Assembly (NCBI GenBank): GCA_965238175.1
Contig: CBDEGZ010000003.1
Location: 2,208,001-2,272,000 of the forward strand
Source: Gammaproteobacteria bacterium
GTDB taxonomy: Bacteria; Pseudomonadota; Gammaproteobacteria; CAJXQU01
DNA length: 64,000 nucleotides
Direction of reading: 5' to 3'
Within the stretch, counting starts at the first letter, position 1; every line of letters starts with the position of its first letter. The translations under genes and the position numbers were made by a program. Below, in pieces: positions 1 to 64,000 of this stretch. The notes under the pieces are model-generated. The model had not been told where the DNA came from. It saw only the letters and a list, made by a program, of their open reading frames with translations, and did no database searches.

Positions 1-885
1 ATAGAAGGTGAAAATCCTGCCATGTCAGATCCAAACCAGAACCACGCACGTGCAGCCTTTACAAAATTAGATCATATGGTTGTCCAGGATATCTTTTTAA
101 CTGAAACAGCAGGTTTTGCAGATGTTATTTTACCGGCTTCAGCTTTCTATGAAAAAAACGGTACTTTTTCGAATACTGATCGTCGCGTACAAATGGGTCG
201 GCAGGTTATTGATCCTCCTGGTGAAGCAAGACAAGATCTAGAGTTAATACAAGAAATTGCCAATCGTATGGATCTTAACTGGAACTATTCTGGGCCAGCT
301 AATGTATTCGAAGAAATGCGCCTTTGTATGGGAAGTATCGCCGGAATGACCTGGGATAGACTTGATAAAGTTGACTCATTGACCTATCCATTAGAAAAAG
401 AAGGTGATCCTGGCACACCGATCATTTTCACCGATGGATTCCCAACAAAATCAGGTAGAGGATTATTTGTTCCTGCAACTTATACTCAGGCTGATGAGCT
501 ACCAGATGAAGAGTTTCCAATAATCTTTATCACAGGTCGTCAACTTGAGCACTGGCATACAGGCAGTATGACAAGACATGCGAGTAAGCTTGATGCTATT
601 GAACCAGATCCAGTTATCAATGTTCATCCAGAAGATTTAGAGGCTCTTGGCTGTGTTGCCGGGGAACTTGTTACTATAGAGTCCCGACGCGGCTCGATAA
701 CTGCTTTTGCTCGGTCGGATATCGGTATTCAAAAAGGTACGCTTTTTATGGCCTTCTGCTACAACGAAGCGAGTGCAAATTTATTGACTACTGATGCGTT
801 GGATCCTTTCGGCAAAATCCCGGAATTTAAATTTTGTGCAGCTCGCGTAACCGCAGGTGGTGAATTAGCAAGACGAGTCAACTAA
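1..885 (+). CDS. Formate dehydrogenase alpha subunit (molybdopterin oxidoreductase), C-terminal part; gene starts before the window
   Basis: Frame is open from base 1 (IEGENPAMSDPN); motifs VVQDIFLTETA, ADVILPA, EKNGTFSNTDRRVQ, TGRQLEHWHTGSMT, KIPEFK. Confidence 0.9.
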   Translation: MEGENPAMSDPNQNHARAAFTKLDHMVVQDIFLTETAGFADVILPASAFYEKNGTFSNTDRRVQMGRQVIDPPGEARQDLELIQEIANRMDLNWNYSGPANVFEEMRLCMGSIAGMTWDRLDKVDSLTYPLEKEGDPGTPIIFTDGFPTKSGRGLFVPATYTQADELPDEEFPIIFITGRQLEHWHTGSMTRHASKLDAIEPDPVINVHPEDLEALGCVAGELVTIESRRGSITAFARSDIGIQKGTLFMAFCYNEASANLLTTDALDPFGKIPEFKFCAARVTAGGELARRVN

Positions 886-915
886 TATAAGTGTTGGCTT
901 CCATAGAAAAATCCG

Positions 916-979
916 TCAGTTAAATTCACGACCAACGAAGTTAACACCTCATGAGGGAGGCAGAAAAATAAAGGTTACA
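916..979. repeat. Dispersed ~63-bp repeat, copy 1 (copy 2 at 18841-18903)
   Basis: tcagttaaattcacgaccaacgaagttaacacctcatg...gttaca aligns with tcagttaatttcacaaccaacgaagttgacatctcatg...gttaca. Confidence 0.7.
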
Positions 980-1115
980 TAATCAAGTTGGCTTGTATCC
1001 TAGAAATGTGTCAATCAGAAACAATGAGTTACACTATTCAACATATAATGGTCAACTAACCTTGCAACATCTGTTTAGGCACTTTTTATCTCCCATATTC
1101 CACAATCTATAATGT

Positions 1116-1319
1116 TGTAGTGTTCAAGTTTTTTTATACTAAGTATAAATGGATTACGCGGCCTCAGCTAATACAGGTGCTACATATTGGTTATAGCCTT
1201 GCTTTAGCTTAAACTCAGCACTGAATGTGCGTCTATTACTCATAAGTTGTACCTTCTTTTCTATGGGCAAATAAAGCCTTACCACTTATCTTTTGGTACA
1301 AATTTATTAGATCACTACA
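1116..1319 (-). mobile_element. Internally deleted IS3-family element (204-bp MITE-like remnant)
   Basis: Inverted ends TGTAGTG...CACTACA; minus strand encodes an OrfA-like start (MSNRRTFSAEFKL) joined to an OrfB-like end (YNQYVAPVLAEAA*). Confidence 0.7.
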
Positions 1320-1494
1320 AGAGTGGGATCCTCATACTTAACAAATTACTACAACGGAAAGATTGAGCCAGGTCCAATTTTAATAAAGTCTGGAAACACT
1401 AAATAAGATAATATAGCGAACTGTTGTGAAAAAAATGATTTGATTTGCTCGCTGTGCAATGTTGATTGTGATGCAAAAGCTTCTCTAAAACCAT

Positions 1495-2970
1495 TTATTT
1501 TGTAGGTGACGTTACAAGAGGTTTTAGATCCGGATCTGCACTTCTCCACCCTCCTCCTAATGTTCGATATATGCGTATCAATCCTTGCGCAAGTTCAATA
1601 TCCGAAGATGTCAGTTGTCGCTCTGATTCGAGCAGTGTCCGTTCTGCATCAAGCACATCCAAGAAAGATTCTGCTCCTGCATTGTAACGAATCTGGACTA
1701 ACTCAACGGCTTCACGACTAGCTCTTGTTGACTCCAGTAACGCGGCATTTCTATTACGTTCTTCTATGTGTTTGATAAGTGCGCTGTCGACTTCTTCTAA
1801 TGCTTTTAGTACCACGCCATCATAACGAGCGAGTTGTGCAACAACACTCGCTTCCGCTTGCTTGATACGTGCTCGGGTAGCATCTCGATTAAATAAATTC
1901 CAGGTGATTCCTGGCCCAATAGTGTAATTTGGAGCGCCCTTTTTCGTTAAGTTTCCAGGTTGGTTCGCACTTATCCCGAAGCTTGCTCCAAAACTTACAG
2001 TAGGGAAAAGATCTGCGGTCACCACACCTATTTGCGAGGTTAACGCTGCCAAACTTCTTTCAGCCTCGCGTATATCGGGTCGACGACGAATTAACTTTGC
2101 AGGCTCTCCTACTGGTAAAAATGCTGGTAACTCTGGTAAGGGTTCTATTTTTTGTAGATCAATATTCAGTTTTTGTGGCGCTTCACCACATAGAAGTGCC
2201 AGCTGATTACTCGCAATCACTCCGTCACTGATGACCGTTGGTAGTTGTGATTCTGTTGATCTTAATTGTGCTATCGCACGCACCGTGTCTAATTCAGAGA
2301 CCATACCCTCTTCAGACATGACAATCGTCAGTTCTAAAGTTTTCTGTTGATTTTCTATATTTTTCTCAATGACTTGACGTTGCTTTTGAGCACCTCGTAA
2401 CCTAATGTAGGTTTCGGCAATATCGGCGATCAATATCCGTTTTACGTCATTATATAAGGCTTCCTGACGTTCGATGTTTGCTTCAGCGACCTCGATACTG
2501 CGCTGAATTCTTCCAAACACATCAAGTTCCCAGTTAAGACCTAGTGAAGCTGTGGTTACAAGGTTATCATCCTGCGCTTCATCCGGAGATCCACCCATCG
2601 TGCTAGATATACGCGAGGCTTCGATTGAACCATTTGCATCAATAGTCGGCTGTAATTGGGTTCTGGATTCTGTTAACAGCGATCTTGCTGCCATTACATT
2701 AGCAAAGGCGACTCTTAAATCCGTATTTTTGGTAAGCGCTTCATTGATCAGGTCATTTAACGCCAGATCTTGTAACTGCCTCCACCAACGATCAGTAGGC
2801 TCTTCATCACTATAGATCAATTGCTTATCTTGTTGAGTTGTCTCAGCTGAGGGAAACGACTCATTTTCTTCGACAGGAGCTTCAGGTGAACCAGCATACT
2901 CAGGACCGACAATAGCACATGCACTAAGAAATAATATAGATGAGATAACTAATATAGCCAATTGATTCAT
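1495..2970 (-). CDS. RND efflux outer-membrane factor lipoprotein (NodT/OprM family)
   Basis: Lipobox LSAC; WWRQLQDLALNDLI, WELDVFGR, RRPDIREAER, LGGGW; ATG at 2970 fits the signal peptide. Confidence 0.9.
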   Translation of the reverse strand: MNQLAILVISSILFLSACAIVGPEYAGSPEAPVEENESFPSAETTQQDKQLIYSDEEPTDRWWRQLQDLALNDLINEALTKNTDLRVAFANVMAARSLLTESRTQLQPTIDANGSIEASRISSTMGGSPDEAQDDNLVTTASLGLNWELDVFGRIQRSIEVAEANIERQEALYNDVKRILIADIAETYIRLRGAQKQRQVIEKNIENQQKTLELTIVMSEEGMVSELDTVRAIAQLRSTESQLPTVISDGVIASNQLALLCGEAPQKLNIDLQKIEPLPELPAFLPVGEPAKLIRRRPDIREAERSLAALTSQIGVVTADLFPTVSFGASFGISANQPGNLTKKGAPNYTIGPGITWNLFNRDATRARIKQAEASVVAQLARYDGVVLKALEEVDSALIKHIEERNRNAALLESTRASREAVELVQIRYNAGAESFLDVLDAERTLLESERQLTSSDIELAQGLIRIYRTLGGGWRSADPDLKPLVTSPTK

Positions 2971-2974
2971 AAAA

Positions 2975-5900
2975 TTAAAATTTCTCATCATTAATCGTTT
3001 CGGATGATCCAACCAAGTCACCAAGCCATCGACAAAACACATAAAAAACCGGTGTAAATATTAAACCAAAGAGTGTTACGCCAATCATGCCAGAAAATAC
3101 CGTCGTGCCGAGTGCCCGGCGCATTTCCGCACCTGGTCCGGTTGCGATAGCCAATGGCAATACACCAAGAATAAATGCAAATGATGTCATTAGTATCGGC
3201 CGCAGACGCGTTCGGGCTGCTGTCACTACTGCATTCATACGACTTAGTCCGCTGTCTTCGCCCTGCTTTGCAAATTCGACGATCAATATTGCGTTTTTTG
3301 CAGCCAGGCCAATCAGCACAATAAAACCCACTTGCACAAGAATATTGTTATCAATTCCTCTAAAAGTGATCCCAGTTACTGCCGCCAACAGACACATTGG
3401 GACGATCAATATGATAGAAAGTGGTAGCAACCAACTCTCATATAATGCCGCTAATAACAAAAACATAAACAAGACAGCTAATCCAAAAATTGCCAGGGTT
3501 GATGTCCCAGTTAGTTTTTCCTGCAAGGCTAATTCTGTCCATTCGAATCCAACACCTTCAGGAAGCAGTGTTTCCAACATACTTTCAACTTTTTCTAACG
3601 CCTGGCTAGTTGCGTAATCTGCATTGGTGCTGCCTGATATATCAATCGCACTGTAGTTGTTATATCTGGCAAGTCTGATTGGACCTGTTCTATCTTCAAT
3701 GGTTAGCAGTGAACCTAACGGCACCATATCACCATTTTCTGATCTCACCCTTAAATTATTTATATCTTGCGCCTCATCGCGAAATGGTCCATCAACTTGA
3801 GCAATAACATTATAAGTTCTTCCTATAAAATTAAAATCATTAACATATCTTGACCCTAGATAGATCTCTAATGTATCAATAATATTTTGGAACGGCACGT
3901 TCAACATTTCAGCACGATTTTGATCAATATTTACAAAGACCCTGGGTGTTTTCGTATTAAAAAAGCTATACACACGTGATAATTCTTTTTGTTGATTCGC
4001 CTCAGTAATAACGCCTTGTGCGATCTGCTCTAACGTACTGATACCAACACCACTTAGATCTTGTAAATAAAGCTTCCAACCGCCTGCTAAGCCTAAACCT
4101 CGGACAGAAGGTGGCATAATCATAAACGCCACAGCTTCCTCAATTTGCCCAAGTGCCTGTTGGGCATTTTGCAAAATATCGCGTGCATGCAGGCCTTTTT
4201 TCTCACGCTCTTCAAAAGGAAATAATGGCGTGAATATTACGCCAGCATTAGAAGCATTGGTAAACGTTGCCCCATCAAGTCCGGCGAACTGAACAGCATG
4301 TTTAATACCATTAACACTACGCAGAATATCGGAGGCTTGCCGAATAACCTTATCTGTTCTTTCAAGACTTGCGCCTGGAGGTAACTGGATCACGGTGATC
4401 AAATATCCTTGATCTTGTTCAGGAATAAAACCCTGCGGGACTTTCTCAAATTCAACGAAGGTAAATACGATCAAGCTGCCATAGACGATCAACATCAGAA
4501 TGATCAACTTCACAAACCAACGGGTAAGGACACCATATCCGCTGGCTAATTTTTCGAAACACAGGTTAAAAGCATGCCCAGGGCCATTTAATAACCGTTT
4601 AAATAAGCTTTGATTTCGATAGGCAGTATGCGGCTTTAACAGCAAAGCTCCTAGTGCTGGAGACAAGGTTAATGAGACGATCAGAGATATTAACGTTGAT
4701 GCAGTAATTGCAATGGCGAACTGTCCATAAAATGCGCCTGAGACACCAGAAATAAAAGCAGTTGGAATAAAGACTGCGATCAAAACCAGTGACATTGCAA
4801 TTAAAGCACCACCTACTTCATCAACGGTTTTATGTGCCGCTTCAATGGGTGACAACCCTTTTCGAATGTAGCGTTCAATATTTTCGACAACAATAATCGC
4901 ATCATCGACAACAATCCCGATAGCCAATACAAGCCCAAACAAAGAGAGATTATTTAATGAAGAGCCCAAAGCTGACATGACAGCGAAGGTTCCTATCAAC
5001 GAGACTGGAATGGCGATAATCGGGATCAATGATGCGCGCCAACTTTGCAGGAAGAACAAAATAACGATGACAACCAGAAATACCGCTTCGAAGATGGTTT
5101 TGTAGATTTCTTCAATAGTCGTTTTGATGAACTGTGTTGGATCATAAATTATCTTATATTCAATACCTTGTGGCATTGTTCTAGAAATGAATGACATCTC
5201 ATCGCGTAAGGCCCGAGCAGTTTCAAGCGCATTTGATCCGGGGCGTTGGAAAATGACAATCGGTAAAGCTTGATCATCATCAAGATAACCATTCGTAGCG
5301 TAATTTCTGGCGGCGAGTTCAACACGAGCAACATCACGTAAACGGATAACCCGTCCATCATCACCTTGTTTTACGATAATGCCGGAAAATTCTTCGGGTT
5401 CTAAAAGTCGTCCGCGAGTTGCTAAGGTGTATTCAAACCCGCCTTTAGACTCAATCGGTTGCTGATTCAGCACACCGGCAGCTATTTGCACATTATTTTG
5501 GCGTAGGGAATTCACTACCTCATCTGCGGTTAATCCACGGGCAAACGCACGTTCTGGATCAATCCAGATCCGCATTGCGTAGGCACGTTCAGCTGCTAAG
5601 AAGGTTTCACCTACACCTGAAATGCGTGCCAGGCGGTCAATAACTTGTGTACGCGCATAATTAGAAACATAAAGTGCATCACGACTGCCATCGGGCGAAA
5701 GTATATGAATTACCATCATTAAATCAGGTGAATTCTTTTTTACATTTATTCCTTGTCGCTGTACTTCTTCAGGCAAGAAAGGCTCAGCTAAGGCGACGCG
5801 GTTTTGTACCAATACCTGGGCAATATCAATATCTGTCCCTTGCTTGAAGGTAACCGTTAACGATGTACGTCCATCTGCTGTATTTTCAGATTTCATATAC

Positions 5901-6133
5901 AGCATGTTCTCGACACCATTGATCTGCTGCTCTAACGCTGTCGCTACCGTTTTCGCAGCAATCTCTGCGGTTGCACCTGGGTAATTCGCGGTGACACTGA
6001 CGCTAGGCGGAGCAATTTCTGGATATTGTGAAATAGGTAGGCTTAAATATGAGATCGCACCAAGTAGCGTGATTAAAATTGATACGACACCAGCAAAAAT
6101 GGGCCGTTCTACAAAAAAATGGGCAATTCTCAC
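2975..6133 (-). CDS. RND efflux inner-membrane transporter (AcrB/MexF-like)
   Basis: 1052 aa; FFVERPIFA, LPISQYPEIAPP, GIVVDDAIIVVENIER, RLRPILMTSFAFILG. Confidence 0.95.
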   Translation of the reverse strand: MRIAHFFVERPIFAGVVSILITLLGAISYLSLPISQYPEIAPPSVSVTANYPGATAEIAAKTVATALEQQINGVENMLYMKSENTADGRTSLTVTFKQGTDIDIAQVLVQNRVALAEPFLPEEVQRQGINVKKNSPDLMMVIHILSPDGSRDALYVSNYARTQVIDRLARISGVGETFLAAERAYAMRIWIDPERAFARGLTADEVVNSLRQNNVQIAAGVLNQQPIESKGGFEYTLATRGRLLEPEEFSGIIVKQGDDGRVIRLRDVARVELAARNYATNGYLDDDQALPIVIFQRPGSNALETARALRDEMSFISRTMPQGIEYKIIYDPTQFIKTTIEEIYKTIFEAVFLVVIVILFFLQSWRASLIPIIAIPVSLIGTFAVMSALGSSLNNLSLFGLVLAIGIVVDDAIIVVENIERYIRKGLSPIEAAHKTVDEVGGALIAMSLVLIAVFIPTAFISGVSGAFYGQFAIAITASTLISLIVSLTLSPALGALLLKPHTAYRNQSLFKRLLNGPGHAFNLCFEKLASGYGVLTRWFVKLIILMLIVYGSLIVFTFVEFEKVPQGFIPEQDQGYLITVIQLPPGASLERTDKVIRQASDILRSVNGIKHAVQFAGLDGATFTNASNAGVIFTPLFPFEEREKKGLHARDILQNAQQALGQIEEAVAFMIMPPSVRGLGLAGGWKLYLQDLSGVGISTLEQIAQGVITEANQQKELSRVYSFFNTKTPRVFVNIDQNRAEMLNVPFQNIIDTLEIYLGSRYVNDFNFIGRTYNVIAQVDGPFRDEAQDINNLRVRSENGDMVPLGSLLTIEDRTGPIRLARYNNYSAIDISGSTNADYATSQALEKVESMLETLLPEGVGFEWTELALQEKLTGTSTLAIFGLAVLFMFLLLAALYESWLLPLSIILIVPMCLLAAVTGITFRGIDNNILVQVGFIVLIGLAAKNAILIVEFAKQGEDSGLSRMNAVVTAARTRLRPILMTSFAFILGVLPLAIATGPGAEMRRALGTTVFSGMIGVTLFGLIFTPVFYVFCRWLGDLVGSSETINDEKF

Positions 6134-6136
6134 GGA

Positions 6137-7339
6137 TTATTCTTCTATCTTTTCTGGTATACGATTTTCTAAAGTCTTTTCATGTGGTGCAACTTCAGCT
6201 CCAGGTCTTGCCCTCAATAAGCCTTCTGTAATCACGCGATCTTGTTCGGTAAGACCCGATTGAACAACTCGTAATCCATCATAGATAGATCCGAGTTTTA
6301 TTTGCTTAGGAACCACTCGGTTTTGATCATCTACAGTCATGACTATTTTCTTATCCATATCTGATAAAATGGCATAATCGGGAACTAATAAAGCCTCACT
6401 AGGGGGACCAGAAGGAATTCGTACACGTCCAAAAACACCCGGTAATAATAATCCGCCAGCATTATTATCAAACGTAGCACGAATTCTGATCGTTCCTGTT
6501 GCATTATCCAGTTGGGTATCGACAAAATCTAATTTGCCTCGATGTTCAAAAGTTGTTTCATCAAGCAATTTCACGCCTACTTCTAAAGCCTGATCAAACA
6601 TGTTATTTAAATTCGAACCTTGTCGAATATACTTAAGATAATCACCCTCAGAAATATCAAAGACAAAATAGATCGGCGTTTGTGCAACAATAGTGGTTAA
6701 ATTCTGTATTCCACCAAGCTGAATAAGGTTACCCACATCAATTTTACGATTAGAAACTCGACCTGATATTGGTGCCGTTATCTGACAATACTCCACCTCA
6801 AGCTCTGCACTACGAACCGAAGCCTTGGCTGCAGCTATGCTGGCTTTTGACGTTTTCATACTGGAATTTCTAACGTCAGCTTCTTCTTGCGACATGGCTT
6901 TTTTCTTTACCAAGCGTTTTGCTCTACCGAGTTCTTGTGCGGCAAGAGAATACTCAGTTTCGGCTCTAAAAAGCTCAGCTTTGGCCGCTTCTACGACAGC
7001 TTCATAGGGGCGTGGATCAATTGTAAAAAGCAGATCGCCCTTTTCTACAAATTGCCCATCTTTGAAATGAATCTTATTTAGGTAACCCGATATTCGCGAG
7101 CGAATTTCAACATGCTGTGAGGCTTCAAAACGTCCTGTGTATTCATTCCATTCTGTTACGGTACGTTTTTCTGGAGATGCTACGGTTACAGACATAGGAG
7201 GTGGTGCTTGAGGCTCCTCTGCAGTTCCTTCACCTGCAGCACACAAACCATTCGAGTTGAGAGAGAGCATTAGTGTCACTAACAGCACCAACACCGGTTT
7301 CGATACTGTGGGTATCAAAGACAGGCCTGAATTATTCAC
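6137..7339 (-). CDS. RND efflux periplasmic adaptor (MexE-like)
   Basis: EYTGRFEA, GQFVEKGDLLFTIDPRPY, ITAPISGR; first gene of the efflux operon. Confidence 0.93.
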   Translation of the reverse strand: MNNSGLSLIPTVSKPVLVLLVTLMLSLNSNGLCAAGEGTAEEPQAPPPMSVTVASPEKRTVTEWNEYTGRFEASQHVEIRSRISGYLNKIHFKDGQFVEKGDLLFTIDPRPYEAVVEAAKAELFRAETEYSLAAQELGRAKRLVKKKAMSQEEADVRNSSMKTSKASIAAAKASVRSAELEVEYCQITAPISGRVSNRKIDVGNLIQLGGIQNLTTIVAQTPIYFVFDISEGDYLKYIRQGSNLNNMFDQALEVGVKLLDETTFEHRGKLDFVDTQLDNATGTIRIRATFDNNAGGLLLPGVFGRVRIPSGPPSEALLVPDYAILSDMDKKIVMTVDDQNRVVPKQIKLGSIYDGLRVVQSGLTEQDRVITEGLLRARPGAEVAPHEKTLENRIPEKIEE

Positions 7340-7483
7340 ATTCTCCCCTTTTATATTATTAATTGGTGTGGCTTCGGTTCATTCAAATCATAATAAAATT
7401 GAAAACAGTGTTATGACTATCCCATACACTTTCCTTTCAAGAAAGTTTATCAGCTATCTGATCGATAATGGAATAATAAAATA

Positions 7484-7958
7484 ATCCGTGGTGTATTTAA
7501 GCAATCACAATTTTCAGATGACTGATGATATTCCTGTTCTGTTTATTGAACCATTGGAAGATAGTTAACACCGTAATTTCCACCTGTATTCTCGTCGAAA
7601 AATCTTGAAACGATTTGGCATAATTACGCCCGCTCATAAATGGGTCACACAGCTGAGAAAAAGTGTTTCAATACTTTTTCTTGCCTTTTTGAGCATGGGT
7701 TTGAATGGTTTTAAATCCGTTTAGTTTTTACGTTTAGGTACTTCTGCGCGTGTCGAATAAATTGCGTTGGTAATCACTACTTAAGTAGCCTTTATCACCG
7801 ATTAAAACACAGTCCTCGAACTGTGTTTTGACAATGAGTTTTAATATGCGAATTTGTCAGAGGAAATCTCTAATAGGCGTAATATCCTGCGATAACCAGT
7901 GTATAAAGCTCATATCATTGTTTTTTTTGCAAAAATACAATGATACTTCTTGACGGGT
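7484..7958 (-). mobile_element. Internally deleted, degenerate IS982-family element
   Basis: Minus strand reads LIGDKGYLS...KARKSIETL.SQLCDPFMSGRNYAKSF with stops and frameshifts; ends ACCCGTCAAG (at 7958) and degenerate ATCCGTGGTGTATT (at 7484). Confidence 0.8.
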
Positions 7959-8126
7959 AATGAGCAACTTACTTCGTTGAATTTAAATAGTATTTTCTAA
8001 AGACACCACAGATTATCGATAAATACTTTTGAAGCTTATCAAGTATTTTAAACTTATGCCGATCAAAGCATTTAGACATAAGAAATGTATAAGCTAATAC
8101 TAAATAAGGACTAGTAAAAAATAGAA

Positions 8127-9155
8127 ATGGATTATTCTGATAGTTTTGACCAAGCACATGAGTTCTTACGAACCGCTCTACCTCTGATTAATAAACATAA
8201 AGTTACTCCTGACCCGATAAATTATGCAGTTTGGTACGCATATTCTGGTGGCCACAATTCCAAATTAACAGAAGCAATTGATAGAATCATTAAATCAGAA
8301 GCCGTTGTTACAAATGAAATTTGTCGAGAGTTATATAATAGCTACATTCAAAACCATGATTTAGTCTCTGCCCAAGTACATGAAAGTGTGAATAAAGTAA
8401 TGAATGCGCTTTCTGTTCAACTATCTGAATCATCTAATAAAACTGAACACTTTGGACAAGTTTTAGATTCTGTCGATAAAGAATTAGGTGAATCTAATCT
8501 TGGTGAAAGCCTGCAAAGCATGGTTGAAAACCTTTCTACAGAAACAAGAATAATACGAAACGTGAATAATGATCTTACTGAAGAATTAATTAACTCTTCA
8601 AATGAACTAGAACAATTAAAGCAAGATCTTGATGACGCTCGACGCGCTGCGAATACAGACGTACTGACAGGAATCCCTAATAGACAAGCGTTCGCAAACC
8701 AAATGGAATTATTGATCAATGAGCAGCGTCCGTTTTGTTTACTGTTAACAGATATAGATTTCTTCAAAAATTTCAATGATACCTACGGCCATATACTCGG
8801 TGATAAAATTCTAAGACTTGTCGCACAATCGCTACAAAAACAATTAAAAGGTCAGGATATGGTCGCTCGCTTTGGTGGAGAAGAGTTTGCAGTCATCCTA
8901 CCAGAGACTCCTTTTTCTGGTGCGCTAGTCGTAGCAGAAAATCTCAGAAAAACCATCCAAAATCAAAGGTTACGACGAACTGATAATAAAGATTATATCA
9001 GTAGTATCACTCTCACTATTGGTGTAAGTATGTATCGGCCTGGCGAAAATATTGAAGATATTATTGAGCGAGCAGACGTCGCACTTTATCAAGGGAAAAG
9101 TGATGGTAGAAATTGTGTTGTTCCTGAATTGCCAGAATTAGTGCCTACTGCTTAA
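8127..9155 (+). CDS. Diguanylate cyclase (GGDEF)
   Basis: TDVLTGIPNR, DIDFFKNFNDTYGH, ARFGGEEF, ADVALY..K..GRN. Confidence 0.95.
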   Translation: MDYSDSFDQAHEFLRTALPLINKHKVTPDPINYAVWYAYSGGHNSKLTEAIDRIIKSEAVVTNEICRELYNSYIQNHDLVSAQVHESVNKVMNALSVQLSESSNKTEHFGQVLDSVDKELGESNLGESLQSMVENLSTETRIIRNVNNDLTEELINSSNELEQLKQDLDDARRAANTDVLTGIPNRQAFANQMELLINEQRPFCLLLTDIDFFKNFNDTYGHILGDKILRLVAQSLQKQLKGQDMVARFGGEEFAVILPETPFSGALVVAENLRKTIQNQRLRRTDNKDYISSITLTIGVSMYRPGENIEDIIERADVALYQGKSDGRNCVVPELPELVPTA

Positions 9156-9198
9156 AACAACAAGTATCAATACGCTTTTTTCTTAAGCTTTAATAAAT

Positions 9199-9225
9199 AA
9201 AAAAGGGCCGCGATGCGACCCTTTT
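9199..9225. terminator. Bidirectional intrinsic terminator
   Basis: aaaaaagggccgcgatgcgaccctttt hairpin between convergent genes. Confidence 0.75.
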
Positions 9226-9252
9226 GTTTATCTATTAGAAAATACTTCTCTA

Positions 9253-10845
9253 CTAATGAGTAGGATTCACCCCTAGAGCTTTAACAGTCTCAATAGTCAG
9301 GAAACGGGTCGGTGTTAAACCTTTCGTTCTCTGATATTTCTGAACAGCATTAATCGTTTGAGTACCTACAATACCATCAATTGGACCATAATAACTACCA
9401 TTTGATTTCAAAGCAGTTTGAATTTCCTGTACTTTCGCAGTCGTCATATTAGCTTGGCAAAGAACGGGTTTCCATTCCATATGGCCTTCACTAACTCTCT
9501 CTGTTTTTGTAACTTTTCCATATTGAGCAGGTATTACAGTACGACGCTCTTGTGGTGACGTTACAAGTTTACGGATAGAAACTGTTTTATACTCAGCAGG
9601 GATCTCAACAGTTCGTGTAGACGCTGGTGTTTTGACCACTTTTCTAGTAACTGTTTTGTACACAGCAGGCTTCTCTGTTAGACATAGCGCATTACCTGTC
9701 GCGTGGCCAGCAGATTTTGCACCTGCTGAACCGGCCAAATGCCAACTCGTAACTGGATCAGAACTTTTTACAGTTTTAGTAATCGTTTGATACGTTTCAG
9801 GTATAGCTATTACTCGCTCCTGTGCAGGTGTAGCCAACTTGCGAATCTTCTGAACTTTATATTGCGCTGGCGTACTCACAGTTTTTGTAGTCGCAGGTGT
9901 TTTCAACACACGCTTAGTGATCGTTTTGTATTGAGCAGGGATCTCAATCAAACACATAATTTCACCAGTGGATTGATCAATACGATCTACAGATCCGGCA
10001 ACACGGTTAGGAATGTTACCTGTCTGACAAGCACCTCCCGAGCATTCTGAGACTTTCCAGGTTGTATAAGCAGGCTTCACTAATACTTTTTCTGTAATAG
10101 TTTCATAAGTTTCAGGTATGGTGACCAATTTTTGAGAAGCATCACTGACCAGCATTCTTTCTTCTGCAGTCTCATATGTTGCTGGAATAACTTCAATCCT
10201 TTGTGAAGCTTCAGACTTAAGCATTCTTTCAGTTACGTTACTGTATTTTGCTGGTTGAATATATTCTGCGTAGCATTGACCAGGTTGAACACTGTTAGAC
10301 ATACCCAATGAACGTGCATAATTTAAGTAGGCATCAGCCGGGTGTGCCGTTTTAGAGTCTCTTGCTGAAGCAACACCATTACGGCCATAATGCCAGTGAT
10401 GTTCAGCATTTTTTACTAAAATCTTCTCAGAAGCGGTTCCATAGGTAGCTGGAACGACAACTAATTTTTGAGAGGCTTCTTTAGCTAAAATTCTTTCTGT
10501 GACAGTTTCGTACTTGGCAGGTATGATTTCTAAACTTTCTCCTGCAGGTTTTGTTTCAACTGTCTCTGTTGAATTTTGAAACTTTGGTGGAACCCAAATA
10601 CGTGCGTAGCATTGACCTGGTGTTGCATTAGGTGGCAACAGATCAGCATTCATAGCGGCCCCAGCAGCAATAGGTGCTGCAGCAACAGCTGTACCAGTTG
10701 CAAGACCAATGCTTGTCGCAATAGGTGCTTGAACGTTTATAAGTTGTGATGAAACTTCATCAGCATGAGCAACACTTGTTCCCAGCGCATATAACCCCAG
10801 CGCACTGAAAGCAACAATATTTTTATTACGAGGTTTAATAGACAT
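9253..10845 (-). CDS. Secreted repeat protein with C-terminal peptidoglycan-binding domain
   Basis: Signal peptide (VAHA), many IPAxYxTVT repeats, C-terminal IQTALKSNG..GPIDGIVGTQT; GGAGG RBS before ATG at 10845. Confidence 0.8.
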   Translation of the reverse strand: MSIKPRNKNIVAFSALGLYALGTSVAHADEVSSQLINVQAPIATSIGLATGTAVAAAPIAAGAAMNADLLPPNATPGQCYARIWVPPKFQNSTETVETKPAGESLEIIPAKYETVTERILAKEASQKLVVVPATYGTASEKILVKNAEHHWHYGRNGVASARDSKTAHPADAYLNYARSLGMSNSVQPGQCYAEYIQPAKYSNVTERMLKSEASQRIEVIPATYETAEERMLVSDASQKLVTIPETYETITEKVLVKPAYTTWKVSECSGGACQTGNIPNRVAGSVDRIDQSTGEIMCLIEIPAQYKTITKRVLKTPATTKTVSTPAQYKVQKIRKLATPAQERVIAIPETYQTITKTVKSSDPVTSWHLAGSAGAKSAGHATGNALCLTEKPAVYKTVTRKVVKTPASTRTVEIPAEYKTVSIRKLVTSPQERRTVIPAQYGKVTKTERVSEGHMEWKPVLCQANMTTAKVQEIQTALKSNGSYYGPIDGIVGTQTINAVQKYQRTKGLTPTRFLTIETVKALGVNPTH

Positions 10846-11264
10846 TAATACCTCCCTCCTTTCTATAGTAAGTTTGATTATCAAAAAAAAAATTATAGTC
10901 GCCTTCTTTAAAGTAGTACTTTTAGGTGACTCACAGCCAACTATACTTCATGACCTGCTTACAATTGTAGATTAATGTAAAATTAATTCAACCATAATCT
11001 TAATACCACTCATATATAACTGTTATTTAAGATTTTTTAATAGATTTTTAAATTATGTTATTACTTAATATTTTACTTTAATAAGAGTCTGTAACTATTT
11101 TAATTTATGAGTTTAATTAACATTTATTTGCATAACTACACCTCTTTATATTTTTTTGATTCATAATAACAATAATATATATTGTAATACTGAAAGCTAA
11201 TAACTTTCTATTATGTTTAATAACTAAAAGTATCAACTTACATTATTTAATAATGTTCAGTTTA

Positions 11265-11957
11265 TCAATAATACTGTGGGGATTCGTATGCATCCTGCTC
11301 TTGTCCTTCAACAATTGGTTTAACAAAGATCTCCACTCGTCGATTTAACTGCCGGCCTGCATCAGTCTCATTTGTATCACGCGGCTCAAGTTCCCCACGC
11401 CCTTCCGTTTGCAATCGTCTATAAGGAACCCCATGCCCTGTGAGATAACTACCCACCGATTGTGCACGTCTTTCTGAAAGCGCTTGATTATAAGTTTTTG
11501 ATCCAACGCTATCGGTATGTCCAATAACATGCACAACGGTTCTATCGTATTTCTGCAGTACTTCAGCCAACTTGTCTAGCGTAGGAAAAAAAGCCGGTTT
11601 TAAACTATCTTTTCCGAAATCAAACGAAACTTCATTATTAACACTTAATTTCAGAGTATCGTCTTTTAAACGCTCAATTTCAATATCATTCTGTCGCTGT
11701 TCATTAGCTAATTCAGCTTCAAACTCAGCCTGTTGTTTATCCATATAATGGCCAACAGCACCACCAGCAAGTGTACCCACTGCAGCACCAACCAACGTTC
11801 CTTTAGTATCATCACCAACAATTTGTCCAACAACAGCACCTACAGCAGCACCTACAGCAGCACCCGTTTTTGCACGTCGGTTTGGATCGTCCGTAGTAGC
11901 GCATGCTGAGATAGCTAGTGCTATTGTCGATGCCACAATCAAGCTTACCTTTTTCAT
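11265..11957 (-). CDS. OmpA-family lipoprotein (YiaD-like, glycine zipper)
   Basis: Lipobox ISAC, Gly zipper, GHTDSVGS..YNQALSERRA, NRRVEI. Confidence 0.92.
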   Translation of the reverse strand: MKKVSLIVASTIALAISACATTDDPNRRAKTGAAVGAAVGAVVGQIVGDDTKGTLVGAAVGTLAGGAVGHYMDKQQAEFEAELANEQRQNDIEIERLKDDTLKLSVNNEVSFDFGKDSLKPAFFPTLDKLAEVLQKYDRTVVHVIGHTDSVGSKTYNQALSERRAQSVGSYLTGHGVPYRRLQTEGRGELEPRDTNETDAGRQLNRRVEIFVKPIVEGQEQDAYESPQYY

Positions 11958-12076
11958 AAGAAACTCCTTTGTTTAATATCATTTAGCGTTGACAGGAATC
12001 TATCGTTTGTAGATTAAACGAAACCTGAATAACCTTCATTAGAAGTATATAGCCAGTTTAAGCTAAATGAGTTAGT

Positions 12077-13228
12077 TTATTTTGAGACTATATCTAGTCG
12101 TTTTTCTAGAACCGATACACTCAGTTCACCATTAAGAAAAGCATTTAACTCGTCACCAATCATTCGCTTACGCCAACTACTAGTCACTATTGAGACGTCA
12201 TTTTTTAGAAGACGTTCAATCTCTTTCCTTGGTGCAAGCGATGAAGGACTTAGATCATTTTCTACAGCTCTTATTCGTACTATCGACATCATCACATCCA
12301 CTAAAGCTTCTTGTTCAGGCTTTAACGACTTATTTCGTTTTTTGACGTCTAAAGGTTGTGGGTCAGCATTTTGTGCTTCGTCAATTATCCGGATTAGCTC
12401 TGTACTGTATTTCCTGGCCACTCTTTCGTGGATCCCCTTAATAGAAAATACTGCATTCTTGTTATCGGGTAATTGATGAGACAAATCAATTATGGCATCG
12501 TCTCGCAATAACCAGGTACGCGGTCTATTTTCATTTCTCGCCGTTTCTTCCCGCCATTTAGCTAAAGCTTGTAAAACAGATAACTTTTTCCCTTTTAGTC
12601 TATTTGCACTACGGATTTTTTTCCAAACCTGATCCGTCTTTGGTTCATAAACCTCCGGATCTGTCATTTCCTGGAAATCTTTTTCCAACCAGTCTAGCCG
12701 ATCAAGTTCTATGAGCTGTTCAACCATTTTTTCGTATATTTGACCAAGGTAAATCACATCATCAATTGCATAACGTAACTGCCCTTCATTTAAAGGTCGA
12801 CGTTTCCAATCAGTACGAGTATGCGATTTACTCAATTCAACACCTATCATCGCATTAACCAAATTCGCATAACCAGTTTGTTCTGGAAAACCAAGTAAAG
12901 GCGCTGCAACCTGCGTATCAAAGAGCGGTGCAGGAATTGATCTCCTAAGGTTGAAAAATATTTCGAGATCTTGTCGGGCAGAATGAAATACTTTTGTTAT
13001 TGAGGTGTCATAAAATAGATCCATGATCGGAGTTAAATCTTCTATCGAAAGCGGATCTATAATCGCCGCATTCACCCCATCTGTTACTTGCAATAAACAC
13101 AGCTCTGAGTAGTAGGTTTTTTCTCGTTCAAATTCAGTATCAATAGCTAACCATTTAGCGCTATTTATTTTGTCACAATAGTCAAGCAATGCTGTTTGGG
13201 TTGTTATTACAATAAAATTTTCTGACAT
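12077..13228 (-). CDS. rnd: Ribonuclease D
   Basis: AIDTEFEREKTY, KVFHSARQDLE, FDTQVAA, DWKRRPL, YAIDDV, HRDC region. Confidence 0.93.
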   Translation of the reverse strand: MSENFIVITTQTALLDYCDKINSAKWLAIDTEFEREKTYYSELCLLQVTDGVNAAIIDPLSIEDLTPIMDLFYDTSITKVFHSARQDLEIFFNLRRSIPAPLFDTQVAAPLLGFPEQTGYANLVNAMIGVELSKSHTRTDWKRRPLNEGQLRYAIDDVIYLGQIYEKMVEQLIELDRLDWLEKDFQEMTDPEVYEPKTDQVWKKIRSANRLKGKKLSVLQALAKWREETARNENRPRTWLLRDDAIIDLSHQLPDNKNAVFSIKGIHERVARKYSTELIRIIDEAQNADPQPLDVKKRNKSLKPEQEALVDVMMSIVRIRAVENDLSPSSLAPRKEIERLLKNDVSIVTSSWRKRMIGDELNAFLNGELSVSVLEKRLDIVSK

Positions 13229-13390
13229 TCTTTATATTCCAGTTACTTATTTTCCATTTATTTTAAGGAAGACTTAATGGCAGGAACATATTTGTATAGT
13301 TAAGACAGTATTGTCTACAAAGTAGCTTAAGTCTTACAAAAACATTTTCCATTAGCGGCAATCAGAGCATTGTATTTATTAATCGATTGT

Positions 13391-14281
13391 CTATTTCCGG
13401 CGATTGTTCCATACAGATTTTGAAGGTGAAGGACTAGATCTACCTTGCCTTACTCGGTTCTGATTTTTTGCTTTGTTTCGGCCTGCACTTTTGGATACAT
13501 CCAAAGACTCGGTTTTGAAATTCCTGATTCCAGCTAACTCAGCTAATGATTTAGCTTCGGCAGCTTCAATATCCCAGAATTTCCCAAGCCTGATATTACG
13601 CGGTAACAAAATTGTTCCGTATCGAACCCGCGTTAGTCGACTTACCTGTACACCTTGAGATTCCCACAATCGTCTAACCTCACGGTTACGACCTTCACGC
13701 AGAATTACATGGTACCAATGATTCGCACCTTCCCCTTCGCCGGCTTTTTCTATCTTATAAAAGCTGGCAACCCCATCTTCCAATTCAACGCCCGCCTTTA
13801 GTCGTTGAAGCATAGAGTCATCAATTTTACCAAGTACTCGTACAGCATATTCCCTTTCAATTTCTCTGGCGGGATGCATTAGCTGATTAGCTAATTCACC
13901 ATCCGTGGTAAATAAGATTAGACCAGAAGTGTTGAGATCCAGACGCCCAACAGCAACCCAACGCCCATTATGTAGTTTGGGCAGATTTTCAAAAACAGTC
14001 TTTCGCCCTTCCGGATCGCTACGACTACAAATCTCTCCTACAGGCTTGTGATAACCAATGATACGAATACTCTTTTGATAGAGGCGTGAATTCTGGATTA
14101 CATGTCCATCAACACGTATCATATCCTCCTCCATGACCGACTCACCAAGAGTAGCAACCTTACCATTGATGCTGGCACGCCCTTCTTTGATCAATTCTTC
14201 CATTTTACGGCGAGATCCAAGTCCTGCGCGTGCTAGTACTTTGTGCAGTCGTTCCTTATTGTTACCCATTATTTGAGTCAT
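13391..14281 (-). CDS. rluB: 23S rRNA pseudouridine synthase B
   Basis: S4 domain (ERLHKVLARAGLGSRR), VGRLDLNTSGL, EREYAVRV, EGRNREVRRLWESQG. Confidence 0.9.
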   Translation of the reverse strand: MTQIMGNNKERLHKVLARAGLGSRRKMEELIKEGRASINGKVATLGESVMEEDMIRVDGHVIQNSRLYQKSIRIIGYHKPVGEICSRSDPEGRKTVFENLPKLHNGRWVAVGRLDLNTSGLILFTTDGELANQLMHPAREIEREYAVRVLGKIDDSMLQRLKAGVELEDGVASFYKIEKAGEGEGANHWYHVILREGRNREVRRLWESQGVQVSRLTRVRYGTILLPRNIRLGKFWDIEAAEAKSLAELAGIRNFKTESLDVSKSAGRNKAKNQNRVRQGRSSPSPSKSVWNNRRK

Positions 14282-14433
14282 TATTTTGGACCACTAGATT
14301 AAACCTGTAGTTTGATCAGGTAAAAACCGAGCATACTCCCACAATAACATTAAAATAAATAGTGATGAGAAAATTAGTTGAGGAAACTGCTTCGAATTGA
14401 ACCGACAAATGATGGGTTAAGGAAATTGAAGAT

Positions 14434-15297
14434 CTAGAACAGATCCACATCGTGCTCCAACGGTAATACCTCAGTAAGTCCATAACTTTCTACTAGACTC
14501 TCTAACTTTGCAGATATTCCGGTAAATAAAATTTCTTTTTTATGCTTCGATGAAAATCCATTAATTAACATCATCAAAGCAACAACATTGGACGGTAACA
14601 TATCACTCATCGCCTCTAAATTAAATTGCACATACTCAACGGATGTTGATAATAATGCCATTTCGATTTTCTCGACATAATCATCTATCGTATCACTGGT
14701 AGCCGAAAGTACGCGATCATTTCCTAGCTCAATTTTTAATCCTTGCCCTATTTCTGAGACACCAAGAAACAAACGAGTCTCATTTAAACTCTCGATTTCT
14801 TTATTACGAAAACTAGCCAGTGACTGTTCTACCTGGAATTTGATATTTACATCATCAGGGTGTAAGTTAATTATCTGACGATAAAAATCAGCCACCGTCC
14901 AAGGCGTCACCAACATACCCAGCTTCAGCGTCCCTTTGGAAGCCTTTACTGGCTTCATAATACTAATAACTGTGTCTCGATTATTATCATCACAGACTAC
15001 GAGCACCTTAGATTGTCTAGTTTTGAACACACTCATTTGAACAATCTGGTCGAGAAAGTCTGCGCTGCTCATTCCCTGCAAATGGTTATCAATAACAATT
15101 AAAGACGGATCATTTTGAACATATCTTTTCAGGATCTCAACACTATCTCCAGCTTGAACAATATCTAAACCGAGCGTTTTTAACAGCTCATAAATTCTGT
15201 CGAAACCGTTTGTTGAACTAGCGAATATCACTGCTGCCGAGTTCGCGTCTGAAGGAAATGGATTAACCTTCTCATCATTAACAATTGCACTATTCAT
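14434..15297 (-). CDS. Receiver-like domain protein with C-terminal STAS-like domain
   Basis: DPSLIVIDNHLQGMSSADFL (REC-like); C-terminal ILFTGISAKLESLVESYGLTEVL (STAS-like). Confidence 0.5.
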   Translation of the reverse strand: MNSAIVNDEKVNPFPSDANSAAVIFASSTNGFDRIYELLKTLGLDIVQAGDSVEILKRYVQNDPSLIVIDNHLQGMSSADFLDQIVQMSVFKTRQSKVLVVCDDNNRDTVISIMKPVKASKGTLKLGMLVTPWTVADFYRQIINLHPDDVNIKFQVEQSLASFRNKEIESLNETRLFLGVSEIGQGLKIELGNDRVLSATSDTIDDYVEKIEMALLSTSVEYVQFNLEAMSDMLPSNVVALMMLINGFSSKHKKEILFTGISAKLESLVESYGLTEVLPLEHDVDLF

Positions 15298-15413
15298 AGT
15301 TTTCTATCTATTACTAATTAAATTGAGTAATGTCTGACATTCTCCAATGTTTTTGGATATCCTATCTCATGGCTAGCGACACAATATCAAATTACTTTAT
15401 GGTAAAAACCTCA

Positions 15414-16598
15414 CTATTGGTTACTTTCTTTTTTAACAAAAACACGATGCCAGTCCATCTTTGCAGTTAACATCATTAGAACTGCTAACGTTAAGATTGA
15501 TCCCACCGTAACAGTTAACCCAGTCATTCCTTTGATAAAAAACGAATATGAAAAGAGGATCAGGTAAAAAATTTGTCCTATAGCCGCAATTCTCCAAGGA
15601 AAGGTTATTCCTAATGCTGACCGCAAATACAGAATAACCAATCCGACAGACACAATTGATGAAATCAAAAACGCCACATGGACATTAATCACATCAACCA
15701 TGTAAGCGAACGATAAATGGAAGGCAAAAAATCCAGCTGTCACAAAAAGATAGTGCATAGGATGAACATTGATCTTTTTAATCACACTTAACGCGCTTAT
15801 TAAAACAAAGAAAAACAATAAACAAACCGGGGCAAAGAAACTCATCCTTGCTGACAATGGTCCGGGATTTATCTTTTCAGGCATTAATATTGCTACATTT
15901 TGCTTAGTGATAAAATCTTTTGCAACCCACTGCAATGTTGTGAGATTGTCTTTCGTGTCAACCAACATCGGCGATAAGCTTCCATTTTGATAATCCACCT
16001 CTTCAAAATTAGTTGATACCAATAAATCCAGATTTTTTACTCTCCCGTCATTCGATAAAGAATACTGCCATGCTCGCAATCCTCGGGTTTGATATCGAAT
16101 GGCAAAAGAACGCATTTGATCAGGTGCTAATTCGATCAAGTAGTTAACACCTTCACTCGTTTTTAAATCTAAACTTTGACTTTCACCATCAACCATAAAA
16201 TCAAAATGATCATATGTTGCAGATTCCGACGGCAAAGTAAAATGTAATCTGACACTCTGACTAACCGCATCGGTGTTTTTAATGGTATAGACACCATCAA
16301 ATTTAACTTTATAGGTTGGGTACCAGATCAAGCCTTTTTTGCGCTGCTCTAGTTGCAGATCAACCTTAACCAGATTACTTTCCGGCATTAATACGCGATC
16401 ACGTTTTGACCCTGGTACCTTTACCGACAAATAAGGAGCTTGTTGCGCAAGACTAGAACCCCATAATTGTTCGACTTCATAATCGAGAGAGCTATAGAAA
16501 TTCTTTGCCCGAAACTCGCTGGTCGTTCCCAAGGTTACCCAGCCTGCAACACCGAGCAAGAAGATCAGGATCACAGAAAATATTTGTTTTATTGTCAT
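15414..16598 (-). CDS. CreD-like inner membrane protein
   Basis: N-terminal TM, periplasmic domain, several C-terminal TMs, HPMHYL and LMMLTAKMDW motifs. Confidence 0.7.
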   Translation of the reverse strand: MTIKQIFSVILIFLLGVAGWVTLGTTSEFRAKNFYSSLDYEVEQLWGSSLAQQAPYLSVKVPGSKRDRVLMPESNLVKVDLQLEQRKKGLIWYPTYKVKFDGVYTIKNTDAVSQSVRLHFTLPSESATYDHFDFMVDGESQSLDLKTSEGVNYLIELAPDQMRSFAIRYQTRGLRAWQYSLSNDGRVKNLDLLVSTNFEEVDYQNGSLSPMLVDTKDNLTTLQWVAKDFITKQNVAILMPEKINPGPLSARMSFFAPVCLLFFFVLISALSVIKKINVHPMHYLFVTAGFFAFHLSFAYMVDVINVHVAFLISSIVSVGLVILYLRSALGITFPWRIAAIGQIFYLILFSYSFFIKGMTGLTVTVGSILTLAVLMMLTAKMDWHRVFVKKESNQ

Positions 16599-18274
16599 TA
16601 TCCCTTCTCCCCTAAAAGTTTATCTCCTACACGTTTATCCAAGGGCTCTTTATAAAAGATCGCCGCTTGCAACGCATTACCACGATAAAATGGATATTGG
16701 AATAAATAAGGTTTCCCTGCAGAAAAACTTTGTACAATAGGACATTGTGCGTATTCGTCAGGTGTCAATTCCCCTTCAACAGCCACCAATTCGATACGTG
16801 ATGTTAAACCAACACTGACAATGACTTTTTGCGCGGCCAAGCCAGTTTCTGGAATTGTGATTGGTAGCTTTCCTTCTAAGCCTAATTTTTTATGCTTCTG
16901 GCTATAAGTTAACTCAATGACTGAACTACCCTGTTCTGCAAGTGGAATAACCCAAACAGGAACCTGCTGATCAGTTTTTTGTGTAAAAATATCCTGTTTT
17001 TTCCCATTGACTAATAATGACCAAACCTCCGTTCCTGGAATCGAGTTTAGTAACAAACGATCACCCGAGTTTTCTGGTAGTTCTACTCTGATAACCGAAA
17101 TCTCATTACCATTATCAGCAAAGCTGGTATAAAAAAACAATTCATCTAAAACAATTTGTGGAGATTCAACAGTTTCGAATCGCTTAAGTTTTAGATCAAA
17201 ACTTTCTGCCTTATTATAGGTACCCGTAATATTATTTTTTTGTCTCAACTTTACCGGTAGTCGACTATAAGAGATATTTTGAGTAAGTGATTTTCCGCTC
17301 ACACCTATTTGTGCTGCAATCGGTTCAATAATCTGGAACCCATTTTCCAGACCAATATTATTTTTGATGGTGGGTAATTTAAGATTTACTAAACTTTGTT
17401 TAGTATCGACTTCAAATCTAACCTCAAATGTATTACTTTCACCCTGCTCAGTATCAATCAGTAAATTACTCGTATCAGTAGAACCACCTTCTAAAAACTT
17501 TGCATGCGACACAGGTAATGAGCTATCCAGATATCGTAGTGGCGCTTCATAGTTAAGCTCAATATCCTGTTTAGAAAATTGATCGGACACACTATAAAAA
17601 GTGAAAATATATTTATCACCGTCCAACTCAATCTGAGTGAATGTATCAACATCAACAAACTGTTGATCACGATTGTTTGAATCTGTAAAGCGTAAGTTCA
17701 TTTCATTCGCAGGTGGAAAATAATAACGTTGTAGAGATTGTTGAATTCCAGGATGGTTAATAAGCTCAACACCCGGTGGTAATTCAACATCAAGAATATT
17801 GCGTACCGCAGTAGGAATATTAAATGCTAACTCCTGTAATGCCCTGTCTTCGATCAAAGTAATTACCAAAGTTAAATTAACCTGAAAAGAATGACTTTCA
17901 TCTGTCGCATCAATATAAAAAAGATAGCCAGAATCATCACTAATAATGGCACCGCCTTGCACCTCCCTGATCTGACTAATAGCAACATTATGATCAAATA
18001 GTGATATCGGTTCAGGCTTACCTTGAAGTTGCTTACCTTTGATAGAAACATCAACCAAAGCCTCCGTTCCATTAACAGCCACTTTGTAATGTGCTTCATC
18101 AATCGACACTATCGCGACAGGTTCGATAACCTTTTTACTCTGATCAAATTGTTGCTGAATCTTTTCGGTGTAAAGTGTTTTGAATTCATCCCATGGCAAT
18201 GTCAGGCTGTTATCTGCCCGAACTACCTGTGATGCCAACATCACAGCCGTTGTTAAAACTAATCGACGCATCAT
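16598..18274 (-). CDS. Secreted hypothetical protein, translationally coupled to the CreD-like gene
   Basis: 558-aa ORF with signal peptide (VRA-D); stop overlaps next start. Confidence 0.7.
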   Translation of the reverse strand: MMRRLVLTTAVMLASQVVRADNSLTLPWDEFKTLYTEKIQQQFDQSKKVIEPVAIVSIDEAHYKVAVNGTEALVDVSIKGKQLQGKPEPISLFDHNVAISQIREVQGGAIISDDSGYLFYIDATDESHSFQVNLTLVITLIEDRALQELAFNIPTAVRNILDVELPPGVELINHPGIQQSLQRYYFPPANEMNLRFTDSNNRDQQFVDVDTFTQIELDGDKYIFTFYSVSDQFSKQDIELNYEAPLRYLDSSLPVSHAKFLEGGSTDTSNLLIDTEQGESNTFEVRFEVDTKQSLVNLKLPTIKNNIGLENGFQIIEPIAAQIGVSGKSLTQNISYSRLPVKLRQKNNITGTYNKAESFDLKLKRFETVESPQIVLDELFFYTSFADNGNEISVIRVELPENSGDRLLLNSIPGTEVWSLLVNGKKQDIFTQKTDQQVPVWVIPLAEQGSSVIELTYSQKHKKLGLEGKLPITIPETGLAAQKVIVSVGLTSRIELVAVEGELTPDEYAQCPIVQSFSAGKPYLFQYPFYRGNALQAAIFYKEPLDKRVGDKLLGEKG

Positions 18275-18840
18275 ACATACCTCTTTTATTTAAAAATAAG
18301 TAGGTACTTTAAATTACTAATATGCAAATGGTATGGATCAAATATGGCCTAAAAAAGGCATTATGTCAGGAAGTGTTATTTATCGATCTAGTAAGGAGCA
18401 GCTAGCTTGATTTAGAGTCTACCTTTCTGTAGGGTTAATCAGGTGGTTTGATTATATAAAAATAATATTCTTCCAACCAACCTTTATATTTTTGCATTGA
18501 GGCAATAACAAGCAGAGTGCTTTTAAAATGAAAAAGATACGGTTTGGATAAAAAAGATATAAAATACACTCTACTAAAGTTAAGTTGTTTTTTATTCCTA
18601 TGTTACTAGGATTAATCACTTACACCTCCGCAACGCCAGCGAGTAAAGTAATGTGTTGAGCACATAAACAGCTTAACAACCGAGCAATATACTACATAAC
18701 GGTTAGCTAGGGATCTTGAGCAGCGCTATAAAAACTATAGGGCGCTATTGGATACATTTAATATGGAAAAACACCAATAGTTAATAGTACAAACCACGAT
18801 ACGAAGCTTATGGTAGCCTTGGCTCCCGTAACATAATCAA

Positions 18841-18903
18841 TCAGTTAATTTCACAACCAACGAAGTTGACATCTCATGGGGAGGTAGGAAAGCAAAAGTT
18901 ACA
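18841..18903. repeat. Dispersed ~63-bp repeat, copy 2
   Basis: Similar to 916-979. Confidence 0.7.
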
Positions 18904-18968
18904 ATACAAAAACAGGCTGATTCCTTGATTGATATTTTTTAATATTTTGAAAGTTAACGAGACAGCAG

Positions 18969-19712
18969 ATGAATTATAATAAAACTATTTTTTTATATTG
19001 GGTGGGTCGTGATTATAATTTAATTAAAATATTTAGAGATTATATGCACACACATTCTGATAATGAAAAAAAATATAATATTGTATTAATTAACAATAAT
19101 AATATAAATAATTATATAAAAAATTTACCGCATTATTTTTCAAAGTTATGCCCAGCGCATCAAGCAGATTTTGTGAGAGTAAATGTTATTTGTGACTATG
19201 GTGGTATATGGCTTGATAGTGATACATTAGTAATGAATGATTTATCATCTTTATTTGATTTAATTAAGAATAAAGATGGGTTTTTTATAAAAGAAAATAA
19301 TGAAGCTTTATCAAATGGGGTGTTTGGAAGTAAAAAACAAACTCCTTTAATGATAGAATGGAAAAAACAAATGATACATATATTGAATGAAAAAAAAGAG
19401 GGTGTTGGCTGGACGGAAATAGGTAGTGACATACTTCAAAATATATATAACGTAGACAAGGACATTTATAATAATTATAAAATATTTGATGGCTTAAATA
19501 ATATGTATCCAGTAAATTGGGATGGTTGTGTAACTGAATTTATAGATAAACCATATGATAATTATAAAAATATCATACGTGATTTTCAACCAATAATTGT
19601 TTTAGTAAATTCCGTATATAAAAGGTTAGACTACATGGATGAAGAAGAAATATTAAATAGTAAAATGCCTTTAAATTATTTTATTAATAAATCATATAAT
19701 AAATCAATATAA
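18969..19712 (+). CDS. Glycosyltransferase (GT32 / capsular polysaccharide synthesis-like), very AT-rich
   Basis: IFLYW, HQADFVR, YGGIWLDSD (DxD motif), WTEIGSDIL. Confidence 0.8.
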   Translation: MNYNKTIFLYWVGRDYNLIKIFRDYMHTHSDNEKKYNIVLINNNNINNYIKNLPHYFSKLCPAHQADFVRVNVICDYGGIWLDSDTLVMNDLSSLFDLIKNKDGFFIKENNEALSNGVFGSKKQTPLMIEWKKQMIHILNEKKEGVGWTEIGSDILQNIYNVDKDIYNNYKIFDGLNNMYPVNWDGCVTEFIDKPYDNYKNIIRDFQPIIVLVNSVYKRLDYMDEEEILNSKMPLNYFINKSYNKSI

Positions 19713-19744
19713 TTTTATATGAATAAAGAAATCAAATGGTGTTC

Positions 19745-20074
19745 GAGTGTGTCAATAATTCTGTGTAACTGTCCGGTTTAAATATAATCCGCTAGGCAGT
19801 CTTCGAATTCAATAATAAATCTATTCAGAGCAGATTTCCAATTTCGTATTGGCATCGTCCATTTCTGTGACGCTTGTTTTATCGCAAGATAGACCACTTT
19901 TCTTGCCGCATCATCCGTGGGAAAAAGCTTGCGCTTTTTAATCACTTTTCGAATAACACTATTGAGTGATTCAATCGCATTGGTCGTATAAATCGCTTTT
20001 CGAATATCCGCCGGGTAACAGAATATAGTATTCAGGCTCTGCCAGTGTTTCCGCCAAGTTTTACTAATCTGTGG
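19745..20074 (-). mobile_element. IS256-family 3' remnant with one terminal repeat
   Basis: Minus strand YPADIRKAIYTTNAIESLNSVIRK...KWTMPIRNWKSALNRF; end gagtgtgtcaataattctgtgtaactg at 19745. Confidence 0.88.
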
Positions 20075-20342
20075 GCTTTTTTCATTTCTGCGTTTCTCTG
20101 TGCTGGGGTAATATATCCCAATGATGAATGTAGTCGTTTGTAGTTGTAAAAATAGATGTAACTTTTTACGGCAGTAACGACTGAAATATGATTGATAAAA
20201 CTTAACCGGTTTAGTCGCTCAGTTTTTAAGCTCCTAAAGAAACGCTCCATCACACTATTCTGCCCAAAGCACTTCGTGGGGCAGGCTCTCCCAACAATTC
20301 CCCCTTCGACTCATACTTTGAGTAATATTCAGTGCGTTAAAC
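20075..20342 (-). pseudogene. IS3-family transposase OrfB fragment
   Basis: ITQSMSRRGNCW...NSVMERFFRSLKTE...YNYKRLHSSLGYITP. Confidence 0.88.
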
Positions 20343-20372
20343 ATCCAAAAAGCACCGGTTTTTTACTTATAG

Positions 20373-20542
20373 TGTGGTGTGACACATGGTGTGATCTATA
20401 TGGGATATAGCGGCATTAATAGAAACATAGTGGGATCGGTTTTTAAAACAAGAACTTAGGCAGCGAAGAACAAAAAACGGTCTCGAATAAAGTGACACAT
20501 GGAAATATAACAGTGAGTGAAACCAGGTCAGATGGTTTGATC
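20373..20542 (+). other. Prophage left end with putative transposase-binding sites
   Basis: tgtggtgtgacacatggtgtgatcta (20373-20398) is an imperfect inverse of the right terminus; gtgacacatgg recurs at 20492; gtcagatggtttgatc (20527-20542) is the exact reverse complement of 59423-59438. Confidence 0.85.
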
Positions 20543-21013
20543 GGATTTAGTTTTGTCCGTATTCTCGTAATCGGCCTTTAATGCCCTTATAAGTATCAAT
20601 AAACCGTCGGGTGTTAGTTTATTTGTAAAAAGCATGGTTTTAATCGTTTCTTGCAAAAAAACACTAGGTGAGAAACCGGCTTTATTAAAGACCTTGTTAA
20701 CCTCATCATTAATGTCGTTATAACGATCAACAGAAACGTTGAGAGATGAAGATTTGTTGCAATACTTTGCTTTTTCTTCCTTTACAGCTGCGTATTTTCG
20801 TACAGCCTCTACTTTACTATCAGAAAGTCTAAGTTTTAGAAGGTGCTCGAATTCAGTACCTGTGTGAGCTGCGAACTTTGCTAAATAATCTACTTCAGGC
20901 AAGGGATCTTCGTTTTCGTGATTTGCAACAGTGTTTTTATGAAAACCTAATTCAGCAGCGAAATCTGCCCGTGAGACTTTACCTCTAATACGCTTTAATT
21001 CTGCTCCTAGCAT
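20528..21013 (-). CDS. Prophage repressor (XRE HTH)
   Basis: LKRIRGKVSRADFAAELGFHKNTVANHEN; divergent from ner, at the left end. Confidence 0.8.
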   Translation of the reverse strand: MLGAELKRIRGKVSRADFAAELGFHKNTVANHENEDPLPEVDYLAKFAAHTGTEFEHLLKLRLSDSKVEAVRKYAAVKEEKAKYCNKSSSLNVSVDRYNDINDEVNKVFNKAGFSPSVFLQETIKTMLFTNKLTPDGLLILIRALKADYENTDKTKSDQTI

Positions 21014-21247
21014 GAAAAAATTCCGCTAAAGTTACCACGTACATGTGAAAAAGCTAGAACAATAATCCCATATTCAATATTTCGTTCCATCTTTCAGTAA
21101 CTAGTTGATTTTATAATATTTAAAATAAGTAAATGTATATTTATAACAATATACACATACTGAAAGTTAGAACTAAATTGATATTTTTTAACTAATATAC
21201 ACATAAACATATTTTATTTCACACGAACGTGTGATATTGTTCCTATC
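21014..21247. promoter_or_regulatory. c/ner immunity and enhancer region with IHF site and operator-like repeats
   Basis: IHF consensus AATCAActagTTA on minus strand (21098-21110); aatatacacata twice (21148, 21194); palindrome tcacacg-aa-cgtgtga (21219-21234). Confidence 0.6.
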
Positions 21248-21517
21248 ATGAAAGGAAATATTACCACGAAAATGGACGACTGGCATCGAGCAGATATCGT
21301 CGCTGCGTTGAAAAAAAAGGGTTGGTCATTACGTGGTTTGAGTGCAGCAAACAACTATTCACCAACCGTGCTAAGCGGTGTCTTAAATAGTCCGTGGCCA
21401 AAGGGTGAAAAAATAATTGCAGATGCGATAGGTGTTGCAGCCGATCAGATATGGCCTAGCAGGTATAAAAATGGAGTATCAAACCGACGACCAGGGCGAA
21501 GGAGAAAAGTAGCATGA
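21248..21517 (+). CDS. ner: Ner/Nlp family regulator
   Basis: DWHRADIVAALKKKGWSL...WPKGEKIIADAIGV..IWPSRY. Confidence 0.95.
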   Translation: MKGNITTKMDDWHRADIVAALKKKGWSLRGLSAANNYSPTVLSGVLNSPWPKGEKIIADAIGVAADQIWPSRYKNGVSNRRPGRRRKVA

Positions 21518-23682
21518 TGTTCACAAATAAGGATATAGCGGATCAACTAAATATGTCGGTTCGTGGCGTTGCAAAAAAAGCAGGAAGAGAAGGTTGGGCT
21601 TACTCAGAAATGAGTATTCGAGGTGGCAAGCAGCGCCAATACAACCTTGATGATCTACCATTGGATGTTAGAGCAGAAATGACAGGGAGAGTGCTAGAAA
21701 GTGATATGGCGGTTGATGGTGAAAAAGACGCTCAAAAAATCCAGTTTAAAACCTCATTAGAAGAAACATTAAAACAGTCAAAAAATAGCCGTAATTTATC
21801 TGCACTAGAAGATGAAAATAACAGGATAAATCCACGCATAACCATTTTACGGGCCTGGCACACTTTTACTCAAGAATCGGGTAAATGTAAAAGTACCTGC
21901 TCCGCACTATTCGCCGAAATATACAACGCTGGAAACGCCAACCTTCCGGCTGATGTTATGGCGGCGATACCTTCAGTGTCAGGCCCATCTTTATTACGTT
22001 GGGAAGCGCAAATTAAAAAAGAAGGAACTGCTCGGCTTGGTGGTAATTATGGCAATCGAAAAGGTCAATCAAAAGTGGATCAGAATGAAAATTTGAAGCA
22101 ATACATTATCGGTTTCATTTATCAATACCCACATGCAGATGTAAAGCATATTTATGACGGCTTAAAAGCCCGTTTTAGTGATGATAAAACGATTGATTTT
22201 CCAGGTAAGAGATCTGTTCAGCGATGGGTCGCAGCATGGAAGATTGAGAATGCACAAATCCTGACGGCTGTAAGTAATCCTGACGAGTGGAAAAACAAGT
22301 TTATGGTTGCTCATGGTTCATTATCTGACGGTATTGAGCGGCTAAACCAGGTGTGGGAATTAGATTCAACACCGGGCGATATTCAATTAATAGATGGTCG
22401 TCATTCTTTGGTCGGAATTATTGATGTTTATACACGAAGATTGAAAATTGTCGTCAGCAAAACCAGTAAAGCGACAGCTGTAGCAGCAGTACTGAGACGT
22501 AGCTTAATCGACTGGGGTGTGCCTGAAATTGCTAAGACTGATAATGGTGCGGATTACGTCGGATTCCACATAAAAAGATCATTAATAGACTTGGGTATTG
22601 AACAAGTTCTGTGTCCACCATTCCAGCCTTGGCACAAGCCACATATTGAGCGTGCTTTTCGTACTTTTTCACATAGTTTACTTGAATTAATGCCAGGTTT
22701 TTGTGGCCATAATGTTGCTGAAAAATCAGCACTGCAAGCGCGAGACTCATTCGCTGATCGTTTGTTTAAAAAGAATGAAGTAATCGAAATCAAAATGAAC
22801 TCTAAACAGTTGCAGGAATTCTGCGATTCATGGGTTGATCAAATCTATTCTCACGATCAGCACAGTAGTCTAAACGGCAAAACGCCATTTGAAATGGTGT
22901 CAGATTATATTGGCGAAGTTCAAATCATAGAAAGTGAACGAGCACTGGATATTTTGCTTGCTGAGGCACCTGGTAATCATGGTCGTCGAACAGTCCAGAA
23001 AAAAGGCATTCGGATTAAATGGAAAGGTGAGCCAGCAAGTCACTGGTACAGTGCTCCTGAGTTGGCCACACATCTTGTAGGACGCGATGTTCGAGTGACT
23101 TTTGATCCCACAGGTGAAATGGGTCAAATCTTTGTATTCGATGATAGCGGTTTTGTCTGCATTGCTGAATGTCCAGAATTACTTGGTTTAGATCGTCAAG
23201 ATCATGCTGTTGCTGCTAAGACAATTCAACAGCGTTACGTAAACCAAAGCCGTAAGGCAATGAAAGATGCTGCCAAGCAAGCTAATACTCAATCAGCAGC
23301 AGAAGAAATACTGGCTCATGCAGCAAAAAAAGCTGGCAACGTGTCGATGTTTCCGAAGCCGCAAAACACCTATACATCATCAGGACTTGAAGCAGCAAAA
23401 GAAGCTGTGGAAATGGAAAACCGTGAGCCTACACCCTCCCCTGTTAGTGATGAAACTCGCGCTAAATTAGCGAAAGAAATGGCATCACAAAAAACGATCG
23501 AAAATCTACCTGAAACACGCCAACAACGGTATTTACGTTGGTGTGCATTAGATCGTTCTGTCAAAGCGGGGATAGAAATATCAGGTAACGACAAAGTTTT
23601 TTGGAAAGGATACCGAGACACATCGGAGTGGAAATCACTAAGGTTAATGGAAGAAGAGTTCGGGAAATCCGAGCAATCGTAA
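21514..23682 (+). CDS. MuA-like DDE transposase
   Basis: N-terminal Mu HTH; NQVWELDST, DVYTRR, KTDNGADY, KPHIERAF; Mu C-terminal domain. Confidence 0.95.
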   Translation: MMFTNKDIADQLNMSVRGVAKKAGREGWAYSEMSIRGGKQRQYNLDDLPLDVRAEMTGRVLESDMAVDGEKDAQKIQFKTSLEETLKQSKNSRNLSALEDENNRINPRITILRAWHTFTQESGKCKSTCSALFAEIYNAGNANLPADVMAAIPSVSGPSLLRWEAQIKKEGTARLGGNYGNRKGQSKVDQNENLKQYIIGFIYQYPHADVKHIYDGLKARFSDDKTIDFPGKRSVQRWVAAWKIENAQILTAVSNPDEWKNKFMVAHGSLSDGIERLNQVWELDSTPGDIQLIDGRHSLVGIIDVYTRRLKIVVSKTSKATAVAAVLRRSLIDWGVPEIAKTDNGADYVGFHIKRSLIDLGIEQVLCPPFQPWHKPHIERAFRTFSHSLLELMPGFCGHNVAEKSALQARDSFADRLFKKNEVIEIKMNSKQLQEFCDSWVDQIYSHDQHSSLNGKTPFEMVSDYIGEVQIIESERALDILLAEAPGNHGRRTVQKKGIRIKWKGEPASHWYSAPELATHLVGRDVRVTFDPTGEMGQIFVFDDSGFVCIAECPELLGLDRQDHAVAAKTIQQRYVNQSRKAMKDAAKQANTQSAAEEILAHAAKKAGNVSMFPKPQNTYTSSGLEAAKEAVEMENREPTPSPVSDETRAKLAKEMASQKTIENLPETRQQRYLRWCALDRSVKAGIEISGNDKVFWKGYRDTSEWKSLRLMEEEFGKSEQS

Positions 23683-23685
23683 AAA

Positions 23686-23707
23686 AGCCGAAGCGGTAAC
23701 TTCGGCT
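23686..23707 (-). terminator. Hairpin between A and B, with a T-tail on the minus strand
   Basis: aaaaa-agccgaag-cggtaa-cttcggct. Confidence 0.45.
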
Positions 23708-23750
23708 CAGTACAACTTAACGGTCTTAGATGACCATTGGAGAAATAATT

Positions 23751-24479
23751 ATGACACAAAAATTAAACAACACAACTGCACCTTTGCAAAACGTGTCGCT
23801 ATGCGTTGAAGCACTGGATAAGGCGGTTAATAGACCAGAGCATTTGCCAGGACTGGTTTGCTTTCATGGCCCTTCTGGGTTTGGAAAATCGACGGCCGCA
23901 GTCTACGTGGCAAACAAGATGAGAGCTTACTGTGTACAAGCAAACGAATCATGGAAAAAGAAAGCATTTTTAGAAGCCATCTTAAATGAGATGGGCATAA
24001 CCCCGGAAAAGGTAATTTCTAAAATGGTTGATCAAATCTGTGAACAGTTAGCGCTTTCAAATAGACCGTTAATCATTGATGAAATGGATTTTATTGTTGA
24101 GAACAATCTGGTCGAAATTGTTAGGGCCTTATACGAAGGATCAGGAGCTGCAATTCTTCTGATCGGTGAGGAAGCCTTGCCAATTAAGTTATCTAAGTGG
24201 GAACGATTTCACGGACGTATTCTTGACTGGATTCCGGCACAACCTGTCGATATGGATGATGCACTCCACTTAAGAGATTTGTACTGCAAAGATGCAGATG
24301 TTGACGATGGATTAGTTGAATTGATCCATAGCCAAGCAAAAGGATCTGTCCGTCGAGTTTGTATCAACCTTGAGCGAGTGAGTTCTGAAGCCAGAAAAGA
24401 AGGTCAAGAAACAGCCAACGTCAGCTGGTGGGCAAACCGACCTTTATATGTTGGCAAAGCTCCGATTAGAAAACTCTAG
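23751..24479 (+). CDS. MuB-like AAA+ transposition ATPase
   Basis: Walker A GPSGFGKS, Walker B LIIDE, LLIGEE; GGAG before ATG at 23751. Confidence 0.92.
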   Translation: MTQKLNNTTAPLQNVSLCVEALDKAVNRPEHLPGLVCFHGPSGFGKSTAAVYVANKMRAYCVQANESWKKKAFLEAILNEMGITPEKVISKMVDQICEQLALSNRPLIIDEMDFIVENNLVEIVRALYEGSGAAILLIGEEALPIKLSKWERFHGRILDWIPAQPVDMDDALHLRDLYCKDADVDDGLVELIHSQAKGSVRRVCINLERVSSEARKEGQETANVSWWANRPLYVGKAPIRKL

Positions 24480-24484
24480 CAAAC

Positions 24485-25105
24485 ATGGGAGGGGAAACCA
24501 TGAAAACAAAGTCAAGCCCTTTTGGGTACCGCGAAAATCGCGATCAGATGTGGATCGTTATTCGCGAAAAACAAGAATTCACTATCAATGATATTGAGGA
24601 TGAAACACGCATTATTAGAACTACGATTAGATCATATTTGCAGGGTTTAGTTAGCGGCGGTTACTTACAAATATTGAATCCTGGCGAACGCAAAAAAGCT
24701 GGAAATACTTTTTTGCCAGAACGTTATGAATTGATTAACGATATTGGCGTGGAAGCGCCTCAAGTAGATAGAAAAGGTCAGGAAGTAAACCGAGGCGCTC
24801 GACGTGAACAGATGTGGCGCACAATGAAGGTACTTGGCCAATTCAATTATAAAGATCTGGCGATAAACGCAAGTTTAGAAGATTCGTCGGTAAGCGAAAT
24901 GGATGCCAAGAAATACTGCAACATGCTTTATAAAGCTGGCTTCCTTGCACTGAAAAAACGTGGCAAACCTGGTGGAACACTGAATGTTTATCTTTTCTTA
25001 AACAGCAAGAATACGGGGCCTAAACCACCGCGTATAAAGCAGATTACACAGGTATGGGACGCAAACACTGACAAGGTGATGTATGAATCTGGCGGTGCAT
25101 CATGA
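24485..25105 (+). CDS. Phage early protein with two HTH-like repeats
   Basis: Repeated R.QMW...F...D motif; position after B. Confidence 0.65.
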   Translation: MGGETMKTKSSPFGYRENRDQMWIVIREKQEFTINDIEDETRIIRTTIRSYLQGLVSGGYLQILNPGERKKAGNTFLPERYELINDIGVEAPQVDRKGQEVNRGARREQMWRTMKVLGQFNYKDLAINASLEDSSVSEMDAKKYCNMLYKAGFLALKKRGKPGGTLNVYLFLNSKNTGPKPPRIKQITQVWDANTDKVMYESGGAS

Positions 25106-25464
25106 GCTTGCATACAAATAATGCCAAAAAGAACTGGGGAAATGATTTACCTGAATGGGTGCTGCGTCTCGCGAAAGATTGTGATCAAAATTCACTATCA
25201 ATTGTGGCGAGGAAAATAGGCGCTTCAAATACCTACATCCAACAAGCTATTAATAAAACTTCTCCAAGTGCAGTCACAACGATCGAGAAATTAGCTCAAG
25301 GATACTACTTAGGTAGAACGGTAGACTGCCCTGCTCTTGGTGAAATTTTAGCCAACGACTGTGAGCATCACCAAAAACGTCCCTTTTCTACAACAAATCC
25401 TCAACGCGTCAGGCTTTATAAAGCCTGTAGAAACGGCTGCCAGTATAGCCGCCTGGAGAAATGA
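25102..25464 (+). CDS. Phage HTH / Cys-rich putative regulator
   Basis: VARKIGASNTYI, CPALGEI, CRNGC. Confidence 0.6.
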   Translation: MSLHTNNAKKNWGNDLPEWVLRLAKDCDQNSLSIVARKIGASNTYIQQAINKTSPSAVTTIEKLAQGYYLGRTVDCPALGEILANDCEHHQKRPFSTTNPQRVRLYKACRNGCQYSRLEK

Positions 25465-25739
25465 AAATGTCAAAAAATGATCAGAATAAAATTTTAGAAA
25501 ATAACATCGGCAAAGCAAGAGATGTCGTTGTAAAGCTAACTGAAAAAGGCTTGAAGGTGCTTAAAGTCAGTGTTGAAAACGGCACACCTCTAATCGAGAT
25601 AGCCTACTCCCATGAGTGTAAACGAATTGTCTCAGGAACGAAGGTGAGAAAGTTGATACGTGGTCGTATGGTTAATACAAAAGTCTCGATAATGAACGGT
25701 TGCTGTGTTCAATGGGATCAATATCAGGAGGCTGCGTAA
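25461..25739 (+). CDS. Phage hypothetical protein
   Basis: Overlapping start/stop in early operon. Confidence 0.6.
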   Translation: MKMSKNDQNKILENNIGKARDVVVKLTEKGLKVLKVSVENGTPLIEIAYSHECKRIVSGTKVRKLIRGRMVNTKVSIMNGCCVQWDQYQEAA

Positions 25740-25900
25740 TGAGCGTAGAAATACTTATATATTTATTGGTTTTTGTCATGGGCTTCACAGCTGATTGGGT
25801 GTTACGAAAGCTGATCGCTGCAATCAATGGGCAGGTTGCTAAAAAGCAATGGAGGGATCATGAACATAAATCGATTATCGGTTTTAACCGCACTTTCTGA
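25739..25900 (+). CDS. Small membrane protein
   Basis: TAATG coupling, AGGAGG RBS, hydrophobic N-terminus. Confidence 0.45.
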   Translation: MSVEILIYLLVFVMGFTADWVLRKLIAAINGQVAKKQWRDHEHKSIIGFNRTF

Positions 25901-26204
25901 TCATATTGGCGAAAAGCAAGGCATCAAAGGTAAAGACCTTACGGATCTTGTAACAGGTGAGCCAGCAACCGAAGCAACCCAACGCTGCATTCGTAAAGTA
26001 ATTGAAGATTTACGACTGGAAGGCTTTCACATTTGCGGGATACCGAGTTCTGGCTACTACATGGCAAGCTCAGAATCTGACCTTAACCGGACATGCTTGT
26101 TTATGTACGCCAGAGCTATGAAAACGCTGACACAAATTGCCGCGATGAAACATAAATCACTGCCTGATTTAAAAGGCCAGCTGAATTTGTTAGCTGATCA
26201 ATAG
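25860..26204 (+). CDS. Phage wHTH protein
   Basis: RCIRKVIEDLRLEGFHICG...GYY; GGAGG RBS. Confidence 0.65.
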   Translation: MNINRLSVLTALSDHIGEKQGIKGKDLTDLVTGEPATEATQRCIRKVIEDLRLEGFHICGIPSSGYYMASSESDLNRTCLFMYARAMKTLTQIAAMKHKSLPDLKGQLNLLADQ

Positions 26205-26218
26205 GGGAAATAATAATC

Positions 26219-26737
26219 ATGGAATTAAAAGACATCGACAAACTGGCTGAGAAACACAGTAAAAACCAACAGGAATTGGTGACGCTAGTAAAAAACATTG
26301 AAGAACAAATGGACTTGGTTAAGAAAAAACATCTAAAGCAGCTTAGAACAAAAGTTGATCAGCTTAACATCAGTAACGAACTTCTTTTCATTGCTGTGGA
26401 TGAGAATAGAAGTTTGTTCGAGAAACCGAAAACACATAGCCTTCACGGCATTAAGGTTGGGTTGCAAAAAGGTAGAGGGGTGATGGACTGGGATGACACT
26501 GGCAAGTTGATCAAATTGATTAAAAAGAAATACGACGATCATTATGGCGTCTTGATCGACTTAAAAGAAACACCAAATAAAACAGGGCTTGAAAAACTTC
26601 CCGCTGATGAATTAAAAGCCCTGGGCATCACTATTTCAAATAGCGGGGACAGAGTGTTGATCAAGGATGCAAAAAAAGATATCGGCAGAGTTGTTGTGGC
26701 GTTACTGGATGATATTGAGGAGCTTACGTCATGTTGA
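26219..26737 (+). CDS. Gam-like host-nuclease inhibitor
   Basis: Coiled coil then LFEKPKT..LHGIKVGLQKG; Mu early-operon position. Confidence 0.6.
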   Translation: MELKDIDKLAEKHSKNQQELVTLVKNIEEQMDLVKKKHLKQLRTKVDQLNISNELLFIAVDENRSLFEKPKTHSLHGIKVGLQKGRGVMDWDDTGKLIKLIKKKYDDHYGVLIDLKETPNKTGLEKLPADELKALGITISNSGDRVLIKDAKKDIGRVVVALLDDIEELTSC

Positions 26738-26804
26738 GTCAAGGGCAGGATTTAAAATGTCCCGGCCTGGTTGCTAACAATGATTCAATCGAGTGGCTTT
26801 CATC

Positions 26805-27254
26805 ATGAGTCGTAAGCCGAAAAACAATCGTAATGCAGATCTGGCAAAAATACATATTCTCGCCGAACAGGCGGGTATGGACACCAAAGATAAAGATCCG
26901 GACTCTACCTATCGACGCATGTTGTGGACGCTAGGACGTGTTCGATCAGCTTCCAAACTGGATCAACATGGCAGGCAAAAAGTCATTCAACATTTGACGC
27001 CTAAAAGAGGTAACAAATACCAGAAACGGCACGAACTAGGTAAGCCACCTGCAAACATCAACAGCGAACAATTTGGCCCAATGCTGCGAAAAATTCAGGC
27101 ATTACTGATTGATTCGAAAAAGACCTGGGCTTATGCCGACGGTATTTCAAAGACTATGTTTGGGATAGACAAAATCCAATTTTGTGGAGCGCAACATCTA
27201 CGTGCAGTTATTTCAGCACTCACCAAAGATCAACAACGGAGGGTAACAAAATGA
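26805..27254 (+). CDS. GemA / Mu gp16 family protein
   Basis: LAKIHI, YRRML..LG.VRSASKL, KIQALL..W.YA. Confidence 0.85.
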   Translation: MSRKPKNNRNADLAKIHILAEQAGMDTKDKDPDSTYRRMLWTLGRVRSASKLDQHGRQKVIQHLTPKRGNKYQKRHELGKPPANINSEQFGPMLRKIQALLIDSKKTWAYADGISKTMFGIDKIQFCGAQHLRAVISALTKDQQRRVTK

Positions 27255-27667
27255 CAGGTATTGGAGAGGAAATTCAGCGGTTATTAGAGCGACCACCGCA
27301 GGGGTTGAATTCAGGTAGAAGGTTAAGTGGCCGGACTAGAAAGGGAATGAAAGTTTCTCCGTGGAGTCAAGAAGAGCAACAGCTGCTGATGAAATATCAC
27401 AACGAAGGATTATCAGCAAAAGAAATTAGTACCTTAATTCCAAACAGAGCAATCCAAGCGATCAGGGTCAAACTAAAAAAAATAAAAGATAACGGTGGTG
27501 TTATCAAAATCACAAACAACCGACCTTGGTCAGCAGAAGATGATCGTTTATTAACAAAAATGAAAATACAACTTGCGAACAATCGGGCAATAAGCGAACG
27601 CCTCGGTAGGTCTGTTTCGGCAATACATGGTCGTTGGCACAAGTTAAATAATACGGTGGTTTCATGA
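27251..27667 (+). CDS. Myb/SANT-like two-repeat DNA-binding protein
   Basis: PWSQEEQQLL and PWSAEDDRLL repeats, each followed by an HTH-like segment. Confidence 0.6.
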   Translation: MTGIGEEIQRLLERPPQGLNSGRRLSGRTRKGMKVSPWSQEEQQLLMKYHNEGLSAKEISTLIPNRAIQAIRVKLKKIKDNGGVIKITNNRPWSAEDDRLLTKMKIQLANNRAISERLGRSVSAIHGRWHKLNNTVVS

Positions 27668-28230
27668 AAGGCATCTGCCCAGACTGCGGCTATGCCGGTG
27701 ACTTGATCAGCTTTATCTCTGGTTCTGAAGCGCGTGAAGCCATGCGGCAATGTTTAAAAATTATGCCCGATATGGAAAACATTGTTTTTCGTTATATAGG
27801 TATGTTCAGACCTGCCACAAACGCACTCACCATGAGTAGGACTGTAGCCCTGTTCCAGCAGATAGCGAATGATATGGCGGCTGGCAGAATCGAACGGCAT
27901 GGCCGCAAATGGCCTGCGCCACGTGACAACTGGAAAGCCGCAATGGAACAAATGATCGACGCTAGAGCCAACATCACATTGCCATTAAAGAGCCACGGAT
28001 ATTTGCACGAAATTCTCATGCGGATGGCAAATGGTGTTGAAGCCAAACAAGAGGCCAAAAAAGAATCGGAAAGGAAATCCGGACAGCATCGACGCACGGC
28101 GAAACAAGAACAGACTCAAGAAACCAAGCAAAAAAAAGATACACGGAAAAAGGAACTTCAAGCTACAAATCCTGATAAAGCCAAAGAATTAATTGGTGGA
28201 TTGGTTGAGTCTATGAAGGCGGGAAATTAA
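27664..28230 (+). CDS. Mu-like conserved Zn-ribbon protein
   Basis: CPDCG, YIGMFRP, LPLKSHGYL. Confidence 0.7.
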   Translation: MKGICPDCGYAGDLISFISGSEAREAMRQCLKIMPDMENIVFRYIGMFRPATNALTMSRTVALFQQIANDMAAGRIERHGRKWPAPRDNWKAAMEQMIDARANITLPLKSHGYLHEILMRMANGVEAKQEAKKESERKSGQHRRTAKQEQTQETKQKKDTRKKELQATNPDKAKELIGGLVESMKAGN

Positions 28231-28233
28231 AGC

Positions 28234-28647
28234 ATGGATAATAGCCGTTTAAACATCGATTTATTGCCTGTCGTTGTACGGGATATAGCTGACCGCTTTG
28301 ATTTGTCAGTTGCGATGCTGATCGTCGAAAAATACGGTGGTACACGATTATGGGTTCCTGAAGATATTGGGTCGGATCATGAACTGGTTGTGCTGCTTGG
28401 TTTAGATACTGCCAGAAAATTTTGTCATGAATATAGTAAGGAGTTTTTGCCTATTTCAAAATCTGAAAAAGCACTCAGAGTAATTCGTGATCAAGATATC
28501 ATTCTCCGTCTTGAAAACGGAGAAACTAAAGCCAGCGTAGCTCTGGCGTATGGCCTTACTGAGCGGCAGATTTATTACATTCAACTTAAACATTACGAAG
28601 AAACTGAAGCTGAAAAACTAGAACCTTCTCAAGCGAGTATGTTTTGA
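28234..28647 (+). CDS. Mor/C family transcription activator
   Basis: YGGTRLWVP, RDQDI...LAYGLTERQIYYI. Confidence 0.88.
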   Translation: MDNSRLNIDLLPVVVRDIADRFDLSVAMLIVEKYGGTRLWVPEDIGSDHELVVLLGLDTARKFCHEYSKEFLPISKSEKALRVIRDQDIILRLENGETKASVALAYGLTERQIYYIQLKHYEETEAEKLEPSQASMF

Positions 28648-28931
28648 TGGTTGTCATTCAAAAAGATCTGTTCGGAAGTGAAAACGATCTTCCTGAAAAA
28701 AAGCTACTTAAAAAGAAAAGAACTCAGGCTAATGGTTATGCTGCAAGACCTGGTACAGGGCCAGACGGTGAAAAATGTAAAACTTGCAATCATCACGTTA
28801 TAAGAAGGATGTCAAAACGATACCACAAGTGTGGGTTAGTGATAGCCAATAATTATCATACTCATGGTGTTGGTACAGATATTCGTGTTAATTCACCTGC
28901 ATGTACGAATTGGGAAGAGAAGGAAAGTTAA
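28644..28931 (+). CDS. Cys-rich phage protein
   Basis: PGTGPDGEKCKTC...KCGL...PAC. Confidence 0.6.
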   Translation: MMVVIQKDLFGSENDLPEKKLLKKKRTQANGYAARPGTGPDGEKCKTCNHHVIRRMSKRYHKCGLVIANNYHTHGVGTDIRVNSPACTNWEEKES

Positions 28932-29116
28932 TGAAAAATATAAAGACGATTACTAATTGGCAGGCTTTTGTTTTTTTGTGGCGGCACGATCCTGAAGCAC
29001 GATGGTTCTGGTTTAAGTGCTTTATTAAATTTACAGATTTGCGTGAAGATGTGGAAATAAATCTCAGATCTTTTGGCCCAAGTAGTGAAATAGAACTGGA
29101 TAATCAATGGGATTAA
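28931..29116 (+). CDS. Phage hypothetical protein
   Basis: TAATG coupling. Confidence 0.45.
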   Translation: MKNIKTITNWQAFVFLWRHDPEARWFWFKCFIKFTDLREDVEINLRSFGPSSEIELDNQWD

Positions 29117-29466
29117 CCGCCTCGCTACTCTGCATGACGATGACTTTGTACCACGAAGCACGCGGTGAACCTATTGGCGGTCAATTCGCCGTGGGCATGG
29201 TTATTTTAAATCGGGTTCAATCCGAAGATTATCCGAATACCATTTGTGATGTTATCACCGAAGAAAATCAATTTACATTTGAATGGGAACCACCAAAAGA
29301 TGACCATGCCTGGTCACGTTCCGCACAGATTGCAAGCCAGCTTCTTAACGGGAAATTGGACGATGTGACTAAAGGTGCATTATGCTACGCACGACACGAC
29401 TCAAAAAGAGCGTGGAAGTGTGCTGATAATCCACTATTGATCGGTTCGCATCGTTTTTGGTATTAG
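29107..29466 (+). CDS. Cell wall hydrolase (SleB / Hydrolase_2)
   Basis: YHEARGE, VILNRV..YPNTICDV, QF, IGSHRF. Confidence 0.9.
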   Translation: MGLTASLLCMTMTLYHEARGEPIGGQFAVGMVILNRVQSEDYPNTICDVITEENQFTFEWEPPKDDHAWSRSAQIASQLLNGKLDDVTKGALCYARHDSKRAWKCADNPLLIGSHRFWY

Positions 29467-29501
29467 GTCTTGCAGGCGAGTTATTTAATAGATGAATAAT
29501 T

Positions 29502-29819
29502 ATGAATTTAGTACAACACATAATAGCAGTCGATGAGATCAAAAATAGGTTTGATTACTTAGTGGATGAGTGTGGTTTGGATCCATGTTTGTCGGAGACA
29601 ATCCAAATCGCATGTAACAATACCAGGCGAAGTTTTGACTTGGATAAACGGATATGCCAGGCATTCGTCAAAGGTGCAGCAGACTCAAATGAAATTGCCG
29701 CGATCAATCATGAAGGGCCAGGTATATTCCTAAACATAAATCAAATTTATGCTAAAGCTCGTTTCGTTGGTGAGGTAACTTGGGATGAAATTGTGGAGCA
29801 GTTGAAACTTAATTGGTAA
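29502..29819 (+). CDS. Phage hypothetical protein
   Basis: 105-aa ORF in phage orientation. Confidence 0.55.
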   Translation: MNLVQHIIAVDEIKNRFDYLVDECGLDPCLSETIQIACNNTRRSFDLDKRICQAFVKGAADSNEIAAINHEGPGIFLNINQIYAKARFVGEVTWDEIVEQLKLNW

Positions 29820-29852
29820 CACATTATTTGAAAAAATAAGGATAGTACAATT

Positions 29853-30221
29853 ATGATCAGAAAAGGAATTTATGCATTTATATTGATAACCGTGGTGATT
29901 TCCATCTACGGTCAAAGTCGACAATCAACTAGCGTCGAAAAAGCAACTACTCAACAAGAACGTGAAATTCTTTGGATAGAAAAAAACAAAGAAGTCGTCA
30001 AGCAAAAATTAAAAGATCCCGGCAGCGCGACATTCGAACACACGCGGGTGATGTACATTGCTGATGCCAATAAAACACCTATCGTCTGTGGTGAAGTGAA
30101 TTCAAAAAATTCTTATGGCGGTTATACAGGCAACAAAAAATTCATCTCCGCAGGAAGCGCACTTTTCCACATGGAAGGTGAAGACGGTTTCGATAATGTT
30201 TGGGTCGACCTTTGTTTTTAA
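29853..30221 (+). CDS. Membrane-anchored accessory protein
   Basis: N-terminal TM, LKDPGSATF, VCGEVNSKNSYGGYTG. Confidence 0.7.
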   Translation: MIRKGIYAFILITVVISIYGQSRQSTSVEKATTQQEREILWIEKNKEVVKQKLKDPGSATFEHTRVMYIADANKTPIVCGEVNSKNSYGGYTGNKKFISAGSALFHMEGEDGFDNVWVDLCF

Positions 30222-30279
30222 CTTGCAAACTCTCATAAAAAACCGTTAAATAAAATAAGCTAAACACCCCAAAAAGCTA

Positions 30280-30326
30280 CCGCTGAAGCCCTTCAGCTTC
30301 CGGCAGATCAAACCCATAGGCAAACT
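30280..30326 (+). promoter_or_regulatory. Late promoter 1 (Plys-like) with Mor/C-type dyad
   Basis: 36-bp sequence 30280-30315 matches 40357-40392 at 35/36; dyad GCTGAAG-cc-CTTCAGC; -10-like CAAACT. Confidence 0.75.
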
Positions 30327-30334
30327 CATGACCT

Positions 30335-30868
30335 ATGGGCAAAAGGCAAACACCAGAATCAATACGCATAATAGGAATTCATTGTGCTGCAACGCCTAAT
30401 GGATCCAACCATAACGCGACTGATATTGATCAATGGCATGCTGTTAGAAACTTTCGGCGCAACATGTCTCTGGCACCTGAACACGCCCCACACCTAAGAC
30501 ACATCGGCTACCACCAGGTGATCCGAACAAGCGGTGTTGTTGAGCTTGGGCGGCCAGAACACGAACGTGGTGCTGGCGTAAAAGGCTATAACAATGGTGC
30601 GATTTGGATCTGCTTGATCGGTCGAAATAAATTTACCGTTGCGCAATGGTTCGCGCTCAAATCACAAGTGGAAGTGTTGACGCAGCGGTACCCATTTGCA
30701 CGGGTCTGTGGTCATCGAGATTTATCACCTGACTTGAATGGCGATGGGTTAATAACATCTAACGAATGGCTGAAAACATGTCCTGGATTTGATGCGGTTA
30801 GTTGGTGGCAGAACGGACACGGGCCACTAAAAAATAACATCTATTATCCGAAGAAGGTAGCGACATGA
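30335..30868 (+). CDS. Endolysin, N-acetylmuramoyl-L-alanine amidase (T7 lysozyme-like)
   Basis: IHCAAT, IGYH..I, GRP, GHRDLSPD, KTCPGFD. Confidence 0.93.
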   Translation: MGKRQTPESIRIIGIHCAATPNGSNHNATDIDQWHAVRNFRRNMSLAPEHAPHLRHIGYHQVIRTSGVVELGRPEHERGAGVKGYNNGAIWICLIGRNKFTVAQWFALKSQVEVLTQRYPFARVCGHRDLSPDLNGDGLITSNEWLKTCPGFDAVSWWQNGHGPLKNNIYYPKKVAT

Positions 30869-31302
30869 TAAATAAAATTATCGGTGCCGCCGCTATTCCT
30901 GCTGTCAAAGTTATCGGTAATGTAATCGATAGTATATTCACGTCTGACGAAGAGAAACTCGATAAGAAAATCATTCTTGAACGTTTAGCCTTACAGCCAC
31001 AGCTTGCACAGATTGAACTTAACAAAGTTGAAGCAGCACATCGTTCAATATTTGTCGCTGGCTGGCGTCCATTTATTGGCTGGGTTTGTGGTCTGGCATT
31101 GTTTTACAACTATGTGATCCGAGACATCATTGGATGGCTTATGAATGTTGTTGGTGTTTATTCAGATCTGACGATAACGCAAATGAATGCCATTTCCACA
31201 CCTCCCGAACTTGCCATCGAAACACTAACATCGGTGTTATTAGCACTTTTGGGTTTAGGCGGCCTTCGCACAATAGAAAAACTACAGGGTCGAGCAAAAT
31301 GA
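30865..31302 (+). CDS. Holin (GTA-type 3TM family)
   Basis: SIFVAGWRPFIGWVCG, LLGLGGLRTIEK. Confidence 0.88.
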   Translation: MINKIIGAAAIPAVKVIGNVIDSIFTSDEEKLDKKIILERLALQPQLAQIELNKVEAAHRSIFVAGWRPFIGWVCGLALFYNYVIRDIIGWLMNVVGVYSDLTITQMNAISTPPELAIETLTSVLLALLGLGGLRTIEKLQGRAK

Positions 31303-31669
31303 GTGAGGAACGTCGGCAAAGTAAACAGATAGGTCGTGCGCCAACAATTACCTTGTTCTTGTTTGTTTGTGTAATAGCAGCGGTAGTTTATGGAATTTAT
31401 TGTGGGATCTTCGCATGACTACAAGGCAGTACTCAGACAAAAATAAAACGCTAAAGAAGATCTCAGTTAAAGCACTTTGTTTTATCGCATTTTGCTACGT
31501 CGTGGTTATCGGTTGTGTGCTTGGCGCGGGAGCTTATCAGTTAGATTGTGAAACGAATTGGTCGAGATATCTTCATGACTAAATATTCTTTGATCATGTT
31601 GTTATTTTTGACCTTGTGTATGCCTGAAGCATACGCATTTATTTGTTTATAAAGCGGTAGATTAATTAC

Positions 31670-31891
31670 ATGCCTGATGAAGTAGATAGATCCGAACTTT
31701 CGATGGAGCTGCATAACAATCTGGCGATTGAAAAAGCAAGGCAAGAAAAAAGCTATGGCACCCCTCGCATTAAAAACGGACGGCATGAGTGTTTGGATTG
31801 TGAAGATTTAATTAGTAAAGAAAGGTTGGAAGCATCTCCAAACGCGGTGCTTTGTGTTCAGTGTCAGGAGCTACGAGAAGAATGGAAATGA
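31670..31891 (+). CDS. TraR/DksA C4 zinc-finger protein
   Basis: D.VDR, CLDCEDLISKERL..PNAVLCVQCQ. Confidence 0.88.
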   Translation: MPDEVDRSELSMELHNNLAIEKARQEKSYGTPRIKNGRHECLDCEDLISKERLEASPNAVLCVQCQELREEWK

Positions 31892-32253
31892 ATTATACAG
31901 CATACAAATTTTGGCTTGATGCTGTTCAGGTAATGGCCGTTGTTTTGCTGGGTATCTATACCTGGTGGAAAGGTCGAGCTACTGCGAATCAATCTGCAAT
32001 TGATCGCGTTGAAGAAAAAATTGACACGATAAAAGTTGACGCTGACAGGCGTTTAGACAGTCATTCCGACAGAATTTTGATGATTGAGAAAAATTTTGAA
32101 AAATTACCCCAGATTAGTGATATTTCTCACATACAAGATACGTTGGGAGTGATAAACCGCGAGGTCGGTGAGCTTAGTTCAAAACTAACTGCCACCTACA
32201 ATATGTTATCTATTCATCAAGAATTTTTGATGAACCAAAATAAAAAGGGATAA
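31888..32253 (+). CDS. Mu-like membrane coiled-coil protein (DUF2730-like)
   Basis: N-terminal TM then coiled coil; position before terminase genes. Confidence 0.6.
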   Translation: MNYTAYKFWLDAVQVMAVVLLGIYTWWKGRATANQSAIDRVEEKIDTIKVDADRRLDSHSDRILMIEKNFEKLPQISDISHIQDTLGVINREVGELSSKLTATYNMLSIHQEFLMNQNKKG

Positions 32254-32268
32254 AGGAGCGGGTTTATT

Positions 32269-32565
32269 ATGGAAATTTATAGGCAACTAATACGCCAACA
32301 CCGGCGCTTATTGATTTTACAACTTCTAGAAGAGTCTAACGACTACAAAATCAACGAAACAATTCTCAACGAAATGATTGAGATTAGATTATCTCCGACG
32401 CCTCAAGACGTGGTTCGATCTGATCTGCAATGGTTGGATGAACAGGGGTTGGTAGAGATCGACATTCTGGGCGACTTATGGGTACCAAAGTTAGCTGTAC
32501 GAGGCCTTGACGCTGCCAAAGGTATTGCAAGAGTACCGGGTGTTTCCAGACCAAGGCCGAAATAA
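32269..32565 (+). CDS. Mu gp26-like wHTH protein
   Basis: RRLLILQLL, DLQWLDEQGLV, RGLDAAKG..VPGVSRP. Confidence 0.8.
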   Translation: MEIYRQLIRQHRRLLILQLLEESNDYKINETILNEMIEIRLSPTPQDVVRSDLQWLDEQGLVEIDILGDLWVPKLAVRGLDAAKGIARVPGVSRPRPK

Positions 32566-33128
32566 TGGCAAAACGGTCTACAATCGAATTGCTGGATGTC
32601 TCAATCAAATCAGAAGTTGATCTTCTTATTCGTGACGGTAAGACACTTGATCAGATAATTGATCATCTGCGAAATTTAGGCGATGAAGACACCAGCCGTT
32701 CAGCTGTTGGTCGATATGCGAAACGCTCTCGTGAACAAATGAAGCGGTACCAGGAAGCTCAGCAAGTTGCGAAAGTTTGGATCGGTAGATTAGAAGAAGA
32801 TCCAACGGGCGACGTTGGGCGATTGTTATCTGAAATGTTGCGCGTTGTTGCTTTTGAACAAATAGGAACCATGAGCAGTGATAAAGATATTGTGATTGAT
32901 CCGAAAGATATTATGTTCTTATCTAACGCGATTAAAAACCTTGCAGGGGCTGATAAGACCAGTGCTGATCGTGAATTAAAAATTCGTGATCAGGTGGCAA
33001 AAGAGACCGCCAAAAAAGCCGCCACAGAAGCGGTTAAGGTTGCTAAAAAAGGTGGTGCGTCTGAAGAGACATTAGAAGCAATTCGAGCTGGTATTTTGGG
33101 TATTACTCTACAAGGTTCGGCAGCATAA
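32565..33128 (+). CDS. Putative terminase small subunit (Mu gp27 / DUF3486)
   Basis: RSTIELL, SRSAVGRY; directly before TerL. Confidence 0.82.
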   Translation: MAKRSTIELLDVSIKSEVDLLIRDGKTLDQIIDHLRNLGDEDTSRSAVGRYAKRSREQMKRYQEAQQVAKVWIGRLEEDPTGDVGRLLSEMLRVVAFEQIGTMSSDKDIVIDPKDIMFLSNAIKNLAGADKTSADRELKIRDQVAKETAKKAATEAVKVAKKGGASEETLEAIRAGILGITLQGSAA

Positions 33129-34678
33129 TGAGTGCCGCAGAAAAAATTCCACATGCGGTACTGCTGGAATATCAACAAGACTGGGTAGCGGATAAATCAC
33201 CAATAAAACTTTGTGAAAAATCACGCCGAATTGGTCTTAGTTGGTGTGATGCTTCTGATTCTGTTTTAACGTCTTCAGGTACAAAAGAAGCCGGTGGTAT
33301 GGATTGCTGGTATGTTGGTTACAACAAAGACATGGCGATGGAATACATCCGTGACTGTGCTTTTTGGGCTAAACACTTCGACATTGCTGCGGGCGAAATG
33401 CAGGAAGAAATTCTGGTCGATGAAGATAAAGATATTCTCACGTATGTGATCCATTTTGCATCTGGTTTCAGAATCACCGCGTTATCGTCTCGGCCTTCAA
33501 ACCTTCGTGGTAAGCAAGGTAAAGTTATTCTCGACGAAGCCGCATTCCATGATGATTTATCGGGATTAGTCAAAGCCGCTGTTGCACTTTTAATTTGGGG
33601 TGGTCGTGTTGTTATTGTCAGCACACACAATGGTGACACCAATAAATTTAATGAATTAATTCAAGATACGCTGGCAGGTAAGCTAGATTATAGCCTGCAT
33701 AAAATCACCTTTAAAGATGCCATTAAACAGGGTTTGTTCAAACGTATATGCCTTGTCACAAAACAAGAATGGACGCAGGAAAAACAAGATGAATGGGTTG
33801 CGGGGATGTACACAACCTACGGTGATGATTCTCAAGAAGAGCTTGATGTCATTCCATCCAGTGGGTCAGGAACCTATCTAAGCCGAGCAATTATTGAAGG
33901 TGTAATGAAAGAAGGAATTCCCGTTCTTCGTTACGACATGCCTGACAGTTTCACCCATCAGCCAGAACATATTCGAGAAGCGGAAACTAGAGATTGGTGT
34001 GAACAAAATCTTTTACCACTTCTGAAAAATCTTGATCCAAATCTACGTCATTTTTTCGGATCTGATTTTGCGCGTTCTGGTGACGTAAGTGTTTTACGAA
34101 TTTTGGAAGAGTTACGAACAATGCATTTGACCGAACCGTTTTTGGTTGAAATGCGCAATATTCCATTTGACCAGCAGCGTCAAATTTTATTCTACATACT
34201 TGATCGTCTTCCACGTTTTGTTGGTGGCGCAATGGATGCCAGAGGTAACGGACAATACATGGCGGAAGTTGCACAGCAAAAATATGGCGTGAATCGAATT
34301 GAAGGTGTGATGGCATCACCGACCTGGTACATCACCAATATGCCACGTTTCAAAGCTCATTTTGAAGACCAGACATTTACCATTGCAAAACATCCAGATG
34401 TACTAGCGGATTTACGTTTGATCAAAAAAGAAAAAGGTGTGGCGAAAGTACCAGAAGGAGCAAAAACACGAGGTACTGATGGAAAGGATCGACATGGTGA
34501 TAGTGCCATAGCTTTAGTGCTTGCAAGTTATGCGGCAGCCAACATCGAAGGTGGTGAGTTTGACTACACGCCAGCAAACGACAAGAAGGAACGCTGGGAT
34601 GGTAAAGCGGAAGAAGATAGCTGGAATAAATCAACAATGGCAGATGATTTACCGAGTTCTGAAGCGGGGTGTCTTTGA
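33128..34678 (+). CDS. Terminase large subunit (Mu gp28-like)
   Basis: EKSRRIGLSW, LSSRPSNLRGKQG.VILDEAAF, DFARSGD, RHGDSAIA. Confidence 0.95.
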   Translation: MSAAEKIPHAVLLEYQQDWVADKSPIKLCEKSRRIGLSWCDASDSVLTSSGTKEAGGMDCWYVGYNKDMAMEYIRDCAFWAKHFDIAAGEMQEEILVDEDKDILTYVIHFASGFRITALSSRPSNLRGKQGKVILDEAAFHDDLSGLVKAAVALLIWGGRVVIVSTHNGDTNKFNELIQDTLAGKLDYSLHKITFKDAIKQGLFKRICLVTKQEWTQEKQDEWVAGMYTTYGDDSQEELDVIPSSGSGTYLSRAIIEGVMKEGIPVLRYDMPDSFTHQPEHIREAETRDWCEQNLLPLLKNLDPNLRHFFGSDFARSGDVSVLRILEELRTMHLTEPFLVEMRNIPFDQQRQILFYILDRLPRFVGGAMDARGNGQYMAEVAQQKYGVNRIEGVMASPTWYITNMPRFKAHFEDQTFTIAKHPDVLADLRLIKKEKGVAKVPEGAKTRGTDGKDRHGDSAIALVLASYAAANIEGGEFDYTPANDKKERWDGKAEEDSWNKSTMADDLPSSEAGCL

Positions 34679-34857
34679 TGGGTAACGACGTAGTGTTATT
34701 GATAAAAGGTGCAATAACTGAGTGTACCGAAGAAGAGCAGGCAAGCATTTATGAATGTAAAAGTATTCTTGATCAAGTGGTCACGCATTATGGGAGTGCT
34801 GCAATATTTGCGTTGGCTTTAGTGGGTGCCGAACAGCAGGAGAAGGTAAATACATGA
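34678..34857 (+). CDS. Small phage protein
   Basis: Coupled between TerL and portal. Confidence 0.5.
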   Translation: MGNDVVLLIKGAITECTEEEQASIYECKSILDQVVTHYGSAAIFALALVGAEQQEKVNT

Positions 34858-36542
34858 TAGTCGACATACACGGTAATCCAATTAAAAAACCTGATCTGAA
34901 GGACAATCAGTCAGCTAAACTCAGTTCACTTCAACATGAATTTGCAGGACATCCTTCTCGCGGATTAACGCCTGCAAAAGCGGCGAGTATAGTCGACATA
35001 CACGATAATCCAATTAAAAAACCTGATCTGAAGGACAATCAGTCAGCTAAACTCAGTTCACTTCAACATGAATTTGCAGGACATCCTTCTCGCGGATTAA
35101 CGCCTGCAAAAGCGGCGAGTATTTTGCAATCAGCTGAGCAAGGTGATCTGATCGCACAATTTGATCTGTTCGAAGACATGGAAGAAAAAGACACTCAGAT
35201 CTTATCGGAAATGTCGAAACGTAAACGGGCATTAATGAAGCTGGGTTGGTCAATTAAACCACCAAGAAACGCAACTGCTCAAGAAATGAAAGCCACAGAA
35301 CAAGTGGCCGAATTGGTAGCCTCAATCAATGATGTTGAAGATATCATCTTTGATTTGGCTGATGGCATAGGCAAAGGTTTTTCATGTCTTGAATACGAAG
35401 GTGGCTGGCAACAATACGATAACGAATGGCTACCAAAAAGAATTACCTACCGTCCACAACGTTGGTTTACTACACCGCAAAATAAACAGAATGAAATACG
35501 ACTACGCGGTAATGGTGGTGATGGTGATCCACTCTGGCATTTTGGTTGGATTTGTCATCATCACAAATCACGATCAGGTTACATCGGGCGATCAGGATTA
35601 TTCCGCACACTCGTTTGGCCCTACATATTTAAAAACTATTCAGTTCGAGATTTAGCCGAATTTCTGGAAATTTACGGCTTGCCTTTACGACTTGGAAAAT
35701 ATCCATCGGGTGCATCGAATACAGAAAAAATGACCTTGCTTAAAGCGGTCGTCAACATCGGACATGATGCAGCAGGGATCATTCCCCAGGGAATGGAGAT
35801 TGATTTCAAAGAAGCAGCCAAAGGAGATAAAGATCCATTCGAATATATGATCGGCTGGTGTGAGCGTTCAATATCAAAAGTAATCACCGGCACAACTGCA
35901 CCAACCGATGGCGCAAGCTCTGGCGGCAACCGTGCGCTGGGTGATTATTCGAAAGAAGTACTTTGGGATATCACCGTCAGTGATGCACGACAAATTGATT
36001 CGACGTTGACCAAAGATTTAGTCTGGCCAATAACCGCCCTTAATACTGGCATAACCGATCCGCGTCGTTCACCACGCTGGGTGTCTGACACAAATGAATA
36101 TGAAGATATTAAATTGTTTTCTGCGTCACTACCGAACCTGGTCGATATCGGCATGGAAATTCCAGAACAGTGGGCTAAACAAAAAATCGGTGTTCCGGAA
36201 GTTGAAGAAGGTAAAAAAATATTACAACGTTCGGCCAGCGTAACTGTTCCAGTAGAAGCAGCAAGTGCAGCCGCTAGAGCAGCATTAAAAGCTGAAGTTG
36301 TTGAACGTGATTTGGCCGATGCTCTGGCCGACCAGATAGAAAAACAAACCAATGCAGCTACCACGGAAATGATTGAAAAAATACGAAAGATTGCGCTCAA
36401 GGCAGACAGCCTGCAACAACTCAGTGATGAATTAATAGCTGCCTTTAAATATTTGGATGAAACCAAACTAGCAGAAATCATGCGCATGGGTTTTGCCGTC
36501 GCAGAGCTTGGCGGTCGTTATGAAGCTCAGGAGAGTATTTGA
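34854..36542 (+). CDS. Portal protein (Mu gp29 / DUF935) with N-terminal 44-aa duplication
   Basis: HPSRGLTP, LFEDMEEKD, EFLEIYGLPLRLGKY, IGHDAAGIIP. Confidence 0.93.
   Translation: MIVDIHGNPIKKPDLKDNQSAKLSSLQHEFAGHPSRGLTPAKAASIVDIHDNPIKKPDLKDNQSAKLSSLQHEFAGHPSRGLTPAKAASILQSAEQGDLIAQFDLFEDMEEKDTQILSEMSKRKRALMKLGWSIKPPRNATAQEMKATEQVAELVASINDVEDIIFDLADGIGKGFSCLEYEGGWQQYDNEWLPKRITYRPQRWFTTPQNKQNEIRLRGNGGDGDPLWHFGWICHHHKSRSGYIGRSGLFRTLVWPYIFKNYSVRDLAEFLEIYGLPLRLGKYPSGASNTEKMTLLKAVVNIGHDAAGIIPQGMEIDFKEAAKGDKDPFEYMIGWCERSISKVITGTTAPTDGASSGGNRALGDYSKEVLWDITVSDARQIDSTLTKDLVWPITALNTGITDPRRSPRWVSDTNEYEDIKLFSASLPNLVDIGMEIPEQWAKQKIGVPEVEEGKKILQRSASVTVPVEAASAAARAALKAEVVERDLADALADQIEKQTNAATTEMIEKIRKIALKADSLQQLSDELIAAFKYLDETKLAEIMRMGFAVAELGGRYEAQESI
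34857..35120 (+). repeat. 132-bp in-frame tandem duplication
   Basis: 34857-34988 and 34989-35120 differ at one base (ggt vs gat). Confidence 0.95.
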
Positions 36543-36688
36543 TGCTTTTTGAATTTCACATGCCGCCGCCGCAACCTTATAAATTTTGGCATGAAGAACT
36601 TGCTTACCAAGATAGGCAATCGCGTAGAGCCGGTGCCGCAACAAAAAAGAAAAGAAAAAACCGACGCTTGAATAAACGAAAAAAATAG
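36542..36688 (+). CDS. 48-aa basic peptide (not in ORF track)
   Basis: TGATG coupling; MLFEFHMPPPQ...KKKRKNRRLNKRKK. Confidence 0.4.
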   Translation: MLFEFHMPPPQPYKFWHEELAYQDRQSRRAGAATKKKRKNRRLNKRKK

Positions 36689-36937
36689 ATGGGTCTAATT
36701 ATTATGCAACGCAAAAAAACTATCGGTAAAAAAGCAAATTCGACACAGGTCGGCGGCCAGCATTACAAATCAAAAAACATTCAGCCGTGGGATTACATCG
36801 CCGTAAATGGCCTGGGTTTTTTCGAAGGGAATATTGTCAAGTATGTGACTCGTCACAATGATAAAAATGGTGTCGAGGATTTGAAAAAGGCGCGGCACTA
36901 TCTGGATAAATTGATCGAGTTGCAAAGCGCTAAATAG
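36689..36937 (+). CDS. DUF3310 family protein
   Basis: QVGGQHY, IQPWDYI, GNIVKYVTR, DLKKARHYL. Confidence 0.88.
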   Translation: MGLIIMQRKKTIGKKANSTQVGGQHYKSKNIQPWDYIAVNGLGFFEGNIVKYVTRHNDKNGVEDLKKARHYLDKLIELQSAK

Positions 36938-36964
36938 CTTCATACGTGTTCTTGAAAAACAAGT

Positions 36965-37156
36965 ATGAAATGGGAAAAGAAAACAGAATATTACCTGTTA
37001 TCAGATAAAGGCTGGAAGATATCTAGAGCCTTTGTAAAGGGCAAACAAAAATTCACACTCTGGCAGCCTGATAAAAAAGAACATTCATATTTTAGAAATG
37101 CTGGAACGTTTAGAACAACTAAGGATGCAAAGAGCAAAGCAGAATGTCTAAAGTAA
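36965..37156 (+). CDS. Small phage protein
   Basis: 63-aa ORF in accessory cluster. Confidence 0.5.
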   Translation: MKWEKKTEYYLLSDKGWKISRAFVKGKQKFTLWQPDKKEHSYFRNAGTFRTTKDAKSKAECLK

Positions 37157-37347
37157 CTAAAGAAGAAAAGGACTTTGTTGAACAATTTAAAGATCAAAAA
37201 TACCCAAATCTAGGAACGTTTAAAAATAGAAAAAAACATAAGCCAACATGGAACGATAATGATGCAATTAGTGCGGGTATGGATGCTGCTAAAGATGTGA
37301 ATTTGCATCATGGCGTTGATGGTGCTGAGCGGAATTTGTTGATGTGA
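37144..37347 (+). CDS. Small phage protein
   Basis: Overlaps neighbours; G.DAAKDVNLHHGV tail. Confidence 0.45.
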   Translation: MSKVTKEEKDFVEQFKDQKYPNLGTFKNRKKHKPTWNDNDAISAGMDAAKDVNLHHGVDGAERNLLM

Positions 37348-37598
37348 GTCTGGCAACGCTGAAGCTTATAATTCGGAAAAATAACAAACCAACAATATGG
37401 GAATTAAAGGGTGAAAAAATAAAGCCTTGTCCGTTTTGCGGAAGTTCAGATATTCATCTAGCTGAAGACGAAGGACTTGTTATTGGAGATCATACCTTGC
37501 ATTGGTGTTCATGCAGTGATTGTGGTTGCGAAGGTCCTTATAGAGATTGTAGGTTGAATGCTATTGCTGTTTGGCAAAGAAGGAATGATCCTAAGTGA
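37344..37598 (+). CDS. Lar-family restriction alleviation-like Zn finger
   Basis: KPCPFCG...CSDCG..GP...AIAVWQRR. Confidence 0.8.
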   Translation: MSLATLKLIIRKNNKPTIWELKGEKIKPCPFCGSSDIHLAEDEGLVIGDHTLHWCSCSDCGCEGPYRDCRLNAIAVWQRRNDPK

Positions 37599-37641
37599 AA
37601 AATTTGAATGTTGATGTTAGTTGTGAATTTCGAGGTTTACT

Positions 37642-37926
37642 ATGAATAAAACAGAAATGTTGTTAGTGATTTTAATGGAAGAATGCAACGAATTAGCACA
37701 GCAAGCATCAAAAGCTATACGGTTTGGTATTGATCAACAACGTGACTTACCAACAAGCAACAGGCAAAGATTGATAGCAGAATGGAATGACTTAATTGCA
37801 GTTGTTGAAATGTTAGAACGTGAGGGTATTGATTTACAGCCTGACCCTGCCGCGATACTCTCAAAAAAGAAAAAAGTTGATCGATATATGTCTTACTCTT
37901 CGGAGCTAGGTACTTTAAAAGTATAG
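37642..37926 (+). CDS. MazG-like NTP pyrophosphohydrolase
   Basis: LMEECNELAQ.ASKAIRFG, E..D motif. Confidence 0.7.
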   Translation: MNKTEMLLVILMEECNELAQQASKAIRFGIDQQRDLPTSNRQRLIAEWNDLIAVVEMLEREGIDLQPDPAAILSKKKKVDRYMSYSSELGTLKV

Positions 37927-37938
37927 CTGAATATTTTC

Positions 37939-38730
37939 ATGCCAACAGACTACACCGCCCTTCCCTTCATAGAACAAATAACCTTCTTCCGGAACAAGGT
38001 AAACACTCCTACCGCCACATGGCGTGATGTCTGGAAGTCAGGACACGACAAAGGCTTTATGGTTGCGGGTGCGGCGAAAGCTGATCTGCTTGAAGATTTC
38101 CGACAAACGATCGATAAGATGATCGCTCAAGGAATGACGATTAAAGACTTTCGTGATGATTTTGATCGGATCGTCAAAACACATGGCTGGGAATACAACG
38201 GTGGTCGAGGCTGGCGAACTCGCGTGATTTACGAAACCAATCTGCGTACGAGTTATCAAGCAGGTCGCTTTGCACAATTGACCAATCCTAAGCTACTCAA
38301 GTCACGCCCATTCTGGCGTTATCATCATTCTGATTCAGTGCAACACCCTCGGCCTTTACATTTGAAATGGCATAACACCATTTTGCACTCGACTAACAGG
38401 TGGTGGTTAACACATTTTGCACCAAATGGCTGGGGCTGCAAATGTAAAATATTTGCAGAATCACAGCGCACCCTGGAAAAACGCTACGGTAAAACAAAAA
38501 CTGATCCAACGCCGAATGATGGGATTGTCGATGGCCGTCCAGCGGGCATTGATGAGGGCTGGGATTATGCACCGGGTGCATCAGTGGCAGAAGTGACTCG
38601 TAAACAAGTCCTGAAGAAAGCTAGAAAGCTACCGAAGGTATTAAAAGATTCATTGATTGATCGCATCAAAAATATTCCAGCGGTCGGTTTGCTGCCAGAT
38701 GAAGATATTGACACGGATACGGAACAATGA
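37939..38730 (+). CDS. Mu gpF-like head morphogenesis protein
   Basis: FMVAGA, RTRVIYETNLRTSYQAGR, HPRPLH, PNGWGCKC, GWDYAPG. Confidence 0.92.
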   Translation: MPTDYTALPFIEQITFFRNKVNTPTATWRDVWKSGHDKGFMVAGAAKADLLEDFRQTIDKMIAQGMTIKDFRDDFDRIVKTHGWEYNGGRGWRTRVIYETNLRTSYQAGRFAQLTNPKLLKSRPFWRYHHSDSVQHPRPLHLKWHNTILHSTNRWWLTHFAPNGWGCKCKIFAESQRTLEKRYGKTKTDPTPNDGIVDGRPAGIDEGWDYAPGASVAEVTRKQVLKKARKLPKVLKDSLIDRIKNIPAVGLLPDEDIDTDTEQ

Positions 38731-39188
38731 CAGGCGCAACTATAACTGTTGATATAGATGACGATTCTGTTCAAGCGTCATTCCGGCGTCTACTTGAGTT
38801 GGGTGGCGATGCATCAGATGTGACAGAAGAAATCCGTGAAGCATTATTGATCAGCCATCAAGACAGGTTTGACCAACAAGTTGACCCGGACGGTGAACCC
38901 TGGGCACCATTATCACCAGCCTACAAAAAACAAAAAGAAAAAAAGCGACCCGGCAAAGGCATACTTGTTTATGATGAAATAATGTCATTGCTGGTGTCTG
39001 AAGCCACAGATGATGAAGTACGTATCGGGACAGGCCCACAATCAAAAGATTATGCCGCTGCACAAAATTTTGGTTATGCACCTAATAACTTAACATCACG
39101 AACCTTTCTTGGCTTCTCAGAACAAGATCAGGAAGAAGCTGTGGAGATATTACAGGAGCACATTAATAGATTATTAAGTGGCATTTAA
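38727..39188 (+). CDS. Mu gpG-like virion morphogenesis protein
   Basis: RFDQQVDPDGEPWAPLS, YAAAQNFG, RTFLGFS. Confidence 0.88.
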   Translation: MTGATITVDIDDDSVQASFRRLLELGGDASDVTEEIREALLISHQDRFDQQVDPDGEPWAPLSPAYKKQKEKKRPGKGILVYDEIMSLLVSEATDDEVRIGTGPQSKDYAAAQNFGYAPNNLTSRTFLGFSEQDQEEAVEILQEHINRLLSGI

Positions 39189-39189
39189 A

Positions 39190-39218
39190 AAAGCCCGACC
39201 ATCCAATGGCCGGGCTTT
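39190..39218. terminator. Intrinsic terminator after G
   Basis: aaagcccgacc-atccaat-ggccgggcttt. Confidence 0.7.
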
Positions 39219-39357
39219 AACATGGAGGTTATTAAGAGCCATGCTTTAACTCTGAATAATAACCAGTCCAATAATATTAAATAACTATCACTCAGATCAA
39301 CCTCAAAGCTGCAAACTATTGTTATCTATCACCCTACAAATTAATTTCAAAAAGTAC

Positions 39358-39385
39358 TTGCATTAAACGTCATGACGTGTATAAT
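39358..39385 (+). promoter_or_regulatory. Sigma70-type promoter with a palindromic operator in the spacer
   Basis: TTGCAT-16 nt-TATAAT; perfect palindrome ACGTCATGACGT at 39367-39378. Confidence 0.75.
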
Positions 39386-39453
39386 TAGTTACAAGAGTTA
39401 AGCAAAGTGTTTAACTCCTCGCGCCTCGGAGCAACAGGGGCAGGAGAAAGAAA

Positions 39454-39735
39454 ATGAACGAATTAAAAGCTTTTGAACCAGAATACACAGCAACAGTAGA
39501 CAACGAAATAATGAATTGCTACCACAATAATAACCTTGACACGGTGATCAAGCTGACCATTGAAGATGATGCTCAAGAGATTCTTGATGATTGGGCTAGA
39601 TTAGATATCTGGGTCACAGACGTCCAGCTTTTTCAAAAGATGGCCAAAAAGCATAATGTCGAGGTTGATGACATTCATTACGATGAAAATTGCGAATATT
39701 TAATTGCTGATGGCGTGATTTTGGAAGCCGTTTAA
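39454..39735 (+). CDS. Small highly acidic protein, candidate anti-CRISPR / anti-defence factor
   Basis: AGGAG RBS; 22 D/E versus 6 K/R in 93 aa; function inferred from locus. Confidence 0.7.
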   Translation: MNELKAFEPEYTATVDNEIMNCYHNNNLDTVIKLTIEDDAQEILDDWARLDIWVTDVQLFQKMAKKHNVEVDDIHYDENCEYLIADGVILEAV

Positions 39736-39981
39736 TTGACGAATCACCCTAACAGAAATTGGCGTAAACGGTGGACAGTAGATCTGTCCACCTGCACCGC
39801 AACTCACGAGAGTGGCTTTGTAATGACTTACAAGAAAACCAGCGATGAACACATTGACGGTACCTTTGATAATGCAAACGACTGGTTAAAAACACAAAAA
39901 GATAAGACTTCAAAGAAAGTGGAAAAGCTGGTTAGCGAAGCCGGAGTTATTTATAAAGAGGCATTAGATGCAAGACAATAA
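39736..39981 (+). CDS. Small accessory protein (NHPNR N-terminus)
   Basis: TTG start immediately after the upstream stop. Confidence 0.65.
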   Translation: MTNHPNRNWRKRWTVDLSTCTATHESGFVMTYKKTSDEHIDGTFDNANDWLKTQKDKTSKKVEKLVSEAGVIYKEALDARQ

Positions 39982-40135
39982 AAAACACAACAACTCGCAC
40001 CGCACAAATAAAAAGACCGTGCAATTAGTCTTCACAAAAAAAGAATTTGATCGATTCCAGTTGGCTAAACAAGATTTAAATGCGCGATCCGCAAAAGATC
40101 TAGTTTTAAAGCTGCTAGATAAAGTAAAAAGCTAA
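39968..40135 (+). CDS. 55-aa ribbon-helix-helix-like protein, candidate Aca-like repressor (not in ORF track)
   Basis: GAGG RBS; KTVQLVFTKKEFDRFQLAKQDLNARSAKDLVLKLLDKV has a beta-alpha-alpha pattern. Confidence 0.55.
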   Translation: MQDNKKHNNSHRTNKKTVQLVFTKKEFDRFQLAKQDLNARSAKDLVLKLLDKVKS

Positions 40136-40356
40136 ACACCTCAGTTGCGCTCTAAGCAACGATCTCCCTATTCAGGCTACGATGACAATCTAAAAAATAC
40201 TTAAACGATTTCTCAAAAAATTAAAGGGTAACCAGAGTAGGTTGTGATCTTGATTATGGATGATGATCGCACTGTTACCGTAAAAAGGGCGAAAAACTCT
40301 ATATCGACATTTTATTTGATCTGGTTTAATCTGATCCTTCTGCACCATTCAACTAT

Positions 40357-40403
40357 CCGCTGAAGCCCTTCAGCTTCCGGCAGATCCAACCCTTCGAGAA
40401 AAT
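40357..40403 (+). promoter_or_regulatory. Late promoter 2 (PI-like) with Mor/C-type dyad
   Basis: Copy of 30280-30315; -10-like GAAAAT. Confidence 0.75.
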
Positions 40404-40412
40404 AGCGGCTCA

Positions 40413-41492
40413 ATGAAGAAGCCGCAAAAAGTCAAAAACAAAAACACATCATTCGTTGCTCTGGCGTTTGAGATTTCTGGTACTCAGTCAGAAGTCCAAC
40501 TATTGCCAGATGGCGTCACCACGACAGATGATGCTCGTGCTATCAAACTCAAAATTGATGCTGATATTGCTGCTGGTGTAATTGCTAAGACTGATTCACG
40601 CAAACGCGACACAGTGATTGATTATGAGCACCACACACTATTGTCTGAATATACGGATGTTAAAGCAATTGCTGCTGGCTGGTTTAGCAAACTTGAATAT
40701 CGTCCAGGTGAAGGATTGTTCATCACCGATGCACGATGGACAGATACAGCCGCCACTCATATCGATGCGAAAGAATATAAATATATTTCTGGTGTTTTCA
40801 CATACAACAACAAAAATGGCGCAATCACCCGGATCCTTCATGCGGGTTTAACAAACGATCCTGCAATTGATGGTCTCAACGAGCTTGAACTTCAAGCGGC
40901 TGCAAAATTCAACAATCAACCTGAAGAGGAATCTCTAATGAACGAAGAACAATTAGCACTGTTGGGCCTTAAAAAAGACGCGACAGAAGAAGAAATTACC
41001 GCCGCACTGAAAGCGCAGCAAACAAAAGCTGATGACAGCACACAAGAAGTTGCTGCACTAAAAGCTAGTTTAAAAGAAGCCCAGGCAAACGCTGATGGCG
41101 ACTCTGGCAAGCCTGATCCATCTAAGTATGTTCCTGTCGAAGCACTGGAAGAAATTAAAACTGAATTTGCCGCATTGAAAGCAAGTCAAGGTGAAAAAGA
41201 AGTTGAAGAAATCGTCGCCTTAGCGATGCAAGAAGGAAAGATCCTCCCTGCTCAAGAACAATGGGCGCGTGATTTAGGTGCAAAAGATGTGGCTGATCTA
41301 AAAGCCTACGTTGAAGCATCGCCAGCAATCGCGGCATTGAAAGGTTCTCAAACTGAAGAAGGTGATCAGCAGTTTGATGCGGATGGTAAAGCGGTGTTGT
41401 CTGAAGACCAAGTGGCCATCTGTAAAGCAATGGGCATGTCTGTAGAAGACTATGCGAAGACTCTGGCTGAAGAAAAGAATCAAGCGTCTTAA
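40413..41492 (+). CDS. Mu gpI-like prohead protease; probable in-frame scaffold (Z) start at 40938
   Basis: VIDYEH, AAGW, EYKYISGVF, GLTNDPA; internal GAGGA RBS plus ATG at 40938. Confidence 0.92.
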   Translation: MKKPQKVKNKNTSFVALAFEISGTQSEVQLLPDGVTTTDDARAIKLKIDADIAAGVIAKTDSRKRDTVIDYEHHTLLSEYTDVKAIAAGWFSKLEYRPGEGLFITDARWTDTAATHIDAKEYKYISGVFTYNNKNGAITRILHAGLTNDPAIDGLNELELQAAAKFNNQPEEESLMNEEQLALLGLKKDATEEEITAALKAQQTKADDSTQEVAALKASLKEAQANADGDSGKPDPSKYVPVEALEEIKTEFAALKASQGEKEVEEIVALAMQEGKILPAQEQWARDLGAKDVADLKAYVEASPAIAALKGSQTEEGDQQFDADGKAVLSEDQVAICKAMGMSVEDYAKTLAEEKNQAS

Positions 41493-41561
41493 TCACCGAT
41501 TAATTCATCAATAAACACGTAATAAATAGCTAATAAAGAACTTTATCAGAGGGATAAAACA

Positions 41562-41960
41562 ATGGCTCTAACTACAGACAAAGACACATTGTACCGTGAA
41601 GGCGACATAGTCAGCCACGGCGCAGCAGGAAGTACAAAATCTTTCGCAGGCGGAATTGGCGTTTTAAATGCCGCTGGATTTCTTCAACCAGGTGCTGTTG
41701 GTACTGGCTTAAAAGTGGTTGGCCGAATTTCAGCACAAGTTGACAACACCGATGGTGCGGATGGCGATGTGCTAGTGCAATGTCGCAAAGGTGTTTTCAA
41801 ATATAAAAACTCTGTTACCAACACTGTTGATATCACGCACCTTGAAACTGATTGCTATATCGAAGATGACGAAACCGTTGGCTCACTGGCAACAGGAATG
41901 TCAGTCGCAGGCAAAGTGTTCGCCGTCGATTCTGATGGTGTTTGGGTAGACCACAGGTAA
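41562..41960 (+). CDS. Capsid cement/decoration-like protein
   Basis: CYIEDDETV, AGKV..VDSDGVWV; between I and T. Confidence 0.7.
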   Translation: MALTTDKDTLYREGDIVSHGAAGSTKSFAGGIGVLNAAGFLQPGAVGTGLKVVGRISAQVDNTDGADGDVLVQCRKGVFKYKNSVTNTVDITHLETDCYIEDDETVGSLATGMSVAGKVFAVDSDGVWVDHR

Positions 41961-42018
41961 ACCATTTTTGATCTAACTATAGAACAACGACAGAACAAAC
42001 TTTTAAGAGGAAATAATT

Positions 42019-42912
42019 ATGTTACTCAACGCAGCAAACTTGGCCGGACTTAATACAGGTTTTAGAGCCAACTACAATCAAGGCTTAGGTACTGTTGAAT
42101 CTATGTATCTAATGATCGCCACCGTTATCGCCAGTGTTACCGGTGAGAACTCATATCCTATCCTGGGCGACATGCCAGGCATTCGTGAATTTGTTGATGA
42201 GCGCCATGTTCATAAACTTGGTCAGCACGATTACACCTTAAAAAACAAAGAGTTTGAACTGACATTAGGGGTTAAGCGCAAGGATATTGAAGATGATCAA
42301 TATGGTATCTATGCGCCGCTGTTTTCGATGATGGGTTATGAAGCTGCCTCGCATGCAGATTCGATGGTCTTCGATCTGCTTGCCGCCGGTTTCGTTAATA
42401 AGTGTTATGACGGCCAAAACTTCTTTGATCCGGATCATCCTGGTTATGACAAAGATGGTGGGGAGATCAGCGTTTCAAACATGCAGGCTGGTAGTTCAAA
42501 CCCTTGGTTCTTAATGGACACTCGCCGACCACTTAAACCGCTGATACACCAGAATCGTAAAGAGTTTGAATTTACGGCTAAGGACAAACTCACGGATGAC
42601 AATGTGTTTGATAAAAATGAATTCAAATACGGTGTCTACGGCAGATCAAACGCAGGCTACGCATTCTGGCAAACAGCCTTTGGATCAAAAGCCGCGCTCT
42701 CTACGAGCAATTTTAACGATGCCATTGCATCAATGATGGGCATTAAAAAGCTTTCAGGTAAGCCAGCAGGCATCAATCCTAACCTCCTAATCTGCGGCCC
42801 ATCAAACCGAGCTACTGCACTGGAAGTGGTTAAAGCAGAACGAAATGCTGCTGGTGCAACCAACATCAACCGCGACGCAGTAGAAGTCAAAGTTGTTGAG
42901 TGGCTAGCGTAA
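42019..42912 (+). CDS. Major capsid protein (Mu gpT family)
   Basis: NKEFELT, DIEDD, CYDGQNFFDPDH, LKPLIHQ.R, GYAFWQ. Confidence 0.95.
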   Translation: MLLNAANLAGLNTGFRANYNQGLGTVESMYLMIATVIASVTGENSYPILGDMPGIREFVDERHVHKLGQHDYTLKNKEFELTLGVKRKDIEDDQYGIYAPLFSMMGYEAASHADSMVFDLLAAGFVNKCYDGQNFFDPDHPGYDKDGGEISVSNMQAGSSNPWFLMDTRRPLKPLIHQNRKEFEFTAKDKLTDDNVFDKNEFKYGVYGRSNAGYAFWQTAFGSKAALSTSNFNDAIASMMGIKKLSGKPAGINPNLLICGPSNRATALEVVKAERNAAGATNINRDAVEVKVVEWLA

Positions 42913-42993
42913 AAAACTCTTCCCTCCTTAGATGAGTCGTTTCTCGGGATAGTCTGCATAACCTGTCCAGGGAAGCGTTAAGGGAAAAACAAT

Positions 42994-43068
42994 TGCGGTG
43001 TAGAGCAGTGGCAGCTCGTCTGGCTCATAACCAGAAGGTCGCCGGTTCGAATCCGGCCACCGCTACCA
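42994..43068 (+). tRNA. Phage tRNA with CAT anticodon, initiator (fMet)-like
   Basis: Cloverleaf, TCTGG-CTCATAA-CCAGA, GGTTCGAATCC, encoded CCA, 1:72 mismatch, A11:U24. Confidence 0.9.
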
Positions 43069-43120
43069 CTAGATATCAGCAGGTTCGCCCCCTGCTAATT
43101 ACGTAACAGAGGATAGAAAA

Positions 43121-43438
43121 ATGTTTCTTGAAATCGTATCTAAAAAAGATGGTTTCCGCCGAGCAGGTCAAGCATGGACAGTCGAGCCGATCACTATTGA
43201 TACCAATGAAAAAATTTGGACAGATCAGCGTATCAAAATGCTAAAAAATGAATCTACGTTAACGGTTACCGAAGTAGAAGAGACCGACGAGTTGAAGCAA
43301 CGGCGCGAAGCTAAAGAAGCTGCAAAGAAAGCTGCTGACGATAAGAAAGCCGCGGCTAAAAAAGCTGATGCAGATAAGAAAGCTCTGGCTAAAAAAGCTG
43401 ATGCAGATGCAAATAAAAATGGTAACGGTGGCAAGTAA
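43121..43438 (+). CDS. HI1506 / Mu gp35-like protein with Lys/Ala-rich tail
   Basis: KDGFRRAG..W, L.V.EV. Confidence 0.75.
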   Translation: MFLEIVSKKDGFRRAGQAWTVEPITIDTNEKIWTDQRIKMLKNESTLTVTEVEETDELKQRREAKEAAKKAADDKKAAAKKADADKKALAKKADADANKNGNGGK

Positions 43439-43440
43439 CA

Positions 43441-43767
43441 ATGGCCACTCAAACCATGAAAACAGACGGTGCTCAGAATTATCATTCTGAAACCGTCCTT
43501 AGCGGTCAAACATCTGACCCGGTAATGATCCCGGATGTGCCAAACCATCGACACATCGCCTTCTTTGTATCGCCAACAGCCAGCGCAAATGTGATGGTGA
43601 CAATTTCGCCACGCAAAGACGTCGAAAATGATACTGCAAATGTTCATTGGCAAGAATGGTCGCCATCAACAGTTTCAGCGGATACAAACGATGGTTCGGA
43701 ATATCCATTAACCGCGGCTAAGTTAATCGCTACCGGCGGTGATGCTTTCTGGGAGATCCGCGCTTAA
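43441..43767 (+). CDS. Putative virion protein
   Basis: 108-aa ORF coupled to the Ig-repeat gene. Confidence 0.55.
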   Translation: MATQTMKTDGAQNYHSETVLSGQTSDPVMIPDVPNHRHIAFFVSPTASANVMVTISPRKDVENDTANVHWQEWSPSTVSADTNDGSEYPLTAAKLIATGGDAFWEIRA

Positions 43768-46700
43768 ATGTCTGTCACTGGCCGAATCTTTAATGACACC
43801 ATGTTCAAGGGTCGAGAAGGGATTTTCGCTTCTGATCGTATGGTGTCTGAGATTTTCAAAGCCAACCCAAGCTCGGCCGTAGTTGATGAAGGCCAGCCTG
43901 TTGTAATTGATGTTGCCGGAAATGACACCGCACCCGTTCACGGACTCAATCTAAACAGCATCGTCATAGTTAATGATGTCAGTTACGGCACAACCACCGT
44001 CAATGGTGATGGTACCGTGACTTATACGCACGATGGTTTGACTGAGGAATTTAGCGACTCATTCACCTATAAAATTCAGAACAATAATGGTGAAATATCA
44101 AACACAGCAACCGTTGTGATCAGCATCAATCCTGTCAACGATACTGCACCTGTATTCACCAGCCCAATTGCCGCAAATGTGGCAGAACGAACAACACTGG
44201 TTCACACCGTGACCGCGACAGATGCAGACGGAAGCCTATTAACTTACTCAATTAATGGTACTGGGCCTGACGACGCCAAATTCCAAATCACCATTAGTGG
44301 TGTGATGAGTTTTGTTCAAGCACCGAATTTTGAAGCGCCAACAGATGTAGGTGCTGACGGAGTTTATAACGTCGACGTGCTCGTGAACGATGGCGTATTT
44401 AATGTAGTTCAATCCATCGCCGTGACCGTCACCGATGCAGCCGAAAACCCAATTGCTGCAAACGATGCTTTCACAGTCGGCGAAGGTGCGACCAGCTCAT
44501 TAAATGTTCTACCAAATGACACTGATCCACAAAATGACATTGACGCATCGACCGTCACCGTCATCGGCCAGCCTGCTAATGGATCAGCATCTGTGCAGAC
44601 AGATGGCCGAATAATTTACATACATAATGGCAGCGAAACGACGTCAGATACATTAACGTATCTCGTCCAGGATACCGAAGGTAACCTGTCAAACACAGCC
44701 ACCATCAGCCTAACAATAACACCAGCGAATGACGCACCAATTGCCGTCAATGATGTCTTCACCGTCACACAAGGCACTACCACAAATATCAACCTGGCAA
44801 CCAATGATACCGACATCGACAACGCATTAGATCTAACATCCATCACGATCATAAGCGCACCGTCTGAAGGCGCACTGGTTGATAACAACGATGGAACGGT
44901 TGCGTACACAAACACCAGCACCGGCGCAAGTTCAGACAGTTTCACTTATACGATAGATGATGTGTCGGGGAGTACTTCCAATATTGCAACGGCGACTATT
45001 ACAGTTAATGCAGCCATTTTGTTGAGCCTATGGAACTCTGACGGTTCAGTAGATAGCGTCGCACCAACTTACCCACCCGCCAACACTCAACATTACGTAG
45101 AAGTTAATAATGGTGGTGCAAACACGATTTTGTGGAAGGCACCTGCTGGGGCGGTGTTGCGGCAGGGTGAGCGGCCTGTTGTTAATTTAGCATCGGGTTT
45201 GGTCTCAGAGACAGTCACTGTTATTTCTGGGCGCGAGTATCAAGTTTATGGAAAAGGTGGTAACGGCGACACGATAGCATTGTCAGGTGCAGCGACAGCG
45301 ACATTAACAATGGATGGTGTTAACGAGATTGGGTTTAACAACGGCAATCCTATTGCCGCATCTAGTACATCTCTGACGTTAACAGTTACAGGTCTATTGA
45401 CTGAATTATCTGTTGTTGATGTGACAGGCTTCACCAATCAAAAACCGCCGGAGTATGTGAGCGTTGGAGTTGGCGTAGGGGATTTCTTACCAATCTATTT
45501 AAATAAAGGCGAAATTTCAGGCGTTGGAAATATACCTTACGCCTGGCTTTTATATAATCCCGCTAACGTAGTTAGTTCGGATGTTACGAACGGCGTATTT
45601 TCTTTCAGCTCCAACGCTCACTTAGCCGGTCTTGTGACAAACGGAGCATTCTTATTAAATGCTCAAAATACAGGGGATTATGAATACACTATTAGAGCAA
45701 GGCGTGTAGGATCACAACAATCTAGCGAGACGTTGCAAGTTTATAACGGACAGGCTTGGCAGCTTTTAGTACCTCCGACAGCAAACTCAAACGAGTGGGT
45801 AGAGTATAAAATAAAAGCCAACGGAGGCGATGGGCAGTTTATCATACTTTCTCGATTCTCAGGTGATTCTAATGTAGTCACTTACGAAATAGACTACATT
45901 AGAATTAAATCTACGAAAGACCCGCGCTCAAACATCGACGGCATGACATGGAGCCGTCACCAGAACGATGGTACCTCTGTTGATCCAGTTACAGGCCGAG
46001 TCAATCGAGGCACAAATACGTTGATTCCTGAGTTACGAAGGAAGGGGGTGTTGTTTGAGGGGGCTGGAGGATATGTCGGAGGTAATTACAATCCCGGAAG
46101 TTTAGATCAATGGCTTAAACCAGGCGGTGGCATATCCGTAGCCACTGACGGCACAATGTCGCCTTTAGGGCTTCCGGCTGAACTGATTGCTGCGTTAAAT
46201 CCTAAGCCATTCTACAGGCAAGCGCATGCCATTTTAAATACGATAGATGGTAATGATTACGCGGTAAAAATATATGTAAAAAAAGGAAATTGGCCATATG
46301 TGGCAATACAACCCGACAATGGAGTGTCCGCGTTTTACTATGATTTTGACACGGACACTTACGTAGACGCAGATTCCACTTATGTGAGGCACCAACTTTT
46401 ACCCGATGGTTGGGTGGAGATAACGCTAAGTATCACGGCGGCCAATAATAATATGTTTTTCTTTTTGGCCCAAGATCTAAACGGTAGCGCCTATAACAAT
46501 ACGCCTGAGAATAGCTCCGTTTACTTTGGAGGCCTGATTTATAACGAAGGTGCGGTGCCTAAATCTTTTACCGACCTTTCTTCTGTTGCAGCCACAAACG
46601 ACGTACAAGTCACTCTTGCAGACTTCGGTTTTGATGGAGCCTCAAGCGGCTCCTTTAAAGTTGATTTAACTTTCAATCATGATGGTGATCAAACACCAGC

Positions 46701-47007
46701 TCAAGATTACTCCTTAATTACTCTTAATGGATCAGATACCACAGGCTTGCTCTATCTAAATTCAGCAGGCCAATTAGCGTCACACGACGGTACTAACTCT
46801 GTTAATACGGGCGTTATCGTTTCAAAAGACACACTTTATGAAGCTGAAGTTGCTTATACAGTTGGTGGTAATTTAACTATCTTTGTAGGTGGCGTACAAC
46901 TTGGTAGTTTAGCTTGGAATGATGACTGGAATATCGGCACTTTAATTCAGTTTGCCAAAGGCTATCCATACGGCGTTTATATGAAAAATGTTGAGGCATT
47001 GCTATGA
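43768..47007 (+). CDS. 1079-aa Ig-like/cadherin repeat protein with C-terminal beta-rich domains
   Basis: Repeats AxND, DSFTYxI, SNTATV; cadherin motifs ATDADG, PNFEAP; no signal peptide. Confidence 0.8.
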   Translation: MSVTGRIFNDTMFKGREGIFASDRMVSEIFKANPSSAVVDEGQPVVIDVAGNDTAPVHGLNLNSIVIVNDVSYGTTTVNGDGTVTYTHDGLTEEFSDSFTYKIQNNNGEISNTATVVISINPVNDTAPVFTSPIAANVAERTTLVHTVTATDADGSLLTYSINGTGPDDAKFQITISGVMSFVQAPNFEAPTDVGADGVYNVDVLVNDGVFNVVQSIAVTVTDAAENPIAANDAFTVGEGATSSLNVLPNDTDPQNDIDASTVTVIGQPANGSASVQTDGRIIYIHNGSETTSDTLTYLVQDTEGNLSNTATISLTITPANDAPIAVNDVFTVTQGTTTNINLATNDTDIDNALDLTSITIISAPSEGALVDNNDGTVAYTNTSTGASSDSFTYTIDDVSGSTSNIATATITVNAAILLSLWNSDGSVDSVAPTYPPANTQHYVEVNNGGANTILWKAPAGAVLRQGERPVVNLASGLVSETVTVISGREYQVYGKGGNGDTIALSGAATATLTMDGVNEIGFNNGNPIAASSTSLTLTVTGLLTELSVVDVTGFTNQKPPEYVSVGVGVGDFLPIYLNKGEISGVGNIPYAWLLYNPANVVSSDVTNGVFSFSSNAHLAGLVTNGAFLLNAQNTGDYEYTIRARRVGSQQSSETLQVYNGQAWQLLVPPTANSNEWVEYKIKANGGDGQFIILSRFSGDSNVVTYEIDYIRIKSTKDPRSNIDGMTWSRHQNDGTSVDPVTGRVNRGTNTLIPELRRKGVLFEGAGGYVGGNYNPGSLDQWLKPGGGISVATDGTMSPLGLPAELIAALNPKPFYRQAHAILNTIDGNDYAVKIYVKKGNWPYVAIQPDNGVSAFYYDFDTDTYVDADSTYVRHQLLPDGWVEITLSITAANNNMFFFLAQDLNGSAYNNTPENSSVYFGGLIYNEGAVPKSFTDLSSVAATNDVQVTLADFGFDGASSGSFKVDLTFNHDGDQTPAQDYSLITLNGSDTTGLLYLNSAGQLASHDGTNSVNTGVIVSKDTLYEAEVAYTVGGNLTIFVGGVQLGSLAWNDDWNIGTLIQFAKGYPYGVYMKNVEALL

Positions 47008-47558
47008 GCTATGTAATGGACGTTTTGTATGAATTTGAAAGTGAAGTGGCGAAGAACATGGCGATATTCACTGTGTTTTCAACCATCGATCAAGACGCGC
47101 ACCTACTAAATACACAAATTGATCCGCAAACTGGAACTATCACTCGCCTCGATAACTGGAACGAATACTGGCGGGTGTCAACCCAATGTCCGGGCGCTGA
47201 AATGTTCCTGACCCGTTTTAATTATGCTGACTATCTACTACTCAAAAATGCAAGCATTCCGGGGCTAAATATCCTTGCTGCGGGATATCCATCCGATGAA
47301 ATTGAATCAATGGTTGCTGATGGCGAGGTTGAGTTCGTCACTCATTCACATGATGCAGATGGTAACCAAATAGTCACACCAGTTGACCTGGCATTAACTG
47401 ATGATGATGGCAATCTAATTGATGAGCGAATAGCCCCGACAATTGAATCAATTGCATTGTACAGACAGCTTTGGCCTAAAGAAGTTATCCAGGTAATTGA
47501 TGGTCAAGAAGTGCTAATTGAACGTGGTAATTTTGCGCGGCTGGGGATGGCGGCATGA
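47004..47558 (+). CDS. Acidic hypothetical protein
   Basis: ATGA overlaps at both ends. Confidence 0.6.
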   Translation: MSYVMDVLYEFESEVAKNMAIFTVFSTIDQDAHLLNTQIDPQTGTITRLDNWNEYWRVSTQCPGAEMFLTRFNYADYLLLKNASIPGLNILAAGYPSDEIESMVADGEVEFVTHSHDADGNQIVTPVDLALTDDDGNLIDERIAPTIESIALYRQLWPKEVIQVIDGQEVLIERGNFARLGMAA

Positions 47559-47974
47559 GTTACACATCCAAAGCAGAAATGATCCGTCGGTATGGCAATA
47601 CAGAATTGATCGAACTCACTGACCGCGACCAGCTGGACGCGATTGATGATGACGTTCTGAACATTGCTATAAGTGATGCAGATTCAACTATTAATGCTTC
47701 ATTACAAGGCCGTTATGACGTGCCTTTATCACCTATTCCTGATGTTTTACTGCTCTGCGCATCTGTTCTGGCTCGCGCCAATTTATACAAAGACGAACAG
47801 ACCGATCTGATTATCAATGACAAAAAAGAACAGTTGGACTTTTTGCAAAAGGTGCGTGATGGCGAAATTAATTTAGGTACCGCAAACGGTGCAGAAGTCG
47901 AGGCAGAAGATAACGCGGTGATGTTTGAAGGCGGCGGTAATGTTTTTGATCGAAATGATGATTCGTTTATCTGA
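47555..47974 (+). CDS. Mu gp36 / DUF1320 head-tail adaptor
   Basis: MSY...RYG..ELIELTD, AISDADS.IN..L.GRY..PL. Confidence 0.88.
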   Translation: MSYTSKAEMIRRYGNTELIELTDRDQLDAIDDDVLNIAISDADSTINASLQGRYDVPLSPIPDVLLLCASVLARANLYKDEQTDLIINDKKEQLDFLQKVRDGEINLGTANGAEVEAEDNAVMFEGGGNVFDRNDDSFI

Positions 47975-48417
47975 TGGCCGCTTCACCGATAGAAGATTTT
48001 TTAGCATTAGAAAATTTATACATTGCACAAATTAATGATGCAAATATTGAAGGGCTGAGGAAAGTTTACGGCTCCAAAAATTTAGCAACAGTGACAAAAA
48101 AGAACCAGGTTACACCATCAGTAGCAGTGGTTTATTACAGCTATCGAGTTAAAGACACTGATGGACGAGGTTGCCGAGCCATGTTGGTGCAAAAGTGGTT
48201 CACCATTCTGTCGGTAAAAAGTGCCGATGACACCAAAAATGGTAAAGGCGTTAGAGAAATAGCCGGCCCGATGATTATGGATTTAATCAATGCTCTAAAA
48301 GGATGGAAGCCCGGCGCAGGTTATGGCACCACAAGAATTGTGACCGCTCCAAGAGCAATCGTCACAGCAACAACTGGGGATTTCCCCATTGGTTGGGAAA
48401 CAGAACTTTATATTTAA
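47974..48417 (+). CDS. Putative tail terminator (gp37-like)
   Basis: Position; AGP...LINAL.GW.P. Confidence 0.6.
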   Translation: MAASPIEDFLALENLYIAQINDANIEGLRKVYGSKNLATVTKKNQVTPSVAVVYYSYRVKDTDGRGCRAMLVQKWFTILSVKSADDTKNGKGVREIAGPMIMDLINALKGWKPGAGYGTTRIVTAPRAIVTATTGDFPIGWETELYI

Positions 48418-48435
48418 CAAGTTAGGAGAATAAAA

Positions 48436-48963
48436 ATGGCAGGCGAAGATTTTAGTTTTATAGGCGATGCAATTGCACAGGTTGCACCATATGGCAGCTC
48501 AACATTTCGCGACATGGGAAATTGTTCTGCCGCTGACATTTCACAAGCGTTGGAAAAGAAAACACTTCCAAATTATCGAGACGGCGCTGGTGGTTCAAGA
48601 AACTCAAGAGCACGTATTAGTGATGTAACTTTAAACCTGACCATGAATGACTACTACCCGGATAATCTGGCGTTATGGATGTCGGGCACAGTTAGCGACT
48701 CCGGCAGCGATAAAGTTATTGATGCACTAACAAATATTGGGTCGTTCTTCATATTGAAACTTGTAGGGCTTAACTCAGCACAAAATGAAAATTTCGAGTC
48801 TGAATTTTTCAAATGCACAATTGATCCGAGTGACAGTATCCCTTTGATTACAGCGGGTGAATATGCTGCGCCTAATATGGTGGTAAATGTGCTGTCAGAC
48901 GACTCAATTGTGTCTGGCTCTAAATTTCACAAAACAACATTGCAAGCATATACAGGCCCATAG
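48436..48963 (+). CDS. Putative major tail tube protein
   Basis: R.MGNC, strong RBS, position before chaperone and tape measure. Confidence 0.65.
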   Translation: MAGEDFSFIGDAIAQVAPYGSSTFRDMGNCSAADISQALEKKTLPNYRDGAGGSRNSRARISDVTLNLTMNDYYPDNLALWMSGTVSDSGSDKVIDALTNIGSFFILKLVGLNSAQNENFESEFFKCTIDPSDSIPLITAGEYAAPNMVVNVLSDDSIVSGSKFHKTTLQAYTGP

Positions 48964-48966
48964 CAA

Positions 48967-49305
48967 ATGAGTGAATATGAAAACAGCATGGAAACAAAAG
49001 TGGCGGATAAAACCGTCACTATTTTTGAGATTAACGTTAAGCAGATCCGCCAGTGGTTTAAAGATGTTGAAGAAAGAGATTTGAATCAAAGTGATTATGT
49101 TGATGAAATGTTATTCGATGATTTTTCCATTTCTGATCTAACCCGTATGAGTACGATGAAGCTGGAAGATTTATCTGAGTTGTCTCCATCAAAGATCAGG
49201 CATCTTGCAGAATTGTGTAAGGAGAAAAACGAGGATTTTTTCGCAATGATCGGGAAAAGAAGCAAACTTCTCGATCAAGCCCTCGGACTGCTCGACAAAG
49301 TTTAG
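48967..49305 (+). CDS. Tail assembly chaperone; probable -1 frameshift extension to 49427
   Basis: In-frame T TTT TTC at 49236-49242; -1 frame is open to TAG at 49425-49427. Confidence 0.75.
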   Translation: MSEYENSMETKVADKTVTIFEINVKQIRQWFKDVEERDLNQSDYVDEMLFDDFSISDLTRMSTMKLEDLSELSPSKIRHLAELCKEKNEDFFAMIGKRSKLLDQALGLLDKV

Positions 49306-49429
49306 AAGCAAATTGTTTTTCGTTAATTGAGATCGGCCACGTAAATGTATGGTCGTATCCTTACTCTTTATATGTAGCAGCACTTGAACATTACTCAAAG
49401 AAAGCGGCAAAAGGGAAATCTAAATAGTC

Positions 49430-52165
49430 ATGGCCAATAAGGTTGAAATCGCATTAAAGCTGTTAAAGGATCAGTTCGTTCAGGATTCCAAAACAGCTGC
49501 GAGCGCCTATACCAAAGACATAAATCAAATTCGTAAAGCCGGTGACCAATTAGTTGCTGCGCAAAAAAAAGGCAAATCAGAAACCGATAAGCTCAATGCC
49601 GCAAGAAGTAACCTGGGTGTAACATCCTTGCGTCAACAGCAACGCGAAGTTTCCAAACTCACCGCTAGTTACAACCGCCTGGCAAATTCAGGCAAGGCTG
49701 GCAGTCGTGAATTGCTACAGGCACAAGAAGCACTACGCCGAAAAGTGGCTGAGGTTCGTGGTGAAGTTATTCGAGAAGGTAACGCGCTTAAATCTGTCGG
49801 CAAATCATTAGCCCCTTTTATTGGTGTTGGTGCGGCAACTTTATTCGCTAAACGATTGGGCGGCTCAGCTATTGCCGCATCTGATGATTATAAACGCTTA
49901 AATAGTCAGATAAGATTAGTCACCAACAGCCAGGAAGAGCTGGCTTCAACGAATGAAAAATTGTTCCGGCTAGCGCAAGAAACACGATCAGAATTTGCGC
50001 CGGTTGTCACGCTATACACTCGTGCCGCGAGAGCCACAAAAAGTCTCGGATTAAGTCAGAACACTTTACTAGACATCACTAGAGCGGTGAATCAGGCAAC
50101 GCAAATATCCGGTGCCACACAACAGGAAAGTACTTCATCGGTGATCCAGTTTACGCAAGCATTGCAATCGGGCGTATTGCGCGGCGAAGAGTTCAATAGC
50201 GTCTCAGAAAATGGTGCCAGATTGATTACCGCATTGGCGGATGGCCTCGGTGTTCCGATTGAGAAAATGCGCGAACTGGCTGAGGCTGGAGAGCTAACCA
50301 GGGATAAACTAATTGCAGCACTAACCTCACAGTCAAGCGTCATTAATGCCGAGTTTGAACAGCTTGATCTTACTGTTGAACAATCGCTGACGAGACTTAG
50401 TAACTCATTCCAACGAGCGGTAGCGCAATCCGATACAAGCGGTCTTATTGATGCAATTAAGGATCTGGAAAGAGTCGTTTCTGATCCAGCGACGATTGAG
50501 GGTCTGGCCAATCTCACCGGAGCTATTGTTAGTCTTGTCAATGTGGCCATAAATGCCGGAACTGAATTCGCGCAATTTTCAAAAAACTTAGGTGAAGATA
50601 TTGCTGCACTAATTCACGGGCCTCTCGGTGAAATTGGTGAACTGGACAAACGCATCGAACGACTGAAAGAATCTCTGGGAGATACCTTCACATTAGGTTT
50701 TGGTGTTGATCTTGGTGCTGGATTTGTTGATGATGCAGAAGTCCTTGCTAAAATTTCAGAACTTGAAAAGCTCCGGGATTTAGCTTTAGAAAGACAAGGT
50801 TTCCAAACCGAGCCACAAAAAAAAGCAGCAGCAGAAGCGGTTCAAATCGAGCAAACCAAGTCAGATCAGATCACCGGCATTGAGCGACAAATTGCGGAAA
50901 CAAAAAACAGCCTCTCCGAACTGCATTTAGAACGTTCAAAAAAAGTCGCTGATGCAGAATTAAAGATTGCAAAAGCTAAAGGTGCGGAAGTAATCCAACA
51001 AATTAAGCAAGATTTAAATGCTCAAAAAACAGCGATTAATGATCGTTTAAATCTGATTCGTGAGGCTGGTCAAAAGATTCTCGACGTTGAACGAAAAATA
51101 GCCGATGAACGCCGCAATATTGCCGACATTGAAAAAGGTGTGGAAGACAAACTGTTCGAACGATCACTGACTGGAAAATCTGACGATACACAACAAAAAG
51201 AAATCGAACAACGCGCTACCGAAAGGCTTATTGATGCAGAACAGGCATTGCGTGATGGCCGGCTTGAAGAAGCGCTGCAAAACTCACAGCAAGTCCAGGT
51301 GTTATCAGACCGACTGACGAATATTGATCGGGCAAATGCCTTATTAGTTGAAGGTTCGAACATAGAGAAAAAAGTCAGCGAAGAAAATATTAAATTTCGA
51401 GAGTCACAAGGAAAAGCTCTCAAAGAATATCAAGAGATACAACAAAGTATTGTCGCGTTGCAGCGCGAAGAACTAGAAACACAACAAACCAGCCTCAGCC
51501 AATTAACAGAGCAGCTGCAATCACTAGGGCAAGTTTCGCCGACGATTAAAATTGAAAGCAACATAGATCAAGTTCTAGCACAACTTGGCAAGCTCGAAGC
51601 CAAGTTAGCCAACTTACAAAACTCAGGCTTTTCAGTCGGCGGAAGTATTCCCGGTTTCAACACAGGCGGTGCCATAGATCGCAGAATGATCTTAGCTGAA
51701 GATGGCGAATGGTATTTGCCTCCATCGGTGGTCAATCACTATGGCAGTAACTCCATTTCCGCAATCAATAAAATGCAGCTACCGAAGTTTGCTGAAGGCG
51801 GAAAATTACCCGGCTACGGCGGTGGTGATCGTCGTCTGATGGCACCTCAAGTCGGTGGCTACATTATTCGTAAAGAAGCTGCTCGAAAGTATGGTGATGG
51901 CCTCATGTCTTCACTGCTAGCAAAACGTTTACCTAAGTTTCAGCTAGGTGGAGGGATAGGCCAAGGGATAAGAATAAATCCCGGACTTATGAACCTGCCA
52001 CAAATGGCAGTGGGTGGTTCGGTACCCGCCGCCGCAAATTCAAGCCCAGGAACAACACAGCGACATGAAATAGTTCTCGGTGAAAAGCAATTCAATATTT
52101 TTGGTGAAGATGATCAGGTGCGTGGATTAGTCACTGCACTTACAGAAGTTGCAAGGGGTGGGTGA
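49430..52165 (+). CDS. Tape measure protein
   Basis: LYTR, QFTQALQSGVLRGEEFNSV.EN, coiled coil, C-terminal FxxGG repeats. Confidence 0.93.
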   Translation: MANKVEIALKLLKDQFVQDSKTAASAYTKDINQIRKAGDQLVAAQKKGKSETDKLNAARSNLGVTSLRQQQREVSKLTASYNRLANSGKAGSRELLQAQEALRRKVAEVRGEVIREGNALKSVGKSLAPFIGVGAATLFAKRLGGSAIAASDDYKRLNSQIRLVTNSQEELASTNEKLFRLAQETRSEFAPVVTLYTRAARATKSLGLSQNTLLDITRAVNQATQISGATQQESTSSVIQFTQALQSGVLRGEEFNSVSENGARLITALADGLGVPIEKMRELAEAGELTRDKLIAALTSQSSVINAEFEQLDLTVEQSLTRLSNSFQRAVAQSDTSGLIDAIKDLERVVSDPATIEGLANLTGAIVSLVNVAINAGTEFAQFSKNLGEDIAALIHGPLGEIGELDKRIERLKESLGDTFTLGFGVDLGAGFVDDAEVLAKISELEKLRDLALERQGFQTEPQKKAAAEAVQIEQTKSDQITGIERQIAETKNSLSELHLERSKKVADAELKIAKAKGAEVIQQIKQDLNAQKTAINDRLNLIREAGQKILDVERKIADERRNIADIEKGVEDKLFERSLTGKSDDTQQKEIEQRATERLIDAEQALRDGRLEEALQNSQQVQVLSDRLTNIDRANALLVEGSNIEKKVSEENIKFRESQGKALKEYQEIQQSIVALQREELETQQTSLSQLTEQLQSLGQVSPTIKIESNIDQVLAQLGKLEAKLANLQNSGFSVGGSIPGFNTGGAIDRRMILAEDGEWYLPPSVVNHYGSNSISAINKMQLPKFAEGGKLPGYGGGDRRLMAPQVGGYIIRKEAARKYGDGLMSSLLAKRLPKFQLGGGIGQGIRINPGLMNLPQMAVGGSVPAAANSSPGTTQRHEIVLGEKQFNIFGEDDQVRGLVTALTEVARGG

Positions 52166-52446
52166 TGATTCATGACATTCTAATGAATCTTGATATGTTC
52201 AAAGCTGTCGATGATGGGTTTAAGAAGTCTGTCATTCTCGACAACACTAAAAGAGGCGTTCAAAAAGGCGATCTTTTAAGACTTCAAGAAGCCAAACAGA
52301 AATGGCGAAATGAGCAACAGTATGCATATCGTACAGGGTTTGAAATACTCGCAGGCGTTACTTACGTCGACACTGCAAAGCAACGAGAAGGCTTCGCAGT
52401 TATTTCAATCAACATTATTCAATCAAAGTGCGATAAAGAACAATGA
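52162..52446 (+). CDS. DUF3850 / ASCH-like protein
   Basis: HDI..F.AV.DG.K, GDLLRLQE, RTG..VTYV, GFAVISI. Confidence 0.7.
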   Translation: MMIHDILMNLDMFKAVDDGFKKSVILDNTKRGVQKGDLLRLQEAKQKWRNEQQYAYRTGFEILAGVTYVDTAKQREGFAVISINIIQSKCDKEQ

Positions 52447-52664
52447 GCCGACACCTTTGCCACTATCCAGATTGCAAAAAGCAAGTCCCTCCCAGAATGT
52501 GGGGATGCCAGATCCACTGGTTTAGATTGCCACTGTATTTGCGCAATAAAGTCTGGCGAGCTTATAAGCCAGGGCAAGAAATTAGAAAAGATCCGTCACC
52601 GCAATATATGGAAGTAATGCAAGAAGTAAAGCAATGGATTAATGAAAAAAAAATACTTTATTAA
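52443..52664 (+). CDS. Small Cys/His protein
   Basis: HLCHYPDC..VPP.MWGC..HW. Confidence 0.65.
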   Translation: MSRHLCHYPDCKKQVPPRMWGCQIHWFRLPLYLRNKVWRAYKPGQEIRKDPSPQYMEVMQEVKQWINEKKILY

Positions 52665-52683
52665 CCAAAGGAGAATAAAAAAT

Positions 52684-52854
52684 ATGACCACGACTGTAAC
52701 GATAGACGCACATTTGTCGTCAGAAAAAGAAGTGAAAGTAACAATTGTCGATGAGGGTGAAAATCTAGAAGAATTCTCTTTGCAGGATGGAGATTCAGAA
52801 CAGCGCCACGTTTACGATGGCAGGGAAATCCGTATTAAAGAAGTTGCTAAGTAA
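52684..52854 (+). CDS. Small acidic protein
   Basis: AGGAG RBS. Confidence 0.6.
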   Translation: MTTTVTIDAHLSSEKEVKVTIVDEGENLEEFSLQDGDSEQRHVYDGREIRIKEVAK

Positions 52855-52894
52855 CCAACTTTAAATATCGTTAATAACAAATAGGAGAAGAAAA

Positions 52895-53200
52895 ATGATC
52901 CACGTACTAATCAAACAAAGTGAAGATTCTAAATATCCAGTTTTGGCACATTTCGGTTCGGTTAACGAACTTAATAGCTTCTACCGTGACAAAATTCCTG
53001 GTGAGGTTATCGCCAACAAAAAAGATCTGGAAAAAGCTCTTAAAGATAACAAGGCCAACAACATGGTAACAACAATGTTAGAGCGAGTTAATCAAGATGA
53101 ACTGGCTGATGTTGAATGTGATATAGAAAGTGGTATTTGCATTGTGAAACCCGCCAAACCTGAATCTAAATCAGAAGTTTCAAAAGCAACAACGGCTTAG
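52895..53200 (+). CDS. Phage hypothetical protein
   Basis: AGGAG RBS. Confidence 0.6.
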   Translation: MIHVLIKQSEDSKYPVLAHFGSVNELNSFYRDKIPGEVIANKKDLEKALKDNKANNMVTTMLERVNQDELADVECDIESGICIVKPAKPESKSEVSKATTA

Positions 53201-53209
53201 CACAGCATT

Positions 53210-53461
53210 ATGAGTCAAGCTGAAATCCTTAGGCGAGTCATTCTTAATATAGCGAAGCCTGATAATGATAATACTGCTGAAGCAATTGAAATTCTTGAGG
53301 GCATAATCGCTGATGCAAAACGTTATCAATATATTCGTGAGCATCAGGCGTGGCTCAGGTTTGAGACGAATTGCTTTGTGGGCGTTGAATTGAAATACAA
53401 GGATGATCATACGCCTGCTGGCTCGTTGGATTCCTGTATTGATGGAAGGATGAAATCATAA
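53210..53461 (+). CDS. Phage hypothetical protein
   Basis: DAKRYQYIR...LDSCID motif common in small phage proteins. Confidence 0.6.
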   Translation: MSQAEILRRVILNIAKPDNDNTAEAIEILEGIIADAKRYQYIREHQAWLRFETNCFVGVELKYKDDHTPAGSLDSCIDGRMKS

Positions 53462-53463
53462 CA

Positions 53464-53832
53464 ATGCCTAATTTTCTTGACAGCATTCAACTACCCGATC
53501 AAGTCATATGGGTTGAGCAACACCAGTCACAAGGTGTTGCTCAATCTGTCACACCATTGCTGGGCGGTAATATCCACATCAGCACAGCAGCGGTACTGTC
53601 TGGAAAGTCTATGACATTAGTATTTGCTGAAGAAGTTGAGTGGGCCGAACAAGCACATGTCGACGCTATTTTGTTACTCGCAGAAACACCAGGTGCAACA
53701 TTCATCGTGCAGTGGGAAGGCAAAAGTTACAACGTTGCCTTTCGTCATCATGAAGCGCCGGCCGTATCATTCGATCCAATCTGGCCGTTTTATGCCGACT
53801 ATGTTGGCGTCATTAAGTTGATAACCGTATGA
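53464..53832 (+). CDS. Putative distal tail protein
   Basis: I.LP..I.W.E, V.FRH..PA, IKLITV; first structural-looking gene after tape measure. Confidence 0.6.
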   Translation: MPNFLDSIQLPDQVIWVEQHQSQGVAQSVTPLLGGNIHISTAAVLSGKSMTLVFAEEVEWAEQAHVDAILLLAETPGATFIVQWEGKSYNVAFRHHEAPAVSFDPIWPFYADYVGVIKLITV

Positions 53833-54770
53833 CGACCATAACCGCCGACTTACAATTTTCCGTTCGTGCATCTGCCAGCGCTAATGCCAGTGATGCCTTC
53901 GATCTGGTCGAACTACCAGAAGATCAAACTTACTTGCGCAGTGCGTTATACCAGCCCTTCATGAGCTGGCAACAACTTCAAGCGCAAGGCAACGGCAAAT
54001 ACGGCGAAGCATTACCACTGGCGCGATACGGCGTTATTAATCTACGTGTTTATTGTCCAGAAACAGTCACGCCAGAATTAATACCACTTGATCCAATTGA
54101 CCAGGAAGAAAAGTTATTTTTCTTTATCGGGCTATCGTTTCTTAACATCAGCTCATCCGGTTACAAAGGCAAACAAGTTGAAGCCACTGGCAGAACCCGA
54201 ACAGACAAAATCGAAAATATCCGCTTCGATGGCCAGAACCGCGCATCATTAAAATACAATTATGACCCAGGCGAAATCACCATACTTTATCAAACCAATT
54301 TCCTCGATAAAGATGGCAATATTGTTGATCCGCCAACACTCAATAATCAAAGCGAATTCGTTTCAGATAAAGAAATTTATGGCGCATTAACCGTCCGTTA
54401 TCAACCCAGTTATGCCCGTTTCAAAGTCTATTATGATCTAACCGGATTCGGTGTCGATATCGAAGTTCGCGGCTTCTACTCATCACTAAAAAACAAACGA
54501 CAACCATCGCTGGCAATCATGGCCAGGTACGGCACTCAATCGGACTTACAAGAATTCAGCCGCGATGTAGAAGATTGGGACTTCAGCCAAATAAACACCG
54601 GCTCTGAAGATTTCGACGGCACCGAACAAAGTACCGAAACTGTCAATGAAACCAAACGAATTACCAACCCGAATGATCCGGAAGATTATGTAGATGTACA
54701 GCGACCAAGAGTACTGAAGTTTACCGACAAGAATGGCCGGTTTATCTACTTACGAATGGTGTCGCAATAA
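53829..54770 (+). CDS. Putative tail protein
   Basis: Coupled ORF in tail module. Confidence 0.6.
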   Translation: MTTITADLQFSVRASASANASDAFDLVELPEDQTYLRSALYQPFMSWQQLQAQGNGKYGEALPLARYGVINLRVYCPETVTPELIPLDPIDQEEKLFFFIGLSFLNISSSGYKGKQVEATGRTRTDKIENIRFDGQNRASLKYNYDPGEITILYQTNFLDKDGNIVDPPTLNNQSEFVSDKEIYGALTVRYQPSYARFKVYYDLTGFGVDIEVRGFYSSLKNKRQPSLAIMARYGTQSDLQEFSRDVEDWDFSQINTGSEDFDGTEQSTETVNETKRITNPNDPEDYVDVQRPRVLKFTDKNGRFIYLRMVSQ

Positions 54771-55219
54771 TGGACTACGCAGAGACAATATTTGATCGGG
54801 TTGTTGGGGTTGCATGGTCTGATATGGAAGGTGAAGAAGGACAGCCAACAGTTGTGTCATCTACCTGTGAGTGGGTTCTTGTTTCTTCTCAATCAACCAG
54901 TTCCCGCAGTATACCTCCCGATAATTCGTTTTCCTCAACAGGTAGTATCTTGACTTATGGAAAACAAGTGTTAACGACCTATTCGGATGGCCATTCAGTA
55001 GGGGGTATTGCTCAGACCGCTAAAGTTCATGTCGGTGTTGGTCATTATGACTTTACAAATGAACAGGGGTATGGAACCAAAGGAACCAAAACGGTGACTT
55101 TTAACCCCTCAACAGGTTTGGCAACAGCTGAAATAACCACCAGTACTTTCAATCAGGACGGTAGCGGCGATTCCAGTTCAGGGAAACTGCATTATTACCA
55201 ATTCACACCATGCAACTAG
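54770..55219 (+). CDS. Putative tail protein
   Basis: Ser/Thr-rich, coupled. Confidence 0.55.
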   Translation: MDYAETIFDRVVGVAWSDMEGEEGQPTVVSSTCEWVLVSSQSTSSRSIPPDNSFSSTGSILTYGKQVLTTYSDGHSVGGIAQTAKVHVGVGHYDFTNEQGYGTKGTKTVTFNPSTGLATAEITTSTFNQDGSGDSSSGKLHYYQFTPCN

Positions 55220-55229
55220 GAGAAATATT

Positions 55230-56240
55230 ATGACAATAACACCCAATGATATGGGCTTTTATAAACCTAAAACTATCAACAATACTGACACTAACGGTGG
55301 AAGAATGAGTAAAAATTTATTTACGGATGCTTCTAACGAAAACATCTTCCCTGCAATCTATTTAGATGCTCTTGGCTCAGATATTGTTCGCTACCGAAAG
55401 ATGTTCCTGAAGATTGCTACTGATGATGATGCGGTTGCTGCTAGTGCGAAAATCGCTATGCTAAGACCTGCCAGCGCCGATGACGAGGTGACGTTTTTCT
55501 CAGGCACCCACACTGACACGCAAGCTGATATCACAGGCTCAGAACAACAGTTTGGTTGTGGTCAATTGACAACAGATATTAGCGCTGGTGCAACCGAAAT
55601 GACTGTTACTTCCGAAGCTGGGGCCGTCAGGCCGGTATTCGATGATGGTATGTTGATCATGATCAGTGATAAAACTAGCGTGTCGTCCGGCACAGGTAAT
55701 CGGGAGTATCTAACACTGGCCGCATCAAACGCAGTCAGTTGGAACGGTAGCGATGCAACGTTGACATTAGAAGCCGGAAGCTTGCCGCAAAATGATTATC
55801 TGGCAGCTGATACTTACGTTTCATCAGCAATTGATGTACCTGGTGGCATAGGAGGTGTTTCCAGCGCATACAGCACCTTGTCGAGCGGTGGTACATTCGA
55901 TAATTCCGGTAACCCTGTTATGGTTGATGCTATTGGCGGAGTTTACGAAAATTGGACGTTAACCTTTGATAGTTCAATCAACTATACTCTGTTTGGCGAT
56001 ACGGTGGGTGCGTTAACTGGCGGTAATATCAGCATAGATTTCTCACCAAACAATCCTGATTTTTCAAAACCTTTTCTAACGATTCCCTCAGCGGCATTTT
56101 TTGGTACTTTCGTAGCAGGTGATCAGATTACATTCAAAACCTCTCCATTCTCTCAAGCAATATGGCTAAAAAACTTCACACTGGCCAGCGCCAGTAGCAG
56201 TGCTCAATCAAAATTCATTCTTTTTTATGACGTGAGTTAA
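55230..56240 (+). CDS. Putative tail tip / virion protein
   Basis: NGGRMS, NIFP, YRKMFLK. Confidence 0.65.
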   Translation: MTITPNDMGFYKPKTINNTDTNGGRMSKNLFTDASNENIFPAIYLDALGSDIVRYRKMFLKIATDDDAVAASAKIAMLRPASADDEVTFFSGTHTDTQADITGSEQQFGCGQLTTDISAGATEMTVTSEAGAVRPVFDDGMLIMISDKTSVSSGTGNREYLTLAASNAVSWNGSDATLTLEAGSLPQNDYLAADTYVSSAIDVPGGIGGVSSAYSTLSSGGTFDNSGNPVMVDAIGGVYENWTLTFDSSINYTLFGDTVGALTGGNISIDFSPNNPDFSKPFLTIPSAAFFGTFVAGDQITFKTSPFSQAIWLKNFTLASASSSAQSKFILFYDVS

Positions 56241-56244
56241 TGCT

Positions 56245-57117
56245 ATGACTACTAATTTTCATCCCACAAACTTCACCAAAGTTTTGCATGATATATTCAC
56301 AGGCAATCCTCAAAACTACCCGAATGATTTCAACAGTAATTATTCACGAGTAAATTTCTACTCAGGACAACAACCAAACGCTGTTGCCGATGCATTCGAT
56401 TCTCAAGGCGGGGTGTTTTTAGGATCAACTAATTCACTGAAAGACTATTTTGGCCCTCCTTCAGGAGGTGTTTCCAGATTGCTTTTTCCAAGCATGATCA
56501 ACGTTACAATTTCTGGAACCGTGGAATGGGCACGTTTTTATTCTGGATATTACTCCAGCTCTACGCGAGCAGTCATTGACACACCAGTCTCGTTAACAGG
56601 TAACGGCGGCGGAATGATTGTTGATGATTTGGCCTTCGTTGCAAGTGATGTGAGTACGCTAGAAAAGCTTGCTTTTTTCTTGCCAGAAACATTAGGTACC
56701 GTCAGCTTGTCGCTTGCACTTCGTAACCAAATACTTGACAGCTTTATTAACGGGCAATCGCAGTTTCCAAATGTTGGTCAACAATCAATATTATCTATCT
56801 ACACAGGCTCGTTGCCGAGTTCTATTTATGACACTGCGACAGGAACGAAGTTGGCCGATTTTGAAAGTGCCTCATCAAGTACAGGAATGTGGTCAGTAGC
56901 GCTTTCTAGCGGCGAATCTGTAATTAGTTCTGAAGGTAGCTGGAATACGGTAACGACTGTTGGTGCGGGTGTGCCAGGTTACTTTCGCTTAGTTAAAGGA
57001 GATCTTGTTATGCAAGGCACTTGTAGCACAGGTGGCGCTGACATGAGTGTAGATAAAGCATCGGTTATTATGGGTGATTCACTAACAATAAGTGAAGGAA
57101 CCTTGATTGCCGCGTGA
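56245..57117 (+). CDS. Putative virion protein with two internal repeats
   Basis: FYSGQQP.A..G..LG and IYTGSLP.S..GTKLA repeats. Confidence 0.6.
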   Translation: MTTNFHPTNFTKVLHDIFTGNPQNYPNDFNSNYSRVNFYSGQQPNAVADAFDSQGGVFLGSTNSLKDYFGPPSGGVSRLLFPSMINVTISGTVEWARFYSGYYSSSTRAVIDTPVSLTGNGGGMIVDDLAFVASDVSTLEKLAFFLPETLGTVSLSLALRNQILDSFINGQSQFPNVGQQSILSIYTGSLPSSIYDTATGTKLADFESASSSTGMWSVALSSGESVISSEGSWNTVTTVGAGVPGYFRLVKGDLVMQGTCSTGGADMSVDKASVIMGDSLTISEGTLIAA

Positions 57118-57806
57118 GTATTTCATTATTCATTCAGGTTGGTGATTTTGAGCCGGGTTCAGGGATTAAACTACCTACCGTTTCGTTAGGTGATTACGAA
57201 ACTGATTCCGGTATTACACTGCCGGTTGTAGACTTAAGTGAACTACCTGCTGCCGGTGCGATTAAATTGCCTGTTATGGGGTTAGGTGAACGCGCACCGT
57301 GGGATCCCATATGGGTACAAATTACCGGCCAAAACAGCATCGGTACTGCACGTCCGATCGTACAATTTGATGCGACGCACCGTGTTGGTGTAGACCGTCC
57401 TTTGTTACAAATCAAAGGTCAAAATTTAACCCTTGTGTCGAAACAGATCGATGGCCAGGCTGCTCTTTATTCAGGCAAACAGATCACCAGTAGAACGCCA
57501 ATATATAACGCCAAGCAGATTACAGGTCAAAGCCGCGTTTCATCGATAATTTCATTTACTGTAGTAACTTCGTTAGTGGTAGCAAAGCAGCTGGTAGGGG
57601 CGCACCGCATTGGTATTGCAACTGCGATTAAACAACTGAGTGGAACACATCGTATCGGCCTGACGCAAGTGGCCAAACAAATCACCGGAACACATCAAAT
57701 TGGTGTCGCAAAAAGAGCAGCACTGCAAATCACTGGACGTAACCGAATTATTGATAATACAACGACCGTTCAAACAGCCATTAAACCCGTCATAATCAGA
57801 CAATAA
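57114..57806 (+). CDS. Putative fibre-like repeat protein
   Basis: Repeated KQITG.H.IG motifs. Confidence 0.55.
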   Translation: MSISLFIQVGDFEPGSGIKLPTVSLGDYETDSGITLPVVDLSELPAAGAIKLPVMGLGERAPWDPIWVQITGQNSIGTARPIVQFDATHRVGVDRPLLQIKGQNLTLVSKQIDGQAALYSGKQITSRTPIYNAKQITGQSRVSSIISFTVVTSLVVAKQLVGAHRIGIATAIKQLSGTHRIGLTQVAKQITGTHQIGVAKRAALQITGRNRIIDNTTTVQTAIKPVIIRQ

Positions 57807-57811
57807 ACGCC

Positions 57812-59188
57812 ATGCCAGCAGAGATAAAAATAGCTCAATTCACACTGTCGCAGAATTCCAGTTCACATTCTTGGAAAGCACAAATTGCGCTGGCCGATAA
57901 AGCCGAGTGGCAGCGTTTCGAATTGCGTGATCCATTCGTTATTCAATTAGGCAATGTGACCTATAATTTAGTGGTCGACAACAAACAGTTACAACGCCTA
58001 TCATCGGTCAATAACGTCCCTGTAATCACTGCGCTTAGTCCACTCTCATTGCACGGCTCCTCACGCGCATCACGCATCACTAAAAGCTGGAATACGGCTG
58101 TCACAGCACAGGTCGCCGTCGAAGAAGTGTTAGAACAAAGTATCGACTGGAAAATAGTTAATTGGACAATTGAGGCAGGCAAGCTGGCCTTTACTGATGC
58201 TTATCCACTCGACATAGCACGAACAATTATTAATGCCGCTGGTGGCATTCTACGCTCGAATCCGGACGGCACAGTCAAGGCCGAAAAAGCCTTTCCAGTC
58301 AGCGTGAAAGATTGGCAAACTGCCAGCATTGATCACACGCTCACCGACTTAAACGACAACGTTAATATCATCGAATTAAATCAACATAAAGAGTTGGTAA
58401 ACAAGGTCACAATTTCAAGTGATTCCAGTGATAGTTCACAGCTACAAATGCAGATTGATCCACGTCCGGAAGGACTCAATAATGGCAAGTTTTCATTCGC
58501 ACCAGGCGACACAGTGGGAGTGCTGGCATTTGCCTCTGAAGGCGTGACAATCGGCCAGCCAGAAAGTTCAAGCGGCACCGTCACAACAGAAGCCGATCAG
58601 ACCTTCCAGCAAACACAAGACCTATCATTTTCTGATACAGATTCAGCAACACTAAGCTACCCAGCAAACAGCATCGAAAGTATCCTCTGGATAGGAAATG
58701 ATCTAGGCGCAATTGCATTAGATACTGATCGGAGAACAGCGCTAATAACAACACCAGGAACAGGCGTTTGTAGAGTCACATACAGTGTCACTGCGAAGGC
58801 TTACAAAGTGACCACAGAACAGAGTGTAAGCGGCCTGACAGAATACCCGGTTCAACTACACCTCGAAGGTGAAACAGGTACCGCCAGCAGCCAACGATCA
58901 ATCATCGGTCAGCGTGGTGATGGTGACAAACAAGGCGTCGATATCAGCGACCCAATCCTGACCGACATACAAGCTTTACTGGCAAGAGCAACAACCGAAT
59001 TAGACAAAGGCGAACCACTACAACCAGTCGCTCTGGAATGCGTTCATCGAGAAGGGTTAGAACAGGGTCAAATAGCACTAATCGTTGACTCTCAACAAGC
59101 CCCAAATTGGCGCGGAATGATCAATGGAATAAACCACCAATATGATGGTATAAAGACCCTAACAAAACTCGACATTCTGAGGCCGTAA
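57812..59188 (+). CDS. Putative tail hub protein
   Basis: 458 aa; P.DI...I..AAGG.L.S..DG motif. Confidence 0.55.
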   Translation: MPAEIKIAQFTLSQNSSSHSWKAQIALADKAEWQRFELRDPFVIQLGNVTYNLVVDNKQLQRLSSVNNVPVITALSPLSLHGSSRASRITKSWNTAVTAQVAVEEVLEQSIDWKIVNWTIEAGKLAFTDAYPLDIARTIINAAGGILRSNPDGTVKAEKAFPVSVKDWQTASIDHTLTDLNDNVNIIELNQHKELVNKVTISSDSSDSSQLQMQIDPRPEGLNNGKFSFAPGDTVGVLAFASEGVTIGQPESSSGTVTTEADQTFQQTQDLSFSDTDSATLSYPANSIESILWIGNDLGAIALDTDRRTALITTPGTGVCRVTYSVTAKAYKVTTEQSVSGLTEYPVQLHLEGETGTASSQRSIIGQRGDGDKQGVDISDPILTDIQALLARATTELDKGEPLQPVALECVHREGLEQGQIALIVDSQQAPNWRGMINGINHQYDGIKTLTKLDILRP

Positions 59189-59407
59189 ATGAGCGATATA
59201 GACACCATCAAAAACGCCCTAGTAGGCGACCAGAATCAAACAGGAACAGTGGTTAAAGTAACAAGCACCACAATGGAAGTGTCAACAGCCAAAGGAATAG
59301 TCACCACAACACCGCAAGCAGGCGTCATAAAAGGCCAGCGAGTAACCATCAAACAGGGCATTATTACCCCATTAAACACCCATAAAGCAGCGACTTTTTA
59401 CTTATAG
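59189..59407 (+). CDS. Small terminal tail protein (OB-like)
   Basis: QTGTVVKV..V.T..G, GQRVTI. Confidence 0.55.
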   Translation: MSDIDTIKNALVGDQNQTGTVVKVTSTTMEVSTAKGIVTTTPQAGVIKGQRVTIKQGIITPLNTHKAATFYL

Positions 59408-59420
59408 AAGGGATATCAAC

Positions 59421-59468
59421 TAGATCAAACCATCTGACGTGATCGATCAAACCAAGTGGCGCGTTACA
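59421..59468 (+). other. Prophage right end with two tandem putative transposase-binding sites
   Basis: gatcaaacca twice, terminal gcgcgttaCA followed by TATAG. Confidence 0.88.
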
Positions 59469-59486
59469 TATAGAGAGTGCATACGA

Positions 59487-59512
59487 TAGATCAAACCATG
59501 TGGCGCGTTACA
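59487..59512 (+). mobile_element. Orphan second right end of a related Mu-like element
   Basis: 24/26 identical to 59443-59468 but lies outside the target duplication. Confidence 0.8.
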
Positions 59513-59529
59513 GGTGCTGGATATTAAAA

Positions 59530-59616
59530 TGGTGCCCGGGGCCGGAGTCGAACCGGCACGGTGTTGCCACCGAGGGATTTTAAGTCCCTTGCGTCTACCA
59601 ATTTCGCCACCCGGGC
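59530..59616 (-). tRNA. leuZ: tRNA-Leu(TAA)
   Basis: 87-nt cloverleaf with long variable arm, anticodon loop CTTAAAA, CCA; symbol by synteny. Confidence 0.97.
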
Positions 59617-59628
59617 ATTGGGTGGTCT

Positions 59629-59936
59629 TACAAGTCTGCCACTTTACGAAGCTGATTTCGGTAGTGTCTCACACTACTGTCACCACAACGCCACCTGGAA
59701 CAAAGGTGATTATACAAGCCTGCCACTTTACGAAGCTGATTTCGGTAGTTGTCTCACACTACTGTCACCACAACGCCACCTGGAACAAAGGTGATTATAC
59801 AAGTCTGCCACTTTACGAAGCTGATTTCGGTAGTGTCTCACACTACTGTCGCCACAATGCCACCTGGGACAAAGGTGGTTATACAGTCGCTGTTTTACGA
59901 AGTTCGTACTGTGCACTACTGCCACAACTAGCCACT
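59629..59936. repeat. Tandem 84/85/84-bp repeats plus a degenerate fourth copy between tRNA-Cys and tRNA-Leu
   Basis: Units start at 59629, 59713, 59798, 59882. Confidence 0.92.
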
Positions 59937-60018
59937 AATTTTTGATCCATATAATTAGTGTTATTCTATTTCAATCGACACCTTTTTTATACAAACATAT
60001 ATCTGCAACGAAGAAGAA

Positions 60019-60092
60019 TGGAGGCTGAACCCGGAATCGAACCGGGGTACACGGCTTTGCAGGCCGCTACATCACCACTCTGCCATTCAGCC
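60019..60092 (-). tRNA. cysT: tRNA-Cys(GCA)
   Basis: 74-nt cloverleaf, loop CTGCAAA, CCA. Confidence 0.97.
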
Positions 60093-60139
60093 TTTAGGTG
60101 TTTGTTAACAATCTTGTTCTTATTCTTACTTCACAAACT

Positions 60140-60165
60140 AAAAACCCCGGTTGTCCGGGGATTTT
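60140..60165 (-). terminator. Hairpin between tRNA-Gly and tRNA-Cys
   Basis: ccccgg-acaa-ccgggg-ttttt on minus strand. Confidence 0.5.
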
Positions 60166-60175
60166 AAGAATATTC

Positions 60176-60250
60176 TGGAGCGGGAAACGAGATTCGAACT
60201 CGCGACCCCAACCTTGGCAAGGTTGTGCTCTACCACTGAGCTATTCCCGC
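60176..60250 (-). tRNA. glyW: tRNA-Gly(GCC)
   Basis: GCGGGAATAGCTCAG...TTGCCAA...TCCCGCTCCA; symbol by synteny. Confidence 0.97.
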
Positions 60251-60267
60251 TTAAATTAAGACGCGCC

Positions 60268-60295
60268 ATTTTAACTGTTGTTACAGTTCTGTCAA
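60268..60295 (-). promoter_or_regulatory. tRNA operon sigma70 promoter
   Basis: TTGACA-16 nt-TAAAAT followed by GC-rich discriminator GGCGCG. Confidence 0.8.
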
Positions 60296-60346
60296 GACGA
60301 GAACCTTGTGTTTGTGGCGTTTCGCTAACAACTTCTGTTTCATTAT

Positions 60347-60904
60347 TCAGACCTTTTCATCCGACAGACTTGGCCATGCTGCTATTAAATATAAACACAT
60401 AGACCAAACTGTTAGAACTGCGGCTATATAAAGTAGAACATACCCAATCGTAAAAGTGGCTATAGCTCCAATGGGGTCTCGATATATTAGGCAAAAAATA
60501 GCAATCATCTGTGCCGTTGTTTTCACTTTCCCTAATGTCGAGACTGCCACCTGACTACGAGCACCGACTTCAGCCATCCATTCTCTTAAAGCTGAGATCG
60601 TGATTTCACGCCCGATTATGATGGCAGTCGGAATAGCTAACCAAACCGTTGGGTGTTGTTGCAATAACACAATCAAAACCGTCGAGACCATTAATTTATC
60701 AGCGACTGGATCAAGAAAAGCACCGAGTGATGACTCCTGGTTTAATTTTCTTGCCAGGTACCCATCAAGTAAATCGGTAAATGCCGCAACGGCAAAGATG
60801 GTTGCAGAAACTTCGTAGACCCACTCATAAGGAAGATAAAAGACCACCACAAAAACTGGGATCAAAATTATTCTTAGTAGTGTCAGTATATTAGGTATAT
60901 TCAT
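60347..60904 (-). CDS. pgsA: CDP-diacylglycerol--glycerol-3-phosphate 3-phosphatidyltransferase
   Basis: MNIPNILTLLR, TDLLDGYLAR, GAFLDPVADK. Confidence 0.97.
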   Translation of the reverse strand: MNIPNILTLLRIILIPVFVVVFYLPYEWVYEVSATIFAVAAFTDLLDGYLARKLNQESSLGAFLDPVADKLMVSTVLIVLLQQHPTVWLAIPTAIIIGREITISALREWMAEVGARSQVAVSTLGKVKTTAQMIAIFCLIYRDPIGAIATFTIGYVLLYIAAVLTVWSMCLYLIAAWPSLSDEKV

Positions 60905-62739
60905 TCGTGAAATATTTGATAGATTTTTTCGGCCAGTTGCTTACTAATACCTGGTACTTGTTGTAAGTCATCAACCCCGGCATTCGTAATACCCTGTAGC
61001 CCACCGAAATGCCTGATCAAACTTTGTCGTCGTTTGTTTCCAACACCTTCAATCTTTTCAAGTGGTGAAACTCCTCTTTTTTTATCCCGCTGTTTGCGAT
61101 GTCCAGTTATCGCAAATCGATGCGCTTCATCTCTAATTTGTTGGATCAGATGTAATGCTGGAGCATCTGCAGCCAGTGACATGGTAGCGCGCCCATCTGA
61201 AAGTACAAGGGTTTCCTCGCCAGGTTTTCGTGCTGGGCCTTTCGCAACCCCAACAATCGTAATTTCAGTGATTTGTAAATTTTCTAACACATCTACCGCT
61301 TGAGTAACCTGCCCTTTTCCACCATCTATCAATAACAATTCAGGCATTTTGCCTTCTTCTTTTTTTATGCGTGAATAGCGCCGTTCAAGTGCTTGATGCA
61401 TAGCTGCATAATCATCACCAGGAATTATATTTTTAATATTAAAACGCCGATATTGGGCTTTCAGTGCACCTTCTTTTCCAAACACAACACACGAGGCGAC
61501 TGTTGATTCTCCACTCGTGTGACTTATATCGAAACACTCAATCCGTTCGATTACTTCATCCATTCCTAATGCTTCTGTTAGCGCTTCATTGCGCTTCCTT
61601 TGACTACTTGTTGTCGAAAATTTTTGTGCTAAAGCAAGGCTGGCATTCTCTTTTGCCATTTTTACCCAACGTGCCCGATCACCTCGTAATTCATTTTTGA
61701 TCTTCACTTTATGGCCACATTGACCTTCCATCACCTCCGCAACTAAGTCACTACCTTCAATCTTGTGGCTCAATAGTATCGTTGGTGGTATTTCACGATC
61801 AGTACGATCTGTCAGGTAATATTGCGAGATGAAAGCGGTCAGGATCTCACTTTGCTCAGATTCTTTTGAATGTGCTGGAAAAAACACCTTATTACCCAAA
61901 TTGTGACCACCCCGTATAATAAACAATGTGACACAACTCATCCCCTTTTGAACTTCACACGCAATAATGTCAATATTGTTACTGCCCGAGCTGATGTATT
62001 GTTTTTGCTGTACAACATTAAGTACATTTATTTGATCTCGATAACGCGCAGCCGTTTCAAATTCAAGCTTGTTCGAAGCTTGCTCCATTCTATCAGCCAG
62101 TAAATCACTTACTTCTTGGTTCCTTCCTTGTAAAAATAATTCTGCATGATGCACATCCTGTTGATAGTCTTTACTTTCAATGAAGTTGACGCATGGCGCG
62201 GTACATCGATCAATTTGAAACTGTAAACAAGGACGAGAGCGGTTATTAAAATAACTGTCTTCACATTGGCGGATCTGGAAAAGTTTCTGCAATAAAGTCA
62301 ACGTCTTACGAACGGATCCTGCACCAGGATATGGGCCAAAGTATTTACCCTTTCCTTTTCTCGCACCTCTATGAAAGCTTAGCCGAGGAAACTTTTGATC
62401 ACTGGAAAGATAAATATAGGGATACGCTTTGTCATCTCTTAACAGTACGTTGTAACGTGGCTTCAGTTCTTTGATCAGATTATTTTCGAGGATCAACGCC
62501 TCCTTTTCAGTATGCGTTACCGTGATCTCAACACCGGCAACATTAGCCACCATAGAACGAGTTTTAGGTGCATGTTGTTTTGAGCTCTGAAAATAACTAG
62601 TGACTCTATTTTTTAGATTTTTAGCCTTACCTACATAAATAACCGTTTGCTTGTTATCTAACATACGATAGACGCCAGGTTTACCGGTTAAGTTCTTGCA
62701 GTATTCTTTCCCATCAAAATCTTTCATATCGCCTGTCAT
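60901..62739 (-). CDS. uvrC: Excinuclease ABC subunit C
   Basis: PGVYRM, YVGKAKNLK, ECFDISH, IDGGKGQ, RDEAHRFA. Confidence 0.98.
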   Translation of the reverse strand: MTGDMKDFDGKEYCKNLTGKPGVYRMLDNKQTVIYVGKAKNLKNRVTSYFQSSKQHAPKTRSMVANVAGVEITVTHTEKEALILENNLIKELKPRYNVLLRDDKAYPYIYLSSDQKFPRLSFHRGARKGKGKYFGPYPGAGSVRKTLTLLQKLFQIRQCEDSYFNNRSRPCLQFQIDRCTAPCVNFIESKDYQQDVHHAELFLQGRNQEVSDLLADRMEQASNKLEFETAARYRDQINVLNVVQQKQYISSGSNNIDIIACEVQKGMSCVTLFIIRGGHNLGNKVFFPAHSKESEQSEILTAFISQYYLTDRTDREIPPTILLSHKIEGSDLVAEVMEGQCGHKVKIKNELRGDRARWVKMAKENASLALAQKFSTTSSQRKRNEALTEALGMDEVIERIECFDISHTSGESTVASCVVFGKEGALKAQYRRFNIKNIIPGDDYAAMHQALERRYSRIKKEEGKMPELLLIDGGKGQVTQAVDVLENLQITEITIVGVAKGPARKPGEETLVLSDGRATMSLAADAPALHLIQQIRDEAHRFAITGHRKQRDKKRGVSPLEKIEGVGNKRRQSLIRHFGGLQGITNAGVDDLQQVPGISKQLAEKIYQIFHE

Positions 62740-62893
62740 AGGTAAATTATATCTGGATCAAAAATTCCTTTCTGGATTTATCTTTCCGGATCCATTATTG
62801 ACTACTTTTGTCACATTCAGACACCATTAAAAGCTAAAATATCGTGCTATAGTTTTATCTCAATAAATTTGGTCGCTGCAGGATATTATTAAC

Positions 62894-63319
62894 ATGTCAT
62901 TTCAAAAGAAACGTTTAAGTGGATTTTCACTGATCGAATTACTGGTCGTCTTAGTTATTCTCGGTTTATTAGCCGCCGTCGTCGGACCCAATGTAATGAA
63001 TAAACTTGGTGGGGCAAAATCAAAAACCGCCCGTTTGCAAATTGAAGATTTAAGTGCTGCGCTTGACATTTTTTCACTTGAAATTGGACGCTATCCCAAC
63101 ACAAATGAAGGCTTAAAAGCACTCGTCACTAACCCTGGTGATGCTTCAAACTGGAATGGTCCTTATCTCAAGAAAAAAACGATTCCTGATGACCCTTGGG
63201 GAAATGCTTATCACTATAAATCACCCGGTGATAATGGCTCCTATGATCTATATTCATTAGGCGCGGATAATGCTCAAGGTGGTGATAAAGATAGCGCTGA
63301 TATTAACAGTTGGGAATAA
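62894..63319 (+). CDS. gspG: Type II secretion major pseudopilin
   Basis: GFSLIELLVV, GRYP..EGL.AL, WNGPYL, DPWGN.Y. Confidence 0.95.
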   Translation: MSFQKKRLSGFSLIELLVVLVILGLLAAVVGPNVMNKLGGAKSKTARLQIEDLSAALDIFSLEIGRYPNTNEGLKALVTNPGDASNWNGPYLKKKTIPDDPWGNAYHYKSPGDNGSYDLYSLGADNAQGGDKDSADINSWE

Positions 63320-63349
63320 CAACCCAGTATCTCTCTAAGAAATATAGCC

Positions 63350-63862
63350 ATGCTCCTTTTCTCATCTTCAGTTAGAAAAAACCAGGCGGATCAAAAAGGT
63401 TTTTCACTACTAGAAATATTAGTTGTGCTAGTCATTATTGGATTTATGGTAGTCCTAGTTCCGCCACGTTTATCAGGTGTAATAGCTAGCACACAAGCTA
63501 AAGCATCTGCCAGAGATATGGTTTCAGCTTTACGACAATCACGTAGTCATGCTATTGGTCGTCAAAAAGAACAAACTTTTAAACTTGATCTAAAGAAAAA
63601 AACGTTCACATTTGATCAAAAAAAGATCAAAAAACTACCAGAAAATTTAAAAATCAGTCTGTATACTGCACGATCGGAGCAATTTTCGGATCAAACCGGC
63701 GCAATCCGTTTTTTCCCAGATGGTTCTTCTACAGGTGGAAGAATCAAACTAACAATGAATAATTTACATCTTTTCATTGATATAAATTGGCTAACAGGGA
63801 AAGTGGCTTTACTTGAGAATCTCGATCCTGAACAATGGAAACTGGGTCAAAATAATCACTAA
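63350..63862 (+). CDS. gspH: Type II secretion minor pseudopilin
   Basis: GFSLLEILVV, IRFFPDGSSTGG, WLTG; follows gspG. Confidence 0.85.
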   Translation: MLLFSSSVRKNQADQKGFSLLEILVVLVIIGFMVVLVPPRLSGVIASTQAKASARDMVSALRQSRSHAIGRQKEQTFKLDLKKKTFTFDQKKIKKLPENLKISLYTARSEQFSDQTGAIRFFPDGSSTGGRIKLTMNNLHLFIDINWLTGKVALLENLDPEQWKLGQNNH

Positions 63863-64000
63863 CACTATAATCAATCATGGTATAAACATTGCCCGGCAAA
63901 TGGAAACCAAATCAAAAATAATCACTAACGTTACAGGTTTTATAGTCATTTATGAATCAGCCATCTAAAAAACAAACATTTTTTTCTTTTTCTCGTTCTC

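Follow-up and report, generated by a model that had tools for sequence, protein, structure and literature searches.

A Mu-like siphovirus prophage was found to carry, in the slot between its Mu G-type gene and its protease gene I, a cassette of three small genes that is probably an autoregulated accessory operon. Judged by sequence comparison, cassettes of this type are widespread in phages and mobile elements and are undescribed. As a whole, we tentatively read the locus as a horizontally acquired, self-regulated operon of acr-aca-like build for which counter-defence is the likeliest payload. The counter-defence function itself is put forward as a working assignment held at somewhat under even confidence, and an anti-CRISPR function in the strict sense appears improbable. 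The description as an autoregulated accessory operon of acr-aca-like architecture is based on the recurrence of one layout at the loci of ORF2 relatives, namely an inverted repeat in the promoter spacer, a 5' UTR with two hairpins, one or more variable first genes, and an ORF2 relative with a small DNA-binding gene behind it. The features of the locus are collected in Table 1, with coordinates counted along the window, that is, the whole 64-kb stretch of DNA that was analyzed.

Table 1. Coordinates and properties of the cassette and of the borders of its slot
Feature	Position	Strand	Properties
Mu G-type virion morphogenesis/tail completion gene	38727..39188	+	PF05069, E 4.9e-21; phrog_26, E 1.9e-27; left slot border
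Hairpin after G, weak terminator-like	39190..39218	+	13-nt arms, 92% complementary
Sigma-70-type promoter-like site	39358..39385	+	TTGCAT 39358-39363, 16-nt spacer, TATAAT 39380-39385
Perfect 12-bp palindrome in promoter spacer, ACGTCATGACGT	39367..39378		putative operator of ORF3
5' UTR hairpin 1	39395..39417	+	10-bp stem, 3-nt loop; sequence varies between cassettes
5' UTR hairpin 2	39421..39441	+	GCGCCTCGG, loop, CAGGGGC; sequence-conserved; abuts ribosome-binding site
Shine-Dalgarno sequence of ORF1	39442..39446	+	AGGAG; partly paired in predicted fold
ORF1	39454..39735	+	93 aa; acidic; variable payload position of cassette
ORF2	39736..39981	+	81 aa; TTG start directly past the TAA of ORF1
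ORF3	39968..40135	+	55 aa; 14-nt overlap with ORF2; predicted repressor
Mu-like protease/scaffold gene I	40413..41492	+	PF10123, E 1.4e-92; right slot border

The Mu-like character of the prophage is evident from its transposase A (PF09299), portal-F-G genes, protease, and tape measure gene, and the product of gene I shares 39% identity over 82% with the proteases of Pseudomonas D3112-type phages. All three coupled genes and the promoter-like site lie between G and protease I exactly where the original prediction had placed them. The prediction had also equated this slot with the acr-aca slot of D3112/JBD-type phages, and the equation holds against the annotated map of Pseudomonas phage JBD26, which runs from a G homologue through a type I-E acr, a type I-F acr, and a small gene, aca1, to the protease. 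It likewise agrees with the available part of PMC3993853, in which the acr region has the Mu G homologue on one side and the protease/scaffold gene on the other, starts with a conserved promoter (5'), and closes with a DNA-binding gene that is likewise conserved (3'). In the portions of PMC4378225 and PMC3993853 that were available, the G-to-protease slot is identified with the acr region and characterized as a plastic region of low GC; the GC content of the present cassette is 38.9%, compared to 42.9% for the prophage. Ralstonia phage RS138 carries one different gene in the slot. No match to the slot DNA was obtained among 50,697 phage records, and in seven kin genomes the DNA upstream of the protease I homologue was both too short and too diverse for a comparison of the slot. 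One related cassette (L016) had been considered as another example of the same slot and was dropped because the 853-aa gene downstream of it has no detectable kinship to protease I. The next accessory slot of the prophage is occupied by a Lar restriction-alleviation gene. A terminator had been proposed after G: the hairpin is present and weakly terminator-like, as the energy is modest (-16.9 kcal/mol, z -1.83, with 10 of 200 shuffles as good), UUU is all that follows, and the terminator scan called nothing at this site.

The TTGCAT-16-TATAAT site and the 12-bp palindrome in its spacer were read in the DNA as predicted. A consensus promoter scan did not list the site because its -35 element matches TTGACA at three of six positions. 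Perfect 12-bp palindromes are not rare, with 13 of them in the window, where ACGTCATGACGT has a single exact copy. It is the place of the palindrome that lifts it above chance, since an inverted repeat with an arm length of at least 6 occupies the same promoter position in 16 of 38 distinct related regions, compared to 0 and 2 of 38 in two controls. Related cassettes combine a -35 element of the TTGAC- or TTGCAT-type, the inverted repeat, and a -10 element, and the proposed operator-in-promoter design appears from these comparisons to be a recurrent one. We infer that the palindrome at 39367-39378 is the operator of ORF3.

The 5' UTR is predicted to fold with an energy of -22.2 kcal/mol (z -3.80), a value that none of 200 shuffles equaled. 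The segment of hairpin 1 gave a z of -4.21 (0 of 200 shuffles as good), and in 37 distinct related segments, tested sequence by sequence, this hairpin had a mean z of -2.16, compared to -0.02 in the controls. The element of hairpin 2 occurs once in the 3.35-Mb genome, both strands searched. Among 76 loci of ORF2 relatives, it was located 5' of the relative and on the same strand in 52, and in none was it downstream or on the opposite strand. Of 42 distinct segments, 37 contained hairpin 2 in their minimum-energy fold; a Shine-Dalgarno-like word adjoined the element in 37 of 42, and the start codon followed 11-13 nt past it in 36 of 42. Positions 39395-39446 of the present cassette fit this pattern of a variable hairpin, a GCCTCGG-loop-CAGGGGC hairpin, a Shine-Dalgarno sequence, and a start codon. 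An Rfam search of 39150-40450 returned nothing above noise. RNAalifold, applied to a MAFFT alignment of 31 UTRs, recovered the invariant hairpin 2 alone, with five pairs and none covarying, a result that is neutral on pairing. Searched by itself, the UTR pattern occurred at 50 places in 42 of the 401 genomes of the class, compared to 8 places for the reversed pattern; this tally includes the genome G300, whose locus was excluded from every analysis. At 29 places that were checked, a ribosome site and a start codon came next in 3 and an ORF2-family match lay downstream in 2; with 3 of 29 places so equipped, the bare pattern is unusable as a marker in GC-rich genomes.

The gene that ties these loci together is ORF2. 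It is no private novelty and belongs to an unnamed family: six relatives were found, and a profile search yielded 288 cluster representatives at E ≤ 0.001. ORF2 matched the family profile over all 80 positions with an E value of 1.0e-28, conserved blocks of the form W-x-V-D-L, T-A-x-H, and R-E-A-G-D included. The N-terminus carries the peptide NHPNR(N/G)WR, and the family resides in phages and mobile elements. ORF2 is conserved across distant taxa, synonymous codons vary freely within its N-terminal peptide, and the peptide is, by this codon pattern, under protein-level selection. Hairpin 2 accompanies three different protein bodies that bear the peptide. Among loci whose retrieval did not depend on the peptide, 5 of 9 that encode it had the hairpin upstream, compared to 0 of 6 that lack it (hypergeometric probability 0.042), a comparison in which kin are non-independent and two of the six peptide-less loci are duplicates. 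A full-text literature search with the peptide word NHPNR left the family undescribed; the Aca-associated cluster lists of PMC13551039, a source available in part, may include it. The tblastn search of ORF2 against phages and the comparison with toxin families returned no match. The structural model of ORF2 had a pLDDT of 82.5 and a pTM of 0.70, and the fold search with it gave nothing significant, the best Z being 5.2 where the tool's typical best for unmatched models is 7-8. The non-significant rows include immunity proteins (9l5u_D, Z 5.2; 8ssm_D, Z 4.4), and an AcrIIC2-like fold was considered and rejected at a Z of 4.7, within noise.

Relatives of ORF2 are followed by small DNA-binding genes of varied fold, which often overlap them. 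The 49 downstream partners scanned comprised 13 of HTH type (two of them weak Aca2_YdiL matches), 3 weak matches of RHH type, and 4 IS1595 zinc-ribbon genes; one KorA-type gene and more HTH_3 genes were found among further partners. Partners of ORF2 relatives also gave weak MqsA_antitoxin, Xre-like-HTH, CcdA, and YdaS matches, the antitoxin matches all below curated cut-offs. Bodies of ORF2 type are also fused to RHH, HTH, and weak Lar-like zinc-ribbon domains and occur as tandem duplicates. Orphan DNA methyltransferases adjoin 5 of the 22 ORF2-family loci examined. The relatives occupy varied phage regions, beside portal, terminase, recombination, and tail genes, and one cassette (L076) is located among ordinary chromosomal genes, outside any phage and beside an IS1595 transposase. 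Most of the locus counts refer to loci fished with the ORF2 peptide, kin included, and for this reason overstate their independence.

The first gene varies freely from cassette to cassette. In the present one it encodes ORF1, with a pI of 4.08 and 22 D+E against 6 K+R residues, in agreement with the predicted counts of acidic and basic residues. A word-seeded search of 5.77 billion proteins returned ORF1 itself and nothing else, and no match was found in Pfam, PHROG, NCBIfam, PDB sequences, or the protein Atlas. A recurrent acidic 86-aa upstream family (A4) was rejected as kin of ORF1 because the hhalign probability was 0.6%.

ORF3 is basic (pI 10.23), with an RHH core and a basic tail. The modeled helices span residues 24-39 and 42-54. 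Its homodimer model scored 0.53, compared to 0.04 for the best control, and thus passed a mark that 21 of 30 proteins with structures solved as pairs also reach, compared to 0 of 23 solved as single chains. At least 98% of contacts were common to the dimer runs, with a partner pLDDT of at least 74. In the dimer, residues 16-22 run antiparallel across the two copies (19-19, 18-20, 17-21/22) and helix 2 packs against helix 2 (46-46, 49-49). Since many RHH dimers have already been solved, the pass is a measure of likeness to RHH dimers. As modeled, ORF3 is a ribbon-helix-helix-type homodimer, and the predicted fold is supported in the model by the antiparallel strand pair and the two helices. Sequence searches gave no match in Pfam or NCBIfam, RHH families included, no HTH or Aca2_YdiL match at E ≤ 1 (PF08965 being the Aca2 family), and no tblastn match in phages; when 5.77 billion proteins were searched from word seeds, ORF3 retrieved itself alone. 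Foldseek with the monomer retrieved nothing at E ≤ 0.001 (two rows at E 7-8), and the protein Atlas provided leads only, to unnamed viral clusters and to DUF3950 (0.91). An RHH-like partner family of other ORF2 relatives (A5) was rejected as kin of ORF3 at an hhalign probability of 0.25%; its profile retrieved designed repeat proteins only from the PDB. The RHH-like partners at other loci are as minimal as ORF3. Guilt by association is inapplicable to ORF1 and ORF3 because no relatives of either were found.

The acr-aca-like architecture that was originally proposed is present, with an inverted repeat at the promoter, small genes, and a small terminal gene. The sequences of the three proteins lent nothing to it: HMM and sequence searches matched none of them to Acr, Aca, or anti-restriction families in Pfam, PHROGs, NCBIfam, or PDB sequences. 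The statement that Aca10 is an RHH protein is at odds with the available part of PMC13551039, in which Aca1-12 are classed as HTH families and the RHH fold is assigned to Aca14. According to the same portion of PMC13551039, the acr-aca1, -aca2, -aca10, and -aca12 operons combine a DNA motif at the promoter with an RNA hairpin just past the start site, and Aca2 and Aca1 are the cases of post-transcriptional control of acr-aca operons described to date. The acr-aca1 operon of the Pseudomonas D3112/JBD-type phages (Casadabanvirus) is like the cassette in its slot, its own 5' promoter, two cargo genes, a terminal DNA-binding gene, and lower GC, and, in the available text of PMC13551039, in an operator at the promoter and a hairpin right past the start site. 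However, the two share no sequence similarity, the regulator of the cassette is modeled as RHH-type rather than HTH, and we found no acr-aca1 counterpart of the conserved middle gene or of the conserved second hairpin. Aca14, as described in what was available of PMC13551039, resembles ORF3 as modeled: it is a small RHH protein, its gene occupies the aca position, and it is predicted to work as a dimer on a promoter-overlapping inverted repeat; by that description, it differs in the site, the palindrome of ORF3 being in the spacer and not over the -10 element. The acrIF8-aca2 operon of phage ZF40 shares with the cassette a DNA operator at the promoter and 5' UTR hairpins by the ribosome site (PMC13551039, available part). 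In that system, one HTH protein, Aca2, exerts both controls (same portion of PMC13551039), whereas in the cassettes the DNA-binding gene varies and the hairpin and the ORF2 peptide are conserved. By analogy, this suggests that the cassette, unlike Aca2, may split the roles of DNA and RNA control.

Several other functions were weighed for the cassette. It would be unlikely, in our estimate, to be a toxin-antitoxin, abortive-infection, or superinfection-exclusion module, in which ORF2 (or ORF1) inhibits growth, ORF3 restrains it, and the lysogen is served. A conserved small gene with swappable HTH/RHH partners is a type II pattern too, and systems of the CcdA, ParD, MqsA, and HigA types resemble the cassette in their overlapping small genes, palindromic operator, and exchanged partners; the weak antitoxin-family matches among the partners and the immunity proteins in the fold rows point the same way. 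These systems differ from the cassette, however, in that ORF3 has no toxin-binding extension able to wrap a toxin (a minimal form shared by RHH-like partners elsewhere), the genes number three with a variable first one, and ORF2 bodies are fused to RHH or HTH domains and duplicated in tandem; moreover, neither ORF1 nor ORF2 matched a toxin family, and the antitoxin matches stayed below curated cut-offs. In Mu, a late promoter precedes gene I, and ORF2 and ORF3 might similarly time neighboring phage genes such as the downstream head genes, with ORF1 a minor accessory. The two control layers and the position of ORF2 relatives beside phage structural and recombination genes would suit such a phage-internal regulatory cassette, but in related phages the cassette is missing or the slot is filled with different cargo, the identity of the first gene changes freely between cassettes, the GC content is below that of the prophage, and L076 is outside any phage, and we regard this explanation as rather improbable. 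Hardly any weight is given to chance ORFs or a decayed, functionless remnant. ORF1 and ORF3 have no relatives that we found, as such ORFs would; against this stand three tightly coupled frames behind ribosome sites, the conservation of ORF2 across distant taxa with free synonymous codons in its motif, a promoter/operator/UTR layout common to dozens of loci, and the confident dimer model of ORF3.

A narrower form of the preferred counter-defence reading, to which we assign a low probability, is an anti-Cas9 (type II-C) operon that enables lysogeny despite a matching spacer. The sole Cas1-linked locus found in the host is cas9-cas1-cas2 with 36-nt repeats and 30-nt spacers (Cas9 pieces matching Cas9_a and HNH_4 plus RuvC_III, with Cas1 and Cas2, the scanned ORFs containing no other cas gene), which we take to be type II-C-like from its gene content and from traits of the subtype. 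A self-targeting spacer had been looked for, and one was found: spacer 3 matches the prophage at 58840-58869 of the window in 29 of 30 bases. The orthologous cas9 of a kin genome (G006) is an open frame of 1031 aa. Acrs are named with target mutation as usual routes to tolerating self-targeting spacers in the available part of PMC7708048. However, the host cas9 is interrupted by a 1.23-kb insertion sequence that is matched at 61 places in the genome, and a second copy cuts the first repeat of the array. Because cas9 is broken, tolerance of the prophage needs no Acr, and the self-targeting spacer is no argument for an active one. The target also carries one mismatch. With the array in the minus-strand orientation, which we presume from Neisseria-type II-C loci, this mismatch would be located 6 nt from the PAM-proximal end. 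None of the eight spacers from two kin arrays matched the prophage at up to five mismatches, and the AcrIIC2 likeness of ORF2 is noise. The host locus cleanly illustrates the tolerance of a self-targeting spacer where cas9 has been disrupted by an insertion sequence.

Under the preferred reading of an autoregulated operon with a counter-defence payload, a dimer of ORF3 would bind the palindrome and shut the promoter once it has accumulated, and ORF1, perhaps with ORF2, would target a host defence. The conserved hairpin by the ribosome site may add post-transcriptional control as a second layer, with the Arg/Trp-rich peptide at the N-terminus of ORF2 as a possible mediator. Lambda N and boxB are a pair of this kind, an arginine-rich peptide and an RNA hairpin. 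The cassette could be analogous to it in that one transcription unit combines a small conserved hairpin with a short basic peptide at the N-terminus of a protein, with the difference that its hairpin abuts a ribosome site and not a terminator-override site. A bolder proposal, which we consider speculative and unlikely as it stands, is that Aca-like control is divided between two proteins, the ORF2 family supplying the part that binds RNA. In this scheme, NHPNR(N/G)WR would read the hairpin and the RHH/HTH partner would repress the promoter, and hundreds of phages and mobile elements would share a portable two-layer switch for variable cargo directed against host defences.

If the payload does serve counter-defence, ORF1 and the ORF2 family would be candidates for new inhibitors, and the cassette signature (spacer operator, paired 5' UTR hairpins, ORF2-family gene, and gene for a small DNA-binding protein) would offer a search handle for variable cargo genes that is independent of the known Aca families. 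The conserved hairpin and the ORF2 peptide make a testable pair for post-transcriptional control of such operons.

A small accessory cassette lies between the Mu G-type gene and the protease I gene of a Mu-like prophage. Its anatomy, with a promoter-like site, a palindrome in the spacer of that site and three short ORFs in this slot, is present in the sequence as the original prediction had laid it out. The -35 hexamer of the promoter-like site agrees with the consensus at only three of six positions, and for this reason the site is absent from a consensus scan. Its palindrome, ACGTCATGACGT, has a single exact copy within the window and is by itself unremarkable, since 13 perfect 12-bp palindromes occur there. 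The terminator proposed after G stood only in part: the hairpin at this place is of only modest strength (-16.9 kcal/mol, z -1.83), with 10 of 200 shuffles equally good.

Features of the cassette, its flanking genes and the host CRISPR locus (window positions, except for the last line, which gives host genome and contig)
Feature	Position	Description
Mu G-type gene	ends 39188	PF05069, E 4.9e-21
Promoter-like site	39358-39363 and 39380-39385	TTGCAT, 16-nt spacer, TATAAT
Perfect 12-bp palindrome	39367-39378	ACGTCATGACGT, in the promoter spacer
ORF1	39454-39735	93 aa; 22 acidic and 6 basic residues; pI 4.08
ORF2	39736-39981	81 aa; TTG start immediately after the ORF1 stop
ORF3	39968-40135	55 aa; 14-nt overlap with ORF2
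Mu protease I	starts 40413	PF10123, E 1.4e-92
Host CRISPR locus L025	G000:C3:2870518-2877607	sole Cas1-linked CRISPR locus found; cas9-cas1-cas2, 4 repeats, 3 spacers

The prophage spans approximately 20.5 to 60 kb of the window, with the host genes pgsA and uvrC to its right, and encodes a transposase with a Mu C-terminal domain, an AAA+ B-type protein, portal, F, G, protease, the major head region and tape measure. Its protease I is 39% identical, over 82% of the length, to proteases of Pseudomonas D3112/JBD-type phages and 44% identical to those of Ralstonia phages; all matches, from 307 phage records, are below 60% identity. The annotated record of phage JBD26 has the order F, G homologue, type I-E anti-CRISPR, type I-F anti-CRISPR, small gene and protease, and in Ralstonia phage RS138 the slot holds one unrelated gene. 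According to two previous studies, the anti-CRISPR region of these phages is flanked by the Mu G homologue and the protease/scaffold gene, begins with a conserved promoter and ends with a conserved DNA-binding gene (PMC3993853), and is a part of the genome with low GC and high plasticity (PMC4378225). Together with the GC content of the cassette (38.9% vs 42.9% for the prophage), these data uphold the positional argument that the slot corresponds to the acr position of related phages.

Other features of the prophage were also recorded. Between portal and Mu F, five small genes with 37.5% GC form another accessory cluster (36689-37926), which encodes a DUF3310 protein (E 1.6e-12), a weak MazG-like protein and a Lar restriction-alleviation protein (37344-37598; PF14354, E 4e-9). 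The N-terminus of the translated portal ORF (34854-36542) contains a stretch of ~45 residues repeated in tandem almost perfectly. Between the head and tail genes, 43768-47007 codes for a 1079-aa protein containing bacterial Ig and cadherin-like repeats (Big_9 E 3.7e-35, Cadherin_4 E 1.2e-31). Near the right end, just before pgsA/uvrC, a sequence of 84-85 bp is repeated three times in direct orientation (59635-59816); these copies may be transposase-binding end repeats.

No significant match to ORF1, ORF2 or ORF3 was obtained in Pfam, PHROGs, NCBIfam or PDB sequences, in agreement with the original failure to assign the three proteins to named families; a gene inhibiting CRISPR-Cas, which defines the acr class, was likewise not recognized by homology in these collections. 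A word-seeded search of 5.77 billion proteins returned no relatives of ORF1 and ORF3 beyond themselves. For ORF2, six relatives with 39-51% identity were found, and a profile of 16 members searched against 1.84 billion entries retrieved 288 cluster representatives at E<=0.001, of which 96 also passed E<=1e-10. As judged by these matches, ORF2 is a member of a sizeable unnamed family. In its confident structural model (pLDDT 82.5, pTM 0.70), four strands are flanked by a short helix at the N-terminus and a long one at the C-terminus, and Foldseek gave nothing at E<=0.001. A wide structure search reached a best Z of 5.2, below the 7-8 that the tool reports as the typical best for unmatched models. 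The likeness of ORF2 to AcrIIC2 (Z 4.7, rmsd 3.0, 69 aligned residues), and to AcrF10 and CdiI-type immunity proteins, was inside the noise of this search.

The modeled ORF3 has helices at residues 24-39 and 42-54 behind an unstructured basic N-terminus (pLDDT 78.2). As two copies it obtained a homodimer score of 0.53, compared to 0.04 for the best control. Among reference proteins, 21 of 30 that had been solved as pairs attained this mark, but none of 23 solved as single chains did. The dimer runs had at least 98% of contacts in common, with partner pLDDT of at least 74. In the predicted dimer, residues 16-22 run antiparallel across the copies and helix 2 packs against helix 2, which is the topology of a ribbon-helix-helix (RHH) dimer. 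The model supports the proposed RHH nature of the 55-aa protein, although the score shows likeness rather than DNA binding because many RHH dimers have already been solved.

To compare cassettes, we collected 76 loci with ORF2 relatives (61 distinct proteins) from viral, genome and metagenome contigs. Because the loci were fished by means of NHPNR(N/G)WR, an N-terminal peptide, and kin are among them, the counts are not independent and the invariance of the peptide is partly by construction; many family members in the 288-representative set do not carry it. Within the peptide-fished set the layout is very regular, and sequence comparison shows a recurrent order of promoter, operator, UTR, cargo, ORF2 and regulator. 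The gene ahead of the ORF2 relative is variable, with one acidic 86-aa family in eight loci; ORF1 was compared with this family and is unrelated to it. The small ORF after the ORF2 relative mostly overlaps it or lies a few bases away. Among 49 such ORFs, which were picked automatically and are surely wrong in some cases, a scan at E<=0.05 assigned 13 to HTH types (two with weak Aca2_YdiL matches), four to the IS1595 zinc ribbon, three weakly to RHH and one weakly to DUF7359, and left 28 unmatched; by eye, many of the latter resemble RHH or HTH proteins. A KorA-type repressor (E 3.8e-11) and HTH_3 proteins also occur as neighbours. The ORF2 body is also fused to an RHH-like tail (loci L012, L039 and L052), to HTH (protein P0138) or to a weak Lar-like zinc ribbon (P0131, E 1.6e-4), stands behind two RHH-like repeats (P0140), and occurs as tandem duplicates.

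The cassettes lie in accessory regions of phages or mobile elements, together with genes for integrases, a serine recombinase, RecT/YqaJ, tail proteins, terminase and portal. In five of 22 loci examined (L029, L046, L048, L053, L066), an orphan DNA methyltransferase gene of the N6_N4_Mtase or Dam-type D12 kind is present within a few kb upstream. An IS1595-type zinc-ribbon protein follows, or is fused to, the ORF2 relative in L028, L029, L076, L079, L080 and L087, and in L076 this protein is a complete IS1595 transposase, with ordinary chromosomal genes (trpC, trpD, truA, fimV-like) around it.

In their upstream regions, related cassettes are similar to the cassette of the window, also when they have a different first gene. 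Their conserved hairpin, GCCTCGG, a short loop and CAGGGGC, was found in 52 of 76 loci (48 of the 67 with at least 400 nt upstream), always ahead of the ORF2 relative on its own strand and in no case downstream or on the opposite strand; the 3.35-Mb genome has exactly one copy (window 39423-39441). Among 42 distinct segments, the five-pair stem was part of the minimum-energy fold of 37, an SD-like word came after the element in 37, and a start codon lay 11-13 nt past it in 36; the stem is invariant, so covariation is uninformative on pairing. Directly 5' of it lies another hairpin, whose sequence is quite different in each lineage. The 37 distinct 34-nt segments of the latter had a mean z of -2.16, compared to -0.02 for segments 100 nt further up, and z <= -2 was reached by 18 of them vs two of 37 controls (Mann-Whitney p ~1e-9). 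The complete UTR of the window has a predicted folding energy of -22.2 kcal/mol (z -3.80, equalled by 0 of 200 shuffles), and its ribosome site is partly paired. Rfam holds no such UTR family, and no earlier description of the ORF2 family with this element was found in Rfam, the family libraries or a full-text literature search.

A perfect inverted repeat with arms of at least 6 was detected between the TTGAC-/TTGCAT-type -35 and the -10 in 16 of 38 distinct promoter regions, compared to 0/38 and 2/38 in two control regions. Its sequence differs between lineages. The palindrome of the window is thus a family trait rather than a chance word. The same promoter/UTR design is described in PMC13551039 for acr-aca1, -aca2, -aca10 and -aca12 operons, and the cassette shares it. 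That study presents Aca14 as an RHH-type Aca whose target is an inverted repeat located at the promoter, and treats Aca1-12 as HTH families, which leaves the original description of Aca10 as RHH unsupported.

Synonymous codons of the NHPNR(N/G)WR motif vary freely (four for proline, six for arginine), so that selection acts on the peptide, not the DNA. The conserved hairpin goes together with the peptide whether the latter is carried by the ORF2 body, by a protein of 68 aa or by an HTH protein, three bodies in all. As a control for the fishing bias, 15 viral loci were fetched via the C-terminal block of a peptide-less alignment; the hairpin lay upstream in five of nine peptide-bearing and none of six peptide-less loci (hypergeometric probability 0.042, with two of the six being duplicates and kin not independent). 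This association is suggestive only, and the reading based on it, in which ORF2 would be the RNA-level half of a split regulator, is rather unlikely.

The host genome has one Cas1 match. In L025, a 359-aa N-terminal piece of cas9 is followed by a 1.23-kb insertion sequence, a 669-aa C-terminal piece (HNH and RuvC-III), cas1, cas2, another copy of the same element, which cuts the first repeat, and four 36-nt repeats. This insertion sequence, with a 344-aa transposase (rve and HTH_29 domains) on contig C3, has expanded to 61 matching places in the genome at >=99% identity. A k-mer candidate for another array (G000:C3:575965-577525) proved to be 24 copies of a 66-bp tandem repeat encoding a 22-residue protein repeat. 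HsdM-type methyltransferase genes are also present. The proposed search for a host CRISPR-Cas system and self-targeting spacers was productive: spacer 3 matches 58840-58869 in the prophage tail region, within ORF 57812-59188, at 29 of 30 positions, which argues that the phage lineage has met this Cas9. Spacers 1 and 2 had no other match at <=7 mismatches, and none of eight spacers of kin genomes fits the prophage at <=5 mismatches. With the array read on the minus strand, as in Neisseria-type II-C loci, the mismatch of spacer 3 lies 6 nt from the PAM-proximal end; read the opposite way, it is PAM-distal. Among the kin genomes, G006 has an open orthologous cas9 (1031-aa frame, 67% identity, same repeat), G002 a cas9 remnant and G004 a different cas9. 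One study names Acrs and target mutation as common escapes from self-targeting spacers and deterioration as rare (PMC7708048). Here, present tolerance is explained by the broken cas9, perhaps with a share of the mismatch, without any Acr.

Based on these results, the cassette is probably an autoregulated accessory operon. Two other explanations compete most closely with this one: a toxin-antitoxin or exclusion module, which we regard as unlikely, and a cassette serving regulation internal to the phage, which appears quite improbable. A counter-defence payload has slightly less than an even chance, and a payload directed against Cas9 itself appears quite improbable. By analogy, the autoregulated operon would work like an acr-aca operon, a class defined by a CRISPR-Cas-inhibiting gene that homology did not reveal here: repression would be exerted at the palindrome, control would also pass through the hairpin, and the payload may act in counter-defence.
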